Positions 1 through 64,000 of a stretch of DNA of 64,000 nucleotides are shown in pieces. The DNA lies in the NCBI GenBank assembly GCA_963790305.1, contig CAWBOC010000005.1:384001-448000 (forward strand). The letters are read 5' to 3'. The notes beneath the pieces were generated by a model that worked only from the letters and a program-made list of their open reading frames with translations, did not search any database and was not told where the DNA came from. The position numbers and the translations under genes were made by a program. Position 1 is the stretch's first letter; each line of letters starts with the position of its first letter. This DNA is from an uncultured Gemmatimonadaceae bacterium. GTDB taxonomy: Bacteria > Gemmatimonadota > Gemmatimonadetes > Gemmatimonadales > Gemmatimonadaceae.

Positions 1-51
1 CAGCCTGAGCTGAGTCCGATTCAGAGCTACTGAACAGCTCACTTCGGACGT

Positions 52-1692
52 TCATCGCCGCTTTGGTGGGACAGTCTGCCGGGCCCGCTCACGCGCGATG
101 AGCCATTGCTGTGGCAACGCCGCGAAGTTTTGCACAGCGTAATAGAGGTTCAGCCCCGCAGCCAGATTCAGTAGCGCCACCGTCATGATGACTGGGAACA
201 TGTAGCTCATCATCTTCGCCTGAGGATTCGGTGGTGCATTCCGCATACCGATCCACGAGAGCACATACATCGAGGCCCCCATAATGAGGGGGAGGATGTA
301 GTAGGGGTCCTTCAAGGAAATATCAGCAAGCCACAGGAAGGACACACCACGGAACTCGATTGTATTCTGGAAAACGAAGAAGAGGGCGAACAACACCGGC
401 ATTGGAATGAGCATTGGCAGACAGCCGCTGAACATGCTGAACGGGCTCATGTCATGCTCGCGATAGAGCCGGACCATTTCTTCCTGCTGCTTCTGCGGAT
501 TCTCGCGATACTTCTTCTGAATGGCCGCCATTTCCGGCTGGATCGCCTGCATCTTCAGACTGCTGCGCATTGCCCGATGATTCAGCGGCCAGAGAATGAT
601 GCGAACCGCAATGCCGAAAATGACCAGCACCCAGCCGTAGGATAGACGGAGTGTGTCATGCATCCAGAGCAGCGCGCGCATAACGATGGTGGCGAAAGGC
701 TGAACTACGCCTTTCATGAAGCCACCATATGGGTTCGCGTGCTCCATATCACGGCCGAGCGTGCGAAGGCGCCGCCACTCTTGGGGACCAGCGTAAATCT
801 CGAAGGAAAACCTTCCATTCTCGACTGGAAGGACGACGTGAGCATCTGCGGCGGTAGCAGGGCCGCCACTCCGGGGCGCTCCGACGAGATGCACACGTGA
901 GAACGGGCTTCCGCCAGTAACAGGCATCAGCAGGCTTACCAAAAAATACTTGTTCTTACTGGCAACCCAGGTAAACGGGCCGTTCTCCTGACGATGCTCT
1001 GCTGAGTCGAGCTTGGAGAAGGCAACACTCCGAGCATCATCACGGAGTGGTTTGAGCGCAAATGCTAAATAGCGGCGGTCATCTTCGACATTCGCTTCCT
1101 CAGACCGTAGCCCGCGGGGCAGAGTTATGAGGAGCTCGCGAATACTCGACGGTGTCTCTCCGTTCAAGCGAAGAAGGTAGCCTTCAGGATCCAAGCGGTA
1201 GACAAGCGTGACCGGTCCTGCGGTGGTTGAACCGCGAAACACAATTGAGTCAGTACCCTGCTGATCCGCTGGCGTGGCAGAAAAGACAGTCCGATCCAGG
1301 GAAATTGTGTCGGTGCCTGAAACGAGACGAAATGCGACGAGTGGTACAGAGTCACGCACGAGCTGGACGCTTCCAGAGTCTCTGTTGAGCGCCTTGTACT
1401 CACGCAGCATGACACCCACGGGAGCCGCACCAAGGGTACTGAATTGGTAGGCCACTCGTTGCGTCTGCGTAACGAGTGTATCCGTGGGGAATGCCTCAGA
1501 GGGTGGTACCGTAGCTGGTACGTCCTGGCGGCTTGGAACAGCCACCGGAGGCACCACCAGTGTTTGTGCCGTATCGGTTGGAGCCGTACGTGCTGGCGAA
1601 CGCCGAGGTGCTGGAGGGAAGAGCATAGAACTCACAACGACCGCGAGTCCCGACAACAAAAGAGCGAGGGCTAGTCGTCTATCCATGTGCAA
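52..1692 (-). CDS. yidC: membrane protein insertase YidC
   Basis: N-terminal TM, periplasmic domain, conserved core (GCLPMLIPMP, F.WL.D.S..DPYYILP, GLNLYY); canonical position next to yidD/rnpA/rpmH. Start may be 1686. Confidence 0.97.
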   Translation of the reverse strand: MHMDRRLALALLLSGLAVVVSSMLFPPAPRRSPARTAPTDTAQTLVVPPVAVPSRQDVPATVPPSEAFPTDTLVTQTQRVAYQFSTLGAAPVGVMLREYKALNRDSGSVQLVRDSVPLVAFRLVSGTDTISLDRTVFSATPADQQGTDSIVFRGSTTAGPVTLVYRLDPEGYLLRLNGETPSSIRELLITLPRGLRSEEANVEDDRRYLAFALKPLRDDARSVAFSKLDSAEHRQENGPFTWVASKNKYFLVSLLMPVTGGSPFSRVHLVGAPRSGGPATAADAHVVLPVENGRFSFEIYAGPQEWRRLRTLGRDMEHANPYGGFMKGVVQPFATIVMRALLWMHDTLRLSYGWVLVIFGIAVRIILWPLNHRAMRSSLKMQAIQPEMAAIQKKYRENPQKQQEEMVRLYREHDMSPFSMFSGCLPMLIPMPVLFALFFVFQNTIEFRGVSFLWLADISLKDPYYILPLIMGASMYVLSWIGMRNAPPNPQAKMMSYMFPVIMTVALLNLAAGLNLYYAVQNFAALPQQWLIARERARQTVPPKRR

Positions 1693-1701
1693 GTGAGTCG
1701 G

Positions 1702-1914
1702 TCATGGGACAGGGTCGTATCCACCAGCATGAAAGGGATGGCAGCGCGCAATGCGTTTGGCAGCGAGCCAGCTTCCACGCCGTGCTCCGTGCTTCTCTAG
1801 CGCTTCAACCGCATATGCGGAGCAGCTTGGATAGTAACGGCACGCCGCAGGTAGCAACGGGGAAAGGACAATTTGATAGCCCCGCACGAGTGCAATTAGT
1901 ACCCATCGGATCAT
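1702..1914 (-). CDS. yidD: membrane protein insertion efficiency factor YidD
   Basis: [10 protein letters not shown]...[15 protein letters not shown] signature; synteny. Confidence 0.97.
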
Positions 1915-1924
1915 TGCTCTACGC

Positions 1925-2284
1925 TCACTCGCTCCTCTGCAAAGTCCGAGTCAACCGGTGTATACCCTGAAGGAGCTCGAGTTGAAGCTCATTGAATGAG
2001 GCGTCATAAGCTTCCACGCGAGCGTAAATCACTACATCGAGTGGGTACAGCCCTGAAAGAACATGGAGACGAATGATCTCACGAAGTCTACGCTTGAGCC
2101 TGTTACGATCCGTTGTCGTACGGCCCCGCTTCGGAACAACAATGCCAATTCGTGGATGAGCCAAAGGGGAAGCGATTGCTCGGACGTCAAGGAGCTTCGT
2201 CCGAGTACGCTTCCCCTCTCGCAATACAGCTGTCAGCTCCGCTTTGCCCGTCAGGCGGTGGGTTCGCGGAAAAAGATATCGGTC
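1925..2284 (-). CDS. rnpA: ribonuclease P protein component (start codon uncertain)
   Basis: RIGIVVPK and [10 protein letters not shown] (RNR motif). The frame stays open upstream of TTG 2224 and encodes [19 protein letters not shown], the typical RnpA N-terminus, with no ATG/GTG/TTG in frame. Confidence 0.9.
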
Positions 2285-2447
2285 AGGCGCTGGCGTACTT
2301 CGAAGGCAGTTGAACGGTGAGGCGCTTGCGCCCCTTCTTTCGACGACGACTCAGTGTTTCCCTCCCCCATCGCGTCGACATACGCGTGCGAAACCCGTGG
2401 GTTTTCACGCGCCGCTTGTTACGGGGGCGGTAGGTAGGCTTACCCAT
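2283..2447 (-). CDS. rpmH: 50S ribosomal protein L34
   Basis: [46 protein letters not shown] upstream of ATG 2447. Confidence 0.98.
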
Positions 2448-2488
2448 GGAATCTCCAACCTTCAGGTAACGGCGACTAGAGAACCGTA

Positions 2489-2517
2489 AACCTAGCCTCG
2501 ACAGCAAGATACGTCAA
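2489..2517 (-). promoter_or_regulatory. sigma70-type promoter of rpmH operon
   Basis: TTGACG-N17-TAGGTT on minus strand, about 40 nt upstream of rpmH. Confidence 0.7.
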
Positions 2518-2548
2518 GCAGCCTCTACACTCATCTGTACAGAGATCG

Positions 2549-2602
2549 TTGACATTTCCACATTCAAGCCGTAGCTTCGGCGCCCCTCGCCACTTTTCCA
2601 CA
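2549..2602 (+). promoter_or_regulatory. sigma70-type dnaA promoter with DnaA boxes
   Basis: TTGACA(2549-54)-N17-TAGCTT(2572-77); DnaA boxes ATTTCCACA 2554-2562 (1 mismatch) and TTTTCCACA 2594-2602 (matches TTWTNCACA). Confidence 0.8.
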
Positions 2603-2608
2603 TCAAAA

Positions 2609-3997
2609 ATGTCACTGGCTCCCTCTGACGTCTGGACCCGCCTCCTAGACCAGGCGCGACGGCAACTTCCAGAGCAGGTAATCCGAACCTGGCTCGAGCC
2701 CTCTGAAGCACTAAAGGTCGAAGGCAATACGCTATTCATCGGTGTGCCAGATCGTTTTGCGGCAGACTGGAATGAGTCAAAGCACGGGCCACTGCTAGCT
2801 TCGCTAGCACCTGTAGCGCTCGGTCATCCGCTCAACGTGGTATTCCGCGTCCATGATGAGCAGAAGACGCGACCCCAGATGGATTTCTTTGTCGCGCCCC
2901 TGCCAGAGAAGGGATTAGCCACCGATGTACTCGCCGCTCCAAACAGTCAGTTAAGTGGGCGGTATACCTTCGATAACTTCGTGATCGGAAAGTCTAACGA
3001 GCTAGCTGCCGCAGCTGCCCAAGCAGTAGCAGAGGCTCCGGGAAAGGTCTACAACCCACTTTTCATCTACGGACAGACAGGCCTGGGAAAGACACATCTC
3101 ATGCAGGCTGTAGCCCATGACATTCTCCAGCGGAATCCACGAACCCGGTTAGCCTTCATCGGTACTGAACAGTTTACCAATGAGCTAGTCGGCTCGATCC
3201 AAGGCCGTACTACACAGGAGTTTAGGCGGCGCTACCGCGAGATTGACCTGCTCCTTGTCGACGACATTCACTTCCTCAAAGGGAAGGAAGCCACCCAAGA
3301 GGAGTTCTTTCACACTTTCAACGCCCTCTACGAAGCCGGCCGCCAGATCATCTTGACCAGCGATCGCCCGCCATCGGAGATCGCGGGTCTCGAAGCACGG
3401 CTTGTAAGCCGCTTCCAGTGGGGAATGGTAGCCGACATTGAGCAGCCTGACCTTGAGCACAGGACAGCAATCCTGAAGAACAAGGCAGCCCTGGACCATC
3501 TTGAGCTCACAATTCCCGATGACGTCATCGGATTCATCGCCGAAAATGTTCGCTCAAGTGTCCGAGAGCTTGAAGGCTCAATAATCCGGCTCCTCGCCTA
3601 CGCTTCCCTCAGACACCGGGAAATAACCGTTGAACTAGCCAGAGAAGCGTTACGAGACAAGCTTAAAAACGGAGATCAAGCGGCAGATCTACAGGACGTA
3701 GGAATATCAGTACCAACTATTCAGAGCATTGTGGCAAAGGAATGGGGAGTAACCACTGAGGGCCTACGTTCTAAGGTAAGAACAAAGACACTTACCGTCC
3801 CTCGACAGGTCGCAATGTTCCTCATACGAGAACTCCTCGGCTTACAGCTCGTAGAAATAGGCTTGGCATTTGGAGGCCGAGATCATTCCACCGTGATCCA
3901 CAGCCTCGATCGGGTTCAAGAGGAGCTAAAATCAAACCCAGCCTTCCAGTCTCGAGTACAGCACCTACGCCACCAATTAGAACTAACAAGACACTAA
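2609..3997 (+). CDS. dnaA: chromosomal replication initiator DnaA
   Basis: YTFDNFV, NPLFIYGQTGLGKTHL, LLVDDIHF, RELEG, FGGRDHSTV; ATG 2609 chosen downstream of the promoter. Confidence 0.99.
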   Translation: MSLAPSDVWTRLLDQARRQLPEQVIRTWLEPSEALKVEGNTLFIGVPDRFAADWNESKHGPLLASLAPVALGHPLNVVFRVHDEQKTRPQMDFFVAPLPEKGLATDVLAAPNSQLSGRYTFDNFVIGKSNELAAAAAQAVAEAPGKVYNPLFIYGQTGLGKTHLMQAVAHDILQRNPRTRLAFIGTEQFTNELVGSIQGRTTQEFRRRYREIDLLLVDDIHFLKGKEATQEEFFHTFNALYEAGRQIILTSDRPPSEIAGLEARLVSRFQWGMVADIEQPDLEHRTAILKNKAALDHLELTIPDDVIGFIAENVRSSVRELEGSIIRLLAYASLRHREITVELAREALRDKLKNGDQAADLQDVGISVPTIQSIVAKEWGVTTEGLRSKVRTKTLTVPRQVAMFLIRELLGLQLVEIGLAFGGRDHSTVIHSLDRVQEELKSNPAFQSRVQHLRHQLELTRH

Positions 3998-4215
3998 ATA
4001 AAGCAGCCCTGTTAATAAGCAGACCAGCACTGGATTGCCCTCATCTACTAACACTCCCCCTCATACATTCAACATATACTACCATCACGTAACTAAATCA
4101 GATATCGTAGCTTCCAGAGCTCTTCCACAAGTACACAGTCTCTATTGCTACTACTAGCTGTCTTTTAAATAGAGAAGTACTAGAGCAACCCCCCTCAACT
4201 CCTCACGGAGCTGGA
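3998..4215. other. oriC: chromosomal replication origin oriC (dnaA-dnaN intergenic)
   Basis: AT-rich; DnaA-box-like TGTTAATAA 4010-18; tandem TCTTCCACA 4121-29 / AAGTACACA 4129-37, then DnaA-trio-like CTA TTG CTA CTA CTA 4142-56 and an AT-rich tract; strand composition switches across it. Confidence 0.85.
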
Positions 4216-5328
4216 ATGCGTTTCACGATCACTCGAGAGAAACTTCAGGAAGGGCTTAGTGCAGTTACAGCAAGCATTCCAGCCAAGACTACCCTTCCTG
4301 TCTTGGCTAATCTTTTAGTTGAGACGACAGAGCGAGGAATCCGCCTGTCGGGAACAGATCTCGATATAGCAGTGAGCACTGAGGTAGTAGCAGATGTGGA
4401 TGGCCAGGGTGCTATTACGATACCAGCGAAAAAGCTGGCTGAGATAGCTCGTGAGCTACCGTCCGCTCCAGTACGGGTATCGGCTACTGGAGAGCAGCGG
4501 GTGACACTCGAGTGTGGCAAGACCCGATTTCGTCTCCTTGGGTTACCAAAAGATGAATTCCCAAGCTTTCCATCTGTTCGGTTTTCAGAGAGCTGGCGAG
4601 TACGTTCAGGAGATCTGCAGAAGCTGATTTCTCATACAGCCTTTGCTGCTTCAACAGAGGAAAGTCGGCCAATCCTAAATGGTGTCCTTTGGGAAATGCG
4701 CCCAGGCCATATGCGTATGGTCGCAACTAACGGTCACCGTTTAGCCAAAATCGAGTTGCCTCTGGAGTCAGTTGGAGCTCCATCAGCAGATTTGATTGTG
4801 CCACCTAAGGCACTGGAGCAGATTCGCCGTCTTTTTGCTGCCGAGGAAGATCTTGAAATTGCACGGGGTGATAACCACCTAGGATTTCGATCTCCATTTA
4901 CCGCAGTTTTTACGCGGTTGATTGAGGGACCATATCCGAACTACGAGCAGGTCATTCCACGAGATAACGAACGCGTAGCTATAGCCGACCGAAATGCATT
5001 GTTCCAGGCGCTAAAGCGCATGTCGATTATTGCTTCCGACCAGACACATCGCATTCGATTGGCGTTCAACAGCGGTATGGTAAAGTTCAGTGTTCAGACG
5101 CCAGATCTTGGTGAGGCGCAAGATGAGCTGTCGGTGAGCTATGAGGGGGATCCGTTGGAGATTGGCTTCAATGCTAGCTATTTGCTCGAAATTCTCCGCT
5201 ATATGCCAACCGACGAGGTGCGGCTGACATTCAAGGCACCAGAACGTGCTGCCACGGTTGAGCCTATGGGGTGGAATGATCCGGCAAAGTATTTGTGTCT
5301 CGTTATGCCGCTTCGCCTTGTTGACTGA
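4216..5328 (+). CDS. dnaN: DNA polymerase III beta sliding clamp
   Basis: SGTDLD, ATNGHRLA, RLIEGPYPNY, IGFNASYL, VMPLRL. Confidence 0.99.
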   Translation: MRFTITREKLQEGLSAVTASIPAKTTLPVLANLLVETTERGIRLSGTDLDIAVSTEVVADVDGQGAITIPAKKLAEIARELPSAPVRVSATGEQRVTLECGKTRFRLLGLPKDEFPSFPSVRFSESWRVRSGDLQKLISHTAFAASTEESRPILNGVLWEMRPGHMRMVATNGHRLAKIELPLESVGAPSADLIVPPKALEQIRRLFAAEEDLEIARGDNHLGFRSPFTAVFTRLIEGPYPNYEQVIPRDNERVAIADRNALFQALKRMSIIASDQTHRIRLAFNSGMVKFSVQTPDLGEAQDELSVSYEGDPLEIGFNASYLLEILRYMPTDEVRLTFKAPERAATVEPMGWNDPAKYLCLVMPLRLVD

Positions 5329-5337
5329 AGACTTGCG

Positions 5338-6213
5338 CTAACGCCTATCGAGTCCTTCGAGCTGGATCTCTTGGTTTGAAGTCTGACTGAATATGGTCGT
5401 CAGACTTCCGAGCTGTACTCTGATCGTTCCTTCAGACTGTGTTTGTACCAGGGAAGGGAGACGATTACCGGTTGCAAATGAGACTTTCCCCCGGGTCGAG
5501 ACCGACCCGGTTACCATAAGGGAATCTCGACGAAGGACTCCAGCCCCTTGTATTTCCGTTTGCTGCCGGAGAGCAAGCTCGCCTGAATCCTGTCCTTGGT
5601 CCTGTAGCTCTCGAGTAGTGACGAGCTTAATAGCTACACCTGCTCGGCACGCTTGGTGTGTAGCTGTATCGGTGTAGATCTTTCTTTGTGGGCTTTCTAT
5701 TTGGAATTGTAGCTCGGGCAGGAGGAGCTCACGTGCAGCACTCACGAACTGGCCATAAGCACATAACGAGTCTGGTAGTCGTGTTTCTACCGTGACTCCA
5801 GTGGGTGAAAACCGTGTGTGTAATACGGAATCGAGGGAGACTACCTGACTGAATCCACGGGATGGGATCGAACCGTGTGTACTTATGAATATCGAATCGA
5901 ATGAGACCGTGACTCGTATACTCGAGTCAGGTTCTGACGTGACTACAACGAGAACAACAGCTCGTGTACTAATAGTGCTGGGCACTGTATCAGCTGAGCC
6001 TTCAGCGTTGATCTGAACTGTTTGCTGGAACCGATACCGGTATGTATTTGGTGAAAAGCGGAGATATCTCAGCGCAGGGCGGTCAGTGGGTGGCAATCCT
6101 GTAGGCCCTGGGGTTGGTAGGGGTGGTGAGACTGCTCGTGGCGTACACGCGCCGGCAATCCCAGCCACGAGAATCAGGACTGCGCTGATGTTCTGTAGGT
6201 GCATGATCCTCAT
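5338..6213 (-). CDS. hypothetical lipoprotein
   Basis: Signal peptide with lipobox IAGA-C, Pro linker, beta-rich body; fills dnaN-rnpB gap. Confidence 0.7.
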   Translation of the reverse strand: MRIMHLQNISAVLILVAGIAGACTPRAVSPPLPTPGPTGLPPTDRPALRYLRFSPNTYRYRFQQTVQINAEGSADTVPSTISTRAVVLVVVTSEPDSSIRVTVSFDSIFISTHGSIPSRGFSQVVSLDSVLHTRFSPTGVTVETRLPDSLCAYGQFVSAARELLLPELQFQIESPQRKIYTDTATHQACRAGVAIKLVTTRELQDQGQDSGELALRQQTEIQGAGVLRRDSLMVTGSVSTRGKVSFATGNRLPSLVQTQSEGTIRVQLGSLTTIFSQTSNQEIQLEGLDRR

Positions 6214-6218
6214 ATGAT

Positions 6219-6258
6219 AACTGGCCTCTTACGGTAGGATCACCGCAAGAGGCCAGTT
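6219..6258 (-). terminator. stem-loop downstream of rnpB
   Basis: AACTGGCCTCTTACGGT-aggatc-ACCGCAAGAGGCCAGTT inverted repeat; weak U tail. Confidence 0.65.
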
Positions 6259-6268
6259 CGTTTCCAAT

Positions 6269-6645
6269 GTGCAGCCTGTAAGCCGGGTTCTGTCGGACAA
6301 TTGCTTGTCCGGACGGTCATTCCTCTTGGGGTACGATCGCTCGGACCCTCTAGCAGCCTACCCGCGGTGTCTTAGTCGGGGCGGAACCACCCCTCACCGC
6401 CTATTCGGCCTTGCTCCAGCCGGGGTTTACCCTGCCACATGTGTTACCACACGTGCGGTGAGCTCTTACCTCGCCGTTTCACCCTTGCCTGAGCCAGCGA
6501 TGAAGCTGGCCATCGGCGGTCTATTCTCTGTGGCACTTTCCGTCGTCTCACGACGCCCAGACGTTATCTGGCGGCTCGTCCTATGGAGCCCGGACTTTCC
6601 TCGGCGCCTACGGATGTCGCAGTTGCCGCGACCGTCCAGCTGCAC
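6269..6645 (-). ncRNA. rnpB: RNase P RNA (type A)
   Basis: Minus strand has GAGGAAAGTCCGGGCTC, GAAAGTGCCACAGAGAA, GGTAAACCCC, ACAGAACCCGGCTTA; ends pair (GTGCAGC...GCTGCAC). Confidence 0.98.
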
Positions 6646-6651
6646 GACTGA

Positions 6652-6681
6652 AGTATAATCGTATTCCTGACCACATTCCAA
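6652..6681 (-). promoter_or_regulatory. rnpB promoter
   Basis: TTGGAA-N18-TATACT ending 6 nt before the rnpB 5' end. Confidence 0.65.
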
Positions 6682-6702
6682 TTGGTGTCTCTCTGCAACT
6701 AT

Positions 6703-7512
6703 TCACTGCGTCCTCGGAATAGCCCTCCAGATTGATCGTTCCTTGGCGTAATAGAACGCTCCGTTATTTCCCCACTGGCCGGCGGATGAAGGAAGTCCAG
6801 TCGATCGCCCGGTAAGACTGTCAATTGGCTGTATGTGCCCACTCGGCAGGTGTGCGAGATACCAGGTGGGGTTAGCTGTAGCCCCTTGGTCATCATTCGC
6901 TACAACATGCACTGCCGCGAAGGTGTCACCAGGCGCGAGGATGACGCTGTCAGCTCGGTACCGCAGCGTAGACCTCTGAGGAGTCCCCCCAGGCTGCACC
7001 CGAATCGAATCAATGAATGCCTGGGCTCGCGATAATGCTGCGGTGTTTGAGTTCCCCGGCTGGAGGAGAATAGGAGGGCGGGACTGAGACCCGGTGACAT
7101 CGAGTGCCTCGAGTTGCGCGGCATGCGCATCGACAACTACGCGCACGCCCTGCCCAGTTCCGGCAGTGAAGCTGAGTTGGTGCGGTCCACTCCACCAAAA
7201 CGCATTGATTGAGTCGGGCCATGCGAGTTGCGCCCCGGCTGTGCCTGTAGACTCGACGACTCCAAGCCCTCGGCTGATTCCCTTTGCGGGATCCGCGAAG
7301 AGGAACGCAACACTTCCCCCATCGGGTTCTGGCTGAAGGCGATGAATCCAGGCGGAGTCACTGAGGGTGTCAATTCCGACGACCCCGATCATAGCCAGCG
7401 GACTCGTTACAGTCGCAAGCTGCGAGGCGACCGCGGTCCTCGCGTCTCTATCCTGACCAACGCACCCCGAAAGGATTCCAGAGATGCTGGCCAGCAGAAG
7501 GGCTCGATACAT
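6703..7512 (-). CDS. hypothetical lipoprotein (possible beta-propeller fragment)
   Basis: Lipobox LSG-C; PDGGSVAF and WSG..QLSF propeller-like motifs. Confidence 0.7.
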   Translation of the reverse strand: MYRALLLASISGILSGCVGQDRDARTAVASQLATVTSPLAMIGVVGIDTLSDSAWIHRLQPEPDGGSVAFLFADPAKGISRGLGVVESTGTAGAQLAWPDSINAFWWSGPHQLSFTAGTGQGVRVVVDAHAAQLEALDVTGSQSRPPILLQPGNSNTAALSRAQAFIDSIRVQPGGTPQRSTLRYRADSVILAPGDTFAAVHVVANDDQGATANPTWYLAHLPSGHIQPIDSLTGRSTGLPSSAGQWGNNGAFYYAKERSIWRAIPRTQ

Positions 7513-7704
7513 GATCCCGTCCAGCCTGCAAGAGACGGGCGCACATCATCTGTGGTCGCCTACCTGTTTGTTTTCCAACTGACCTCTCGAGCTGCTGATC
7601 TGATACTTTGGCCGAAAAACTACCACTCAACGACTCAGATGTGATGACGGGGTACTGACCTTGGCTTCCGATCCTCTTACTAGCCCAAACCTGAGGATCG
7701 CCTG

Positions 7705-8592
7705 ATGATCTCGATGACAACTCGGCAAAGCCTGACGCCTGTTGCTACGGTCCTTCTTCCTCCGGAGCGTCTCCGGGTAGATGCTGCCGGCGAGGGCCTG
7801 TATCGCACACTCCATCGCGACTCGCTTGAGGACGCTATGCATGACCTCAAGGCGCGCCGAGCACACGCGATAGTTATCTCCGTTGCCTGCTGCAGTGGTC
7901 CTGAAGCTACGAAGGTTGCGCAACTTGTCCGGGAATTTCCTCGGGTTCCAGCAGTTGCTCTGTTGACGCAAGTGGAGCCATCAACACCACGCGATGTCCT
8001 TTACCTCGGCCGTTCGGGTCTCCAGACACTCATTGATGTTCGGTCAGCCGGAGGCTGGCGAGAGTTACGAGAAGCTCTCGTTGCCGAGCGAGGGGCGAGT
8101 GTCGAGAGGCTTGCGCTTGGCCAATTAGCCCTGGATCTCACCGGCGTGGCGCCAGACTGCTGGCGGTTCTTCGAGGCACTGTTCGGGCCTAATGCGCGCA
8201 TAACGACAGTGCGAACGCTTGCCGCGCATCTCCAGGTGCTTCCGAGTACCCTGATGAGCCGTTTCTTTCGTGCTCGCCTTCCTGCTCCCAAACGCTATCT
8301 GGCAACTGCACGCCTGGTTCGCGCGGCGCATCTTTTTGAGAATCCTGGCCTGTCGGTCGCGAGTGTCGCGAACGTCCTCGACTATTCCTCACCACAGAGC
8401 TTCGGCCGACATGTACGAACAATGCTGCACCTGACTGCTGTCGAATTCCGTCGGCGATATACCGGGCAGCGAATGCTTGATCACTTTCGCGAGCAATTGG
8501 TGATTCCACACCTCCCCACACTTCGGCTCTTCGCGCCCCTGACGCCGCCACCAGGCTGGTTAGCGCCGCAGCTGCCGAGCGATGTCATGTGA
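7705..8592 (+). CDS. AraC-family transcriptional regulator
   Basis: C-terminal AraC HTH (ARLVRAAHLF...SVASVANVLDYSSPQSFGRH...LTAVEFRR); receiver-like N-terminus; GAGGA RBS. Confidence 0.9.
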   Translation: MISMTTRQSLTPVATVLLPPERLRVDAAGEGLYRTLHRDSLEDAMHDLKARRAHAIVISVACCSGPEATKVAQLVREFPRVPAVALLTQVEPSTPRDVLYLGRSGLQTLIDVRSAGGWRELREALVAERGASVERLALGQLALDLTGVAPDCWRFFEALFGPNARITTVRTLAAHLQVLPSTLMSRFFRARLPAPKRYLATARLVRAAHLFENPGLSVASVANVLDYSSPQSFGRHVRTMLHLTAVEFRRRYTGQRMLDHFREQLVIPHLPTLRLFAPLTPPPGWLAPQLPSDVM

Positions 8593-8615
8593 ACGCAGCA
8601 GTTGCATAGCAACGA

Positions 8616-9170
8616 TTACGTCTGCATTCGGGAGACAATGTCCGACGCGCGAGTCAACGCGATCACCTTGAACCCCTCCCTTTCCAGTGCCTCACGACCT
8701 CCTGCTTCCCGATCGACCAGGGCGAGAACACCGACTATCTCACCACCTGCTTCCCGGACCGCATGTGCTGCCTTGATCGCTGAGCCACCGGTTGTGATGA
8801 CATCTTCGATGATGGCTACGTGATCACCGGCGTGGAAAGGTCCCTCAATCAATCGGCCCATTCCGTGTGACTTTGTTTCCTTCCGTACTGTAAATGCACG
8901 AATGGGCCTTTGTGTCGCGGCGCTTGTGAAGGCAATGGCGTAGGCAATTGGGTCGGCACCGAGCGTCAGCCCGCCAACAGCATCGACATTCCAACTGGCA
9001 TCACGTAAGGCCCGAAGCCCGACGGATCCAATGATCGTCAGGCCTTCCGGGCTCATTGTGGTGAGACGGGCGTCAATGTAGAGTGTGGACGGGCGCCCTG
9101 ACGAAAGCGTGAACTCTCCCCGCTTGGCTGACCTCGACGCGAGCAATTGTATCAGCTCTGGTATGCTCAT
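8616..9170 (-). CDS. pyrE: orotate phosphoribosyltransferase
   Basis: GEFTLSSG..S..YID.R, VRKETKSHG, IIEDVITTGGS. Confidence 0.97.
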   Translation of the reverse strand: MSIPELIQLLASRSAKRGEFTLSSGRPSTLYIDARLTTMSPEGLTIIGSVGLRALRDASWNVDAVGGLTLGADPIAYAIAFTSAATQRPIRAFTVRKETKSHGMGRLIEGPFHAGDHVAIIEDVITTGGSAIKAAHAVREAGGEIVGVLALVDREAGGREALEREGFKVIALTRASDIVSRMQT

Positions 9171-9207
9171 GAGCCACTAGGTTAACGGACGCTCGACGAC
9201 GGCGTCA

Positions 9208-10965
9208 ATGAACCACATGGCTCCCGCCTCCCCCTGGATGCTCCGTCGGTCACCTCCACGTCTATCATCGCTTGCCCTGCTTGCTGCGCAGCTGCTCGGC
9301 TTGGCTGGGCTATATGCAGCGGATCGTGCCATCACTCATGGTGCTCGAACACGGGTCGAGCTCGACGCAGCTGAGACAGCTGCATTCGCCGAGGGATTGC
9401 TGGCATCACATGTCCAGACTCTCCGGGTAATGCGTGGAGTACTTGGCGACAGCGCGGGCCCACCCTACGAGAGAAGAATCTCAACCCTGGTCGAAGACCT
9501 TGTGGAAGGGCGCCTTCTGTTCAGGCGTGTGTGGATGTCTGATTCCGCTGGGCTGATACGCTACGAACGCCTCTTCGGTAGTCCTGGACCACTGCTTGGT
9601 CCCGGCCTCGATATCGACACGGCAACCGCGCTGCAATTGCGGATGACTACGGCCATCGTACGACAAACACGCGAGCCGGCGATCTCTACCGCAGGTCGGA
9701 TCTTGACGGGAGAGAAAGGGTTCAGCGTCGTTGTCCCCCTCGTCGTTAGTGAACGCATTGCGGGGTTTGCCGGCGGCACGCTCACCGCTGAGAGCCTCTT
9801 GCGCGAGCTTGCACGCCGGCGCCCCCTGGAGGGAGCTGCCGTCGTGATTGTGGCGAGGGAAGACACTGTCGCCGCACAGAATTCGGACGCCGCACGTGAG
9901 CGAACGCACTACGTCGCTACCAACATGTTTCACGTTCCTGGCGGAGCTGAATGGCAGGTGTCGGTCGCGCGCCCAGCACGGGACATGCTGGCCCGTGTCG
10001 CGATGTGGGCGATCGGCTTGGCAATGATGGGCGCTTTGAGTCTTGCGCTCATTCGGGAGCGTCGAGAGGGACGCCGAGTTGCTGAACGCTCGACAGAGCT
10101 CGAGCGCCTATCGACGGAGCTATTGCGTGCGAATCGCGCGAAGAGCGAGTTTCTCGCGAACGTTTCGCACGAGCTCCGTACGCCACTGAACGCGATCGTC
10201 GGTTTTGTCGATCTCTTACGCGATGGCGTCTATGGCGAGCTCGCACCCCGGCAGGTGAACCCAGTCGACCGAATTGCGGCATCGGCGGCGCATCTGCGGC
10301 ATCTCGTGGATCAAATCCTCGACATTGCCAAGATGGCGGCGGGCCGGATGGAGATGCATCCGGAGCCCGTTGACCTTCGACCGTTCGTTATTGATGTGGC
10401 GAGTGAGTTCGAGGCACTTATCGCTGATCGAGGCTTGAACCTCTCGCTCGCCATCGGAGGATCATTGCCACGTGTTCGCACCGACCCGACGCACCTTCGA
10501 CAGATCATCGTGAATTTGCTTGGTAATGCCGTGAAGTACACGCCGACAGGAGGCATCGCGGTGCGAGCACGAGTCATTGATGAGCGGAGCGCCGGTCATG
10601 TCGTTGGTGCACCGTCCCTAGTGGGAGCCCCAAAGGGTGGGCAGGCATGGATTGCTCTTCAGATTGCGGACTCGGGTATCGGCATCGCGTCCGCAGATCT
10701 CGTCCGTGTGTTCGAGGAGTTCGAGCAAGTCAATGCCGGTCCGCGTGGTGACTCAATGCAACGTGGCACAGGGCTTGGTCTCCCCATCTCTCGTCGCCTC
10801 GCCCGGTTGCTGGGCGGGGACATCACTGTCGAGAGCGAGCTTGGGAAAGGCTCGACGTTTACGGTGTGGGTCCCTGTTGATGAATCCGAAATGGGAGCCA
10901 GAACCGGGGCGCAGACTCCCACCGTTCCTGCCGATCCTGTGACGACTGGGGGAGCAGGCCGTTAG
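9208..10965 (+). CDS. membrane sensor histidine kinase
   Basis: Two TMs flanking an extracytoplasmic domain; AKSEFLANVSHELRTPL, NLLGNAVKYT, DSGIGI, GTGLGL. Confidence 0.95.
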   Translation: MNHMAPASPWMLRRSPPRLSSLALLAAQLLGLAGLYAADRAITHGARTRVELDAAETAAFAEGLLASHVQTLRVMRGVLGDSAGPPYERRISTLVEDLVEGRLLFRRVWMSDSAGLIRYERLFGSPGPLLGPGLDIDTATALQLRMTTAIVRQTREPAISTAGRILTGEKGFSVVVPLVVSERIAGFAGGTLTAESLLRELARRRPLEGAAVVIVAREDTVAAQNSDAARERTHYVATNMFHVPGGAEWQVSVARPARDMLARVAMWAIGLAMMGALSLALIRERREGRRVAERSTELERLSTELLRANRAKSEFLANVSHELRTPLNAIVGFVDLLRDGVYGELAPRQVNPVDRIAASAAHLRHLVDQILDIAKMAAGRMEMHPEPVDLRPFVIDVASEFEALIADRGLNLSLAIGGSLPRVRTDPTHLRQIIVNLLGNAVKYTPTGGIAVRARVIDERSAGHVVGAPSLVGAPKGGQAWIALQIADSGIGIASADLVRVFEEFEQVNAGPRGDSMQRGTGLGLPISRRLARLLGGDITVESELGKGSTFTVWVPVDESEMGARTGAQTPTVPADPVTTGGAGR

Positions 10966-11885
10966 GCATCGGCGGGTCGGCCGAACAAACCCTTCACCTT
11001 TCCCAGCAGCCCCTCGCGCTTGGGCGTTGGGGCTGGGGGCTCGAGGAGCGCAGCACGTAGCTCCTGAGCCATTGTCAGGACATCGCTATAGCGCCGTGTC
11101 GGGTCACGCGACAGGGATCGCATGACGACCCCTTCAGTGCGACCGTCAAAGGAGAGATCGCCGCGTGCCGAATTCAGCGGAATGGGAGGCTGGCTCAGCA
11201 GTTGAGTGAAGAGCTCGCGTTGAGTGCGGCCGAGATAGGGGTGAGCCCCGGTCAGGAGATAGTAGGCGATTGTGCCAAGGCTGTATTGGTCAGCGGCTGC
11301 GGTGACCAATTCGCCGGAAAGCGCTTCCGGCGCTACGTACATCAGGGTCCCGACGAAGAAGCCGGCACGCGTGAGCCTCTCCTCGGGCGAAAGCGTCGAC
11401 TCCGCGGCGATGCCGAAATCGAGGAGTTTTACGTGTTTGCTCCCCGGATCGTACATCACATTGTCAGGCTTTAGATCCCGATGGATGATGCCGGCCGTGT
11501 GGGCGGCATTTACCGCATCGGCGATCTGACACACGATCTCAGCGACTTCCTCAGGGGTGAGCGGCGTATTACGCTTCGCATAGCGCTCCAACAGCTCGCC
11601 CAACGCCCATTCGATTGCCAGGAAGTGGAGCCCCGGACGCGCCTCACCGATCTCGATCGTCCGGACGACGTTCGGGTGGAGAACCCGGGTGCCGTACGAG
11701 GCTTCACGAAGAAATCGCGCGACAGCAGTCCGATCGTCGCGCAGCTTTTCCCGCAGAACCTTAATTGCAACCGCGCCGTGCTTGGGATGCTCGGCGCGGT
11801 AGACAACCGCGGTGCCGCCCTCACCGACTTTCTCGCGAATGGCGTAACCGGCGAGAGTCGTTCCGGAGAAGTCCTCGCGCGTCAC
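10962..11885 (-). CDS. soluble Hanks-type Ser/Thr protein kinase
   Basis: GEGGTAVV, VAIK, HRDLKPDN, DFG, APE, DQYSLG; start GTG 11885 or TTG 11921. Confidence 0.95.
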   Translation of the reverse strand: MTREDFSGTTLAGYAIREKVGEGGTAVVYRAEHPKHGAVAIKVLREKLRDDRTAVARFLREASYGTRVLHPNVVRTIEIGEARPGLHFLAIEWALGELLERYAKRNTPLTPEEVAEIVCQIADAVNAAHTAGIIHRDLKPDNVMYDPGSKHVKLLDFGIAAESTLSPEERLTRAGFFVGTLMYVAPEALSGELVTAAADQYSLGTIAYYLLTGAHPYLGRTQRELFTQLLSQPPIPLNSARGDLSFDGRTEGVVMRSLSRDPTRRYSDVLTMAQELRAALLEPPAPTPKREGLLGKVKGLFGRPADA

Positions 11886-11957
11886 GTCGGCGAAGCTAAC
11901 CCGCTCGTAGGGACCCAGCAAGCATCACAGGTCACGTCCAGCATGCCATCCTCGAAG

Positions 11958-13370
11958 ATGTTCAGCCCTCGCATTGTCTCTCCGTCACGGCACGGTCGCG
12001 TGGCGATGATCATGACTTGTGTCCTCAGTGTCACTATCGGTTGTCGGGGGCCACAGCCGACACCTGAGCCCGGAGCGCCGATCCAGCGCGAGCCCGTGGC
12101 TCGAGGTACGCCGTCGACGCTGCTCGATCCAACCGACCTGTATCAACGTAACGGGATGATCGCGCGGACTACCCCAATGGCGTTTGTTGGCTCCGTGCGG
12201 TTCTTGCCCACCAGCTCCACCGACTCGACGCTGGTGCTTGTTGCGCTCTCCATGCCCAATCGGTCGCTCACGTTCGCAGGTGCCGGTGATCGGCAGGAAG
12301 CGGGGTACACAGTGATTACGGAAGCACGCCAAGGCGGAGCGGTGGTGCAGCGGCGCGAGGCGCGGGAGACTGTGCGTGTTGCGAGCTTTCGTGAAACCAC
12401 GCGTGGCGACGAGAGCGTGATCTTCCAGCAGTTCATGACCCTGTCGCCAGGAGAGTACGAGCTGGCGGTCATTGTACGGGATGCCGGAAGCGCACGCAGT
12501 GGGGCGTATGAGCTCCCGTCTTCCGTGCCGCGGCTCGCCAGCAGTGCTGTTGCGGCACCCGTTGTCGCGTATGAAGCAACGCCACGGACGAATGCCGATT
12601 CGGTCCCGCACCTCATCGCTAACCCGCGTGCGACGATCGTCTTCGGACGGGACACAATCGTCCCGGTGTATGTGGAGCAGTCAATGCCCGCGGGAACAGC
12701 CTCCGAGGCGATGCTTTCGGTCCTCTCGGAAGAGGGCAATGTTCTCTGGAGCGACACGATTGCGCTACAATCCGGCGTTGGTGTCGCCGGTGGGCTCGGC
12801 CAGGTGCCAGCCACACGATTCGGGGTCGGGCATTTCTGGATAACCACCGCCCCTCTCAACGGCGCCGCACCCGCAGTTCGCGTCCCCTTGTTCATTAGCT
12901 TCGGTGACGAGTGGGGGATTGCTCCTCTCGAGGAGATGCTGAGCTACCTTCGATACTTCGCTGATGCCTCGCGCCTGCGTGCGCTCCAGGACGCCCTACC
13001 TGAAGCACGCGCCTCGGCATGGATGACGTTCTGGCGCGAGACAGACCCCGATCCCCAGACGACTGAGCACGAGGCGCTTCGCGACTATTTCCGGCGTCTC
13101 GTGACGGTGAATGAGCGGTTTCGCGAGGAGGCATCTGCTGGGTGGTTGACCGAGCGGGGCAAGGTATTCATCACCCTCGGTGAGCCCGACCAGATTCTGG
13201 AGCAGGGCGATGTCGGAATCGGGAATCGCGGACGGCTTCAGATTTGGCAGTATCTGCAGCACCGGACACAGTTCGTGTTCGTCGACCAGAGCGGATTTGG
13301 GCGGTGGCGACTGACGCCAGCCAGTGAGGCCGAGTTCGAGTCGATCGCCATGCGCGTGCGCCGTCGCTGA
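11958..13370 (+). CDS. GWxTD-domain lipoprotein
   Basis: FW...DPDP.T..HE...YF.R...NERF....GWLTERG.VFITLGEPD; lipobox TIG-C; start uncertain (11943-12012). Confidence 0.85.
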   Translation: MFSPRIVSPSRHGRVAMIMTCVLSVTIGCRGPQPTPEPGAPIQREPVARGTPSTLLDPTDLYQRNGMIARTTPMAFVGSVRFLPTSSTDSTLVLVALSMPNRSLTFAGAGDRQEAGYTVITEARQGGAVVQRREARETVRVASFRETTRGDESVIFQQFMTLSPGEYELAVIVRDAGSARSGAYELPSSVPRLASSAVAAPVVAYEATPRTNADSVPHLIANPRATIVFGRDTIVPVYVEQSMPAGTASEAMLSVLSEEGNVLWSDTIALQSGVGVAGGLGQVPATRFGVGHFWITTAPLNGAAPAVRVPLFISFGDEWGIAPLEEMLSYLRYFADASRLRALQDALPEARASAWMTFWRETDPDPQTTEHEALRDYFRRLVTVNERFREEASAGWLTERGKVFITLGEPDQILEQGDVGIGNRGRLQIWQYLQHRTQFVFVDQSGFGRWRLTPASEAEFESIAMRVRRR

Positions 13371-13401
13371 CCAACTCGATCGCGCAGAGCAAGGTCATCG
13401 C

Positions 13402-15687
13402 ATGGCGTCCATGCGACGCGTCATCGTTGGTACGCTCGTCGCTCTGGCGGTCGCCGGCTGTATGGAGCCGGTGCCCACACCGGCTGAGGACGGTAATGTC
13501 CCAACACCCGGGACACCATCAGACTCTGCGGTTGTAGCGGCGAATACTCACCTTGCTCGCGGCAGGCCCTGGTATGCATACCAGGCTCTGCGTCCCGCCC
13601 TCGCGGATTCCACGCGCCGCACGCCCTCGGTTGTCTTCCTCGCCGCGACAGCAGCGAGCAGGTGGGGAGGATGGCGTGAGGTCGAACGACTCCTCAGCGG
13701 AGCGGACTGGGCTGATTCGCTCTTCAACGGGGAAGGCCGTGTTCTCCTGATACGAGCGGCGCTGGAGCGCGACGCGGATTCTCTCGCCGCCGCGCGCGCG
13801 GCGCTGGCTGTGGAATTCGCACGGGACCGCACTGCTCGCGGAGAGCGTCTGGTACTGCTCGCACGAGCCCTCGATCGACGACACCGCCTCGACTCATCTC
13901 GCGCGACCTACCTGCGCGCTGCGGCGGACTTGCCCGACCTGCAGGACTGGCTCGTGCTGCGGGCTGCAGGAGTTACGCCTTTGCGTGCGCGCCGAGATTC
14001 GATCTACGAGCTTCTTTCCACCGACGCTGGCCGAGCGCGTGTTTCTCGTCTCGAGGCATCGACGCGTGAGCGGCATGGTGACATTGCGGGTGCTGCGAGC
14101 GCTTACGATCGCATGGGCGATTCGCTCTCGGCGATGCGCCTGCGACTTGCGCGCGCACGTGGGGCAACGCGTCTTGCCTTACGGCGTCGGCTCATGTCAA
14201 TCGTTCGTGCCGGCAACAGCTATGAGGCTCAGCGAGCCGTCGAGATCCTCGACGATGCAGGCGTTCGCCTCAGCCGCACTGAAGAGCTCACGGTCGCGCG
14301 AATGGCGGGCGCACGCGGTCTCTGGAGTCGCGCCGCGACCGCATACGGTCGTGCCCTGCGTCAGTCCGCGCTCAGCGCGGCGGACCGATACGCGTACGGG
14401 ATCGCGCTCATTCGAATCGGCCGCGACGGTAGCGCCGCCCGCATTCTGGCACGGATCCAGGCCCCGTCACCTCTCGTCCCCGCCGCATCCTATCAACGAG
14501 CGAGAGCACTTCTCGGGGCTCGGCAATCCCGTAGCGCTCGAACCGTCTTGCGCGAGCTCGTTCGTCGTCACCCGCGCGACACGCTTGCTGGAGCGGCGCT
14601 TGTCCTCCTCGCCGATCTCGCGATGGATGAACGGCGCGATGCAGATGCGCGGAGTGCGCTCAGGCAGGCATACACCAAGTTTCCCAGTAGCAGTCACGCG
14701 GCCCAGGCTCGCTTCCGCGCGGCTGTGCTCGCCTTTGCCGCCGGGCAGCATCGGACTGCCGCCAATGAGCTCGACTCGCTCCTCGCACTTCACCCGAGCG
14801 CGGATGACGGCATGGCTGCGCGCTATTGGATGGGCCGTGCGCTGCTTGCGATTGGTGATACCGTTACTGCCATGGCGCGATGGCGGACCGTCGCCGCTGA
14901 ATACCCGTTGTCGTACTACGGGATGCTCGCTGCCGAGCGGCTCGGTGAGCGGCCGTGGGCGCCAGAGCTCGTTCCGGATTCCTTCGAAGAAATCGAGGAT
15001 CTCACGGAGGCCATGGCTCGGGTCGACCACCTCGAGAAGCTTGGCATGGACAGCGAGGCGCGGGCCGAGCTGGAAGCCCTCGGCGACGCCGCTGATTCAA
15101 GCACGGCGCGGCTGCTCACGACTGCCTACCTGATGCGAGAACACGGACTCGTGGCGCGAGCGGTTCAACTCGGGTGGCGCGCGATCCGGGCCTCCCCATC
15201 AGCCGACGCGCGCGCGTACCGACTCGTGTATCCGATCGTACATCGTGAGGCGATCATTCTGGAGTCCCGGCGTCGCAACCTCGACCCGGCATTGGTCGCC
15301 GCGATCATACGTCAGGAATCGGGGTTCAACCCGCGGGCCACCTCGAGCGCAGGAGCACGAGGCCTCATGCAGATGATGCCGTCCGTCGGGCGCGCGGTGG
15401 CGAGAAGCGTCGATGTTCCGGAATGGCGTCCCGATCTGCTGTATCAGCCGGACATCAACCTGCAGCTTGGGATCAGGCACCTCGAAGCATTCATTTCCCG
15501 ATACGAAGCCCCATACGCCCTCGCGGCGTACAACGCCGGTGAATCACGTCTCGTACGATGGCTGCGGCGACCGGGCGCCCGGGATCCCGAGCTCTTCGTG
15601 GAACGGATTCCCTTTACCGAGACGCGCGATTACGTCCGAATCGTACTCCGCAATCGGGCCATGTATCGGGCGCTGTACCACTGGTGA
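13402..15687 (+). CDS. Slt-family lytic transglycosylase lipoprotein with TPR repeats
   Basis: Lipobox VAG-C; helical repeats; IRQESGF, GARGLMQMMP, AYNAG, IPFTETRDYV. Confidence 0.93.
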   Translation: MASMRRVIVGTLVALAVAGCMEPVPTPAEDGNVPTPGTPSDSAVVAANTHLARGRPWYAYQALRPALADSTRRTPSVVFLAATAASRWGGWREVERLLSGADWADSLFNGEGRVLLIRAALERDADSLAAARAALAVEFARDRTARGERLVLLARALDRRHRLDSSRATYLRAAADLPDLQDWLVLRAAGVTPLRARRDSIYELLSTDAGRARVSRLEASTRERHGDIAGAASAYDRMGDSLSAMRLRLARARGATRLALRRRLMSIVRAGNSYEAQRAVEILDDAGVRLSRTEELTVARMAGARGLWSRAATAYGRALRQSALSAADRYAYGIALIRIGRDGSAARILARIQAPSPLVPAASYQRARALLGARQSRSARTVLRELVRRHPRDTLAGAALVLLADLAMDERRDADARSALRQAYTKFPSSSHAAQARFRAAVLAFAAGQHRTAANELDSLLALHPSADDGMAARYWMGRALLAIGDTVTAMARWRTVAAEYPLSYYGMLAAERLGERPWAPELVPDSFEEIEDLTEAMARVDHLEKLGMDSEARAELEALGDAADSSTARLLTTAYLMREHGLVARAVQLGWRAIRASPSADARAYRLVYPIVHREAIILESRRRNLDPALVAAIIRQESGFNPRATSSAGARGLMQMMPSVGRAVARSVDVPEWRPDLLYQPDINLQLGIRHLEAFISRYEAPYALAAYNAGESRLVRWLRRPGARDPELFVERIPFTETRDYVRIVLRNRAMYRALYHW

Positions 15688-16322
15688 GCGTCGGCTCGAG
15701 CGCGGAGGACGCATTGCCCGCACCAGAGCCCAACGCCACGCTCTCTTTCCGACGGGAGCTCACCCGCAAAGCACTCCATCTGTTGGCGACGGTCATACCG
15801 GCAAGCTACGCCGCAGGTGTATCGAGGACGGTGGTGGTAGGAGTGCTGGTGTTTGCGCTAGCCGTGGCGCTGGCCGTCGAGATTGCCCGATACCGAAACC
15901 TCCGTGCCCGCACCGTATTCGACGCTGCTCTAGGTAGCCTGCTGCGTGAGCACGAGTGGCGCGGCCCGTCGGGTGCCACCTGGCTGATCCTTGCCCTTCT
16001 CGTTGCTGCGGTTCTCTTTCCCCGCGACGTTGCGATCGCCGCCATGTGCGCAGTTACGCTAGGCGATGCCGCCGCCGCGATCATCGGACGGGCGATCACG
16101 CGAGCAGCGGTGCACCGCAAGTCCTTCGGCGGAAGCGCAGCGTGCTTCGCGGCGAGCGCAGCCGGAGCGCACGCGATTGCTGGGTTCGCGTGGCGTGACG
16201 CGCTCATCGTCGGTGTTCTTGCCGCGGTTGCAGAGCGGCCGCGGCGTCCGCTGGATGATAATCTCCGCATCGTGATCGCGGTCGGATGCGGTATCCTGTT
16301 GTGGCGCATGGGGTTCTCTTGA
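15684..16322 (+). CDS. dolichol/phytol kinase-like (CTP_transf) membrane protein
   Basis: RELTRKALH, LREHE, GDAAAAIIGR, KSFGGS, DDN; GTGA overlap with the upstream gene. Confidence 0.85.
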   Translation: MSVGSSAEDALPAPEPNATLSFRRELTRKALHLLATVIPASYAAGVSRTVVVGVLVFALAVALAVEIARYRNLRARTVFDAALGSLLREHEWRGPSGATWLILALLVAAVLFPRDVAIAAMCAVTLGDAAAAIIGRAITRAAVHRKSFGGSAACFAASAAGAHAIAGFAWRDALIVGVLAAVAERPRRPLDDNLRIVIAVGCGILLWRMGFS

Positions 16323-16347
16323 CAAAATCTCAAGGTGCACATATATA
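16319..16347 (+). promoter_or_regulatory. sigma70-type promoter of cold-shock gene
   Basis: TTGACA-N17-TATATA. Confidence 0.7.
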
Positions 16348-16424
16348 AGGCCCGCGAGCCAACGCCGGCTCGCTCCGCCGCAGCGTGGCGACGGAACCGT
16401 ATCATCCCGCAGGAGGCAGCTCGA

Positions 16425-16625
16425 ATGGCCAGAGGGAAAGTCAAATGGTTCAATGACGCCAAAGGATATGGCTTCATTGAGCAGGAGAGTGGCGAAGACG
16501 TCTTCGTGCACTTTTCCGCGATCGCGATGGAGGGATTCAAGACTCTGTCGGAAGGGCAAGAGGTCGAGTTCGAGATTCGCACCGGAGAAAAAGGGCTGCA
16601 CGCCGCGAACGTGGTGCGAGTCTGA
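16425..16625 (+). CDS. cspA: cold-shock protein (CspA family)
   Basis: [15 protein letters not shown]...[18 protein letters not shown]; the paralog letter cannot be determined. Confidence 0.96.
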
Positions 16626-16660
16626 CACCCAGCCAGACTCTCGGCCGTTCAATGCTGTCT

Positions 16661-16693
16661 ACGCCTGCCGCCTTCGGCAGGCGTTGACGTTTT
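16661..16693 (+). terminator. intrinsic terminator after csp
   Basis: ACGCCTGCCG-cctt-CGGCAGGCGT followed by TGACGTTTT. Confidence 0.7.
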
Positions 16694-16707
16694 AGTAGCT
16701 TTCGGGG

Positions 16708-19704
16708 ATGCCGCATCCCCTACCGCCGCCCTCGCCCCGCCTCTTCCTCATCGATGGCTACGGGCTGATTTACCGCGCGTTCTTCGCGCTCATCGCGCGG
16801 CCGCTCACGACCAGCCGAGGGGAGAACACTTCGGCGGCGTATGGCATCGCCACCTTTCTGCAACGCCTCCAAGCGGCGCACGCTCCCGAATACCTCGGGT
16901 GGGTTCATGACTCCGGATTGTCGTTTCGCCATGAGCGCTATCCGGCGTACAAGGCGACGCGACAGAAGCTGAGTGAAGAGCTCCAATCCGATTTCGATCG
17001 TGGTATGGAGCGTATCGCCGAGATGCTCAGCGCCTTCCGGGTTCCGGTGCTGGCGGTGGAAGGGTACGAAGCCGATGACGTGATCGGCACGTTGGCGCGC
17101 CAGGGTGCAAAGGCAGGTGTCAACGTCGTCGTGGTCTCGAGCGACAAGGACTTTCAACAGCTCGTCCGCCCAGGCGTGTGGCTGCTCAATCCGGGGCGCG
17201 GTGGCTCGGCAGCGGTGGAGGAACAATGGGTGAGCGTGGAGAACGCCGGCGAGCGATTGGGAGTCGAGCCATCGCTAGTAACGGATTACCTCGCGCTTGT
17301 CGGAGACTCATCCGACAACGTTCCTGGGGTACCCGGCATTGGTGATAAGACAGCTCGAGACCTTGTGCAGCAGTACGGACCAATCGAGTCCATTCTCGCT
17401 CGTGCAGCCGAGCTTCAGAAGAAACGTCCTCGAGAGGCGCTTCTCGATCCCGAGAACGCGGCCAGGGCCCGGTTGTCCAAGGAATTAGTGACCATTCGCG
17501 ACGATCTCCCGATCGTCCTGGAGCTCGAGCGGTTGCGCGTTCAACCCCCTGATGTCGCGCGCCTTCGGCCGATCTTTGTCGAGCTCGAGTTTCACAACCT
17601 CGCGCGAGATCTGGCGCCAGAGGTCGTCGCCGCCCCGGAACGGCCGGCCGGGAAGTACGAAACCGTCGAAACGGTCGAGCGCATGCGCGAGGTGCTCGCA
17701 CTTGCCCGCCGGGCGCCTCATGTCGCGGTCGATACCGAGGTCATCGTCGATCTCGACAGCCCAATGGCCGCTGACCCATTGCGCTCCACGCTGCTTTCCC
17801 TCGCCATCGCGGTCGCTCCTGGCGAAGCCTTTTACTTCCCATTTCGACATCGCTCTCGATCGGCCACACAGGGAGAGCTGCTCATCGACATTCCCGGCGA
17901 TCGTGCGCCTACCGATGCGCGTGAAGACCGCGGGCTCGTAATGGGCGGCGACGATGCGATCGCGGTTGCGACGATGGACGACTCCTCCGCAACAAAGCCT
18001 GCGCGCCGGAAGAAGTCCGCCAGTGCCGCGTCACGAGCAGAGCTGGACTCCATCGCCGCGCGCGCGCTGGCACGAGGTCAACCAGTCGTTCGTAACCTGC
18101 CCGCGCTCGACACCGCCGAGATGGCTCCGCTGCGTGAATTCCTCGAGGATCCCGCAGTCACGAAGGTCGTGCAGAACGCCAAGTTCGATGTACTGGCATT
18201 CAGGCGCGCGGGCATCGATGTGCAGGGGTTCACCTTCGACACGATGCTCGCGAGCTACGTTCTGGATCCTGGCCGTCGCTCGCACGGGCTCGATGTTCTG
18301 GCGCTGGAGTTCCTCGAGCACCGCATGACATCGTTCCAGGAGCTGTGTGGGAAGGGCAAGACGGCAATTCCGTTCGAAGAGTGTCCGATCGACTGCGCGC
18401 GAGACTACGCGTGCGAGGACGCGGACATGGCGCTCCAGCTGTATGAGCGCTTTGCGCCGCAGCTCGAGTCCTATGGTCTCACGCGCCTGTTCCGCGAGAT
18501 CGAGATGCCGCTCGTCGAGGTTCTCGCGCGCATGGAGTCGGAGGGAATCTCGATCGATCTCGAATGGTTCCGCTCACTCAAGGAGCGATTCAAGGCCGAA
18601 CGTGAGGCGGTCGAGCGAGAGATCCATGAAATCGCAGGAATGGAATTCAACATCAACTCGAACCTGCAGCTCCGGGAGATTCTGTTCGACCGGCTCAAGC
18701 TGCCGGTCCTGAAGCGCACGTCGACCGGCCCCTCCACGGATGCGAGCGTGCTGCAAGAGCTCGCCGAGCAAGGGCACCAGTTGCCCGAGCGTCTGATGGA
18801 GTATCGCGAGTTGTCGAAGCTCGAGAGTACATATCTCGACACGCTTCCAGCGCTGGTGCACCCAGAGACCAAGCGACTGCATACGTCATTCAATCAAACC
18901 GTCGCGAGTACGGGACGACTCTCGTCGAGCGATCCCAATCTCCAGAATATTCCGATTCGACGAGAGCTGGGACGCGACATTCGCCGCGGGTTCATCCCGC
19001 GGAAGGGATGGAAGCTCCTCGCCGCCGACTACTCACAAATCGAGCTTCGGTTGCTTGCTCACCTATCCGATGATCCGGCGTTCGTCGATGCGTTTCGTGC
19101 GGGCGGAGACATTCACCGTCAAACCGCCGCGATCATTTTCGGGGTGCCAGTCGATTCCGTGTCGGCCGAAATGCGGGCCCGCGCGAAGACGATCAACTTC
19201 GCGACGATCTACGGGCAGGGTGCACACGCCCTGTCGCGACAACTTCGCATCGAGTTCGCCGAGGCACGCGCGTTCATCGCAGCGTACTTCGAGCGATTCC
19301 AGGGGATCCGGCGGTATCTCGACTCCATGGTCGAGTTCGCGCGCGAGCACGGGTACGTCCAAACCATCTTTGGGCGGCGCCGCTACATTCCGGAGCTGCG
19401 TGATCGCAATTTCAACGTGCGCGCTTTCGGCGAGCGAACGGCTGCCAACTCACCGATTCAAGGGTCGGCGGCCGATCTCATCAAGATCGCCATGATCCGT
19501 ATCGACAGCGCCTTGAGTGCGCCCGGCCTGCGGACGAAGATGATCCTTCAGGTTCACGACGAGCTCGTGTTCGAGGCGCCGCCGGAAGAAATCGAGGTCG
19601 TGACGGTCACCGTCCAGCGCGAGATGGAGCAGGCCGCGGTGCTTTCTGTCCCCTTGGTCGTCGATATAGGCGTTGGGGACAATTGGATGGAGACCAAGGA
19701 GTAG
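16708..19704 (+). CDS. polA: DNA polymerase I
   Basis: 5' nuclease (LIDG..LIYRAFFA, EADD, GDSSDNVPGV); 3'-5' exo motifs (DTE, NAKFD, YACED); polymerase (TGRLSSSDPNLQNIP, DYSQIELR, QVHDE). Confidence 0.99.
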   Translation: MPHPLPPPSPRLFLIDGYGLIYRAFFALIARPLTTSRGENTSAAYGIATFLQRLQAAHAPEYLGWVHDSGLSFRHERYPAYKATRQKLSEELQSDFDRGMERIAEMLSAFRVPVLAVEGYEADDVIGTLARQGAKAGVNVVVVSSDKDFQQLVRPGVWLLNPGRGGSAAVEEQWVSVENAGERLGVEPSLVTDYLALVGDSSDNVPGVPGIGDKTARDLVQQYGPIESILARAAELQKKRPREALLDPENAARARLSKELVTIRDDLPIVLELERLRVQPPDVARLRPIFVELEFHNLARDLAPEVVAAPERPAGKYETVETVERMREVLALARRAPHVAVDTEVIVDLDSPMAADPLRSTLLSLAIAVAPGEAFYFPFRHRSRSATQGELLIDIPGDRAPTDAREDRGLVMGGDDAIAVATMDDSSATKPARRKKSASAASRAELDSIAARALARGQPVVRNLPALDTAEMAPLREFLEDPAVTKVVQNAKFDVLAFRRAGIDVQGFTFDTMLASYVLDPGRRSHGLDVLALEFLEHRMTSFQELCGKGKTAIPFEECPIDCARDYACEDADMALQLYERFAPQLESYGLTRLFREIEMPLVEVLARMESEGISIDLEWFRSLKERFKAEREAVEREIHEIAGMEFNINSNLQLREILFDRLKLPVLKRTSTGPSTDASVLQELAEQGHQLPERLMEYRELSKLESTYLDTLPALVHPETKRLHTSFNQTVASTGRLSSSDPNLQNIPIRRELGRDIRRGFIPRKGWKLLAADYSQIELRLLAHLSDDPAFVDAFRAGGDIHRQTAAIIFGVPVDSVSAEMRARAKTINFATIYGQGAHALSRQLRIEFAEARAFIAAYFERFQGIRRYLDSMVEFAREHGYVQTIFGRRRYIPELRDRNFNVRAFGERTAANSPIQGSAADLIKIAMIRIDSALSAPGLRTKMILQVHDELVFEAPPEEIEVVTVTVQREMEQAAVLSVPLVVDIGVGDNWMETKE

Positions 19705-19858
19705 TTTTCGGGGTCCGCCAGGCGTCTCGTTTTCAGGCGCTCCCGGTCTCGCATTCTGCGGCGAACATCGCATTTCGGCGGGTCAACCGCCCTCAAGCCC
19801 CATGTCTTGGTGCAGTGTAATTATAAATATGGCAATCACTTAGCTCCCAACCCCCAAA

Positions 19859-19874
19859 CGGCACTGGCATTGCC
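19859..19874 (+). promoter_or_regulatory. sigma54 (-24/-12) promoter of pilin
   Basis: CGGCACTGGCATTGCC (GG-N10-GC); AT tract and IHF-like TGGCAATCACTTA at 19818-19842. Confidence 0.7.
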
Positions 19875-19924
19875 TTCTCCTAAGGGCAGTTGTGCCCCTA
19901 AATCTGCCGAAGGCATGGTCTACC

Positions 19925-20311
19925 ATGATTCACCATAAACGTAATTCAGGCTTTACACTGATCGAGCTGTTGATCGTAGTGGTGATCATCGGGATTCTCG
20001 CAGCCATTGCGATCCCGAAGTTCGCCAACACGAAGGGAAAGGCGTATGCGGCTGCGATGAAGAGTGACTTACGCAACCTCGCCGTGTCCCAGGAGTCGTA
20101 CCTCTACGATCACGCAGTGTATGCGGGCTCGCTTGGCGCGCTGAACGTCAACCCATCAAACGGTGTGACGATCACCATCGGCGTCGCGACGGGTCAAGGC
20201 TGGAACGCGCAGGCCGAACACTTCATGGCAAGCCCCATTCGCTGCTACATCTTCGTCGGCAACGCAGTGCTCCCGCCGGCGACGAGTGATGGCGCGGTCG
20301 TCTGCCAGTAA
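19925..20311 (+). CDS. type IV pilin
   Basis: Prepilin cleavage G/FTLIELLIVVVIIGILAAIAIP; C-terminal Cys pair. Confidence 0.95.
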   Translation: MIHHKRNSGFTLIELLIVVVIIGILAAIAIPKFANTKGKAYAAAMKSDLRNLAVSQESYLYDHAVYAGSLGALNVNPSNGVTITIGVATGQGWNAQAEHFMASPIRCYIFVGNAVLPPATSDGAVVCQ

Positions 20312-20332
20312 GGACAGCGCATACGGCGTGGA

Positions 20333-20629
20333 GTGGATAAGCGACCACCGACCGTACGCTATGTTGAGTTCACGACGCGTCGTGATGGAATGATCCACGC
20401 GATGGATGGTGGGCTGTGGCTCCACCGTCACGTGTGGAAGGGGCACAGGATGGCGCATCTCGTATCGACGAACCGAGAGCGCCTGGTCGAATACGGACGG
20501 GCGGCGGGTTTGCCGGAGGCCCGGTTGCAATTCAAGCCGCTCAAGGATCCGCGAACGGGGATCCGGCGTGATGCCTGGCACTGGGATCTCGTGGGGGAAT
20601 GGCTTCCACCGAAAGAAGGCGACGGCTAG
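20333..20629 (+). CDS. small hypothetical protein, DUF4031-like
   Basis: MAHLVS...L..YG...GL....Q...HWDL pattern resembles DUF4031. Confidence 0.6.
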   Translation: MDKRPPTVRYVEFTTRRDGMIHAMDGGLWLHRHVWKGHRMAHLVSTNRERLVEYGRAAGLPEARLQFKPLKDPRTGIRRDAWHWDLVGEWLPPKEGDG

Positions 20630-20664
20630 CGGGCGAGGAAGATTTCTCTTCCTCGCCCGTTTTC

Positions 20665-22062
20665 TCATCCCTTGTTGTCAGCCACCAGCCGGCGTTCCGC
20701 CTCACGAGCGGCCTGCTCCCCAACCCGAACGTTGACGAATGCGAGCAGGAAACCGCCGAGTGCGAAGAAAGCGATCACGGACAGGATCGCCTGGCGACTC
20801 GAGCCCGTCGTCCCAATGACGGACGCGAACAGCAGCGGTCCAAAAATACCGGCAAACTTGTTGAAGACGCTGAAGAACCCAAAAAACTCGCCTGATTTGT
20901 GGCGTGGAATCATGTTGGCGAACAGTGAGCGCGACAGCGCCTGCGTTCCGCCCTGAACCATGCCGACGAGTGCCGCCAGAATGTAAAAGTGGGTCGCCGT
21001 GCTCATGTGATACCCGAGGATACTGATGCCGGTATAGATCAAAAGCCCGGCGAAGATGGCGCGCTTCGCGCCAATGCGTCCGGCGATCATGCCGAACAGA
21101 AAGGAGAAGGGAATCCCGAGAAACTGAACGATGAGGATCGCGGTGATCACGGCGTTCTGCGGGATGTTCAGCTCGGTCGCATAGGCGGCGGCCATCTTCT
21201 GGATCGTGCTGATGCCGTCGTTGTAGAACAGGAAGGCGATCAGCATGAGGAACGCGTGGCGATATCCACGGAGCTCATGAAAGGTCTCGCCAAGCCGAAC
21301 GAACGCGTGCCGCACGACGCTTCCCTTTGGCGTCTCATCCTGCTCGAGAAGCCGGGGAGGCTCGCGGACACCTCGGAAGAGCGGGATCGAAAAGATGAGC
21401 CACCAGATTGCGACCGAGAGAAACGCCAGCCGAACTGGAAGCGTGGCTTCATCGGGCGTGAGTCCATCGCCGGCGGGTAGTCCAAACCACTCTGGCTTTT
21501 GAATCCAGGCCAGGTTCAGCGCCAGCAGAACCCCACCCCCGGTATAGCCGATCGCATACCCCGCAGTGGATACACGATCCATCTCGGTCTCGCTCGCGAT
21601 GTGCGGAAGCAATGATTCGTAGAACACGTACGTTGCGGCAACGGAGCTCATCGATAGCACGTACAAGATCTCCGCGAGCCTCAGATCTCCGGATCCGATG
21701 AAGAACATTGCTGCCGTCGAGATGACGCCGGTGACGAGAAAGACCGCCAGCAGCCGCTTTTTGCGTCCGGAGTAGTCCGCGATGGCCCCGAGGACAGGGG
21801 AGAGGAGCGCAACAATGGCGACGCTGATCGCGTTCGCGGTGGCGAGGTGCTGGTTCGCGACTTCCGACGGTACGTTCGCTCCGGCCACGCGGATGAAATA
21901 GATCGGGAAAACCGCAACCATGATCGTGGTTTGTACCGACGAGGCGGCCCAGTCGTACATCGCCCATGAGCGCAACTCGCGGCGATGCAAGCCGAGTCGA
22001 TTCAGCACGCCAGGTCTACCGGAGGCTTGCTCTTCCGCGACTGTCCTGCCCGTCGTCTCCAT
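20665..22062 (-). CDS. MFS transporter, UMF1/Atg22-like
   Basis: SWAMYDWA, SPVLGAIAD, QALSRSLF, EFFGFF; about 12 TMs. Confidence 0.92.
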   Translation of the reverse strand: METTGRTVAEEQASGRPGVLNRLGLHRRELRSWAMYDWAASSVQTTIMVAVFPIYFIRVAGANVPSEVANQHLATANAISVAIVALLSPVLGAIADYSGRKKRLLAVFLVTGVISTAAMFFIGSGDLRLAEILYVLSMSSVAATYVFYESLLPHIASETEMDRVSTAGYAIGYTGGGVLLALNLAWIQKPEWFGLPAGDGLTPDEATLPVRLAFLSVAIWWLIFSIPLFRGVREPPRLLEQDETPKGSVVRHAFVRLGETFHELRGYRHAFLMLIAFLFYNDGISTIQKMAAAYATELNIPQNAVITAILIVQFLGIPFSFLFGMIAGRIGAKRAIFAGLLIYTGISILGYHMSTATHFYILAALVGMVQGGTQALSRSLFANMIPRHKSGEFFGFFSVFNKFAGIFGPLLFASVIGTTGSSRQAILSVIAFFALGGFLLAFVNVRVGEQAAREAERRLVADNKG

Positions 22063-22128
22063 GACTCTCCTTGTACGGGTTATCGCACAGCCGTTGACGC
22101 GCCGTCCGCGCGACTCGATTTTTGCGCC

Positions 22129-23055
22129 ATGCTGACCTCCTGGCGGTTCGCGCGGCGTTCTGTGCTTGCCTCGTTCACGCTGGTCACTCTCGCCGCATGC
22201 GACCGAGCGAGAGACGCCGGACAGCGAACCGACACAACACTGCCACCGTCCGTAGGCGCTGTCGAGTCGCTTCCGGCGCGGGAGCCCGTGCGACGGTGGG
22301 AGAGCAGCGCAGGTACCGTACTCCTCGTACGGGATGACTCGCTTACGCGCGCGATCTATCCGACGGTGAGCGAACTGGACTCGACAGCGGTGCTGGACGA
22401 GGATGCGGTGCGCGGGTTCATCGCCGAGGCCGTCGGCGCCGATGGAGCAGCGGGCTCGCTGCGCATTCGAGGGTTTGCGTCCATCGATGAAGAGTGTGCC
22501 GTGTGGCCAGCGGTTGCCTTGGCCGTGGATTCATCTCGAAGCTGGACGGTGGCATTTCAGCGCGGTGTCGCCTCGCCGATCATACTTCGACCGATTGAAT
22601 CGCTCGCGTCCGGAGATTCGGCACGACTTGCCGTCCAGCTCACCCGGCTGGCGGCGGTGTTACCTAACGATACCTCTCGCGCATTTCGCGGACTGCCCTT
22701 CGTGATCCGCGCGGCGCACCTGTTCACGCCGCCGGCAGGAAGAGCGACCGTCATCGCCGAGATTGTTCGGCGGGTCAACGTTGAAGCGAACCCGCGCGAG
22801 GAAACACTCCTGCTCATCGCAGAGCGCGAGACACCGACAGCGGAGTGGCGGGTAGGGTATTCGGAGCGCGCATCGGGAGACGAAGTGAACGTCGAGCGAG
22901 CCACTCCGCTCGCGGCGGTAAGTCTACGCCCTCAGGGGCTGCCGACCGTCGTGATCGAGCGCACAGGTGCGGACTGGGTCACCTACGCCTTCATCCAGCG
23001 ATCCGGCGACGGTGTCTGGCAAGAAAGCTGGGAGAGTGCTCACTCAGGCTGCTGA
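22129..23055 (+). CDS. hypothetical lipoprotein
   Basis: Lipobox LAA-C after a basic N-terminus. Confidence 0.7.
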   Translation: MLTSWRFARRSVLASFTLVTLAACDRARDAGQRTDTTLPPSVGAVESLPAREPVRRWESSAGTVLLVRDDSLTRAIYPTVSELDSTAVLDEDAVRGFIAEAVGADGAAGSLRIRGFASIDEECAVWPAVALAVDSSRSWTVAFQRGVASPIILRPIESLASGDSARLAVQLTRLAAVLPNDTSRAFRGLPFVIRAAHLFTPPAGRATVIAEIVRRVNVEANPREETLLLIAERETPTAEWRVGYSERASGDEVNVERATPLAAVSLRPQGLPTVVIERTGADWVTYAFIQRSGDGVWQESWESAHSGC

Positions 23056-23540
23056 GAAGTCGCCGGCGCACTCGCCTGTTCAGCTCGGGCTGGGACGCGA
23101 GGCCCCATGACATCGGTCATGACCCCGCTCAGGAAATCTCGAAAATGATGCGCGGCGAGGAGATGAAGTGACCCATACCCGATCATCCACAGAGCGAGCA
23201 CGGCACTGAGCAGAGCGACTCGCGGCCAGCCCCATCCGAGAACCGCGATGATGAGGGTAATCAGTGCAGTCGTTGCTTGCAGCGCGCCGAAATAGAGCCG
23301 GTAGCTCACACGCCATGGCCCACCGCCCCATGCGCTGAGTGTCGCCGTCCCGCGTGTGATCAAGCCGAGCCAGCCAATGCGCGCGAGCTTCCACGGTGGC
23401 GGCATTCGAAAGGTCAGCTCCCCTCCCGGCGCGCGGTCCGTCGTGGCGCCGCGCTCCCGGAGGGCGCGGTCCAGCCGCACGAGAATCGCCTGGGTCTGGC
23501 GCACCGTGGGATTGGCGCGCAACACCAGCGAGCGCTTCAC
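23040..23540 (-). CDS. hypothetical membrane protein
   Basis: Two C-terminal TM segments; GTG start just after the permease stop. Confidence 0.6.
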   Translation of the reverse strand: MKRSLVLRANPTVRQTQAILVRLDRALRERGATTDRAPGGELTFRMPPPWKLARIGWLGLITRGTATLSAWGGGPWRVSYRLYFGALQATTALITLIIAVLGWGWPRVALLSAVLALWMIGYGSLHLLAAHHFRDFLSGVMTDVMGPRVPARAEQASAPATSQQPE

Positions 23541-23556
23541 GAGAGCCTTGCGCGTG

Positions 23557-24459
23557 TCACGCTTGCCCGAGAGCTCCCGGCGCCGCGGCATGTCCTCGGC
23601 GCACACCCAGCAAGACGAGGGTGAGCGCGTAGGGCAGCAGCAGGAAAATCTGATACGGAACGTGCCATCCCGTCGCCTGGAAGAAGAACTGGAGCGCACT
23701 CGCCGCGCCGAACAAGAGTGCCGCAAGCCCCACGCCCACAGGATGCCAGCGGCCGAGGACCACAATGGCTATGGCAATGAAGCCGCGTCCAGCCGACATG
23801 CCTTCAGCGAAGGTTCCGGACTGTGCGAGCACGAGGGATGCTCCGCTGGCGCCACCGAGTAACCCGCCAAAGAGAACAGCGCCCACCCGCAATCGGCGCT
23901 CGCGCACTCCGGCCGTGCGAGCCGCCTCCGGAGCCTCGCCGACGGCACGAAGGGCCAGACCGGTGTGAGTTCGATACAGCCACCACCACAGCGCCGGAAC
24001 GAGAAGATACGCCGCGTAGGTAAACACCGGCTGCGCAAAGAGTGCGCGACCGATGAGCGGAAGGTCGGATAAGAGGGGAATAGGCAACGGTGCCACGGTG
24101 GGAATGCTCAACGCCGCGCCGGCGGTACCGTACGCGGTGCGATACACCGTGCCCGTGACGCCGGTAGCGAGGAGTGTGATTGCCGTGCCGACAATGATCT
24201 GATCGGCACGTGCCCCGAGAGCGAAGGCAGCAAACACGGCCGCAGTGGCCACGCCCGCCACGAGCCCCGCGGCGATGCCGCCCATGGCTCCCGTGCTCGC
24301 GCCCACCAGGGCTCCGAACGCTCCGGCGAGAATGATTCCCTCCAGTCCGATGTTGATCACGCCCGCGCGCTCGACCACGGTTTCACCGAGTGCGGCAAGG
24401 GCGAGCGGCGTCGCCGTGCGCACCAATGCCTCCAGCAGCGCGTCAATGCCGGCGGTCAC
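23557..24459 (-). CDS. nucleoside/simple-sugar ABC transporter permease
   Basis: ATPLALAALGE...ERAGVINIGLEG, GLALRAVGE, GRGFIAIA. Confidence 0.93.
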   Translation of the reverse strand: MTAGIDALLEALVRTATPLALAALGETVVERAGVINIGLEGIILAGAFGALVGASTGAMGGIAAGLVAGVATAAVFAAFALGARADQIIVGTAITLLATGVTGTVYRTAYGTAGAALSIPTVAPLPIPLLSDLPLIGRALFAQPVFTYAAYLLVPALWWWLYRTHTGLALRAVGEAPEAARTAGVRERRLRVGAVLFGGLLGGASGASLVLAQSGTFAEGMSAGRGFIAIAIVVLGRWHPVGVGLAALLFGAASALQFFFQATGWHVPYQIFLLLPYALTLVLLGVRRGHAAAPGALGQA

Positions 24460-25574
24460 GCGATACCCGGAGTGGGAGGATGACCGACATCCGGCGCGTC
24501 ATGGGCCGCATCGGGGAACGCCTCGCCGTGTTCGTTAGGTGTGGCTCCCGATGTGGCCCACCGGTCGGCGAGAAGCACCGTCAACACCAGCACGGCCTCG
24601 ATCGCCGTGACGACGACCGAGGGAATCCCTGCCTCCCGCTGCATGGCGAGGGCGCCAGACTCGAGGGCACCAAAGAGGATCGCCGAGAATATGATCGCCA
24701 GCGGGTCGAGGCGACCGAGCAGCGCGACGACGATAGCGGTGTAGCCGTATCCAGGGGACAGGTTTTCATAGAGCGCGAAGGTCACCCCAGACACCTCGAC
24801 AGCCCCGGCAAGCCCGGCGAGGCCCCCACCGACGAGAAATGCCATGCCCGCGACGTGCGCCGCATCGATTCGGCCCGCCACCTTCGCTGCATCGGGGTTG
24901 GCTCCCACGGCGCGCAGGCGAAATCCGGCCGCCGTCGATCGCAGCCACCACCACAACAGCGGTGCGGCCAGAAGAGCGATGGCGAATCCGGCGTGCAGTC
25001 GCGTCCCTGGAACGATGCGTGGCAGGCGCGCCCCCTCCGCGATGGGCGCACTTTGCGGGTAGATGCCTAACGGCTCCTGCAGCGGACCATGGACCAGCAC
25101 GCCAACCAGATGCAGCGCCACGAAGTTGAGCATGATGGTCGAGATGACCTCGAGCACGCCACGGCGCCGCCGGAGCACTTCGGCGATGGACGCCCAGAAG
25201 GTTCCCGCGAGCGCGCCCGCGACAAGGATCGCGGGGACGAGGAGGAGCCGCGGCGCGTCGCTCAGGAGGACGCTCAGACCGGTCGCGGCAACCGCCCCCG
25301 CCAGGAGCTGGCCCTCGGCGCCTATGTTCCAGATTCCGGCACGGAAGGCGAGGGCGACGCCCAGTCCCGCGAGCAGCAGCGGTGTGGCGCGGACCAGCGT
25401 CGCGGACGCGAGCGCATTCGCGCTGCCGAAGGAGCCGCGCCAGAGTGCGGCGAGCGCTCGTCCCGCGTCATAGCCGGCGAGGTGAAGCACGCCGGCGAGC
25501 AGGGCGAGAGAAAGCGCGAGAACCGCGAGGGCGAGCGCGACGCCGGACCACCGGGCGCGATAGAATCGCAGCAC
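24456..25574 (-). CDS. nucleoside/simple-sugar ABC transporter permease
   Basis: FRAGIWNIGAEGQ, EVISTIMLN, GYGYTAIVVALLG. Confidence 0.93.
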   Translation of the reverse strand: MLRFYRARWSGVALALAVLALSLALLAGVLHLAGYDAGRALAALWRGSFGSANALASATLVRATPLLLAGLGVALAFRAGIWNIGAEGQLLAGAVAATGLSVLLSDAPRLLLVPAILVAGALAGTFWASIAEVLRRRRGVLEVISTIMLNFVALHLVGVLVHGPLQEPLGIYPQSAPIAEGARLPRIVPGTRLHAGFAIALLAAPLLWWWLRSTAAGFRLRAVGANPDAAKVAGRIDAAHVAGMAFLVGGGLAGLAGAVEVSGVTFALYENLSPGYGYTAIVVALLGRLDPLAIIFSAILFGALESGALAMQREAGIPSVVVTAIEAVLVLTVLLADRWATSGATPNEHGEAFPDAAHDAPDVGHPPTPGIA

Positions 25575-25683
25575 GCCGCAAGTCTATGCGACGATCTACG
25601 AGACCGCACCCCCGTTGATGCGCGCGCGGGCAGGGCCTGTACATGAGCCCCACCCGCGAGCTGTGCCCGATTGGATCCAGGCG

Positions 25684-26124
25684 TTAGTTCTGATGCCCGT
25701 TGATCGAGATTGCAATCTTGCGAGCGCGTGCAGCGGGGGCCTTCGGGATGACGATTGTCACCACACCCCGATCGAACGAGGCTTGAATGCGATCGCCGTC
25801 GACAGTCTCTGGGAGGCGCACGACGCGCTCGAACTCACCAAGCGTGCGCTCCGCTACGTAGATCCTGTCCTGATCGCCATACTCGGCGCCGGCGCGCGTC
25901 CCGCGAATCGTCAACGCACCGTGATCAAAGGTGAGGTCGATCGCGTCGTGAGAGACGCCGGGCACATCGAGCGTTACGACGAATGCGTCAGCGCGCTCGA
26001 CGACATCCATTGCTGGCAGCCATGCGCCCGAGCTCCCGAAGTTGCGTGTGAACACCCGGTCGAGCTCCCGGTTCAAGGACAGTACGCGGTCGAGTGTCGG
26101 AACGAGAGTGCGAACGGTCATCAT
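25684..26124 (-). CDS. Hsp20/alpha-crystallin small heat-shock protein
   Basis: W.PAMDV.E, DVPGV, ER..GEFER...LP..VD...I.A.F..GV..I.IPK; AGGAG RBS. Confidence 0.95.
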   Translation of the reverse strand: MMTVRTLVPTLDRVLSLNRELDRVFTRNFGSSGAWLPAMDVVERADAFVVTLDVPGVSHDAIDLTFDHGALTIRGTRAGAEYGDQDRIYVAERTLGEFERVVRLPETVDGDRIQASFDRGVVTIVIPKAPAARARKIAISINGHQN

Positions 26125-26218
26125 ACGTAGCTCCTGTAGCAGTGCTCCGCCGTTCTTGCGGAGGTCGTCATCGATACGCACGGCGAGCCCATTCCCGCCG
26201 TGACCGCGCACGGGGGGA

Positions 26219-26234
26219 AGCAGCCGACATGCCG
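26219..26234 (-). promoter_or_regulatory. putative sigma54 promoter of hsp20
   Basis: CGGCATGTCGGCTGCT (GG-N10-GC) about 95 nt upstream of ATG. Confidence 0.5.
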
Positions 26235-26313
26235 GCCCATCCGGCCGATGTGGCAAGGCGTTGTGCAGGGATGGTGACCGTTCCGGCAGCTAGAACTGCC
26301 AGGATGACGAACG

Positions 26314-27513
26314 CTACGCCGGAACCTCGCGTCGCCGCGCCAGGCTGCGGATGGCGAGAATGCCCGCGATAGGCCCAAGGGCGAGCATCCCGAATGCGGC
26401 TCCCCACCCCGCGCGCTCGACGACGGGAGGAATCAGCTGAATCGAGATCAGCGTGAGGAGGAAGCCGAGGCAGGTCTGCGTCGTGAGCGCGGTCCCCACG
26501 GCGTGGGGAGGCACCGCTTCCGTCACGAGCGCGCTGAATTGTGCACTGTCAGCGATGACGAAGAAGCTCCAGACGGCAACCATGGCCGCTGTGAGATGCA
26601 GATCCAGCCCGAAAAACGCCCCCGCAAGCAGCGCGCAACTTCCGCTGGCCGCGAGCGCGATCGTGATCACGCGCTCTCGCCCGCGACGGTCGGCAGCCAC
26701 GCCACCCCAGACGCATCCCAGGGCGCCAAAGGCAATCACGAGGAACACCGTCAACGCAACCGTCTGCTCGCTGGAAGGCGTGCGCGATGCCGCGGCGCTG
26801 GCGGCGAGAAATGCGGGGATCCAGGCCCAGAACGAATAGAGCTCGAACATGTGGCCGAGGTAGCCTCCGGTCGCCAGGCGCCAGCGGCGGGTGCGCACGA
26901 CGGTTCGCACGAGTCCCCAGGAGAACGGGCGCGATGCGAACGGATACGGGCCGTCCCGGTAGGCAATCACGACGATGCCGGCGCCGGCAATCGCGAACAG
27001 GGATGATCCGAGAATCACCGGCGCCAGATCACCCCAGGCGAACGCCTTCACGAGAAAAGGGAGTGCCTTCCCGATCGTCAACGCCCCGACGATGATGCCG
27101 ATGGCGAGCCCACGCCGCGAGCGAAACCACGTGGCCGCCATCTTCATCGCCGGAGGATACACACCGGCGAGAAAGAATCCGGTGAGAAACCGCGACGCCA
27201 ATGCGACGGGAAACCGGTCGCTGACCAGCAGCAGCCCATTGGCCATCGCGCCTAACGTGGCACACGCGGCTACATAGTACCGTGACGGTACTAAATCGGC
27301 GAGGTTGAGCACCGCGGCCAGCGCCGTCCCCACGACGAACCCGAGCTGAACGATGGCGGTGAGCCACCCGACCTGCGCTGCATCCAGGGTCCAACGCGCC
27401 TGAAGAACCGGAGATACCGCCGTGCCGGCGAACCAGAGCGACATCGCCAACAACTCGGCGACGGCGAGCAGAGCGAGCGCGCGCCAGCGGAGGGGATGCG
27501 AGTCCTCGTTCAC
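26314..27513 (-). CDS. MFS transporter
   Basis: About 12 TMs; AMSLWF, VQLGFVVGT, GVYPPAMK, GHMFELY, IADSAQFS. Confidence 0.9.
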   Translation of the reverse strand: MNEDSHPLRWRALALLAVAELLAMSLWFAGTAVSPVLQARWTLDAAQVGWLTAIVQLGFVVGTALAAVLNLADLVPSRYYVAACATLGAMANGLLLVSDRFPVALASRFLTGFFLAGVYPPAMKMAATWFRSRRGLAIGIIVGALTIGKALPFLVKAFAWGDLAPVILGSSLFAIAGAGIVVIAYRDGPYPFASRPFSWGLVRTVVRTRRWRLATGGYLGHMFELYSFWAWIPAFLAASAAASRTPSSEQTVALTVFLVIAFGALGCVWGGVAADRRGRERVITIALAASGSCALLAGAFFGLDLHLTAAMVAVWSFFVIADSAQFSALVTEAVPPHAVGTALTTQTCLGFLLTLISIQLIPPVVERAGWGAAFGMLALGPIAGILAIRSLARRREVPA

Positions 27514-28946
27514 GCCAGCGCGCCAAGCATTGCGCGACCGATGCGATCTGCATCCCGCGGGACTTCCTGAACAGCTCCGCCAAATGCGACAATGACACGG
27601 TCGGCGAGCGCAAGGAGCTCGTCGAGGTCGCTCGCGTATACGACGACGGCGGCTCCCGCATCGCGAGCGGCGACGAGGCGGCCACGGATGGACAGCGCGG
27701 CGCGCACATCGAGCCCCTGCGTGGGATTTTCGGCGACGATCAGCGGCGGGCCGTCATCGAGCTCTCTCGCCAATACGAGTTTCTGCTGGTTTCCGCCCGA
27801 CAGCGTCCGAGCGGGCGCGTTTACGTTGCTGACGCGGATGCCGTGCACGTCAACGAGTGCACGTGCGCGTCGCGCAACGTCCTGCCAGGGGATGCGACCG
27901 CGCGCGCGCGCGGCGTTTCGTAGGGCGATGTTCTCGGTCACCGAGAAGGTCGGGATGAGCGCATCCCGCTGGCGATGCTCGGGAATGAACGCGATATCTC
28001 GCGGGACGCGTATCTCGCCACCGGAGGGCGCGAGTCGTCCTGCCAGCGCGAGCAACAATTCGTAGTGCCCGGACCCTTCGACTCCCGCGATTCCCAGAAT
28101 TTCTCCCGCACGCACGCTGAGCGACGCGTTGCGAATTCGGGCTACGCCGTGTGTGTCACGAAGCTCGACGTCGCGAAGCTCCGCGACGAGCGGACCGGCT
28201 TCTCTCGGTACGGAATGGGTTCCCTCGAGACCGACTCCATCAGGAAACATCGTCCGAGCGAGCTCGTCCTGCGAGATCGCCGTTGCGTGGGTGGTCAGGA
28301 CCGTCCGCCCGCGGCGCAGCACCGTCACCTCATCGGCGATGGCGAGTGCTTCCCGCAGCTTGTGGGTGACCAGCACCACGGCGCCTCCGTCGTCGGCGAC
28401 CCGCCGTACGAGCGACATCAGCTCCTGAGCCTCGGCGGGCGCGAGGACTGCTGTGGGCTCGTCCAGGATCAGGGTTCGGGCCTCCCGCGAGAAAATCTTG
28501 AGGAGCTCCAGCTTCTGTTGTGCAGCGGGAGGCAGATCGCCAGCGCGAGCCATGGGGTCGATTCTGAGCGACGTTTTATCCGCAAGTGCGCGGACGTGCT
28601 CGGCGGCTTGGCGAGGGTGATACCGTCCGCTGCCGCCTAACGCAACGTTGTCGGCGGCGGTCATCGCCGGCACGAGGGAGAAATGCTGCTGAACCATGCC
28701 AACCCCGTGAGCGATGGCATCGGCCGGCGTGCGCAACGTCACGGCGTGTCCGTCGAGCTCCACGACGCCCGCATCGGGTCGCTCGAGCCCGTATGCGATC
28801 CGCATGAGGGTGGTCTTCCCGGCGCCATTCTCTCCCAGTAACGCGTGGACCGTTCCGCGTGTCACGGTGAGCGACGCGCCGTTCAGGGCCGCAACTGGCC
28901 CAAATCGCTTGACAATCGACCGAAGCGAGAGCGCCGCTGCCGTCAC
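27510..28946 (-). CDS. ABC transporter ATP-binding protein (two NBDs, nucleoside/sugar type)
   Basis: HALLGENGAGKTT, LDEPT, LSGGNQQK; GTG 28946 overlaps the upstream stop. Confidence 0.94.
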   Translation of the reverse strand: MTAAALSLRSIVKRFGPVAALNGASLTVTRGTVHALLGENGAGKTTLMRIAYGLERPDAGVVELDGHAVTLRTPADAIAHGVGMVQQHFSLVPAMTAADNVALGGSGRYHPRQAAEHVRALADKTSLRIDPMARAGDLPPAAQQKLELLKIFSREARTLILDEPTAVLAPAEAQELMSLVRRVADDGGAVVLVTHKLREALAIADEVTVLRRGRTVLTTHATAISQDELARTMFPDGVGLEGTHSVPREAGPLVAELRDVELRDTHGVARIRNASLSVRAGEILGIAGVEGSGHYELLLALAGRLAPSGGEIRVPRDIAFIPEHRQRDALIPTFSVTENIALRNAARARGRIPWQDVARRARALVDVHGIRVSNVNAPARTLSGGNQQKLVLARELDDGPPLIVAENPTQGLDVRAALSIRGRLVAARDAGAAVVVYASDLDELLALADRVIVAFGGAVQEVPRDADRIGRAMLGALA

Positions 28947-29722
28947 AATCCGGTCGGTGCGTCCAGAAACACCCAAGGCAGTCCGAACGTCTCACCAAGC
29001 TCTGCGGCAATCGCGCGAACTCCCAGGGTCTCCGTGGCGTAGTGCCCGGCGTAGATGATCGTTAGGCCGGCTTCTTCGGCGTCGATGGCCGTCCAGTGTG
29101 GACCTTCGCCGACGATCAAGGTGTCGATGCCAGCGAAGATCGCCTCACGAAGGGTCTCCTGACCGGCGCCTGCTCCCGTGCAGATCGCCCAGCGTTTGGT
29201 GACCTTCGTGCCTATGTCGCCTGCCGTGCGCACCTCATGGCCGTGCTCGCTGGCGAATCGAGCCGCGCGGGCCACCAACTCCACGGTGGGTACGTCGCAG
29301 GCTCCGGCAACACCGATGTCGACTGTCTTGTACCGTGCGAACCCAGCCGATGGCTCGAGGCCGAGCGTGCGAGCGAGCAGCGCATTGTTTCCCAGCTCGG
29401 GATGCATGTCGAGTGGGAGGTGAGCGCTGTACACCGCGATATCATGCTCGAGGAGCAAACGCACGCGACGCAGAAATGCCCCCCGCAGGGGCTGTGTGCC
29501 GTTCCAGAACAACCCGTGGTGCACAATGAGCAGGTTCGCGCCGGCCGCGGCCGCGGCGCGAATCGTCCGCTCGCGAGCATCAACTGCCGCCGCGACCCGC
29601 GTGATCGGCGCCTCCGTTTCGACCTGAATGCCGTTGAGCGCGCCGGAGAAGTCTGGGACTTCATCGACGCGCAACACCGCATCGAGATGACGGGCGATAT
29701 CCGCGACGGTGACCCCGTTCAC
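28943..29722 (-). CDS. Nif3-like (DUF34/YbgI) dinuclear metal protein
   Basis: NGIQVE, HHGLFW, HLPLD.HPELGNN, AGHYATE. Confidence 0.95.
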   Translation of the reverse strand: MNGVTVADIARHLDAVLRVDEVPDFSGALNGIQVETEAPITRVAAAVDARERTIRAAAAAGANLLIVHHGLFWNGTQPLRGAFLRRVRLLLEHDIAVYSAHLPLDMHPELGNNALLARTLGLEPSAGFARYKTVDIGVAGACDVPTVELVARAARFASEHGHEVRTAGDIGTKVTKRWAICTGAGAGQETLREAIFAGIDTLIVGEGPHWTAIDAEEAGLTIIYAGHYATETLGVRAIAAELGETFGLPWVFLDAPTGL

Positions 29723-30765
29723 GGACCGCGACCGACGGAATCGACGAATTCGATGCGCGGTGGCTGCAGCTCGCCCCTGATGATGCGCCGCTCAATCGAG
29801 TCGACACGGGCGAGCACCTCTGGGGCAATACGGGCTCGCCAGGTGGGGTTGAGCACGAACCTGGTTACGCCGGTCGTGCTTCCCAGGCGCAGAACACCCG
29901 GACGAAACCGCCCTTCCTTCACATCTCGGGCGACGGAGACAAACGCATGTGGGAGATCGATGACGACGCTCCCGATGATGACGTCCGGAGCGACCGCGTT
30001 CTGATCGATGTTGGCGCCGAAGACGGCCACGCCTTTCGATTCTCGGGCTGCCTGAAAAATCCCAAGGCCCGCGGCGTCTGCGTTTTGAAAGATGAAGTCA
30101 GCGCCCCGCCGAATCTGCGCGATTGCCTGCTCCTTGCCGGCGCTCGCATCCTCCCAGTTGCCCACATACGAGGTGAGAATGCGCACGCGCGAGTTGACCG
30201 CGCGTGCGCCAGCCTCGAAAGCGGCGAAGCTGCTGCGCACCGGCGGGATTTCCGTTCCACCGATTGCGCCGATGACATTCGATCTGGTGAGGGATCCCGC
30301 GAGAACCCCCGCTACGTACGAGGGGTCCTCGAACCCGAACACCATGGGCGAGACGTTAGGCGCCACCCGGCTCCCCGATGTCGTGATGAAAACGGTGCGC
30401 GGAAACTCCGGCGCGACCCGCTCGGCGGCATCCTGAAACTCGAAGCCATGGCCGAAGACGAGCTGGTACCCTTCCGCGCCGTAGTGTCGGAAGTTCTCCT
30501 CGAAGTCGGCGGGAGTCCGCGTCTGGATGTGACTCACCGAGGCGTCGAGTGAATCGCGGATGCGCATTAGTCCCTGATATGCTCCGCTGTTCCATGCCTG
30601 GTCGGAGATCGGGCCCGGTGTCAGCAGGGCTACCTTGAAGTCGCTAGCGGAGGACGAGGGCGCGCGCGATTCCCGGCTGGCTTCGCCGCACGCGAGGGTG
30701 AGCAGAAGTGGAATGGCGTGGAAAGCTGTGGAAAAGCAGCGGCGACTCGACGGAAAAGCGACCAT
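29719..30765 (-). CDS. BMP-family ABC substrate-binding lipoprotein
   Basis: Lipobox TLA-C; GPISDQAWN...Y.GL, GHGFEF, GNWED. Confidence 0.93.
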   Translation of the reverse strand: MVAFPSSRRCFSTAFHAIPLLLTLACGEASRESRAPSSSASDFKVALLTPGPISDQAWNSGAYQGLMRIRDSLDASVSHIQTRTPADFEENFRHYGAEGYQLVFGHGFEFQDAAERVAPEFPRTVFITTSGSRVAPNVSPMVFGFEDPSYVAGVLAGSLTRSNVIGAIGGTEIPPVRSSFAAFEAGARAVNSRVRILTSYVGNWEDASAGKEQAIAQIRRGADFIFQNADAAGLGIFQAARESKGVAVFGANIDQNAVAPDVIIGSVVIDLPHAFVSVARDVKEGRFRPGVLRLGSTTGVTRFVLNPTWRARIAPEVLARVDSIERRIIRGELQPPRIEFVDSVGRGP

Positions 30766-30803
30766 AAGCGCTGATGGCGTCGGTGGATGCGTGGTGTGGA
30801 AAA
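30707..30803 (-). promoter_or_regulatory. cluster of DnaA-box-like 9-mers
   Basis: TTTTCCACA (minus strand) at 30727-35 and 30795-803; degenerate copies at 30707-15, 30717-25 (10-bp period) and 30782-90. Confidence 0.6.
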
Positions 30804-30842
30804 CGAAACGCGAGGCAGGGCGGTTGAGCCCCTGCCTCGCGT
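30800..30842 (-). terminator. intrinsic terminator of parAB-M23-bactofilin operon
   Basis: 13-bp stem ACGCGAGGCAGGG/CCCTGCCTCGCGT with TTCGTTTT tail on the minus strand. Confidence 0.8.
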
Positions 30843-30873
30843 AGTATACGCGGCTTGCGGTCGCGCGGTGAGG

Positions 30874-31317
30874 TCAGCGCACGACGGCGACTGGTTGCTT
30901 CTCCTTCGAGGAGTATTCCTGGCGCTGCGTCGCTTCGGAGACGTCAGCGATGCGGACCGTCCCGTTGATCCGACCACCTTCGGCAACGGCGATCGACTTG
31001 GTGTTGATGTCTCCGACAATCGTCGACGTCGCCTGTATCTCGAGACGCTCCGTGGCGCTCACCGTGCCTTGAACCTTGCCGCCGATTACCGCCTCGCGGG
31101 TGGTGATGTCGCCTTTGACTTCGCCCTGGCGACCGATGAGGACCTGGCGACCGGCGCGAATCGAGCCTTCGACTCGACCCTCGATCTTGATCACGCCTTC
31201 CGTCTCGATGTCGCCGATCACGCGCATTCCGCCGGCGATGATCGAGAGTGTGCCTTCGCCGTTACCGCCGGTCTTCCCGTCGCCCGCCGGCGCGGGTGTG
31301 TCCTTGAAGATCGCCAT
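30874..31317 (-). CDS. bactofilin (polymer-forming cytoskeletal protein)
   Basis: SII..G..V.GDI...G.I.I.G.V.G.I beta-helix repeats. Confidence 0.95.
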   Translation of the reverse strand: MAIFKDTPAPAGDGKTGGNGEGTLSIIAGGMRVIGDIETEGVIKIEGRVEGSIRAGRQVLIGRQGEVKGDITTREAVIGGKVQGTVSATERLEIQATSTIVGDINTKSIAVAEGGRINGTVRIADVSEATQRQEYSSKEKQPVAVVR

Positions 31318-31320
31318 GAG

Positions 31321-32139
31321 TCATTCCTTCTTCTTGGTGATGAGCAGCATCGGATCCACGGCCGCGCCACCCTGACGGACTTCGAAGTGAAGGTGCGGCG
31401 CCGTGGACTGACCAGTGTTTCCCGAGAGGGCGATCGCGCGGCCGGACGGAATCTTTTCCCCCTGCTTCACGAGAATCTGGCTCGCGTGGGCGTAGAGCGT
31501 TTCGTACCCGTCGCGGTGCTCGAGTCTCACGAACTTGCCGTATTTCGCGTCGTCCCCCACTTCGACGACTGTCCCACCTCCAGCGGCACGAATTGGTGTG
31601 CCGACTGGGACGGCGACGTCGAGCCCGGGATGCGGGCCACTGTAATCGGTGGAGTCCGCGCTTCCTCGTGTCACGTATCCCTCGACCTCGAGCGGCCACA
31701 GCGACGGAAGCGTAGGCGTTGCGGTGTCCGCCCTGGGCGGTGGCAACGGTGCGGCGACCACGGGCTCCTTCGCAGCCGTCACCGGCCCACTCGCTCCCAT
31801 CATCGTTTGCACCTGGAGGAACCGCCGCTCCATTTCCGCGAGGCGCGCTTGCAGGGTGTCGAGCTGCTGCACTTCCTTGCTAAGCGTCGTGACCCGTCCG
31901 GTGAGGAATGGAACCCGAGCGGCCTGCGCGGCGAGATAGACCCAGCTGATGGTGCCGACAGTGAGCAGCGCGCCGCCTACGTACAGTGCCATCCGGAGGA
32001 GGCGGACCTGCCGTTGGGTGAAGATGATCGTGCGGTTGGCGAGTCCGGACTCACGCTGCACCTGGATGATCATCGATCCAGCGTGCGGCGTGTAGATATT
32101 GCCGTAGCCTTGGCTTCTGGGGTGGGTAGGGTCCGTCAT
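31321..32139 (-). CDS. membrane-anchored M23 metallopeptidase
   Basis: TM plus coiled coil; HPGLD (HxxxD), YAH, STAPHLHFE (HxH). Confidence 0.94.
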   Translation of the reverse strand: MTDPTHPRSQGYGNIYTPHAGSMIIQVQRESGLANRTIIFTQRQVRLLRMALYVGGALLTVGTISWVYLAAQAARVPFLTGRVTTLSKEVQQLDTLQARLAEMERRFLQVQTMMGASGPVTAAKEPVVAAPLPPPRADTATPTLPSLWPLEVEGYVTRGSADSTDYSGPHPGLDVAVPVGTPIRAAGGGTVVEVGDDAKYGKFVRLEHRDGYETLYAHASQILVKQGEKIPSGRAIALSGNTGQSTAPHLHFEVRQGGAAVDPMLLITKKKE

Positions 32140-33026
32140 GTCGTGTCGCGTCGTGAGCCGAGGATAAGGTCGAGCACTCGTTCGAGATCTTCCGCTGAGT
32201 AGAACGATATCGCGATACTGCCGCGATAGTCTCGCGACACTGTTATAGCGATGTCGGTCTGGAGGTGCTTCCGAAGCTGGTCTTCCAGACGCTGGATTTC
32301 CGAGTAGCTCCGGTTCTGCGTCTTCACGATCGGGTGCCGCTTCTCGGGACGCGCGCGCCGGGCGCGCGCCTCGACGTCGCGGACGGACAGTCCTTTCGCG
32401 ACGGCTTCACGCGCGATGTCGGTGATGGTGCGTTCATCCTCGAAGGCGAGAAGCGCACGGGCGTGGCCGAGGGTCAGCTCGCCCTGCTGTACTAGTCTTC
32501 GCACGGCTGCGGGTAGCTGGAGAACGCGGAGGGTATTGGCGATGGTCGTGCGGTCCTTCCCGATGATCTCGGCCACGCGCTGTTGAGTCAGCCCGAATTC
32601 CTCGATGAGCCGCTGGTACCCTTCTGCTTCCTCGACCGCGTTCAGGTCGGTGCGCTGCAGATTCTCGACAAGAGCGAGGGTGAGCAGCGTGCGATCGTCG
32701 ATGTCGCGCACGACGACCGGAATGTCGGTCCATCCGAGCTGTGTCGCGGCGCGAAGGCGCCGTTCTCCGGCGATGAGCTCATAACCGCCGTCGGCGCCCG
32801 GCCGAACGACGACAGGCTGCAGCAGGCCGTTGGCCTGAAGGCTCGCCTGAAGCTCGGCAAGGTCCTCGGGGCGGAATTCCTTTCGTGGCTGGTACGGGTT
32901 GGCTCGGATCTGCGCGATTGGAACGTGCTGCACCGCCCGGCGTTCGGCGCTCGTGGGGGTGGTCGCGCTGCTGGTGATGAGGGCCTCGAGCCCGCGGCCG
33001 AGTCGGCGTGGCTTATCGACGGACAT
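32136..33026 (-). CDS. parB: chromosome partitioning protein ParB
   Basis: LGRGL, NPYQPR, IAGERRLRA, ENLQR, HTH GKDRTTIAN, GHARAL. Confidence 0.97.
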   Translation of the reverse strand: MSVDKPRRLGRGLEALITSSATTPTSAERRAVQHVPIAQIRANPYQPRKEFRPEDLAELQASLQANGLLQPVVVRPGADGGYELIAGERRLRAATQLGWTDIPVVVRDIDDRTLLTLALVENLQRTDLNAVEEAEGYQRLIEEFGLTQQRVAEIIGKDRTTIANTLRVLQLPAAVRRLVQQGELTLGHARALLAFEDERTITDIAREAVAKGLSVRDVEARARRARPEKRHPIVKTQNRSYSEIQRLEDQLRKHLQTDIAITVSRDYRGSIAISFYSAEDLERVLDLILGSRRDTT

Positions 33027-33093
33027 GGGGGAGGGGCACGATGTGGATCCTCCGGCGTCCGTAAGCGGAGCAGGGTCCGCGGACGCTTTCGGG

Positions 33094-33921
33094 CTAGGTA
33101 CTGACGAGTGTCGGAACTGCGCCGTCACCCTCGCGCTCAGGGCCATCGCCCTCTCGCGCGGGTCGTTCGATGAGCTCCTTCGCGATCGACATATATGCTT
33201 GCGCGCCGATCGAGGCTACGTCGTACAGGAGAATCGGCTTCCCAAAGCTCGGGGCCTCCGCGAGTCGGACATTTCTCGGGACGACCGTTTGGAAGACCTT
33301 GGATCCGAAGTATTCGCGAGCATCAGCGGCCACCTGGCGTGAGAGGTTGAGGCGCGCGTCGTACATGGTGAGGACGACGCCCTCGATTGCCAGGTGCTCG
33401 TTGGGTCCGCGCTGCAGAAGGTGGACGGTATTGAGGAGCTGGGAGATTCCCTCGAGCGCGTAGTACTCGCACTGAAGCGGGATGAGGATCGTGTCCGCCG
33501 CGACGAGCATGTTCACCGTGATGAGGCCGAGCGAAGGCGGGCAGTCGATGAGGATGAAGTCGTAGTCGTCGCGAACGGGCTCGAGGGCTTCGCGCATGGC
33601 GAGCTCGCGGGAGCGATGGTCGACGAGCTCGATTTCGGCGCCCGCCAAGTCAGGGGTCGCGGGTGCGACGTCCAGATGCGTGAACTGAACGGCCTTGACG
33701 ACGACCTCTCCAATCCGCGCCGCGCCAATGAGGGCGTCGTACACGGTGAGGTTCATCTGCTCGCGCGTCACGCCGACGCCGCTCGTCGCATTGCCCTGGG
33801 GATCGCCGTCGAGGAGAAGTGTCTTCTTCTCCGCCGCGGCGAGGCTAGCGGCGAGATTGACGGCGGTGGTCGTCTTGCCTACCCCGCCCTTCTGGTTGGC
33901 GATTGCGATTACACGACCCAC
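33094..33921 (-). CDS. parA: chromosome partitioning ATPase ParA/Soj
   Basis: NQKGGVGKTT, DPQGNA, DCPPSLG, QCEYYALEG, PRNVRLAEAPSFG. Confidence 0.97.
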   Translation of the reverse strand: MGRVIAIANQKGGVGKTTTAVNLAASLAAAEKKTLLLDGDPQGNATSGVGVTREQMNLTVYDALIGAARIGEVVVKAVQFTHLDVAPATPDLAGAEIELVDHRSRELAMREALEPVRDDYDFILIDCPPSLGLITVNMLVAADTILIPLQCEYYALEGISQLLNTVHLLQRGPNEHLAIEGVVLTMYDARLNLSRQVAADAREYFGSKVFQTVVPRNVRLAEAPSFGKPILLYDVASIGAQAYMSIAKELIERPAREGDGPEREGDGAVPTLVST

Positions 33922-34022
33922 GCGAGTAGCCCCATTCGGCTCCAGGTTCGGTCGCGGAATATAACCATCGCGACCGTGAGGCAAGCGAGCGTTTGCGACC
34001 ACGCTCAAGGTAATCGTCGGGT

Positions 34023-34038
34023 TGTGTCACGTGGCACA
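34023..34038. promoter_or_regulatory. parS-like palindrome 1
   Basis: TGTGTCACGTGGCACA versus canonical TGTTTCACGTGAAACA, just upstream of parA. Confidence 0.7.
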
Positions 34039-34047
34039 CTGCGTTGA

Positions 34048-34065
34048 GCGTGTCACGTGACACGC
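34048..34065. promoter_or_regulatory. parS-like palindrome 2
   Basis: Perfect 18-bp palindrome GCGTGTCACGTGACACGC. Confidence 0.75.
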
Positions 34066-34255
34066 GGGGTAAGGCCGCCGAGGAAACGGCCCCCCACCCA
34101 TGCCAAGCGCGCATTTTAAACAACACTATCACGTCATAATACGGCCATTATCACGTCCTATTAGCGCGCCATGAAGGCGTGAAGCCGCGCCCGAATTAGT
34201 AGCGTGTGCGTACTTAAATGAGAAAGCGACGGTTCGTGGCCAATGCCAGAGGCCA

Positions 34256-34283
34256 TAAAAAAGGGGCCCCATTGGGGCCCCTT
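34256..34283 (-). terminator. intrinsic terminator after SIMPL gene
   Basis: AAGGGGCCCC-att-GGGGCCCCTT with a U run on the minus strand. Confidence 0.85.
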
Positions 34284-34302
34284 CGCTCATCATCCCGCGC
34301 GC

Positions 34303-35043
34303 CTAACGGGCACCACCGGGAACGAACGCCCAGCGGCCGCCAACCCACACCGTGAGCGTCTGCTGACCGGGCTCGATCGGCGTCTGGGCCGCCCCGACAC
34401 CCGCGTCCATTCGCATGAGTCGCTCGGCGTACACAGGCCGCACCGGTGGTGACTGCGTGTTCAACTCGAGAAGCGCACCAAGCGATCCTCCAGCGGCCCG
34501 CGCCAGCGCGTCCGCGTCGGCGCGCGCCCGCGCGACCGCCTCCGCCAGCGCCGTGCGACGCGCGGCGTCGACGTTCGACGCGAAGAACTGGATCGTGTTC
34601 ACCATGTTGGCACCCGCGGCGAGCGCGGCGTCGATCACCGCGCCGACTTGATCGAGCTGGCGCACCTCGACACGCACCGTGTTGTTCGCGACGTAGCCGA
34701 TGACCCGTGGCGTTTGTGGTCCTTCACGCGGCGGCTCCCGGTTATCGTACTCGGGATAAAGGTTGTACTCGCTGGTGCCGATCTGTGCTGCGGGAATCCC
34801 GCGTGCCTTGATCGCGTCAATGACCGCGCGCGTCTTCCTGGCGTTATCGGCCCCAGCCTGCGCCGCCGTTGCGGCACGTGTCTGCACACCGATGAGCACG
34901 TGCGCGCGATCCGGAGTCACCCGCGCTTCACCGGTCGCCGAAGTGACGATATCCGGCCCCTGCGAGGCGGAGGAGGGTGAACCTTGCTGCGCGGCGACCG
35001 GCGTCGCGGCAGCAAGCAATGAAAACAGCACGAGACGACGCAT
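34303..35043 (-). CDS. SIMPL (DUF541) periplasmic protein
   Basis: Signal peptide; GE....PD.A...GV, GY.A.N.V.V, D.A..AGAN, A...A.A.A.ALA, PIEPG. Confidence 0.92.
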   Translation of the reverse strand: MRRLVLFSLLAAATPVAAQQGSPSSASQGPDIVTSATGEARVTPDRAHVLIGVQTRAATAAQAGADNARKTRAVIDAIKARGIPAAQIGTSEYNLYPEYDNREPPREGPQTPRVIGYVANNTVRVEVRQLDQVGAVIDAALAAGANMVNTIQFFASNVDAARRTALAEAVARARADADALARAAGGSLGALLELNTQSPPVRPVYAERLMRMDAGVGAAQTPIEPGQQTLTVWVGGRWAFVPGGAR

Positions 35044-35109
35044 GAGAGCTCCCTGGCGAAAATGGTTCACCAAGAATCTACACTGCTCGCGTCGTCGAGT
35101 GCCTTCAGG

Positions 35110-37020
35110 CTAGCGTCGTGTCAACCGCCGGCGCTTTCCTACCTCGAGAACCAGGTTCTGCAGGTCGCTCGGCGACACGCCTGGGATGCGCGATGCCTGT
35201 GCCAAGGTCAGTGGCCGAATGGCCGCGAGCTTTTGGCGTGCTTCAAATGAGAGCGACAGCATGTCGTCGTACGCGAGATCCGAATCGAGAGCGAAATCAC
35301 CCATACGGCGTAGCCGGTCCGCCTGATCGCGCTCGCGCGCGAAGTATCCCTCGTACTTGATCTCGAGATCGGCGGTGATCGCGGCGTCGTCAGGCAGATC
35401 GCGTCCGACGCCGGCCGCATCGAGCAGCGTCCGCAGCGATAGATCCTGCCGCTTCGCGAGCTCTACCACCTTCACGGAGTGCTGAATGGGTGCACTGCCG
35501 GCTGCGATGAGCACATCGTTGACGACATCAGGGCGCACACTCGTTTGTTCGGCGAGGTCACGCAGACGCTCCTCGGCCGCCAGCCGCTGCTCCACGACGC
35601 ACGCCTCCTCGTCGGTGAGCATTCCGAGTGAAATGGCGGTGGGGGCCAGTCGCCGGAGCGCATTGTCCTGCCGCACGGTCAGCCGAAACTCGGAGCGCAA
35701 TGTGAAGAGTCGGTACGGCTCATCGACGCCTCGCGTCACCAGATCATCGACGAGCACGCCGATATACGACGACTGCCGGCCGAGGATGAGGGGCGGACGC
35801 TGGAGGGAAAAGAGTGCGGCGTTGATGCCGCCAACGACTCCCTGTCCCGCCGCTTCCTCATATCCGGTCGTGCCATTGATCTGTCCAGCGAAGAACAAGC
35901 CAGGCAGGACCTTTACCTGAAGCGAGGCGTCGAGCTGCGTCGGCGGATAGTAGTCGTACTCGATCGCATACCCGGCACGCGTCATCAGGACGTTCTCGAG
36001 TCCGGGAACTGCGCGAAGGAACTCGAGCTGTACCTCGGGAGGAAGCGAAGTCGACAGACCATTGACGTAGAGCTCGTGCGTGTCGTGCCCTTCGGGCTCG
36101 AGGAATATCTGGTGCCGCTCGACGTCGGGAAACTTCACGATCTTGTCTTCGACCGACGGGCAGTAGCGCGGTCCGCGCGCACCGATCGCGCCGCCATACA
36201 TCGCCGACCGCTCCAGGTTCTCGCGGATGATTCGCTTGACCTCGGATCCGGCATAGGTGATCCAGCAGGGCAGCTGGCGCGGGTGAAGCGCGCGTTCCTC
36301 ATTCGTCCAGAAATGCGACCAGCGAAAGTCGAAGTCCTCGAGCTCGCTTTCCTGGCGCTGAAGATTCGAGTAATCGACGGAACGACCGTCGATACGCGGA
36401 GGCGTGCCCGTCTTGAATCGCGAGACGGTGAGACCCAGGCGCTCGAGCTGCTCCGCCAGGTGGGTCGCGGGGGCATCTCCGGCGCGCCCGCCCGGGATGG
36501 CGGTGCCCGTGCCGATGTGAATGCGACCGCGCAGAAACGTCCCGGTCGTAATGACGATCGCCTTCGCCCCGAACCGCCGGCCTTCCAGTGTCTCGACGCC
36601 GATGATGCGTCCGTTGACCTCGTCAATGAGCAGCCGTGCTACCGTGCCCTGAATCGTCGCCAGGCGGTCGTGTGATTCGAGCAAGGATCGCGCGGCGCGC
36701 CGATACAAACTGCGATCGCATTGAGCTCGAGGTGCCCACACGGCGGGCCCCTTGCTCCGATTGAGCATGCGGAACTGGATCATGGCGAGATCAGTCGCGC
36801 GCCCCATGATACCGCCAAGCGCGTCGACTTCGCGCGCAACGGTGCCCTTTGCGACGCCGCCAATGGCAGGGTTGCACGACATCTGACCGATCGTCTCGAG
36901 CGCGCTCGTGATGAGGCCGACGCGAGCACCAACGCGTGCTGCCGCCACCGCCGCCTCGGTACCGGCATGGCCGCCGCCGACGACCAGCACATCCAGTTCC
37001 ATTTCGGGAGCTCGCGACAT
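35110..37020 (-). CDS. mnmG: tRNA uridine-5-carboxymethylaminomethyl(34) synthesis enzyme MnmG
   Basis: GGGHAG.EAA, MSCNPAIGG, RFKTGTPPR, GPRYCPSVEDK, GQINGTTGYEEA. Confidence 0.98.
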   Translation of the reverse strand: MSRAPEMELDVLVVGGGHAGTEAAVAAARVGARVGLITSALETIGQMSCNPAIGGVAKGTVAREVDALGGIMGRATDLAMIQFRMLNRSKGPAVWAPRAQCDRSLYRRAARSLLESHDRLATIQGTVARLLIDEVNGRIIGVETLEGRRFGAKAIVITTGTFLRGRIHIGTGTAIPGGRAGDAPATHLAEQLERLGLTVSRFKTGTPPRIDGRSVDYSNLQRQESELEDFDFRWSHFWTNEERALHPRQLPCWITYAGSEVKRIIRENLERSAMYGGAIGARGPRYCPSVEDKIVKFPDVERHQIFLEPEGHDTHELYVNGLSTSLPPEVQLEFLRAVPGLENVLMTRAGYAIEYDYYPPTQLDASLQVKVLPGLFFAGQINGTTGYEEAAGQGVVGGINAALFSLQRPPLILGRQSSYIGVLVDDLVTRGVDEPYRLFTLRSEFRLTVRQDNALRRLAPTAISLGMLTDEEACVVEQRLAAEERLRDLAEQTSVRPDVVNDVLIAAGSAPIQHSVKVVELAKRQDLSLRTLLDAAGVGRDLPDDAAITADLEIKYEGYFARERDQADRLRRMGDFALDSDLAYDDMLSLSFEARQKLAAIRPLTLAQASRIPGVSPSDLQNLVLEVGKRRRLTRR

Positions 37021-37127
37021 GGTGAGAAAATAGCTCATTGGGGCGCGGAATGCGGAATGCGCAGTTGCGGCCGTCGGGCTGCTCTGCTCACCATTCGCTT
37101 TCAGCCACAGACCGCGTTGGGGTCACG

Positions 37128-37418
37128 ATGCCACTGTCGATTCCGTTCGCCGTTCCGACCATCCTCATTCGCAAAAGCGCGTTCGAGCGCACAGGGCTCA
37201 CGCGTCAGGCCATTGATGAGCGTCTCAATCTCACGCCTGACGAGTTCCGCATCGAAGGAGATCTCATCGCGATCGGGCCGATACCTGGCGAGGAAGAGCT
37301 CACGACCTTTGTCGAAGAGCTGGAACGGGTAGGCCTCGTGTACTACGAGGATTTCTTCGACCTCAGCGGGAACTGGCCCGAATGGCTGAAGGTGTTCGTT
37401 CGGGCCGATAGCGCATAG
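37128..37418 (+). CDS. small acidic hypothetical protein
   Basis: Protein-like composition, fills gap; ends DFFDLSGNWPEWL. Confidence 0.7.
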   Translation: MPLSIPFAVPTILIRKSAFERTGLTRQAIDERLNLTPDEFRIEGDLIAIGPIPGEEELTTFVEELERVGLVYYEDFFDLSGNWPEWLKVFVRADSA

Positions 37419-37425
37419 CGCGCGC

Positions 37426-37698
37426 TTAGTGCCGACGGCTCACCGGTTCTGCAGATCGAGTCACGGGTGTGGCGGGGGTCACCGATCCATGGCGGTGCAG
37501 ACCTTCCCAGTTACAGCGCATGCACCAGCTCGTGCGAAACCACGGCATGAGCGTATTCCAGCCACGGGACTGAACGCGCAGCGTGACGTCGTCACAAATG
37601 GGACAACGATCGCCATCCGGAAGGATGAAGAGGAACACGATCGTGGCCACGACGATGCGCAGCACGAAGAACGCGACGAGAACAACGGCAAAGACCAC
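37426..37698 (-). CDS. small membrane protein with Zn-ribbon
   Basis: N-terminal TM; CPIC...CMRC. Confidence 0.65.
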   Translation of the reverse strand: MVFAVVLVAFFVLRIVVATIVFLFILPDGDRCPICDDVTLRVQSRGWNTLMPWFRTSWCMRCNWEGLHRHGSVTPATPVTRSAEPVSRRH

Positions 37699-37764
37699 GG
37701 CACCACACCCAGTATCAGACTGTAGGCCTTGCTCGAAGATCGAGCGCCGCGAGAACCGTACCGT

Positions 37765-38301
37765 TCAGGGAAGCTCGAGCTGACGCTCGATGGTGCTCCA
37801 CCGCTCGACCCACGCAATGCCGTCCTCTATCCGCTCGATCACGATCTCGGTGCCGATGTCAATGGGTTGTCCATCGAGACTGAGTGCGCGTGCGCGGTGC
37901 CAGGCTCCCTCGACCTGGTAGCTGATCTCGCCAGGGGTACCGTTGCCGATGAGCTGCGTCACCTTCCCAACGAATCCCTGGAAGACATATCGCTCGTCCT
38001 CGGTGTCGCGTCTGGCGGCCGGCACCGCCCAGCCGGCGATCATGGCGACGGCCAATCCCCATCCCGCGAGACCTGCCGCGAGGGCGATAGCCGAGATAGC
38101 CAGAGCACTGAGTGTCGTGTAGCGAGCGAGCGGGTAGCCCACCGCGCCCATGACCGTCACAAAGGCGCCGACGGTAGCGAGGTTGAACAACGACCGAGCG
38201 GTGCGCGGCGGGCTGTCCTTCTGAATGCCGATCAGCATCGCGATCACGCCGAGGACCAGCCCGACGAGAAACAGAACCGCATACGCGAACCGGAGCGTCA
38301 T
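37765..38301 (-). CDS. NfeD-like membrane protein
   Basis: Three TMs plus C-terminal OB-fold (G.V...I....GEI...ARA......I..G..IVI..I..G.A.VE). Confidence 0.8.
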   Translation of the reverse strand: MTLRFAYAVLFLVGLVLGVIAMLIGIQKDSPPRTARSLFNLATVGAFVTVMGAVGYPLARYTTLSALAISAIALAAGLAGWGLAVAMIAGWAVPAARRDTEDERYVFQGFVGKVTQLIGNGTPGEISYQVEGAWHRARALSLDGQPIDIGTEIVIERIEDGIAWVERWSTIERQLELP

Positions 38302-38310
38302 AATTCTCGA

Positions 38311-39204
38311 TCAGGCGCCTTCGAGATATCGCCGGAACCACGCGAGCGTCGCGGGCCATGCACGGCGCGTCGCCTCGAGATTCGCACCGGACGGCGCCTC
38401 TTGCTGCCGCAGGAAGCCATGTCCGGCGCCGGGAAAGATCTGCGCCTGATACGTCTTGCCCATCACCCTCATGGCGGAGTCGGTTGGCGCGATGGTGGCG
38501 TTGACCCGGGCGTCGTTTTCCCCGTAGAGGCCCAGAACCGGCGCCCGGACGGGCGTTAGGCGACCTGGTTCGGGAGCTGCGCCGTAGTAGGCGACTCCCG
38601 CCCCCAGCGTTGGCGAATGGACGGCGTGATTGAACACCACCGAGCCTCCCCAGCAGAAACCGACGATCCCATATCGCGACACCGCAGCGGGGAGGGCCAT
38701 TCCCCAACGAGCCGTCGCATCAATCCGCCTCTGTATCTGATCGGCATCGAGCCGGCGAATGAGTGCACGGGCGGAATCGACGGGAAGGCTATCGGGATGA
38801 AATACGCCGGTGTATCCGGTCAGGAAATCCGGAGCCACGGCAATGAAACCATCGGCCGCGAGCTGATCGGCGACGCCGCGAATCCAGGTGCTGAGACCGA
38901 AGATCTCGTGCACGACGATGACCACCGGCGCATTCGTGCGGCGCTCAGGGTAGACCACCCAGACGCGAACGCTGTCGTCATTGCCGACTCGGACCATGGC
39001 CCACTCTGCATGCCTGGTCGATGCGGCAAGACGCGTGGTGACATTGGTGGCCCCGGCTGGCAGCCCCGCCGCGGAAGGCTGAGGTGCTGGGGTTGATGCG
39101 ACTGCCTGCGCCGGGTGAGCGGCATGATCCTCGGCCGGCACGATCGATGAGCGCACACAACCCACGAGTGGCACCGCGAGTGTGATCAGGCGGAGAGCGC
39201 GCAT
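38311..39204 (-). CDS. dienelactone hydrolase family lipoprotein
   Basis: HEIFGL, GFCWGG, YYG, GAGHGF; lipobox LVG-C. Confidence 0.93.
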   Translation of the reverse strand: MRALRLITLAVPLVGCVRSSIVPAEDHAAHPAQAVASTPAPQPSAAGLPAGATNVTTRLAASTRHAEWAMVRVGNDDSVRVWVVYPERRTNAPVVIVVHEIFGLSTWIRGVADQLAADGFIAVAPDFLTGYTGVFHPDSLPVDSARALIRRLDADQIQRRIDATARWGMALPAAVSRYGIVGFCWGGSVVFNHAVHSPTLGAGVAYYGAAPEPGRLTPVRAPVLGLYGENDARVNATIAPTDSAMRVMGKTYQAQIFPGAGHGFLRQQEAPSGANLEATRRAWPATLAWFRRYLEGA

Positions 39205-39212
39205 TGAAAACC

Positions 39213-39992
39213 TCAGCGGATGACGAGATCGAAGCGCAGGGGATTGGGCACCTCGTACGTGAAGTGCCACCACTCCTTTTCGTAGTTCTTGAAGCCTTCA
39301 GCCTCCATGAGGAGCACGAGAAGCCGCCGGTTGGAAGCTGCCTCACCGGTTGCGTTCGCCGTATGAGAGGCGGAGGAAAACGTATCGAACGGCGTGCCCA
39401 TGTCGAGCTCCTGGCCATCGCCGCCGATGAGCGTCAGATCGACGGCGAGTCCCAGATTATGTTGGCTGCGAGTCGCGATGTACCCATCCCGAAGCAGCGC
39501 TTGCTGCCCAGTGCGCTGCGCCCATTCGACCATCGCGAGCGTTGCACGCACCGGGCGATACCCGTCGAACACTTTCAACGCCATTCCTTCGTTCCGCGCG
39601 CGCCTTTGGACGCGTGCGAGCGCGGCCGCCGCCTCACGGCGAAGGAGTGCGCGATGCGACTCGTAGCCCGGAAGGGGTGCGCCGGTGAAATTGTTTGCCG
39701 TCGCGTACTTGGCATCCACCATGAAGGTAGGCTCGACCAGACGGATATCGATGAGGTGAGTGCGAGCGGCAGAATCGCTCGCGACGTCGACCTGCGGAGT
39801 GTTCACCGCCGGAGTGGTGACCGGCGGAGTGGTGACCGGCGCGGGGTTCGCCGCCGGAGTCTTGCGCGGCGGATTGCTGACCGGCGGCGAGCTTACCGGC
39901 GGTATATCTGGCTCGTAGCCGGGAGGCGGCTGGACGCACGAGGTGGCGACCGCGAGCGCGACGCCGAGCGAAAGAATCTGGAAGGTTCTCAC
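39213..39992 (-). CDS. D-Ala-D-Ala dipeptidase (VanX/DdpX, M15) lipoprotein
   Basis: YATANNFTG, DGYRP, SQHNLGLAVD, DMGT.FD, EWWHF. Confidence 0.93.
   Translation of the reverse strand: MRTFQILSLGVALAVATSCVQPPPGYEPDIPPVSSPPVSNPPRKTPAANPAPVTTPPVTTPAVNTPQVDVASDSAARTHLIDIRLVEPTFMVDAKYATANNFTGAPLPGYESHRALLRREAAAALARVQRRARNEGMALKVFDGYRPVRATLAMVEWAQRTGQQALLRDGYIATRSQHNLGLAVDLTLIGGDGQELDMGTPFDTFSSASHTANATGEAASNRRLLVLLMEAEGFKNYEKEWWHFTYEVPNPLRFDLVIR
39796..39840. repeat. 15-bp tandem repeat (3 copies) coding a Pro/Thr linker
   Basis: GGAGTGTTCACCGCC GGAGTGGTGACCGGC GGAGTGGTGACCGGC. Confidence 0.8.
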
Positions 39993-40037
39993 GGGCAGAA
40001 AGGTATCGTGTGCACCGAAGTTGCGCACCGCGGCGTC

Positions 40038-40745
40038 ATGCCGGCTTCACCGCACCGACCACGCATATTCCTGATCTCCCCGGCGACCGCACATGGTCCT
40101 CGAGCGATGCTGCTTCGAAGGCCAGGCTCCGGCTCGGGACTGGCCCGGCGTCTTCGCGAGGAGGGTGTGCCGCTGGGAGACGTGTTCAGCTTCCTGAGTG
40201 GCCTCTACTTTCGAGGGAAGCTCGAGTACGCTCGCGCCTTCGCGCGAGCGCCCGACGTGCACGATGGAATTCACGTCATCACGATGACGGACGGGCTGGT
40301 CTCTCCCGACGCTCGAATCTTCGCCGGGGATCTGGAGCGCTATGCGCGGTGTGCCGATGGAACGGCCGCCGCGGTTGCCGTGCTCGAGCAGACGGCGGTG
40401 AGGTTGTCGGACCGCCTTGGCTCCGAGACGGAGGTCGTGCTCCTCGGCTCCGTGAGCACTGGCAAGTACACCGACCTGCTTGCGCCCATCTTCCGCGATC
40501 GTCTGCTCTTTCCGCGGGATGTGCTGCACATCGGACAGCTGGCCCGGGGTGCGCTCCTCCTTCGCCATGCCCGCGAGCGCCATGAGCTCGACTACATCCC
40601 GGTGAGCGAGATCGTTCGCACCGGCCGCCGCGTGTCGATCAAGGACACTTCGCGTCCGCCACCGGTTGAAGGTGCGATGACAGAAACTCCATCACGCGCC
40701 ACTCGGCCCAGTACAGAGGACGCCAGGGCAGACTCCCCGCAATGA
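40038..40745 (+). CDS. conserved-looking hypothetical protein
   Basis: IFLISPA, FSFLSGLYFRGKL.YA..F, VVLLGSV..GKY motifs look like a folded alpha/beta domain; family not identified. Confidence 0.7.
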   Translation: MPASPHRPRIFLISPATAHGPRAMLLRRPGSGSGLARRLREEGVPLGDVFSFLSGLYFRGKLEYARAFARAPDVHDGIHVITMTDGLVSPDARIFAGDLERYARCADGTAAAVAVLEQTAVRLSDRLGSETEVVLLGSVSTGKYTDLLAPIFRDRLLFPRDVLHIGQLARGALLLRHARERHELDYIPVSEIVRTGRRVSIKDTSRPPPVEGAMTETPSRATRPSTEDARADSPQ

Positions 40746-41643
40746 AGCCAACGTGACCGCCCCGTTCGGGAAATTCGCAGTGCAGCGCATCGTTTGATTG
40801 CGCGGCTGCGCGCACTTCGTCGAGCACCTCGGGCGGAAGGAAGGGATCGTCAACGGCACTCACGAGAAGCGTGGGCACGCGTATGCGGTCGAGCCAACCG
40901 AGCGAGCTGGACCGCGTGTAGTAGTCGGTGGCATCGCGAAACCCATGGACGGGCGCGGTGACGGCGTTGTCGAAGTCCCACATGGACCGCAGGGTACCGA
41001 GGTCGACTTCGGGAACGATATCCGGGAAGCGCTGTCGTTTTTCTGCGGCCTTCCGCACCAGCGAGCGAAGGAAATGGCGCTCATAGACACGCGCGAATCC
41101 GCGATTGATGTATCGCGACCCGCGCGCGAGGTCGTACGGCACCGAAACCGCGGCGGCGGCGCGCACCGCCGGCGGTACGTCAGAGCCGCGCTCACCCAGC
41201 CATTTGAGCAGGACGTTGCCGCCGAGTGAAAACCCGGCGAGGACGATCGGCGCGTCGGGAGCCTCACTCGTCAGGCGGCGTATGGCAAAATCGAGATCGG
41301 TGGTCTCGCCCGAGTGATAGAACCGCCGCGTCCGGTTCATCTCTCCGCCGCAGGTACGGAACACGAGCGCGGCGGCGGACCAGCCTCGTTCGTGTGCGCG
41401 TGCAAGCAAGCCACGCGCATAGTGGGAGTTGGGAGATCCCTCGAGCCCGTGCAGCAGAACCAGGAGCGGACACGCGGGTGGTCCCTGTACCCGGTGAATG
41501 ACGAGCACGTCATCGTCAGGGGTCGGCCACCGTTCGACAGTGGTAGAGACGCGAGGGCGCCGGCGAACGAACTTTCCCCAGAGGGTGCGAAGATGGCGTC
41601 CGGGAACGAACCAGGCCGGGCGGTATGGTAGGACCCTCGTCAT
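40639..41643 (-). CDS. YheT-family alpha/beta hydrolase
   Basis: HGLEGS, YHSGET.D, GFSLGGN, DDPF, GGHVGF. Confidence 0.93.
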   Translation of the reverse strand: MTRVLPYRPAWFVPGRHLRTLWGKFVRRRPRVSTTVERWPTPDDDVLVIHRVQGPPACPLLVLLHGLEGSPNSHYARGLLARAHERGWSAAALVFRTCGGEMNRTRRFYHSGETTDLDFAIRRLTSEAPDAPIVLAGFSLGGNVLLKWLGERGSDVPPAVRAAAAVSVPYDLARGSRYINRGFARVYERHFLRSLVRKAAEKRQRFPDIVPEVDLGTLRSMWDFDNAVTAPVHGFRDATDYYTRSSSLGWLDRIRVPTLLVSAVDDPFLPPEVLDEVRAAAQSNDALHCEFPERGGHVGFIAGSLPWRPLYWAEWRVMEFLSSHLQPVADAKCP

Positions 41644-41786
41644 GCGAGAATGATAACGCTCACCGGGACGCCATTTGACATGCGCGGCGTGCCTGCCGAG
41701 CTTTCAATTCCTCTCACAGTTCCACTGAGATGCCTGGGGGCGACCGTTCGGGCCGCCCCCTTTGGACGCCCGGGAGTCTCCTCGCA

Positions 41787-43343
41787 TTGTCCAGCTCCAA
41801 TCCTCGCTTTGACGTGATCGTGATCGGCAGCGGCTTCGGTGGCGCCATGGCGGCGCATGCACCGGTGCTGGCTGGCGCACGCGTTCTCATGCTCGAGCGT
41901 GGCGGCTGGGTAGAGCGTGGTCCGCACAACTGGGAGCCTCAGGGCGCGATGGAGCTCACGCCGTTCTACTCGAAGGAGACGCCGGTCCGCGTGCACCAGG
42001 GACGGAGGTCATCGACGATTGGGCTGTACAACTGCGTGGGTGGGCAATCGGTCTTCAGTGGCGCGGTGGCGCTTCGCTTCCGTGAGCACGATTTCATGCC
42101 TGACCCCGATGTCCTTGGGGCATCCGAGGCCCAGTGGCCGTTCGCCTATCAGGACCTCGAGCCGTACTACGCGCGTGCCGAGCGTTTGCTTGATGTGGCG
42201 GGCGAAAGCGGCGTCGATCCGACGGAGCCTCCGCGCACCGCGCCCTATCCACATGAGCCGGCCAGGCTCTCGGGGACCTCGGGCGTCATCGCGCAGGCGG
42301 CGCGCGACCTTGGCCTGCATCCCTTTCGCCTTCCGCTGGCGATCAACTACCAGAACGGCTCGGCGCGACACGCGTGCCACGCGTGTACGACGTGCGATGC
42401 CTTCGCCTGCGCCGTCGAAGCGAAGAATGACGTGGCGACGGCTATCATCCCCGCGCTCGTACGAGCAGGGATGGAGCTGCGGCCGCGCACCGTCGTGACG
42501 AGACTGGTGTTGGAGGGCGACCGCATCGCCGGCGTCGACTGCATCGATCGCGACAGTGGTCGTGCGTGGCGAGCGCACGGGAATGTCGTCGTGCTGGCAG
42601 CCGGCGTTCTCGCGACGCCGCACCTGCTCCTCTGCTCGGAGCTGGAGCGGGCGAATCCCGCTGGGCACGCCGTCGGTCGCTATCTCATGCGACATTGCAA
42701 TGGACTCGTGTACGGATTCTTCCGCTATCCGCCGAACCCCGCGCGCGAGTTTCACAAGCAGATCGGCATCCACGATTTTTACTTTGGTCATCGCGACATC
42801 TCCGCCCCGCGCGGGAAGCTCGGTTGCATTCAGCAGGTCATGGCGCCGCCGATCGGACTCATCCAGGCCCGGGTACCGGCGCTGCTGGGACGGGTGCTCT
42901 CCCTGGGCGTGGATCATGTGACCGGACTGCTGGCGATCGCCGAAGACACACCTCAGCTCACCAATGGCCTAACAGTTGACTGGACACAACGCGATGCGTA
43001 TGGGCTACCGCTTCCGGTCGTAAGGCACGACTACACGCCACGCGACCTGCTCGCGCGCCGAGCGCTGCTGCGACAAGCCAAGCGCGTGTTGCGGCGCGCT
43101 GGAGCCCGGCTCTTCTATGTGCACAGCATCGAGACCTTTTCGCACGCGGTAGGCACGGTGCGCATGGGCACCGATCCCGCAACGTCTCCGCTCGATGAGA
43201 TCGGCCGATATCGAGGCGTCCGGAATCTGTGGGTGACCGACGGTAGTGTGATGCCGACTTCTGCGGCAGTGAATCCCAGCCTCACGATCTCAGCGATCGC
43301 ATTACGGTCCGGCGAAGCCATCGTGCGCGAGCTCGCGGCGTGA
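41787..43343 (+). CDS. GMC-family FAD oxidoreductase
   Basis: DVIVIGSGFGG, LERG, VGG.S, C..C..C...AC, H.VGTVRMG, AVNPSLTI; start uncertain (41730-41787). Confidence 0.92.
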   Translation: MSSSNPRFDVIVIGSGFGGAMAAHAPVLAGARVLMLERGGWVERGPHNWEPQGAMELTPFYSKETPVRVHQGRRSSTIGLYNCVGGQSVFSGAVALRFREHDFMPDPDVLGASEAQWPFAYQDLEPYYARAERLLDVAGESGVDPTEPPRTAPYPHEPARLSGTSGVIAQAARDLGLHPFRLPLAINYQNGSARHACHACTTCDAFACAVEAKNDVATAIIPALVRAGMELRPRTVVTRLVLEGDRIAGVDCIDRDSGRAWRAHGNVVVLAAGVLATPHLLLCSELERANPAGHAVGRYLMRHCNGLVYGFFRYPPNPAREFHKQIGIHDFYFGHRDISAPRGKLGCIQQVMAPPIGLIQARVPALLGRVLSLGVDHVTGLLAIAEDTPQLTNGLTVDWTQRDAYGLPLPVVRHDYTPRDLLARRALLRQAKRVLRRAGARLFYVHSIETFSHAVGTVRMGTDPATSPLDEIGRYRGVRNLWVTDGSVMPTSAAVNPSLTISAIALRSGEAIVRELAA

Positions 43344-44347
43344 CCGGAAAGACCGACCCGCTCGGTATCGCCTTCCTGGGATGCGGCGCGGTGACACGCG
43401 CGCATACACGTACGCTGCGGGCGATCGATGCCAACGTGCGGCTGTACTATGCGAGCCGCGAGCTCACGAGAGCAACCGAGATGAGCTCGCAGTGCAACGG
43501 GGCAGGAGCCTTCGGTGCCTACGAGGCGGCGCTCGAAGAGCCAGCGGTTGACGCGGTGCTCATCGCGACGCCTCCGGCGTTCCACCTGGAGTGGACATTA
43601 CGTGCCCTGGCGGCGGGCAAGCACGTCATCGTCGAAAAGCCGCCGTTCCCCCAGGCGGCGGATTTCGCCGCGGTGGAGAGGGCCGCACGCGCCGCGTCTC
43701 GGCAAGTGATGGTGGCTGAGAACTACTTCTATAAACCGGTGCTGCGGGCGCTGCGCGCGATGGTGCGCGAGGGAACGATCGGTGAGCCACGGTTCCTCGA
43801 CATCAAGGCGCTCAAGACTCAGCGGACGCAGAACTGGCGCGATGATGCGGCCCTCGCCAAGGGTGGGGCGCTCTACGAGGGAGGGATTCACTGGATCGAC
43901 TTCCTCGCCAACGTCGGGCTCGACGTCGTTTCCGTGCACGGCTTCCGGCCCGGTGCAGGCGCCGGCCTGGACCGCGAGATGCTGGTCGTGGCTCGTTATG
44001 CACAAGGGGCGGTCGGCGTGTTGTTCTTCTCGTGGAACACGCCCTCGCTCTTCAAGGGTGTGCGCCTGTCGCGCATCTTCGGAACGGAGGGCTCGATCAC
44101 CTTCGAGTCGAACGGCCTGTTCGTCCTTGCTCTCGGCAAACGGCCACGACTGCGGTTTCCCGGAGTGCGTGACCTCACGGGTACCCGTGCCATGTTCCGC
44201 GACTTTCTGGGCGCCCTGCGCGACGGACGCGCCCCCGAGTTCACGCTCGCGCTCGCGCGCCGCGATCTCGAGCTGGTCGAGGCGGCGTACCGCACCGCTG
44301 ATCAGCACACCTCACGACCGTCTCTCACCAGTTCACAAGGATCCTGA
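43340..44347 (+). CDS. Gfo/Idh/MocA oxidoreductase
   Basis: LGCG, IATP...H, AGKHVIVEKP, GGAL...GIH.ID. Confidence 0.93.
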   Translation: MTGKTDPLGIAFLGCGAVTRAHTRTLRAIDANVRLYYASRELTRATEMSSQCNGAGAFGAYEAALEEPAVDAVLIATPPAFHLEWTLRALAAGKHVIVEKPPFPQAADFAAVERAARAASRQVMVAENYFYKPVLRALRAMVREGTIGEPRFLDIKALKTQRTQNWRDDAALAKGGALYEGGIHWIDFLANVGLDVVSVHGFRPGAGAGLDREMLVVARYAQGAVGVLFFSWNTPSLFKGVRLSRIFGTEGSITFESNGLFVLALGKRPRLRFPGVRDLTGTRAMFRDFLGALRDGRAPEFTLALARRDLELVEAAYRTADQHTSRPSLTSSQGS

Positions 44348-44351
44348 CCGG

Positions 44352-45176
44352 ATGGGCACCGCGCTCGCACTTTCGATAGGGCTCCTCGCCGGAGCGCACA
44401 CGTCCACGTGGGGGATGTTCAAGGACGCGCCGCACGAGGGATTCACGTACGCCAAATACGTGCGCTCGATTCTTCTCGCCGCGGTGGTCGCGGTCGTCAC
44501 CCATCGCGTCACCGCGCTCGACCTCACGAACTGGTCGCACGCGGTGGTGTTTTTCGGGATGGTGTACGTGATCGAGCGCGCGATCACGGAGTTCTGGAAG
44601 ACGTTTCTCCGGGTGGAGGATCAGTCGAAGTACTTCATCCCGATGCAGTTCCACGTGAAGGGCACCGTCGTACACGACCGGAAGGTGCAGCTGCTCGCCG
44701 GCGCTGGGTGGCTCGCCGCCGTGTTGCTCATCGTCTACGGCATCACGTGGGCGCAGCGGAACGTCAGCCTGCCGACGTGGCTGGTGATCGTCGCCATCGG
44801 CGGGATTGGAGGCTGGATCTCGGCGTTCGGCGGCGCCTGGAAGGATGCCCCAATCGAGGGATTTGAAACCTTCAAATTCTTTCGGAGCCCAGGGATCGCA
44901 GCGTTCTTCGCGCTTCTGCTCGCGTGCTTCACCGACAACTGGCTGTATCTGGCGCTGGCCGCCGAGGGGTATACGGTCGCGTCCATCGAGACCTACAAGA
45001 CCTTCTTCCATCCGAACAAGCCTCGCGGGAAGTGGGCGGGCAAGCCCATGCCGTACAATGACATGCTGAAGAAGCAATGGAAGTTCGTGCCGATTTACAT
45101 TCTCGTCTGGATCTTCATCATTGCCGGCTTCGTTCTGGGCTACGCGGGCCCGCATCGCGGGTTGCTGTGTCGGTAG
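44352..45176 (+). CDS. integral membrane protein with two-fold internal repeat
   Basis: Repeated G..KDAP.EGF...K..RS and E..KTF motifs; multiple TMs. Confidence 0.85.
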   Translation: MGTALALSIGLLAGAHTSTWGMFKDAPHEGFTYAKYVRSILLAAVVAVVTHRVTALDLTNWSHAVVFFGMVYVIERAITEFWKTFLRVEDQSKYFIPMQFHVKGTVVHDRKVQLLAGAGWLAAVLLIVYGITWAQRNVSLPTWLVIVAIGGIGGWISAFGGAWKDAPIEGFETFKFFRSPGIAAFFALLLACFTDNWLYLALAAEGYTVASIETYKTFFHPNKPRGKWAGKPMPYNDMLKKQWKFVPIYILVWIFIIAGFVLGYAGPHRGLLCR

Positions 45177-45182
45177 GGGCGC

Positions 45183-45533
45183 ATGACGTTCTCGGTGCAG
45201 ATCTTTGGCACGCGGAAGAGCTCCGACACACGAAAGGCGCAGCGTTTCTTCGCTGAGCGACGGATTCAGGTGCACTTCGTCGATCTGATGGAGCGTGCGG
45301 CGTCGCTGGGGGAGCTACGTCGTTTCGCGCAGAAGTTCGGGGTGCGCGCCCTGATCGATCCGGAGGCCAAGCGGTACCGCGAGCTGGGTCTCAGCGCCGC
45401 CGCGCGTTCCGACGAGCGATGGCTCGACCTGCTCGTCGACGAGCCGCTGCTCCTTCGAATGCCGCTCGTCAGACATGGCAATCAGCTGACGGTGGGCCTC
45501 GCCGAAGCGGAGTGGCGCGCGTGGACCGCGTGA
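45183..45533 (+). CDS. ArsC/Spx-like thioredoxin-fold protein lacking Cys
   Basis: QIFG......TRKA.RFF..R.I...FVDL, GEL..F, P.LLR.PLV. Confidence 0.85.
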   Translation: MTFSVQIFGTRKSSDTRKAQRFFAERRIQVHFVDLMERAASLGELRRFAQKFGVRALIDPEAKRYRELGLSAAARSDERWLDLLVDEPLLLRMPLVRHGNQLTVGLAEAEWRAWTA

Positions 45534-45543
45534 TCGCTCGCCC

Positions 45544-47496
<1,953 letters not shown>

Positions 47497-47497
47497 C

Positions 47498-48988
47498 TCA
47501 GAGCAGCCGCGATCCCAACACGAATACCGCGAGCACGACGACGAGCACCGCCACGACGTCGAGGAGCAGGCCTGCTCGGACCATCTGACGGACCGTGATC
47601 TTGCCTGACCCGAACACGATGATGTTCGGGGCTGTCGCCGTCGGAAGCGCGAAGCCAGCAGACGCCACCAGCGTGGTGAGCAGCATCAGCGTAACACGCG
47701 GCTGTCCGACGGCGTCGGCGAGCGACGCGACAATGGGCATGGCCATCGCGGCCACCGTCGTATTCGAGGCAAGCTCGGTGAGCAGCAGGATGATCGCCGC
47801 GACGCCGAAAAAAATGCCGATCGTCGGCCACCCCGCGAAACCGGTCATGAGGTTTCCGAGCCAGGCTGCAACACCCTGCGCTTCCATCGCCGTCGCGAAC
47901 GAGAAGCCGCCGCCGTAGATCAGCAATACCTCCCATGGAATTCCACGCGCTTCGTTCCAGGTGAGGACCGGGTGCCGTTTTCCGTCCGGCGCACGTGCGG
48001 CGATGATGAACATCGCGAGCGCTCCGATCAATCCGACGGAGGCATCCGTCAGCCGCGGTATGAGATCCGTCAGGCCGGGAACACGCACGACACCCAAATC
48101 CTTCGGCTCGCGGATCACCCATGCGACAGCGGTGGCGGCGAAAATCGTCAGGGCGGCACGTTCGGCGCCCTTGAGGGGTCCGAGGGCCTCGCGCTTGAGT
48201 CGCAACTCCTCGCGTGCCGCATCGGTGAAGGTCACGCGCCCTGGAAACAACGCCATGAGCAGCAGCCAGCAGAGGGGGAGCAGTATCGCGACCACCGGAA
48301 GGCCGATCGCCATGAAGCTGACGAAATCGACCTCCGCGCCGGCCAGCTCCCGCGCCGCTCCCGCAAAGATGAGATTCGGTGGCGTGCCGATGAGCGTTCC
48401 CATTCCGCCGATCGACGCGGCGTACGCGATCCCGAGCATGAGCGCCGTTCGCAGATTGTCGGCATCCTTCGATGCGCCAAACAGGGCGCCAACCGCCAGC
48501 GCGATCGGGTACATCATCGCCGTCGTCGCGGTGTTCGAGATCCAGAGCGATATGAAGGCGGTAGCGAGCATGACGCCGAACACGACCCGCCGCCCACCGG
48601 ATGTGCCCACCGTTCCGACGATCGTGTAGGCAACGCGCGCATGCGCATTCCACCGTTCGAGCGCCGCGGCGAGCATGAACCCGGCGAGAAACAGGAAGAT
48701 GAACTCGTTCGCGTACGGCGTGGCTGCCTCACGAGGCGTCGCGACTCCGAGTACAGGGAAGAGCACGAGCGGGAGGAGCGCCGTCGCGCCGAGCGGAATC
48801 GGGCCGGTCAGCCACCAGACCGTCATCCACGCGGCCACGCCCAGGACGCGAGCGCCCGCGGGGGTGAGTTCCGCGGGCGCGAGCCAGGTGATGGCGAGGA
48901 AAATGAGCGGCCCGGCGGCGAGGGCGACGAGCCGGGCAACGCCTGGCGTGTCGAGGAGAGCCTCGGACTCCCGGCGCTCAGCGGCCAC
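47498..48988 (-). CDS. DASS/SLC13 sodium:dicarboxylate or sulfate symporter
   Basis: SLWISNTAT, ASIGGMGTLIGTPPN, TELASNT, ATAPN. Confidence 0.94.
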   Translation of the reverse strand: MAAERRESEALLDTPGVARLVALAAGPLIFLAITWLAPAELTPAGARVLGVAAWMTVWWLTGPIPLGATALLPLVLFPVLGVATPREAATPYANEFIFLFLAGFMLAAALERWNAHARVAYTIVGTVGTSGGRRVVFGVMLATAFISLWISNTATTAMMYPIALAVGALFGASKDADNLRTALMLGIAYAASIGGMGTLIGTPPNLIFAGAARELAGAEVDFVSFMAIGLPVVAILLPLCWLLLMALFPGRVTFTDAAREELRLKREALGPLKGAERAALTIFAATAVAWVIREPKDLGVVRVPGLTDLIPRLTDASVGLIGALAMFIIAARAPDGKRHPVLTWNEARGIPWEVLLIYGGGFSFATAMEAQGVAAWLGNLMTGFAGWPTIGIFFGVAAIILLLTELASNTTVAAMAMPIVASLADAVGQPRVTLMLLTTLVASAGFALPTATAPNIIVFGSGKITVRQMVRAGLLLDVVAVLVVVLAVFVLGSRLL

Positions 48989-49002
48989 GCGTGCCGCGGG
49001 GA

Positions 49003-49791
49003 CTACGCGATGATGCTGCTGGCCTCACGCTCGCGGCGATGATCGCGCGCGGCCGTCGTGAACGCCTCGAAGAGTCGCCGCGTGAGCGGATCCTTGTCGA
49101 GAAGAACCTCTGGATGCCACTGCACCGCGAGGAGGAACTGATCACCACGGAGCTCGATTGCCTCGATGAGCCCATCCGGGGCAGTCGCTGACACGACGAA
49201 GCCTTTGGCCAGGTCGCGAATGCCCTGGTGGTGCATGCTGTTCACCTGACGCTCGCCTGAGCCCACGATCTCGGCCAGGTGCGTGCCTTCGCGGACGGTC
49301 ACGGAGTGCGCGAGATGATCTCGCGCGTAGCCGTCGCGGAATGGGAAGTAGTCGTGCTTAATGGACGTCGGCCGCTGCGACGCGAGATCCTGCCAGAGCG
49401 TTCCACCACCGGCGAGATTGACGAGCTGCAGGCCGCGACAGACGCCGAGTACGGGCTTGCGATCCCGCAACGCCCATTCGGTGAGAATCAGCTCGACGCG
49501 GTCGCGCGCCGAATCGGATCGGTCGCAGTTCGGGTGGCGGTGCTCGCCATACATGGCCGGGTCGATGTCCGCTCCGCCGGGCAGAAAGACTCCATCGAGC
49601 TCGTCGTAAATACCGCGCAACGTGTCGGTGTCGTCCGGGAGGAGCGGAATCATCCACGGGATTCCGCCCGTGCCCGTGAGCGCCTGGATGTAGCGCTGGC
49701 TCATGGCCCACGACGGCGGAAAATCAGCTGGAATCCCCCCAAAGCTCTGCAAGCCCTGCGTGGGGATCCCGATTATGGGGCGTTTTGACAT
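49003..49791 (-). CDS. gamma-glutamyl hydrolase, PuuD-like (peptidase C26)
   Basis: PGGADIDP..YG, RD..E, GVCRG.Q, NSMHHQ, VQWHPE. Confidence 0.93.
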   Translation of the reverse strand: MSKRPIIGIPTQGLQSFGGIPADFPPSWAMSQRYIQALTGTGGIPWMIPLLPDDTDTLRGIYDELDGVFLPGGADIDPAMYGEHRHPNCDRSDSARDRVELILTEWALRDRKPVLGVCRGLQLVNLAGGGTLWQDLASQRPTSIKHDYFPFRDGYARDHLAHSVTVREGTHLAEIVGSGERQVNSMHHQGIRDLAKGFVVSATAPDGLIEAIELRGDQFLLAVQWHPEVLLDKDPLTRRLFEAFTTAARDHRREREASSIIA

Positions 49792-49843
49792 GGGAAACGG
49801 ATAAGGACTGCGCTCGGTGAGCCGCGGTAAAGATACCCCACCG

Positions 49844-51076
49844 CTAGGCAGGAAGCTCGCCAGTCACGTCTGACGCGCGAGCTGCGCCGAGGTCAAACCC
49901 ACGGACGTCACCCAGGCCATCGCCGCGACCCTCCGCGGGCACATTCGCCTGACGCTCGCTAGGCGACGCGGTTCGTACGCCCTCCTCAGTCTCGCGGATG
50001 AGCTGATCGACCACCGCCTGGAAGTTCCCCGTACGCTGATACGTGGCGAGTTGACGGTCGGCGCTCGTCCCTTCGTCGAGAATCCGGAAAGCGTACTCGA
50101 CCTCCTTCCGGCTTCCCAGGTCATCGACCACGTCATCGATGAACCACTCGATCATCTCCCGGATGAGCGCCCGCGCTGGAAGGTCGAGCTGCTTGCCGAA
50201 ATCGATGAGCTTTCCATCGAGACCGAACCGGGCTGCCCGCCACTTGTTCTCTTCAATGAGCGTCTGCGGGTAGACGCGGAACGTCATGTTGTCGCGGCGG
50301 AGCTTCCAGAGCTTGGCCACGACGGCCTGGAGGATCGCGGCGATGCACACGGCCTCATCGACGCGGGTGCACACATCGCAAACGCGGAACTCGAGCGTCG
50401 GGAACTTGTGATGCGGTCGCACGTCCCACCAAATCTTCGAGCCGTCAGGGATGCTGTTCGTCTTCACGAGTGACTCGAGCAGCGACTGGTAGCTCGCGTA
50501 CGAGTCCATGACCGGCGGCACACCCGTCCGGGGGAAGTTCTTGAAGACGACGCTGCGATACGACTTCAACCCGGTGTTGCGTCCCATCCAGAAGGGGGAG
50601 CTCGTCGAGAGGCAGAGGACGTGCGGGAGCAGGTAGCGCGACACGTTCATCGTGTCGATCAGGAAATCACGATCCTCGATGCCGATGTGGACATGCGTGC
50701 CAAAAATGAGAAGCTGCTGGGCCAGGTCGGCGAGGTCCTGCTTGACACCGATGTAACGCTCGAGCGGCGTGATCTCCTGCGTAATCCAGGAGGAGAAGGG
50801 GTGCGTCCCGGCGGCGACGATGCGCAGGTCCTTTCGTGCCGCGAGATCCATGACGATGCGGCGCAAGCGGACGAGCTCACTGCGCGCCTCGGCGGGCGTC
50901 CGGCAGACTTTCGTGCCGATCTCGACCATCGACTGGTGCAGCTCGGGCTTCACCTCCTCGAGGACGAGGTGGTCCCCCTCGAGAATCTCGGTGATGTAGG
51001 AGCGCAGCTCCCGCGTCCGCGGGTCGATGATCTGGTACTCTTCCTCGATGCCTAACGTCAGAGAGGGAGGTTGCAT
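49844..51076 (-). CDS. carboxylate-amine ligase, YbdK/GCS2 family
   Basis: [30 protein letters not shown]....TLEFRVCD. Confidence 0.95.
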
Positions 51077-51090
51077 ATGGGCTCAGGGTG

Positions 51091-52485
51091 CTAGCGCTTC
51101 TCCACGAGCATGGTCGGTACCGACGATCCGCCCCCCGCCGTCACGTTGAGCAGCGCGGCCGTGGAGAGGCGAGTGAGGCAACCGTCGACGTACTGGCCGT
51201 ACACGACGTACGGTGCGGTATCCAGCATGCGGTCCGCCACGATGAGCCGCCCGTCTACCACGCTGGGATATGGCTCGCTCGGCAGCGATACCCGCTCCTG
51301 CACGATGTATGGCTCCCGCAGGGCGGTGCGCAATGCCTCGGCCCACGCGGCATCGTTTACCTCCCACCCGAGAACGATTCCCTTCCCTCCGTATTCGTCA
51401 TTGGGCTTGAGGACGAGCTGATCCTTGTGCTCGGCGATGAACTCCACGAGGTCGACGGCGGTGTCGTCGTGCGTCGTGCGCCGCTCCTCGACGACCCGGG
51501 TCCACGGGACATTCGCCGCGATCACCTCGCGTTCCTGCGGTGTGAAGAGCGCTGCGTTGCGCTCGTCGGTGAGCACGGCCAAACTCGCCTTCTTGTGAAG
51601 GATCTTGCAGGCGAACGGATTCACCATGCAGACGGCGCGCTCACGCACCGCACGGACGACCGCATGGTCAATTCCGCCGCGCTCGACGAGCTCGCTGATG
51701 AGCACCCGCTTGTAAATGAGATCGACGGGCGCGCCATCGAACGTCAGCTTGCCACCGCGGAACTCGGCGTTCCGCGGGTCGACGACGACGCAGGGGATGC
51801 CCTGGCGCTCCGCGTACTCCTGAAACAGCGTGAACTCTCGACGCGTCGGCACATCGAGCCAGTCGAGGACCGCAATGCGAGGTGCGGCGCGCGTGCCCGA
51901 CCACGCCTCATAGGCGTCGAGGAGGGCGTGCAGCACGTTGTGACGTGCGGGGATGGGTCGGACGTCCCAACGCTTCACAAACTCTCGCATCGCCGGAAGC
52001 GCGTAGAACACCTCGGTCAGAACGTCGTTGAACGACGGGCCGGCCGGGGTCTCGGCGTTGTACTCGGTGAAGCGGAGCCCGTCGTCTCCAGCGAAAAAGG
52101 CATCCAGTCGCGACACCGGGCTCGGCCAGGGAAACCCAGGGTCGTCGAGGACGAACTCTTCCTCCCACGGCGTCAGGCGGAACTGCGCGCGTACCGTGCG
52201 GTCAGCGATGGCAGCTGCGTGAGCGCGCCCGAATGCGCCCATGAGCGCCCCGGCTCGTCGCTGAAGAAGCCGATACTGGGCCGGCGCCATGAAGCGCGGC
52301 CGCAGCACGGTGCATAACGGGCGGGCGCCGAAGAGGAGATCACGCCGGCGAATCTGCTCGTCGAGCACCGCCTGCGAGTCCGCGGCGACATCAGCGGTGA
52401 GGACGTCGTGATAGGCCTCGACGGCATCCCGCACGGGATCGGCGACCACGGCGGCGGCCGGCCGCGGAGCCGTTCCCGCCGTCAT
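51091..52485 (-). CDS. circularly permuted ATP-grasp ligase
   Basis: R.D...EYNAETPAG N-terminal to IYKR, LKPNDEYGGKG, IVQE, NV..GGG. Confidence 0.88.
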   Translation of the reverse strand: MTAGTAPRPAAAVVADPVRDAVEAYHDVLTADVAADSQAVLDEQIRRRDLLFGARPLCTVLRPRFMAPAQYRLLQRRAGALMGAFGRAHAAAIADRTVRAQFRLTPWEEEFVLDDPGFPWPSPVSRLDAFFAGDDGLRFTEYNAETPAGPSFNDVLTEVFYALPAMREFVKRWDVRPIPARHNVLHALLDAYEAWSGTRAAPRIAVLDWLDVPTRREFTLFQEYAERQGIPCVVVDPRNAEFRGGKLTFDGAPVDLIYKRVLISELVERGGIDHAVVRAVRERAVCMVNPFACKILHKKASLAVLTDERNAALFTPQEREVIAANVPWTRVVEERRTTHDDTAVDLVEFIAEHKDQLVLKPNDEYGGKGIVLGWEVNDAAWAEALRTALREPYIVQERVSLPSEPYPSVVDGRLIVADRMLDTAPYVVYGQYVDGCLTRLSTAALLNVTAGGGSSVPTMLVEKR

Positions 52486-53540
52486 GACGACTCCCGCGAC
52501 GGATGGGTGGGTCGCTTCTTCGAGGGCGCGGGAGTCAAGGCAGGGCTCACGGCGGGGCGAGCGGCAGCGCGGGGGATGTCCACCTCCCTGTCCGGATGGG
52601 CGATGGCGTCCAGCTCACGCCGCCCGAGCAGGAACTCGCCCCGACGAGGCTCACGCGCGGGGTGCGTCGTCTTGGCCAGCCGAATCGCAAGGTCGGCCAT
52701 TCTCGATACCGCCCACTCGAAGTAGTGCGGCGTGAGCGAATACACGTCCATGTCCGGCGCCGGATTCATGAAATCGATCGCGTACGGCACGCCGTCGCGC
52801 ACCGCCCACTCCATCGAGTTCATGTCGTAGCCAAGTGCCCTCACGAGCGTGAGTGAGTCATCGACGATGCGTTTGCCGAGCTCCGGTGAGAGATGCTCGT
52901 GCTCCACGAGATATTTGCGCTCACGCGGATCGTACTTCATCGGCAGCACATCGCGCTGACCGATCACCAGACAGCGGACGAAGTGTTCCCACTCGATGAA
53001 CTCCTGCACGATCATCGTGAGGCGGCCGGACTGGTTGTAGCTCTGCAGAAGCTCGTCCACCGTCCGGCACACGTAGACGTCGCGCCATCCCCCACCATGG
53101 GCATCCTTGAGGATGCAGGGCATGCCGACGTAGTCGACGATGGCCTTCCAGTCGAGCGGGTATTGCAGGTTGCGGAGACTCTCGTCGTGGATGATTCCCG
53201 GAATGTATTCCTTGTTGGGCAGCGCCACCGTTCGAGGGCTGGCGACGCCGAGCTTCGTGGCGAGTGCCGCCCCGAAGAGCTTGTCGTCCGCCGACCACAT
53301 GAACGGGTTGTTGACGACCGTCGCTCCCTGAAGGGCGGCGTACTTGAGGTACGTCCGGTAGTACGGGACCTCGTGCGAGATACGGTCGATGATGACGGAG
53401 TACGGCACGGGGTCATCCATACACGTGCCGCCCAGCGTCACGAACTCAGCCTCGACGCCCACGTCGCGGCGCCGAATCTCGTCGATGAAGGCCGGCGGGA
53501 AGGACCATTCGCGGCCAACGAGGAGGCCAATCTTTGTCAT
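52482..53540 (-). CDS. RimK-like ATP-grasp ligase
   Basis: IDRISH, VNNP....DDK, LK...GGGWRDV, QEFI, E......PYAIDFMNP. Confidence 0.88.
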   Translation of the reverse strand: MTKIGLLVGREWSFPPAFIDEIRRRDVGVEAEFVTLGGTCMDDPVPYSVIIDRISHEVPYYRTYLKYAALQGATVVNNPFMWSADDKLFGAALATKLGVASPRTVALPNKEYIPGIIHDESLRNLQYPLDWKAIVDYVGMPCILKDAHGGGWRDVYVCRTVDELLQSYNQSGRLTMIVQEFIEWEHFVRCLVIGQRDVLPMKYDPRERKYLVEHEHLSPELGKRIVDDSLTLVRALGYDMNSMEWAVRDGVPYAIDFMNPAPDMDVYSLTPHYFEWAVSRMADLAIRLAKTTHPAREPRRGEFLLGRRELDAIAHPDREVDIPRAAARPAVSPALTPAPSKKRPTHPSRESS

Positions 53541-53594
53541 AGCGAGTACCCCGTTAGAGCTAGCTACGGAACTGCGAGCAGCTCGCAGTCGGCT

Positions 53595-54314
53595 TTAGTC
53601 GTGCCCGCTGATGTACTTGGTCACCATGTGGTGCCAGTACGGCCAGTCGTGCGCCCATCCATCCCAGATTCGCAGCGCATGCCAAATGTCCTTCGAGGAC
53701 AGCACGCGCGAGAGCCACTCGTTGTTGGCGCGCATGGGGTCGTCGCGCCCGATGGCAATGATTATGTCGATTCGGCGCAGCGCCGCCAGACGTGCCGGGT
53801 CGTGTTCGTTCTGGAGGAAGTCGGTCGGACAATTGAAATAGATCGCCTCGTTCGACCACCCGTCCGTTTGCTCCTTGATGTCGTACATCCCGCTCATACC
53901 CAGCACGCGTCCCACGAGCGTCGGGTGGCGAAAGGCGAAATTCGCGGCGTGGTACGCTCCGAAGCTCGCTCCCGTGGTAATGAGAAACGGATTCGGGTTC
54001 CGGTGCGCGGACAGGGGGAGTACCTCGTTGATGAGATAGTGCTCGAAGTCGAGGTGCCGCCGGGCCCGGTCTGCCGGATGCCGGTGCCTGGAGTACCAGC
54101 TCTCGTCGTCGACGCTGTCGACGCACCACAGCTGCAGCCATCCGCGCTCCAGCGGCTCGGCCAGCGCGCCGATCATGCCACGGTCCTCCCACTCGTAGAA
54201 GCGGCCCATCGATGTGGGGAACACGAGCGCGCGTGCCCCGCCGTGACCGAACTGGAGAAGCTCCATGTCTCGGCCAAGCGATGGGCTATGCCAGCGGTGG
54301 TGTTCGCGATGCAT
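53595..54314 (-). CDS. alpha/beta-fold esterase
   Basis: W.SP.L.RDM, FGH.G, FPTS.G...E, GASFG (GxSxG), HDW..W. Confidence 0.9.
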   Translation of the reverse strand: MHREHHRWHSPSLGRDMELLQFGHGGARALVFPTSMGRFYEWEDRGMIGALAEPLERGWLQLWCVDSVDDESWYSRHRHPADRARRHLDFEHYLINEVLPLSAHRNPNPFLITTGASFGAYHAANFAFRHPTLVGRVLGMSGMYDIKEQTDGWSNEAIYFNCPTDFLQNEHDPARLAALRRIDIIIAIGRDDPMRANNEWLSRVLSSKDIWHALRIWDGWAHDWPYWHHMVTKYISGHD

Positions 54315-54339
54315 GCTGTTCTTGGGGAAACGGGGACAC

Positions 54340-55143
54340 TCAGCCGCGCACCGGAAACAGGAAGCGCAACACCCCCTCGACTCTGGTCGCCCACGACTGC
54401 TCGTTGTGCGCGCCACCCTCCGCCTCCAGGTAGGCGAGGTCCTGCCCTTCGACCCAACCCTTCCGAACGAGCGCATCGCGCAGCATGCGGGCGTCTCGCG
54501 CGACATCCTCCCCTTCGCCGGTCCCCGAGTCGAGCCAGATCCGGAGGGGTGGCTTGGACGTGAGCGCCTCGACGTCCTTCACAATCGCGCGATCGTTCCA
54601 CCACACCGAGGGGGACAGCACAGCCAGTCGATTGAAGACCGTAGCGAAGCGCAGCCCGAGGTGCAGCGTGAGGAGCCCGCCGAGCGAGGAGCCGCCAAGT
54701 CCGGTGTTCGAGGCGCTGCGGAGGGTGCGATACCGCCGATCGATGAAGGGCTTGATCTCCTGCACCAACATTCGCGCGTACCCGTCACCCTTGCCGCCCA
54801 TGTTCTTCTTCGGATCGCGCGTGGGTGTGTACTCGTCGATACGGCCGTGCCCTGCGTGGTATATGCCGACGATGATGATGGGCTCGATGGCCCCGGATTC
54901 GATCAACCGCTGCGCCGTCTCATCCACTGACCACTCCTGGCCCGTTGAGGACGTCGCGCGGTCAAACACGTTCTGGCCATCCTGCAGGTAGAGCACGGGG
55001 TAACGCCGTACGGTATCAGCGCGATATCCCGGGGGCCGGTATACGATCAGCGTGTGCTCGCTCGGAAGAAAACGCGAGCGAAACCGGGGGTGGCGCCCGA
55101 AATCCCCTGTGAGCGTGTGCTCCGGGGGATTCTGTGCATCCAC
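54340..55143 (-). CDS. alpha/beta-fold esterase (IroE/CE1-like)
   Basis: RYPVLY.QDGQN.FD, R..EYTP, GGSSLGG, H.E..W; start uncertain. Confidence 0.9.
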   Translation of the reverse strand: MDAQNPPEHTLTGDFGRHPRFRSRFLPSEHTLIVYRPPGYRADTVRRYPVLYLQDGQNVFDRATSSTGQEWSVDETAQRLIESGAIEPIIIVGIYHAGHGRIDEYTPTRDPKKNMGGKGDGYARMLVQEIKPFIDRRYRTLRSASNTGLGGSSLGGLLTLHLGLRFATVFNRLAVLSPSVWWNDRAIVKDVEALTSKPPLRIWLDSGTGEGEDVARDARMLRDALVRKGWVEGQDLAYLEAEGGAHNEQSWATRVEGVLRFLFPVRG

Positions 55144-55186
55144 GCTCTCGGGTTCCGTCTCCTCAGCGCGCGCGAGTGCGCGTTCG

Positions 55187-56137
55187 TCAGAACTCGCCAA
55201 TGAATCCGATCTCCGGTTCAATGCTCTGGTCGAAGCGCTCGCGAACAGCCTTCTGTGCCACACCGATCAGCTCGCGCACGTCACGCGCTGTGGCGCGTCC
55301 AAGGTTGACGATGATGTTCGCGTGAATGTGCGAGATCTGCGCGTCGCCGACGCGGTGCCCTTTGAGCCCGCACTGATCAATGAGACGACCCGCTCCCACC
55401 CCCTCGATCTTCTTGAAGATCGATCCAGCGCTGGGGTGGAACTGCAGCCAGGGATGCTTGCCCCCGCGCCAGCTCAGATTCTCCTGGAGGACCCGGTGCA
55501 TCACGGATTCGTCCCCAGGCTCGAGCTTGAAGGTCACGGCGAGCGCGACGTCGTTCCGGTGATGCAGGATGCTCGTATCGTAGCCGAATTGCATGTAATC
55601 CTTCGTGACCGTCTCGCGCTCGCCGTCGTGCGTGAGCAGCTCGCACGATTCGAAGATCTCTTCAATGAACATGGTGCGCTCGCGCGCTGGCGCCGGCGAG
55701 AGAAAGTGCAAGTTCTGCCACACGGCGCCCCCGACGGTGCTGGGGATCCCGACGTAGTGCTCGAGGCCGGATAGCCCGCGGCGAACCGCTTCGGGGATGA
55801 TATCGGCAACGATCGCGCCGCTCTCGGCGCGGAGCCGTCCGTCGTCGTCGAACGCGAAATGACGCGCGCGGTTGTGGATCACCAATCCCCGAAATCCCTT
55901 GTCGCCGACCAGGACGTTGGCGCCCAGTCCGAGGATGAAGTGCGGGACGCCGGCCTCGCGCGCCGCGAGGATCCCTCGGGCGAGCTCGTCAGCGGTGTAC
56001 GCGGCGTACAAGAGATCGGCGGGACCGCCGATCCGAAATGTCGTCAGAGGTCCCAGCGGAACGTCCCGCTCGAGATGGTCGGGATCGAGGCGAGCGACGA
56101 GCGCGTCCGTCGCGCTACGTCTTCCAGTCTTCGTCAT
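55187..56137 (-). CDS. murB: UDP-N-acetylenolpyruvoylglucosamine reductase
   Basis: TTFRIGGPAD, G.GANVL, GLE...GIP.TVGG, SAGSIFK, HAN.IVN, EPE. Confidence 0.95.
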   Translation of the reverse strand: MTKTGRRSATDALVARLDPDHLERDVPLGPLTTFRIGGPADLLYAAYTADELARGILAAREAGVPHFILGLGANVLVGDKGFRGLVIHNRARHFAFDDDGRLRAESGAIVADIIPEAVRRGLSGLEHYVGIPSTVGGAVWQNLHFLSPAPARERTMFIEEIFESCELLTHDGERETVTKDYMQFGYDTSILHHRNDVALAVTFKLEPGDESVMHRVLQENLSWRGGKHPWLQFHPSAGSIFKKIEGVGAGRLIDQCGLKGHRVGDAQISHIHANIIVNLGRATARDVRELIGVAQKAVRERFDQSIEPEIGFIGEF

Positions 56138-56186
56138 GGGAAGGAAAGGAAACCGGGATGGCCCACCATCGCCAGCCGAGCGATCG

Positions 56187-56729
56187 TCATTCGCTGGCGG
56201 TTTTGGCTCCAAGCGCGCGCTCGAGCTCGCGCAGCAACGTCGTGTCGTTGGCACGCACCGGGCCAACGTGGCGCCACCGGAGCACTCCGTCGCGGTCGAT
56301 CAGGAAGGTGGCGGGCACTCCAATGGCGAGAAAGGTCGACTGCACCCGCTCGTCGGGGTCGAGCCACAGCGGATACGTCATCTGGAAGTCCTGGGCGAAT
56401 TCCCGAATCGTCTCTTCCTCGCCACGGGCGTCCACGCTCACACCGATCAGCTCGAGACCTCGCCCCGCATAACGCTCGTGAAGCGCCTGAAGGATGGGAA
56501 TCTCCGCTCGGCACGGATGACACCAGGTGGCCCACACGTTCAGCAGCACGACCCGGCCGCGCGCCTGGTCCAGCGCTACCGAGTCTCCAGCGAGCGAGAC
56601 GGCCCGATAGGCGGGCGCAGGTTGGCCAATCTCGGGACGGCGACCTCGTCGGTTGTCATCCTGCGTGCACGCAATGGCCACCGTGAGCGTCACCGCGGTG
56701 ACCGCGAGGGGGAGCGCGCGGACAGCCAT
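56187..56729 (-). CDS. TlpA/ResA-like thioredoxin lipoprotein
   Basis: NVWATWCHPCRAE.P, GVP.TFLIDR.G; lipobox AIA-C. Confidence 0.94.
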   Translation of the reverse strand: MAVRALPLAVTAVTLTVAIACTQDDNRRGRRPEIGQPAPAYRAVSLAGDSVALDQARGRVVLLNVWATWCHPCRAEIPILQALHERYAGRGLELIGVSVDARGEEETIREFAQDFQMTYPLWLDPDERVQSTFLAIGVPATFLIDRDGVLRWRHVGPVRANDTTLLRELERALGAKTASE

Positions 56730-57961
56730 CACCGTTGGCCGTCGAGGCGCGTGCGGGCCACGCGAATCCGTGACGGCGTGCCGGTCTCGGTCCATGCGAC
56801 GATGAGATCGCCTTCCCGCGCCACCATGCGTGGAAAGCCGCTGGCGCGCGCGCCCGTCGTCCGTGCGATGAGCGTCGAGGGACCTCGGGCGCCGTTGGCG
56901 CTCACCCGCCTGACGCGAACGTCTGCCTGCTGCTCGGTTGTGAACTCCATCCAGCTCACGATGGCGCCGCCTCGATCGTCCAGCTCCACGTCCACACGGC
57001 CGACTGGGCTGCCGTCATCGATGCGAACAGGCGGGTCAAAGCTGACGCCGGCGTCGGTCGACGTCGCGAGATAGACGCGCGCAGTATCCCGGGCATTGGT
57101 GAACCACGCCACCGCAACGCGTTCATCGGCAGCGGCGATCGCCGGTCCGTTGACCGGACAGGCATCGATGTTCCACTTGTCCGCGTGCACCGGTATCCCG
57201 CGACTCCACCCCGAATCCGACCACCGGGCGACGCTGATGTCGCGAATCTCGCCGTCCAGACGGTCGCGATAGACGACGATGGGTCCCGACGACGCGACCG
57301 CCAGGGAAGTCTGACAGCAATCGCACACGCGCTCATCGAGGATGCGTTCGGATCCTGGGTCCCCAGCCGGCCCCATGGCGGTCATGAGGAGCATCATGTT
57401 GGCGCTTTGACCCTTCTCCGCTCGCGCGAAGTTCCGTCCGTCGAGCCAGATCGCGCCTAACGAATCGCGGAAGGGAAACAGCGAGACGAACCCGTGCTCG
57501 GTCGGCGTGCCGTCACGGTGGGGCACGACCGGCGCGCTCCACGTTTCGCCGCCGTCCGTGGACTGCGAAATACGCACATCGTACGCATATCGTGCGCTTC
57601 CGCTTCGCTGCAGCCAATGCGCGGCCAGCCTGCGTTCCGAGAGCGGGACGAGCGATGGGAAATCCGCCCAGTTCACGAAGAAGTCCGTTCGTCGGGCGAT
57701 CGTCCGTGGCGCCGACCACGCACCGTTCTCGAGCGTCGAGAAGCGTAGCGCGTGCCCTGAATCCCCGGCCGGCTCGAGCCACGAGAGGTATACGCGACCG
57801 TCGGGGCCGGCAGAGAGATTCGGCTCGCCGCTGCCGCTCGCGGCCGGCGAGGCGAGCGTGTCGATCGGTCCGACCGTGATCGCGTCGCTTTCAATGCCGG
57901 TGCAGCCAAGAACCAGCGTCAACAGCAGACTTGGTGTGCGCACGATCGGCCTGCGGTGCAT
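56729..57961 (-). CDS. BNR/Asp-box beta-propeller lipoprotein with CDCC and CP motifs
   Basis: STDGGETWS and STDAGVSF Asp boxes; FVNWADFP, EHGFVS, VCDCC, W..DACPVNGP. Confidence 0.85.
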   Translation of the reverse strand: MHRRPIVRTPSLLLTLVLGCTGIESDAITVGPIDTLASPAASGSGEPNLSAGPDGRVYLSWLEPAGDSGHALRFSTLENGAWSAPRTIARRTDFFVNWADFPSLVPLSERRLAAHWLQRSGSARYAYDVRISQSTDGGETWSAPVVPHRDGTPTEHGFVSLFPFRDSLGAIWLDGRNFARAEKGQSANMMLLMTAMGPAGDPGSERILDERVCDCCQTSLAVASSGPIVVYRDRLDGEIRDISVARWSDSGWSRGIPVHADKWNIDACPVNGPAIAAADERVAVAWFTNARDTARVYLATSTDAGVSFDPPVRIDDGSPVGRVDVELDDRGGAIVSWMEFTTEQQADVRVRRVSANGARGPSTLIARTTGARASGFPRMVAREGDLIVAWTETGTPSRIRVARTRLDGQR

Positions 57962-58182
57962 GTCGAAGCTCCTCGGTGTGGGCGCGTGCGGCCCAGGGCG
58001 TGACAGTGTAGCACACGCGGTTGCCCCTGTCAGGAACGGGTCGTAAATCAAAGCCGTCGCCGTACGAGGCATGTCGTTCACACGCGAATCAATGCGCTTG
58101 GGCGCGCCGCACTTCTCTGCTCTTTACATATGCGACAGCTTGGCACGCTGCTCGTGCCGTGAACCTCCAGATTGGAGACTGC

Positions 58183-58821
58183 ATGCATACCGTCGCTTTA
58201 GCGAGCGTCGTTCTCGCCGTGGCCCTTTCGGCGTGTGGAGGCGGGGGTGGGGGAACGCAGCCACCACCGCCGCAGGCGGTGTTCACCTCCCTGGCAATCG
58301 CTCCAACCAATCCCGACCTCGTGGTCCGCGACACGGTTCAGATGAGCGCGACCCCGCGCGACCAGAACGGTGCGCCAATGTCGGGATTGGGGGCCGCGAC
58401 ATTCACGCGAGTGGGAGCTGGGACGGCTGCGTCCGTGTCGCCGACCGGGCGCGTAATCGGTGAGCAACCGGGGTCCGCTCAGATTCAAGCCTCGCTGACC
58501 TCGGGTGGCACCACACTCACCGCCTCGACAAACGCGACGGTTAGCGCCCTGAGCGCTACCGCCAGTGTGACGGCGAGCGGTGTGGGATCGGCCTTCAGCC
58601 CTGACACCGTCAAGATCGCGGAGAACGGCACCGTGACGTGGAGCTTCCCCGGTCCGGAGACGCATAACGTCACCTTCGATGGAGGGCCTCCCGCTGGTGG
58701 AAACATCCCCGATCGCAACACTGGGAATGAAGCGCGCACGTTCACAAGCGCCGGCCGTTTTTCGTATCGCTGCACGCGCCACGCGGGAATGAACGGGGCT
58801 GTCATCGTGCGCACCCCGTAA
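58183..58821 (+). CDS. lipoprotein with Ig-like and cupredoxin domains
   Basis: Lipobox LSA-C; Big_2-like middle; HNV and Y.CTRHAGM type-1 Cu ligands. Confidence 0.87.
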   Translation: MHTVALASVVLAVALSACGGGGGGTQPPPPQAVFTSLAIAPTNPDLVVRDTVQMSATPRDQNGAPMSGLGAATFTRVGAGTAASVSPTGRVIGEQPGSAQIQASLTSGGTTLTASTNATVSALSATASVTASGVGSAFSPDTVKIAENGTVTWSFPGPETHNVTFDGGPPAGGNIPDRNTGNEARTFTSAGRFSYRCTRHAGMNGAVIVRTP

Positions 58822-58844
58822 GGTTCAAGGGCAGGCCAGGCTCG

Positions 58845-58873
58845 ACGGGCACGCGCCATGCGCGTGCCCGTTT
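58845..58873 (+). terminator. stem-loop terminator
   Basis: ACGGGCACGCGC-cat-GCGCGTGCCCGT then TT. Confidence 0.65.
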
Positions 58874-58887
58874 GCCATCCGGACCGC

Positions 58888-58905
58888 TTGTGAATAAGTT
58901 CACGA
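58888..58905. promoter_or_regulatory. CRP-family or Rex operator-like palindrome
   Basis: TTGTGAATAAGTTCACGA; one mismatch to both TGTGA-N6-TCACA and TTGTGAA-N4-TTCACAA. Confidence 0.65.
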
Positions 58906-58975
58906 GGTCCGCGGGACTCGCGGAATCACGAGGCGATTTCTTCGTTAGACTAGCACGACTTGGAGGCTTCTCGGT

Positions 58976-59470
58976 ATGCGGTTCTACGCTTTGACAGCGG
59001 CGAGCATCCTCGTCCTCGGCGCATGCGCCGGCGGCGACACGGCGAACGAAAGCACGACCGACACGGCCGCGACGACGGCCACCCCGACTCCGCCGGCGGG
59101 CGGAGGCCAGACTACGACGGGAGCAGCGATCACCGGCACCACGCACGAAGTTCGGATGCTCCTCGATGGACAAACCTACAAGTTCGATCCGGCCAATCTG
59201 ACCATTAAGCAGGGCGATGGGGTGAAGTGGGTCATGGTCTCCGGGGGTCCACATAACGTGGCCTTCGACCCGGCCAAAGTTCCGGATGACGTGGAGTCGG
59301 TGCTCTCGGCGAACATGCCGAACCAGCAGATGCCCCTCTCCAGCCCCTTCATGATGCAGCCAACCGAGTCGTACACGATTTCGTTCGCGGGTGTGAAGCC
59401 GGGCACCTACGACTACGTGTGCACGCCACACGTCATGATGGGAATGACCGGCAAGATCACGGTGCAGTGA
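58976..59470 (+). CDS. plastocyanin-like blue copper lipoprotein
   Basis: Lipobox LGA-C, Thr/Pro linker, GGPHNV, Y.CTPH..MGM; GGAGG RBS. Confidence 0.94.
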   Translation: MRFYALTAASILVLGACAGGDTANESTTDTAATTATPTPPAGGGQTTTGAAITGTTHEVRMLLDGQTYKFDPANLTIKQGDGVKWVMVSGGPHNVAFDPAKVPDDVESVLSANMPNQQMPLSSPFMMQPTESYTISFAGVKPGTYDYVCTPHVMMGMTGKITVQ

Positions 59471-59497
59471 TCCAGGTCCGAATCGCAAAAGTTCTTT

Positions 59498-59531
59498 CGA
59501 GGGGAGCCAAGTGGCTCCCCTCGTTGATTTT
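59498..59531 (+). terminator. intrinsic terminator
   Basis: CGAGGGGAGCCA-ag-TGGCTCCCCTCG then TTGATTTT. Confidence 0.8.
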
Positions 59532-59572
59532 GCGCCGCAAAATGAGGCTGGGGAAGGCCGATCCGACTGTAA

Positions 59573-59588
59573 CGGCAACGTTCCTGCA
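59573..59588 (+). promoter_or_regulatory. putative sigma54 promoter
   Basis: CGGCAACGTTCCTGCA (GG-N10-GC); palindrome ATTTTGCG-C-CGCAAAAT at 59527-43 upstream. Confidence 0.5.
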
Positions 59589-59620
59589 ATGATCAGGGCC
59601 AGACGCAGCATGGAGTCGGC

Positions 59621-60103
59621 ATGATCGAGACGTGGACGGATTTGCTGGATTTCGTGTGGTGGGTGATGACGGGCCGTGAAGACCGGCCGCGTTTTCGCAT
59701 GAGTCTCCGACCCTCCCGCTCGGCGCTCGCGGCCGTCGGCTGGGCGTGGATGAGCGCGCTCGTGCTCCTCTCCGCGTTCATCTTCACCGGTGACGTGAAC
59801 AATCCGGTACCCACCTGGGTGTTCGCAGTGATGGGAGCGATCGCGCTGTTATGGGCGCCGACCCAATACGCGTTGTTCGCGAACGCACAGCGGTTCCGCC
59901 GCTTCGCCGTCATTGCACTGGTGATTGGCGCTCCGGTGTGGGTTCTTCCGGTTCCTCCCGACGTCGCGCTCTCAGGAGTGCATCGCTTCGCGCTGTGGGC
60001 GCTCTTCGGAATAGCTACTGCGCTCGCGGCCCCACTCCTTGCACTACCCCTGCGGATGCTGCGTCCGAGTCCATCCCCGGCGCGTCACTCGATTAGCGAC
60101 TGA
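59621..60103 (+). CDS. hypothetical membrane protein (about 4 TM)
   Basis: GGAG RBS, hydrophobic segments. Confidence 0.65.
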   Translation: MIETWTDLLDFVWWVMTGREDRPRFRMSLRPSRSALAAVGWAWMSALVLLSAFIFTGDVNNPVPTWVFAVMGAIALLWAPTQYALFANAQRFRRFAVIALVIGAPVWVLPVPPDVALSGVHRFALWALFGIATALAAPLLALPLRMLRPSPSPARHSISD

Positions 60104-60132
60104 GCACGCGGCGCCGCTCATGCGGCGCCCGC

Positions 60133-60399
60133 GTGCCGCGTGACGCACGCTTCGTGGAGCTCTGGCTCGGCGTCGTTACCTTCGTGGCCGGAAGCGTCCT
60201 GTGGCGCGTCGCGAGCCGAGAGCGAGCAATCGTGGCGCCGTGGCTCCCGCGCCTGGGTCTCGGAATCGCCGTGCTCGGCCTGGGCACACTTGCCATTACG
60301 CTGGAAGGCGTCGTCTGGAACTTCGTGTCCATCATCGCGAGCCTCATCGCGATCGGCGTGATCGTCTCCGTCATTCTGGAGATTCTGCGACGTCGATGA
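60133..60399 (+). CDS. small hypothetical membrane protein (3 TM)
   Basis: Three hydrophobic segments and a basic C-terminus. Confidence 0.6.
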   Translation: MPRDARFVELWLGVVTFVAGSVLWRVASRERAIVAPWLPRLGLGIAVLGLGTLAITLEGVVWNFVSIIASLIAIGVIVSVILEILRRR

Positions 60400-60484
60400 G
60401 CGTCGCGGAGCCTTGCCGACGCGGGCTCCGCGGCCGATACTCGCCCACGGTGTCATCCCTTGTCTTCGACATGAGCGTCGCGTA

Positions 60485-62347
60485 ATGGAGGGGTCGGAGT
60501 CTCCGCTCACGTCAGGCGAACGGGGTCCCGACGACCGCCCCGGCGAATCGTTAGGTCCCGACGTCGCCGACCCGGTCGGACTGCTGCTCGCCGAACCGGT
60601 TCCTCCCGCGTCGGTGGGGACGTGGCTCGGTCGACGCGCGCGGAACGCGGCTCGCCGCACGGCGCTGCTCGGCACCGCCGGAGGGCTCGTGTTCGTGGCG
60701 ATGCTGGTAACGCTCATCGTCATTCCCCACCGAGCCCGGCGCGCCGCGGCGGCGATCATGCCCCGTGCCGGCGAGCGGCCGGACACCGCTCGCCTGATGG
60801 CCGCCGACGCGGGCGCAGCGCAGGACCTCGCACGTACCGAAGCGGCCCTCGCCAACGCGCGGGCTCGCGCCGCGCGACGAGCCCTCCCGCCGCCGCCGGA
60901 CACGCTTCCTACCGCGGTTCGCCTGCGACGCGACTCGCTTCAGGGGGCAATCGCGCGACTCACCACGGTGCTCGAACGAGCCGAGGCGGCACCGCTGTTC
61001 GCGTCGTACCGGGCGTTAGGCACCACGCCCGAGCTCCAGGGCGAGCCGCGCGTTACGGCACTGCTCGACTCGCTCGCCGAGATCGAGCGTCAGCGTGATG
61101 CGTTTGGCGCGACCGGCGGCGTCGATCCCTTGTTCGTTGCACTCACCTCGCGCGCCGGCGAGCTCGGTCGCGCCCTGCATCAGATCGGCGCGACCCGGCG
61201 AACCGCCCTCCGAGAGGAGGTCGAGCGACTGCGACCATCGCCGCGGCCTGTGGTGACGCTCCCTCCAGTCGACACGATGCCGGCAGCCTACGCGCGCGAC
61301 TCGGCTCGTGGGGCGGTCGCGCGTGCCCGTGCGGCGCTGGCCAGCGCTCGTGACCGCAACCGTCAGCTCGATGCGCGTCAGCGTCGAGCTCGAGAAATCT
61401 CGGCCATCGCGGCGTCCCCGCCGGCGATGCTCGCGGCCTCGCTCATCTTCGGCCTCGCGGCTGGATTCGCGATCGCATTGATGGCCGAACTCCGAAGTCC
61501 GCGCGTAGCCGACACGAAGGAAGCCGAGCGGTTGGTCGCGCTTCCGGTGATTGGACGTGTGGGTCCGACCGAGCGAGTGCCCGAACGTTCGCGCCGCCGC
61601 GCCGATCGGGAGGTGGCGCCTGTCATCGACCAGGCCACGGACACGTATCGCCAGCTCTACCTCTCGCTGGCCGATGCCGCCACGAACCTCCCCCTCATCG
61701 CGATCACCGGTGACGAACCGTCCGTGGTCGCCACAATGGCCATCAACCTCGCGGTGGCGGCATCACACCAGGCGCGACATGCGCTCGTCATCGACGCGGA
61801 CGTCACCGTGCATTCCGTCTCCGCGGCGCTCCACATCCCGCCAGCTCCCGGAGCGACGGAGTCCCTCACGGGGGAAGTGGAGTGGCCCGAAGTCATCATT
61901 CACGCGGTCGTGGGCCGGGACCGCACGATCGATGTGATCCCCGCTGGCCGGCGGCGCACGCCGAATGAAGTTGCCGCACGCACCCTTCGTGAAGCGGTGG
62001 CGCACCTCGCACGGCGGTACGATACGGTCGTCGTGAGCGCGCCATGGCTGCGGGAGGTTCCGCTCGAGGAAACGATATCGGCGTCGAGGGACATTGTGAT
62101 CGTCGCGCGAACCGGGCGCACGACCGCCGTCGGGCTCAAGCGCCTCGTGGCCGCGATCGGTCAAGCTGGCGGCACCGTGCGCGGCGTCGTGGTCTGGGAA
62201 GCTGCGGACCCCGCCATTCCGTTCCTCTCCGAAGTCCCGGAGCGAACGTCGCTCCTCCCACGCTATGCCTCGATGCGTCGCGGAGATAACCAGCCCGAGA
62301 CCGACGCGAACGAACGCCGGCAAGACGCGGTGACCGGCCAAGATTAA
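60485..62347 (+). CDS. Wzc/GumC-like polysaccharide co-polymerase with degenerate BY-kinase domain
   Basis: TM, long coiled coil, TM, then AINLA, LVIDAD, YDTVVV, G.VRGVV of the CpsD/CapB fold. Confidence 0.8.
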   Translation: MEGSESPLTSGERGPDDRPGESLGPDVADPVGLLLAEPVPPASVGTWLGRRARNAARRTALLGTAGGLVFVAMLVTLIVIPHRARRAAAAIMPRAGERPDTARLMAADAGAAQDLARTEAALANARARAARRALPPPPDTLPTAVRLRRDSLQGAIARLTTVLERAEAAPLFASYRALGTTPELQGEPRVTALLDSLAEIERQRDAFGATGGVDPLFVALTSRAGELGRALHQIGATRRTALREEVERLRPSPRPVVTLPPVDTMPAAYARDSARGAVARARAALASARDRNRQLDARQRRAREISAIAASPPAMLAASLIFGLAAGFAIALMAELRSPRVADTKEAERLVALPVIGRVGPTERVPERSRRRADREVAPVIDQATDTYRQLYLSLADAATNLPLIAITGDEPSVVATMAINLAVAASHQARHALVIDADVTVHSVSAALHIPPAPGATESLTGEVEWPEVIIHAVVGRDRTIDVIPAGRRRTPNEVAARTLREAVAHLARRYDTVVVSAPWLREVPLEETISASRDIVIVARTGRTTAVGLKRLVAAIGQAGGTVRGVVVWEAADPAIPFLSEVPERTSLLPRYASMRRGDNQPETDANERRQDAVTGQD

Positions 62348-62395
62348 GGTCGTCCCATGAGTGACGGGATCATTGGTCGATGCTAATGATCCGAA

Positions 62396-63631
62396 TTGCC
62401 CGTCCACGGCTACGGACACTCTTCGAGGCGAACCTTGCGCGCGACGCTGCCGCTCGGGCTGGTTTGGCTGATCGCGGGGCTCACGGCGTGTACCGAAGCC
62501 CCAACAGGCGTCTCGGCTCCGGCGACTCCTATGGGGCCCGCGCCGACGGGCGTCGTCATGCTGCAGGGCACGGTCGATCTGGACCGCGGCACGCTCGAGT
62601 TCGCGCCGATCGCGCCAAGTGCGCTCTCTGGATTCGCGCCAGCGATCTACGGCGATCAGAACGTCAACATCCGTCTCTACAACTCTCCCGTGGTGCTCGA
62701 CAGCAGCACGAGCACGTGGCGCTGGACGGCGAATGTCGGCGCTCGGAACCTGCGACCGCATCCCATCGGCGATGAGGAGATCTCGGCAGCACCGCTCGAT
62801 ACGATCGGACTGTACGTCTTCTTCGTGCAGGAGCCGGTCGCTGGCCAACCATGCAGTGGCTGCTTCGCTCGCATCGCGAATTTCCAGGGCACGATGAGCT
62901 TCGACGCTCCCCAACGAAAATATTTCCATTGGCCGGAGCGACTCGGCGAAATGGGCTCGCCGCTCGGGGACACCACTCGCGCCCGGCGCACGTGGACGTT
63001 CGAGACGAGTGCTGGTGTGCGCTCGTTCTCGTTCACGGTGCTGGTCTCCGCCGCGTGGCCGGCGCCTTACGAGACCCGGTGGCGGGTCGAATACACCGCC
63101 GACGCGTTGCCCGCGAACTCGGCGCCGGGGTGGAAGTTCGCGGGAAGCGGCGGAAATGCGAGCGTGAGCGGCGGAAGTCTGCTGCTTCGCGGACGGTTTT
63201 CCGGCCTCTTTTACCGGCGAGACCCCATCGCACCCACGCAGAACGCCTACGTCCATAGCGTCGTGCGTTTCAGCGGAGGGGGCTCCCGACCCGAGATAGG
63301 GCTCCTGCTCAGCGACCGCGTAAAGCTCATTGGCCTTGGCGTCGCGAACGGACTCGTCGGACTCATCTCGAGCGCAGGGACCTTCCTGCCCGGCACGACC
63401 TCCTCGCTGGGAAACGGAGCGCATGAGCTGCAGCTGCGAAAGTATGCAGCGGACAGCGCCGTCTACTTCGTGGACGGCACACGGCGTGGGGCGATGTCGT
63501 ATTCGAATCTCTCGGACGACACGTTCACGCCGGCATCGTCGTCGGTTTCGTTTGGCGGACTTCCCACGACCGACGGCAGCAACTCGACGTGGGAAACCCT
63601 CATCTACGAGATTGGCGTGGCGTCTCCGTAG
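62396..63631 (+). CDS. hypothetical lipoprotein (beta-rich, possible lectin-like C-terminus)
   Basis: Lipobox LTA-C; start uncertain. Confidence 0.7.
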   Translation: MPVHGYGHSSRRTLRATLPLGLVWLIAGLTACTEAPTGVSAPATPMGPAPTGVVMLQGTVDLDRGTLEFAPIAPSALSGFAPAIYGDQNVNIRLYNSPVVLDSSTSTWRWTANVGARNLRPHPIGDEEISAAPLDTIGLYVFFVQEPVAGQPCSGCFARIANFQGTMSFDAPQRKYFHWPERLGEMGSPLGDTTRARRTWTFETSAGVRSFSFTVLVSAAWPAPYETRWRVEYTADALPANSAPGWKFAGSGGNASVSGGSLLLRGRFSGLFYRRDPIAPTQNAYVHSVVRFSGGGSRPEIGLLLSDRVKLIGLGVANGLVGLISSAGTFLPGTTSSLGNGAHELQLRKYAADSAVYFVDGTRRGAMSYSNLSDDTFTPASSSVSFGGLPTTDGSNSTWETLIYEIGVASP

Positions 63632-63738
63632 CGGTCGTCACTTACTTCGCGCGACTTTCGTCGTCCTTCCTGCGCTGCGCTCCTGTCCTCCGGGGCCGTT
63701 CCACCCGCACCTTCGTCAGGTTCTCCCCCATCGGCTTC

Positions 63739-64000
63739 ATGCGCTACAGCATCTCTCCCGACGCGGCATTTGCCGCAGTCGAAGATGGCGCCGTCGTGCT
63801 TCACATGGGCACGAAACGCTACTATTCGCTCAACGAGACGGGCACCTTCGTGTGGCACCGGCTCGAGGACGGAATCGCGCGCGCCGAGATCGTGGCGCAA
63901 GTCGTCGATGCGTACGACGTGGGGATCGCGGAAGCGGAAATGGCTGTCGCGCGGCTACTGGATGAGCTCGTGCAGGAGAGCCTGATTCGCATCACGGCGC
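63739..64000 (+). CDS. PqqD-family protein (RiPP recognition element), truncated at window end
   Basis: Manual translation: MRYSISPDAAFAAVEDGAVVLHMGTKRYYSLNETGTFVWHRLEDGIARAEIVAQVVDAYDVGIAEAEMAVARLLDELVQESLI; YY.LN.TG..VW..L and L..L....LI are PqqD hallmarks; absent from the ORF track. Confidence 0.9.
   Translation, partial: MRYSISPDAAFAAVEDGAVVLHMGTKRYYSLNETGTFVWHRLEDGIARAEIVAQVVDAYDVGIAEAEMAVARLLDELVQESLIRITA

Follow-up and report, generated by a model that had tools for sequence, protein, structure and literature searches.

A clamp-binding-type pentapeptide in the DnaA linker of Gemmatimonadales and its predicted docking on the sliding clamp

The window analyzed here is a stretch of 64,000 nucleotides from an uncultured Gemmatimonadaceae bacterium (contig CAWBOC010000005.1, positions 384,001 to 448,000), near the start of which lies the usual origin region, with the gene order yidC-rnpA-dnaA-dnaN. 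The dnaA gene (2609-3997, forward strand, start ATG at 2609) encodes a canonical four-part protein of 462 aa, which passes as a chromosomal initiator by its domain I, AAA+ domain III, and helix-turn-helix (HTH) domain IV and by the rpmH-dnaA-dnaN layout; the closest solved structures to the protein are DnaAs. Domain I (residues 1-81, 2609-2851) is delimited by AlphaFold secondary structure and a Pfam DnaA_N match (7-66), domain III (2951-3658) by a Bac_DnaA match (116-275) and invariant residues, and the DNA-binding domain IV (3716-3916) by a Bac_DnaA_C match (370-436), all on the forward strand. Walker A K161/T162, Walker B D218/D219, D252, R264, R268, and R319 are invariant in 124/124 unique DnaA proteins of the order, and by correspondence with E. 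coli DnaA we take the last four of these to be sensor I, box VII, the arginine finger, and sensor II. Downstream, dnaN (4216-5328, forward strand) encodes a β sliding clamp of 370 aa with three clamp domains in Pfam.

The dnaA-dnaN spacer contains a likely origin-unwinding element (4121-4170, no strand assigned), where CCACA-type boxes, CTA repeats, and an AT-rich tract occur together. We infer that its CTACTACTA trinucleotide repeat (4148-4156) represents DnaA-trios. A strict (YTA)3 repeat is found in 60 of 171 dnaA-dnaN spacers, with looser forms in most rows, whether the DnaA motif described below is present or absent. A few genes from the origin, we also observe an AraC-type HTH protein (7705-8592, forward strand; Pfam HTH_18 at 172-251) with an unannotated N-terminal part. 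A spurious ORF at 6269-6658 looks like an RNase P RNA gene read in antisense.

Between domains I and III, bases 2876-2890 of the forward strand read CAG ATG GAT TTC TTT and encode QMDFF at DnaA residues 90-94, bearing out the sequence-only reading, which had singled out this pentapeptide as being of the clamp-binding type. It is enclosed by a conserved patch, R88-x-QMDFF-V95-A96-P97 (2870-2899; R in 120/124, V in 115/124, A in 109/124, and P in 112/124), which is followed by the variable rest of the domain II linker (residues 98-114, 2900-2950). At the same position in DnaA, Q[MI]D[FLM]F occurs in all 135 Gemmatimonadales loci (L001-L030 and L035-L139, redundant ones counted; 131 + 3 + 1 readings). 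The 131 extracted loci yield the 124 unique proteins, among which we count QMDFF in 61, QMDLF in 56, QMDMF in 6, and QIDLF in 1. As 80 loci came from a search partly seeded with the motif itself, we note that it is present in 53/53 loci extracted from whole-genome searches without a motif seed; DnaA protein matches have QMD[FL]F in 119/120 and QMVFF in the remaining one. Across the 124 unique proteins, which extend down to 60% identity, column entropy is 0.26 bits for residues 90-94 and 0.59 for 95-97, versus a mean of 2.92 for 98-114; domains I and III have values of 1.02 and 0.56, respectively. The earlier expectation of a motif conserved in an otherwise divergent linker is thus confirmed within the order, and it is chiefly because of this conservation that we count QMDFF as more than a chance match.

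The codons of the motif (CAG in 94 and CAA in 30, GAC in 71 and GAT in 53, TTC in 95 and TTT in 29) follow the same usage as the rest of the gene, and M91 is encoded by ATG in 123/124, with ATC (Ile) also occurring. Because silent positions vary freely, selection appears to act on the peptide rather than on the DNA, and we conclude from these alignments that QMDFF is a real peptide that is strongly selected at the protein level. Any reading of the motif as a by-product of a DNA or RNA element or of an internal start is excluded by the free silent sites and the Ile variants. Together with a merely chance likeness or neutral inheritance, such explanations seem to us hardly credible: the near-invariant ATG at M91 speaks for them, whereas substitutions have saturated the adjacent linker, and a search of window positions 2300-4250 yielded no promoter- or terminator-like site.

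QMDFF fits the Q-aliphatic-x-L/M/F-F pattern of pentapeptide clamp motifs. A loose pattern, Q[LMIV]x[LFM][FW], has 43 matches in a crude set of ORFs from the same genome that totals 1.30 million residues, and from this background it is expected about 0.001 times in a 33-residue linker; it arises in 946 of 200,000 shuffles of the linker's own residues. A tighter pattern has 23 genome matches, and of the 13 other proteins that were annotated, 7 have no DNA link or no family. Its carriers include DnaE (QVSLF), a DinB-type polymerase (QLALF), RecO, and a Uma2 nuclease-like protein, as well as two radical-SAM proteins, each with a W-ending motif and one of them with HhH. As unrelated proteins are also hit, the pattern by itself is not specific. 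Clamp-motif-like peptides observed in this survey include the W-ending ones in the two adjacent radical-SAM proteins (G000:C7:247577-249591), that in RecO (G000:C6:48136-48894), and one at the C-terminus of a 572-aa ORF near dnaE with no Pfam match (G000:C9:539018-540733).

A comparison with DnaE is more informative on what is constrained. In the internal clamp motif of DnaE from 21 Gemmatimonadales, Q, L, and F are kept in 21/21 and positions 2 and 3 vary, and DnaE sequences of a second family discussed below (f10) carry QMGLF, QMGLF, QMSLF, and QIGLF. The DnaA motif has anchors 1 and 5 in common with DnaE and additionally fixes M (123/124), D (124/124), and the flanks. This extra constraint, as seen in the alignments, fits either a tighter or longer clamp interface or a second partner. 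The substitutions in DnaA (L/F/M at position 4, M/I at position 2) stay inside the QphiXLF grammar described for clamp motifs (10.64898/2026.05.27.728225, PMC11139829). According to PMC11139829, binding is favored by D at position 3 and a large aliphatic residue at position 2, whereas a Phe in position 4 or a Trp in position 5 weakened it in E. coli tests. In 10.64898/2026.05.27.728225, QLSFF is described as binding both tested clamps 1.5-3-fold more weakly than QLSLF, and QMGLF as a weak binder.

We modeled this DnaA with AlphaFold from an alignment of 46 rows, drawn from 93 non-redundant rows of motif-bearing families only. The last strand of domain I spans residues 76-81, and residues 85-112 have a pLDDT under 50. 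The strand end at 81 and the low pLDDT that follows place QMDFF in the linker, outside domain I, so that its burial in domain I, a concern raised with the original proposal, is ruled out by this model. The monomer model also has no intramolecular packing of QMDFF, which is predicted to be exposed in a disordered stretch. When DnaN (68-row alignment) was modeled with DnaA residues 76-112, the complex scored 0.66 (0.71, 0.66, and 0.60 in the individual runs), versus 0.00 for the best of three controls, none of which was motif-scrambled; among 157 solved complexes, 116 attain the mark for this score, as do 2 of 215 mismatched pairs. At least 82% of contacts are shared between the runs, with a partner pLDDT of at least 48.

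In the model, DnaA residues 87-94 contact DnaN residues 171, 173-174, 176, 241, 243, 246, 277, 279, 319, 343, 345, 362, and 364-367, matching the cleft described for Hda in PMC5397184 (G174, M362). The pocket residues T171, G173, H174, L176, P241, V246, N319, M364, and P365 are invariant in 68/68 DnaN sequences. The cleft is invariant in all groups, with changes at its rim in f10 alone (A345G, L362V, and R367K, 6/6), which we regard as a single clade-level event and from which we draw no inference. Because clamp-peptide structures have already been solved, the score may reflect likeness to such complexes. As had been proposed, the motif docks in the DnaN pocket in this model, and we consider it quite probable that DnaA binds the clamp directly through QMDFF.

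Beyond the order, we read DnaA in 60 genomes that represent the phylum's nine other families. In f10, which belongs to another class (40-45% identity), Q[MI][DEN]LW lies right after domain I in 11/11, and the pentapeptide is absent from all 49 loci of the remaining eight families (f4-f9, f11, and f12). Conservation across the phylum, as first envisaged, therefore stands for the Gemmatimonadales and f10, but a phylum-wide motif is excluded by the other eight families. A FastTree phylogeny built from DnaA domains III-IV and DnaN (65 loci with both genes, midpoint root only) recovers the Gemmatimonadales as one clade (1.0), while f10, f11, and f12 group with a support of 0.978, so that f10 is not sister to the Gemmatimonadales. 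The consequence of this placement is that the motif was either gained twice or lost several times. One f11 protein is labeled by its source as Candidatus Glassbacteria. At the equivalent linker position, we observed by eye conserved Q-less elements in f6 (RL[DE]FPE[IL]; L142-L167) and f7 (IPx[VL]E[VL]; L149-L193), which could be a degenerate clamp site or perhaps an older site for another partner.

A profile search with domain I and the motif against 1.84 billion representatives found the pentapeptide in 26 of the 96 readable linkers among the best 150 matches. All 26 resemble Gemmatimonadales or f10 by sequence, and no third pentapeptide lineage appears among these best 150. A DNA pattern for QLxLF before the start of domain III, searched in metagenomes in one spacing window, gave nine stretches and no true motif: two are not DnaA, four are DnaA without an in-frame motif, and three correspond to the last strand of domain I. 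Through a false match of this pattern, we came upon Acidiferrales-labeled DnaA sequences (P0396-P0515; L248:1291-2598, forward strand), a narrow sample that is 78-100% identical. In 119/119 read, from 120 fetched, these have a hexapeptide-like Q[AST][KR]LDF late in the linker, where 12 residues separate it from domain III and the pLDDT is under 50. A Bacteroidota-labeled group (P0267, P0273-P0391), reached via the distant match P0267, shows hexapeptides of the Q[LI]D[LM][DE]Y type some 8 residues past domain I in 49/120, with Q in 65/120 and often P instead. New in this survey are a second motif lineage (f10), the controls, and hexapeptide-like candidates in Acidiferrales and Bacteroidota DnaA.

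To our knowledge, both known clamp-coupled routes of initiation control depend on an adaptor, either Hda or YabA. Over the respective cut-offs, Hda (TIGR03420) is found in 0/121 phylum genomes and YabA (PF06156) in 0/81, with no YabA in the genome studied here (94% complete). Control genomes were positive as expected in both searches, and the tallies include the unpublished G084 and G123, neither of which alone carries any claim. This DnaA itself scores 118.2 bits against the Hda family, for which the cut-off is 194.8, and in each of 15 genomes of motif-bearing families, the single Hda/DnaA-type match is DnaA itself. The absence of hda and yabA that the sequence-only reading had suggested looking for is thus observed, but families that lack the motif are also without both, so that the motif-bearing lineages are not singled out by it. 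For the same reason, adaptor absence leaves room for a role of the motif and is no proof of one, and the idea that the motif replaces Hda, as judged by an anti-correlation between the two, is unsupported.

Separately, a protein in which two DnaA-type AAA+ domains occur without a domain I (G000:C9:48256-50170, reverse strand; L217:8257-10171) is widespread in the order. It is split by a frameshift in this assembly and accounts for most of the extra Hda/DnaA-type matches elsewhere. Its neighbors are genes for an MglA-like GTPase/Roadblock pair (MglA/MglB), a DUF4388-TPR protein, CheR, CheD, and CheB. We considered this paralogue as a hidden Hda and rejected it as a required partner, as it resides in a motility/chemotaxis cluster, has no Q-motif before the first AAA+ domain, and finds no counterpart in the 15 genomes of motif-bearing families, where a second match is lacking.

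With a confidence that falls a little short of even, we propose that DNA-loaded clamps capture DnaA via the linker peptide and thereby damp re-initiation without an Hda or YabA adaptor. The starting point is the peptide, which is present, under protein-level selection, and located in a stretch that is unfolded in the model, and which is predicted to bind the canonical DnaN cleft. Since clamps would build up on DNA only during replication, this binding would act as a replication-coupled signal. Capture by the clamp would then take DnaA off oriC in a YabA-like manner, and it may favor a head-to-tail DnaA-DnaA contact on DNA, in a manner like that of Hda and of DDAH, in which the arginine finger of one DnaA would lead to ATP hydrolysis in the next. 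The invariant R268 and R319 are relevant to this scheme and would be expected in every DnaA anyway. There are precedents for each mode: YabA and DnaN remove DnaA from oriC (PMC13220808), and in RIDA, a clamp-bound DnaA-type AAA+ domain supplies the arginine finger to ATP-DnaA, while DDAH, a precedent for hydrolysis driven by contact between DnaA molecules, requires R285, R281, and R334 (both as described in PMC5742627). Given clamp binding, we find a negative-feedback role fairly likely, and as its mode we place titration slightly ahead of ATP hydrolysis.

Several observations count against clamp capture. Hda depends on an additional clamp interface, and its motif immediately precedes the AAA+ domain (PMC5397184), whereas about 21 residues intervene here, and the F at position 4 and W at position 5 seen among DnaA motifs are of the kind that weakens binding (PMC11139829). 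The motif also fixes positions 2 and 3 and its flanks, unlike that of DnaE, and the adaptors are missing from motif-less families as well. Part of this evidence bears equally on a rather unlikely alternative, in which the peptide is a short linear site for another partner and resembles a clamp motif partly by coincidence. Such a partner might be the helicase, a helicase loader, a regulator that acts through domain I, a protease adaptor, or a neighboring DnaA. A site of this kind would account for a peptide that is more fixed than a clamp anchor requires and for the Q-less hydrophobic-acidic elements at the same place in f6, f7, and f12, those of f6 and f7 also weighing against clamp capture itself. 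The Q found in only 65/120 of the Bacteroidota-labeled group and the suggestion that domain II helps to recruit the helicase (PMC5448010) point the same way. Another partner does not readily explain, however, why Q is invariant in two separate clades (124/124 and 11/11) in a 1-2-4-5 pattern that is that of a clamp motif, nor why the model puts the peptide in the clamp pocket with low expected error and leaves it unpacked in the monomer.

If the clamp is bound, the role may instead be positive, with the clamp brought to the opened origin and replisome assembly helped. We judge this to be quite unlikely, although it rests on the same binding evidence as negative feedback and has a precedent in TrfA, whose QLSLF (134-138) binds the clamp and whose N-terminal region is important for replisome assembly (PMC8034659). 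The chromosomal DnaA-clamp links reviewed in the accessible part of PMC13220808 are all negative. The origin-unwinding element, moreover, looks alike by eye in motif-bearing and motif-less families, so that no special origin accompanies the motif. An improbable variant is that DnaA, once bound to the clamp, is targeted for degradation coupled to replication, or that spent ADP-DnaA is parked there, with no direct effect on ATP hydrolysis or oriC occupancy. Eukaryotic PCNA-coupled degrons offer an analogy for degradation, and the exposure of the motif in a linker modeled as disordered would suit either fate.

Should binding hold, capture of DnaA by the clamp would be a new variant of clamp-coupled initiation control, and a clamp motif borne by DnaA itself is a candidate mechanism for lineages with neither Hda nor YabA. 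If docking holds, DnaA likely could sense ongoing replication without adaptors of the E. coli or Bacillus type, and domain II, which is described as an unstructured linker with few known motifs (PMC5448010), would gain a defined function. A more far-reaching reading, which we think unlikely, is that lineages without Hda and YabA independently acquired a linker clamp motif and that clamp-bound DnaA serves as its own Hda. These lineages would be the Gemmatimonadales and f10, with the pentapeptide, and the Acidiferrales and the Bacteroidota group, with hexapeptide-like motifs. If true, this would add a third way of coupling initiation control to replication, one that is adaptor-free, and provide a living model of the kind of motif-bearing DnaA that could give rise to an Hda by duplication and loss of domain I. 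In the literature searched, we found no report of a clamp motif in a chromosomal DnaA, though the original motif surveys and supplements may list DnaA matches, and the accessible portions of PMC11139829 and 10.64898/2026.05.27.728225 do not name DnaA as a clamp partner.

Compared with the QL[S/D]LF motifs of DnaE, PolC, DinB/PolY, and MutS, the DnaA motif is similar in having Q at position 1, an aliphatic residue at 2, D at 3, a hydrophobic residue at 4, and F at 5 in a disordered stretch, and differs in its use of less favored residues, F or M at position 4 and W at position 5. The closest parallel to the arrangement is Hda in RIDA of E. coli (PMC5397184, PMC5742627, PMC13691371), where a clamp motif likewise precedes an AAA+ domain of the DnaA type that bears an arginine finger, and the same DnaN cleft is predicted to be used by this DnaA. 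Hda is, however, described as a separate ADP-binding protein that has no domain I, contacts the clamp through a second interface (box VI/VII), and carries a hexapeptide (QLSLPL, 6-11) immediately ahead of the AAA+ domain, whereas here a pentapeptide lies within a full initiator, with domain I present and about 21 residues before domain III. The tethering of YabA to DnaN in B. subtilis (PMC13220808) is alike in coupling DnaA to the clamp and taking it off oriC, but the YabA bridge is required there, and no YabA is found over the cut-off in 81 genomes here. In DDAH, DnaA arrayed on DNA is described as stimulating ATP hydrolysis in a neighboring DnaA, as the clamp might allow here, although the scaffold there is a DNA locus with IHF rather than a clamp. 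IncA of Caulobacter, which also binds DnaN, was dismissed as a relevant parallel, as it is an ATPase of the clamp-loader clade. Finally, TrfA of plasmid RK2 is, like this DnaA, a replication initiator with its own clamp pentapeptide (QLSLF), although it is a plasmid Rep protein rather than an AAA+ chromosomal initiator and the role described for it is in replisome assembly (PMC8034659).
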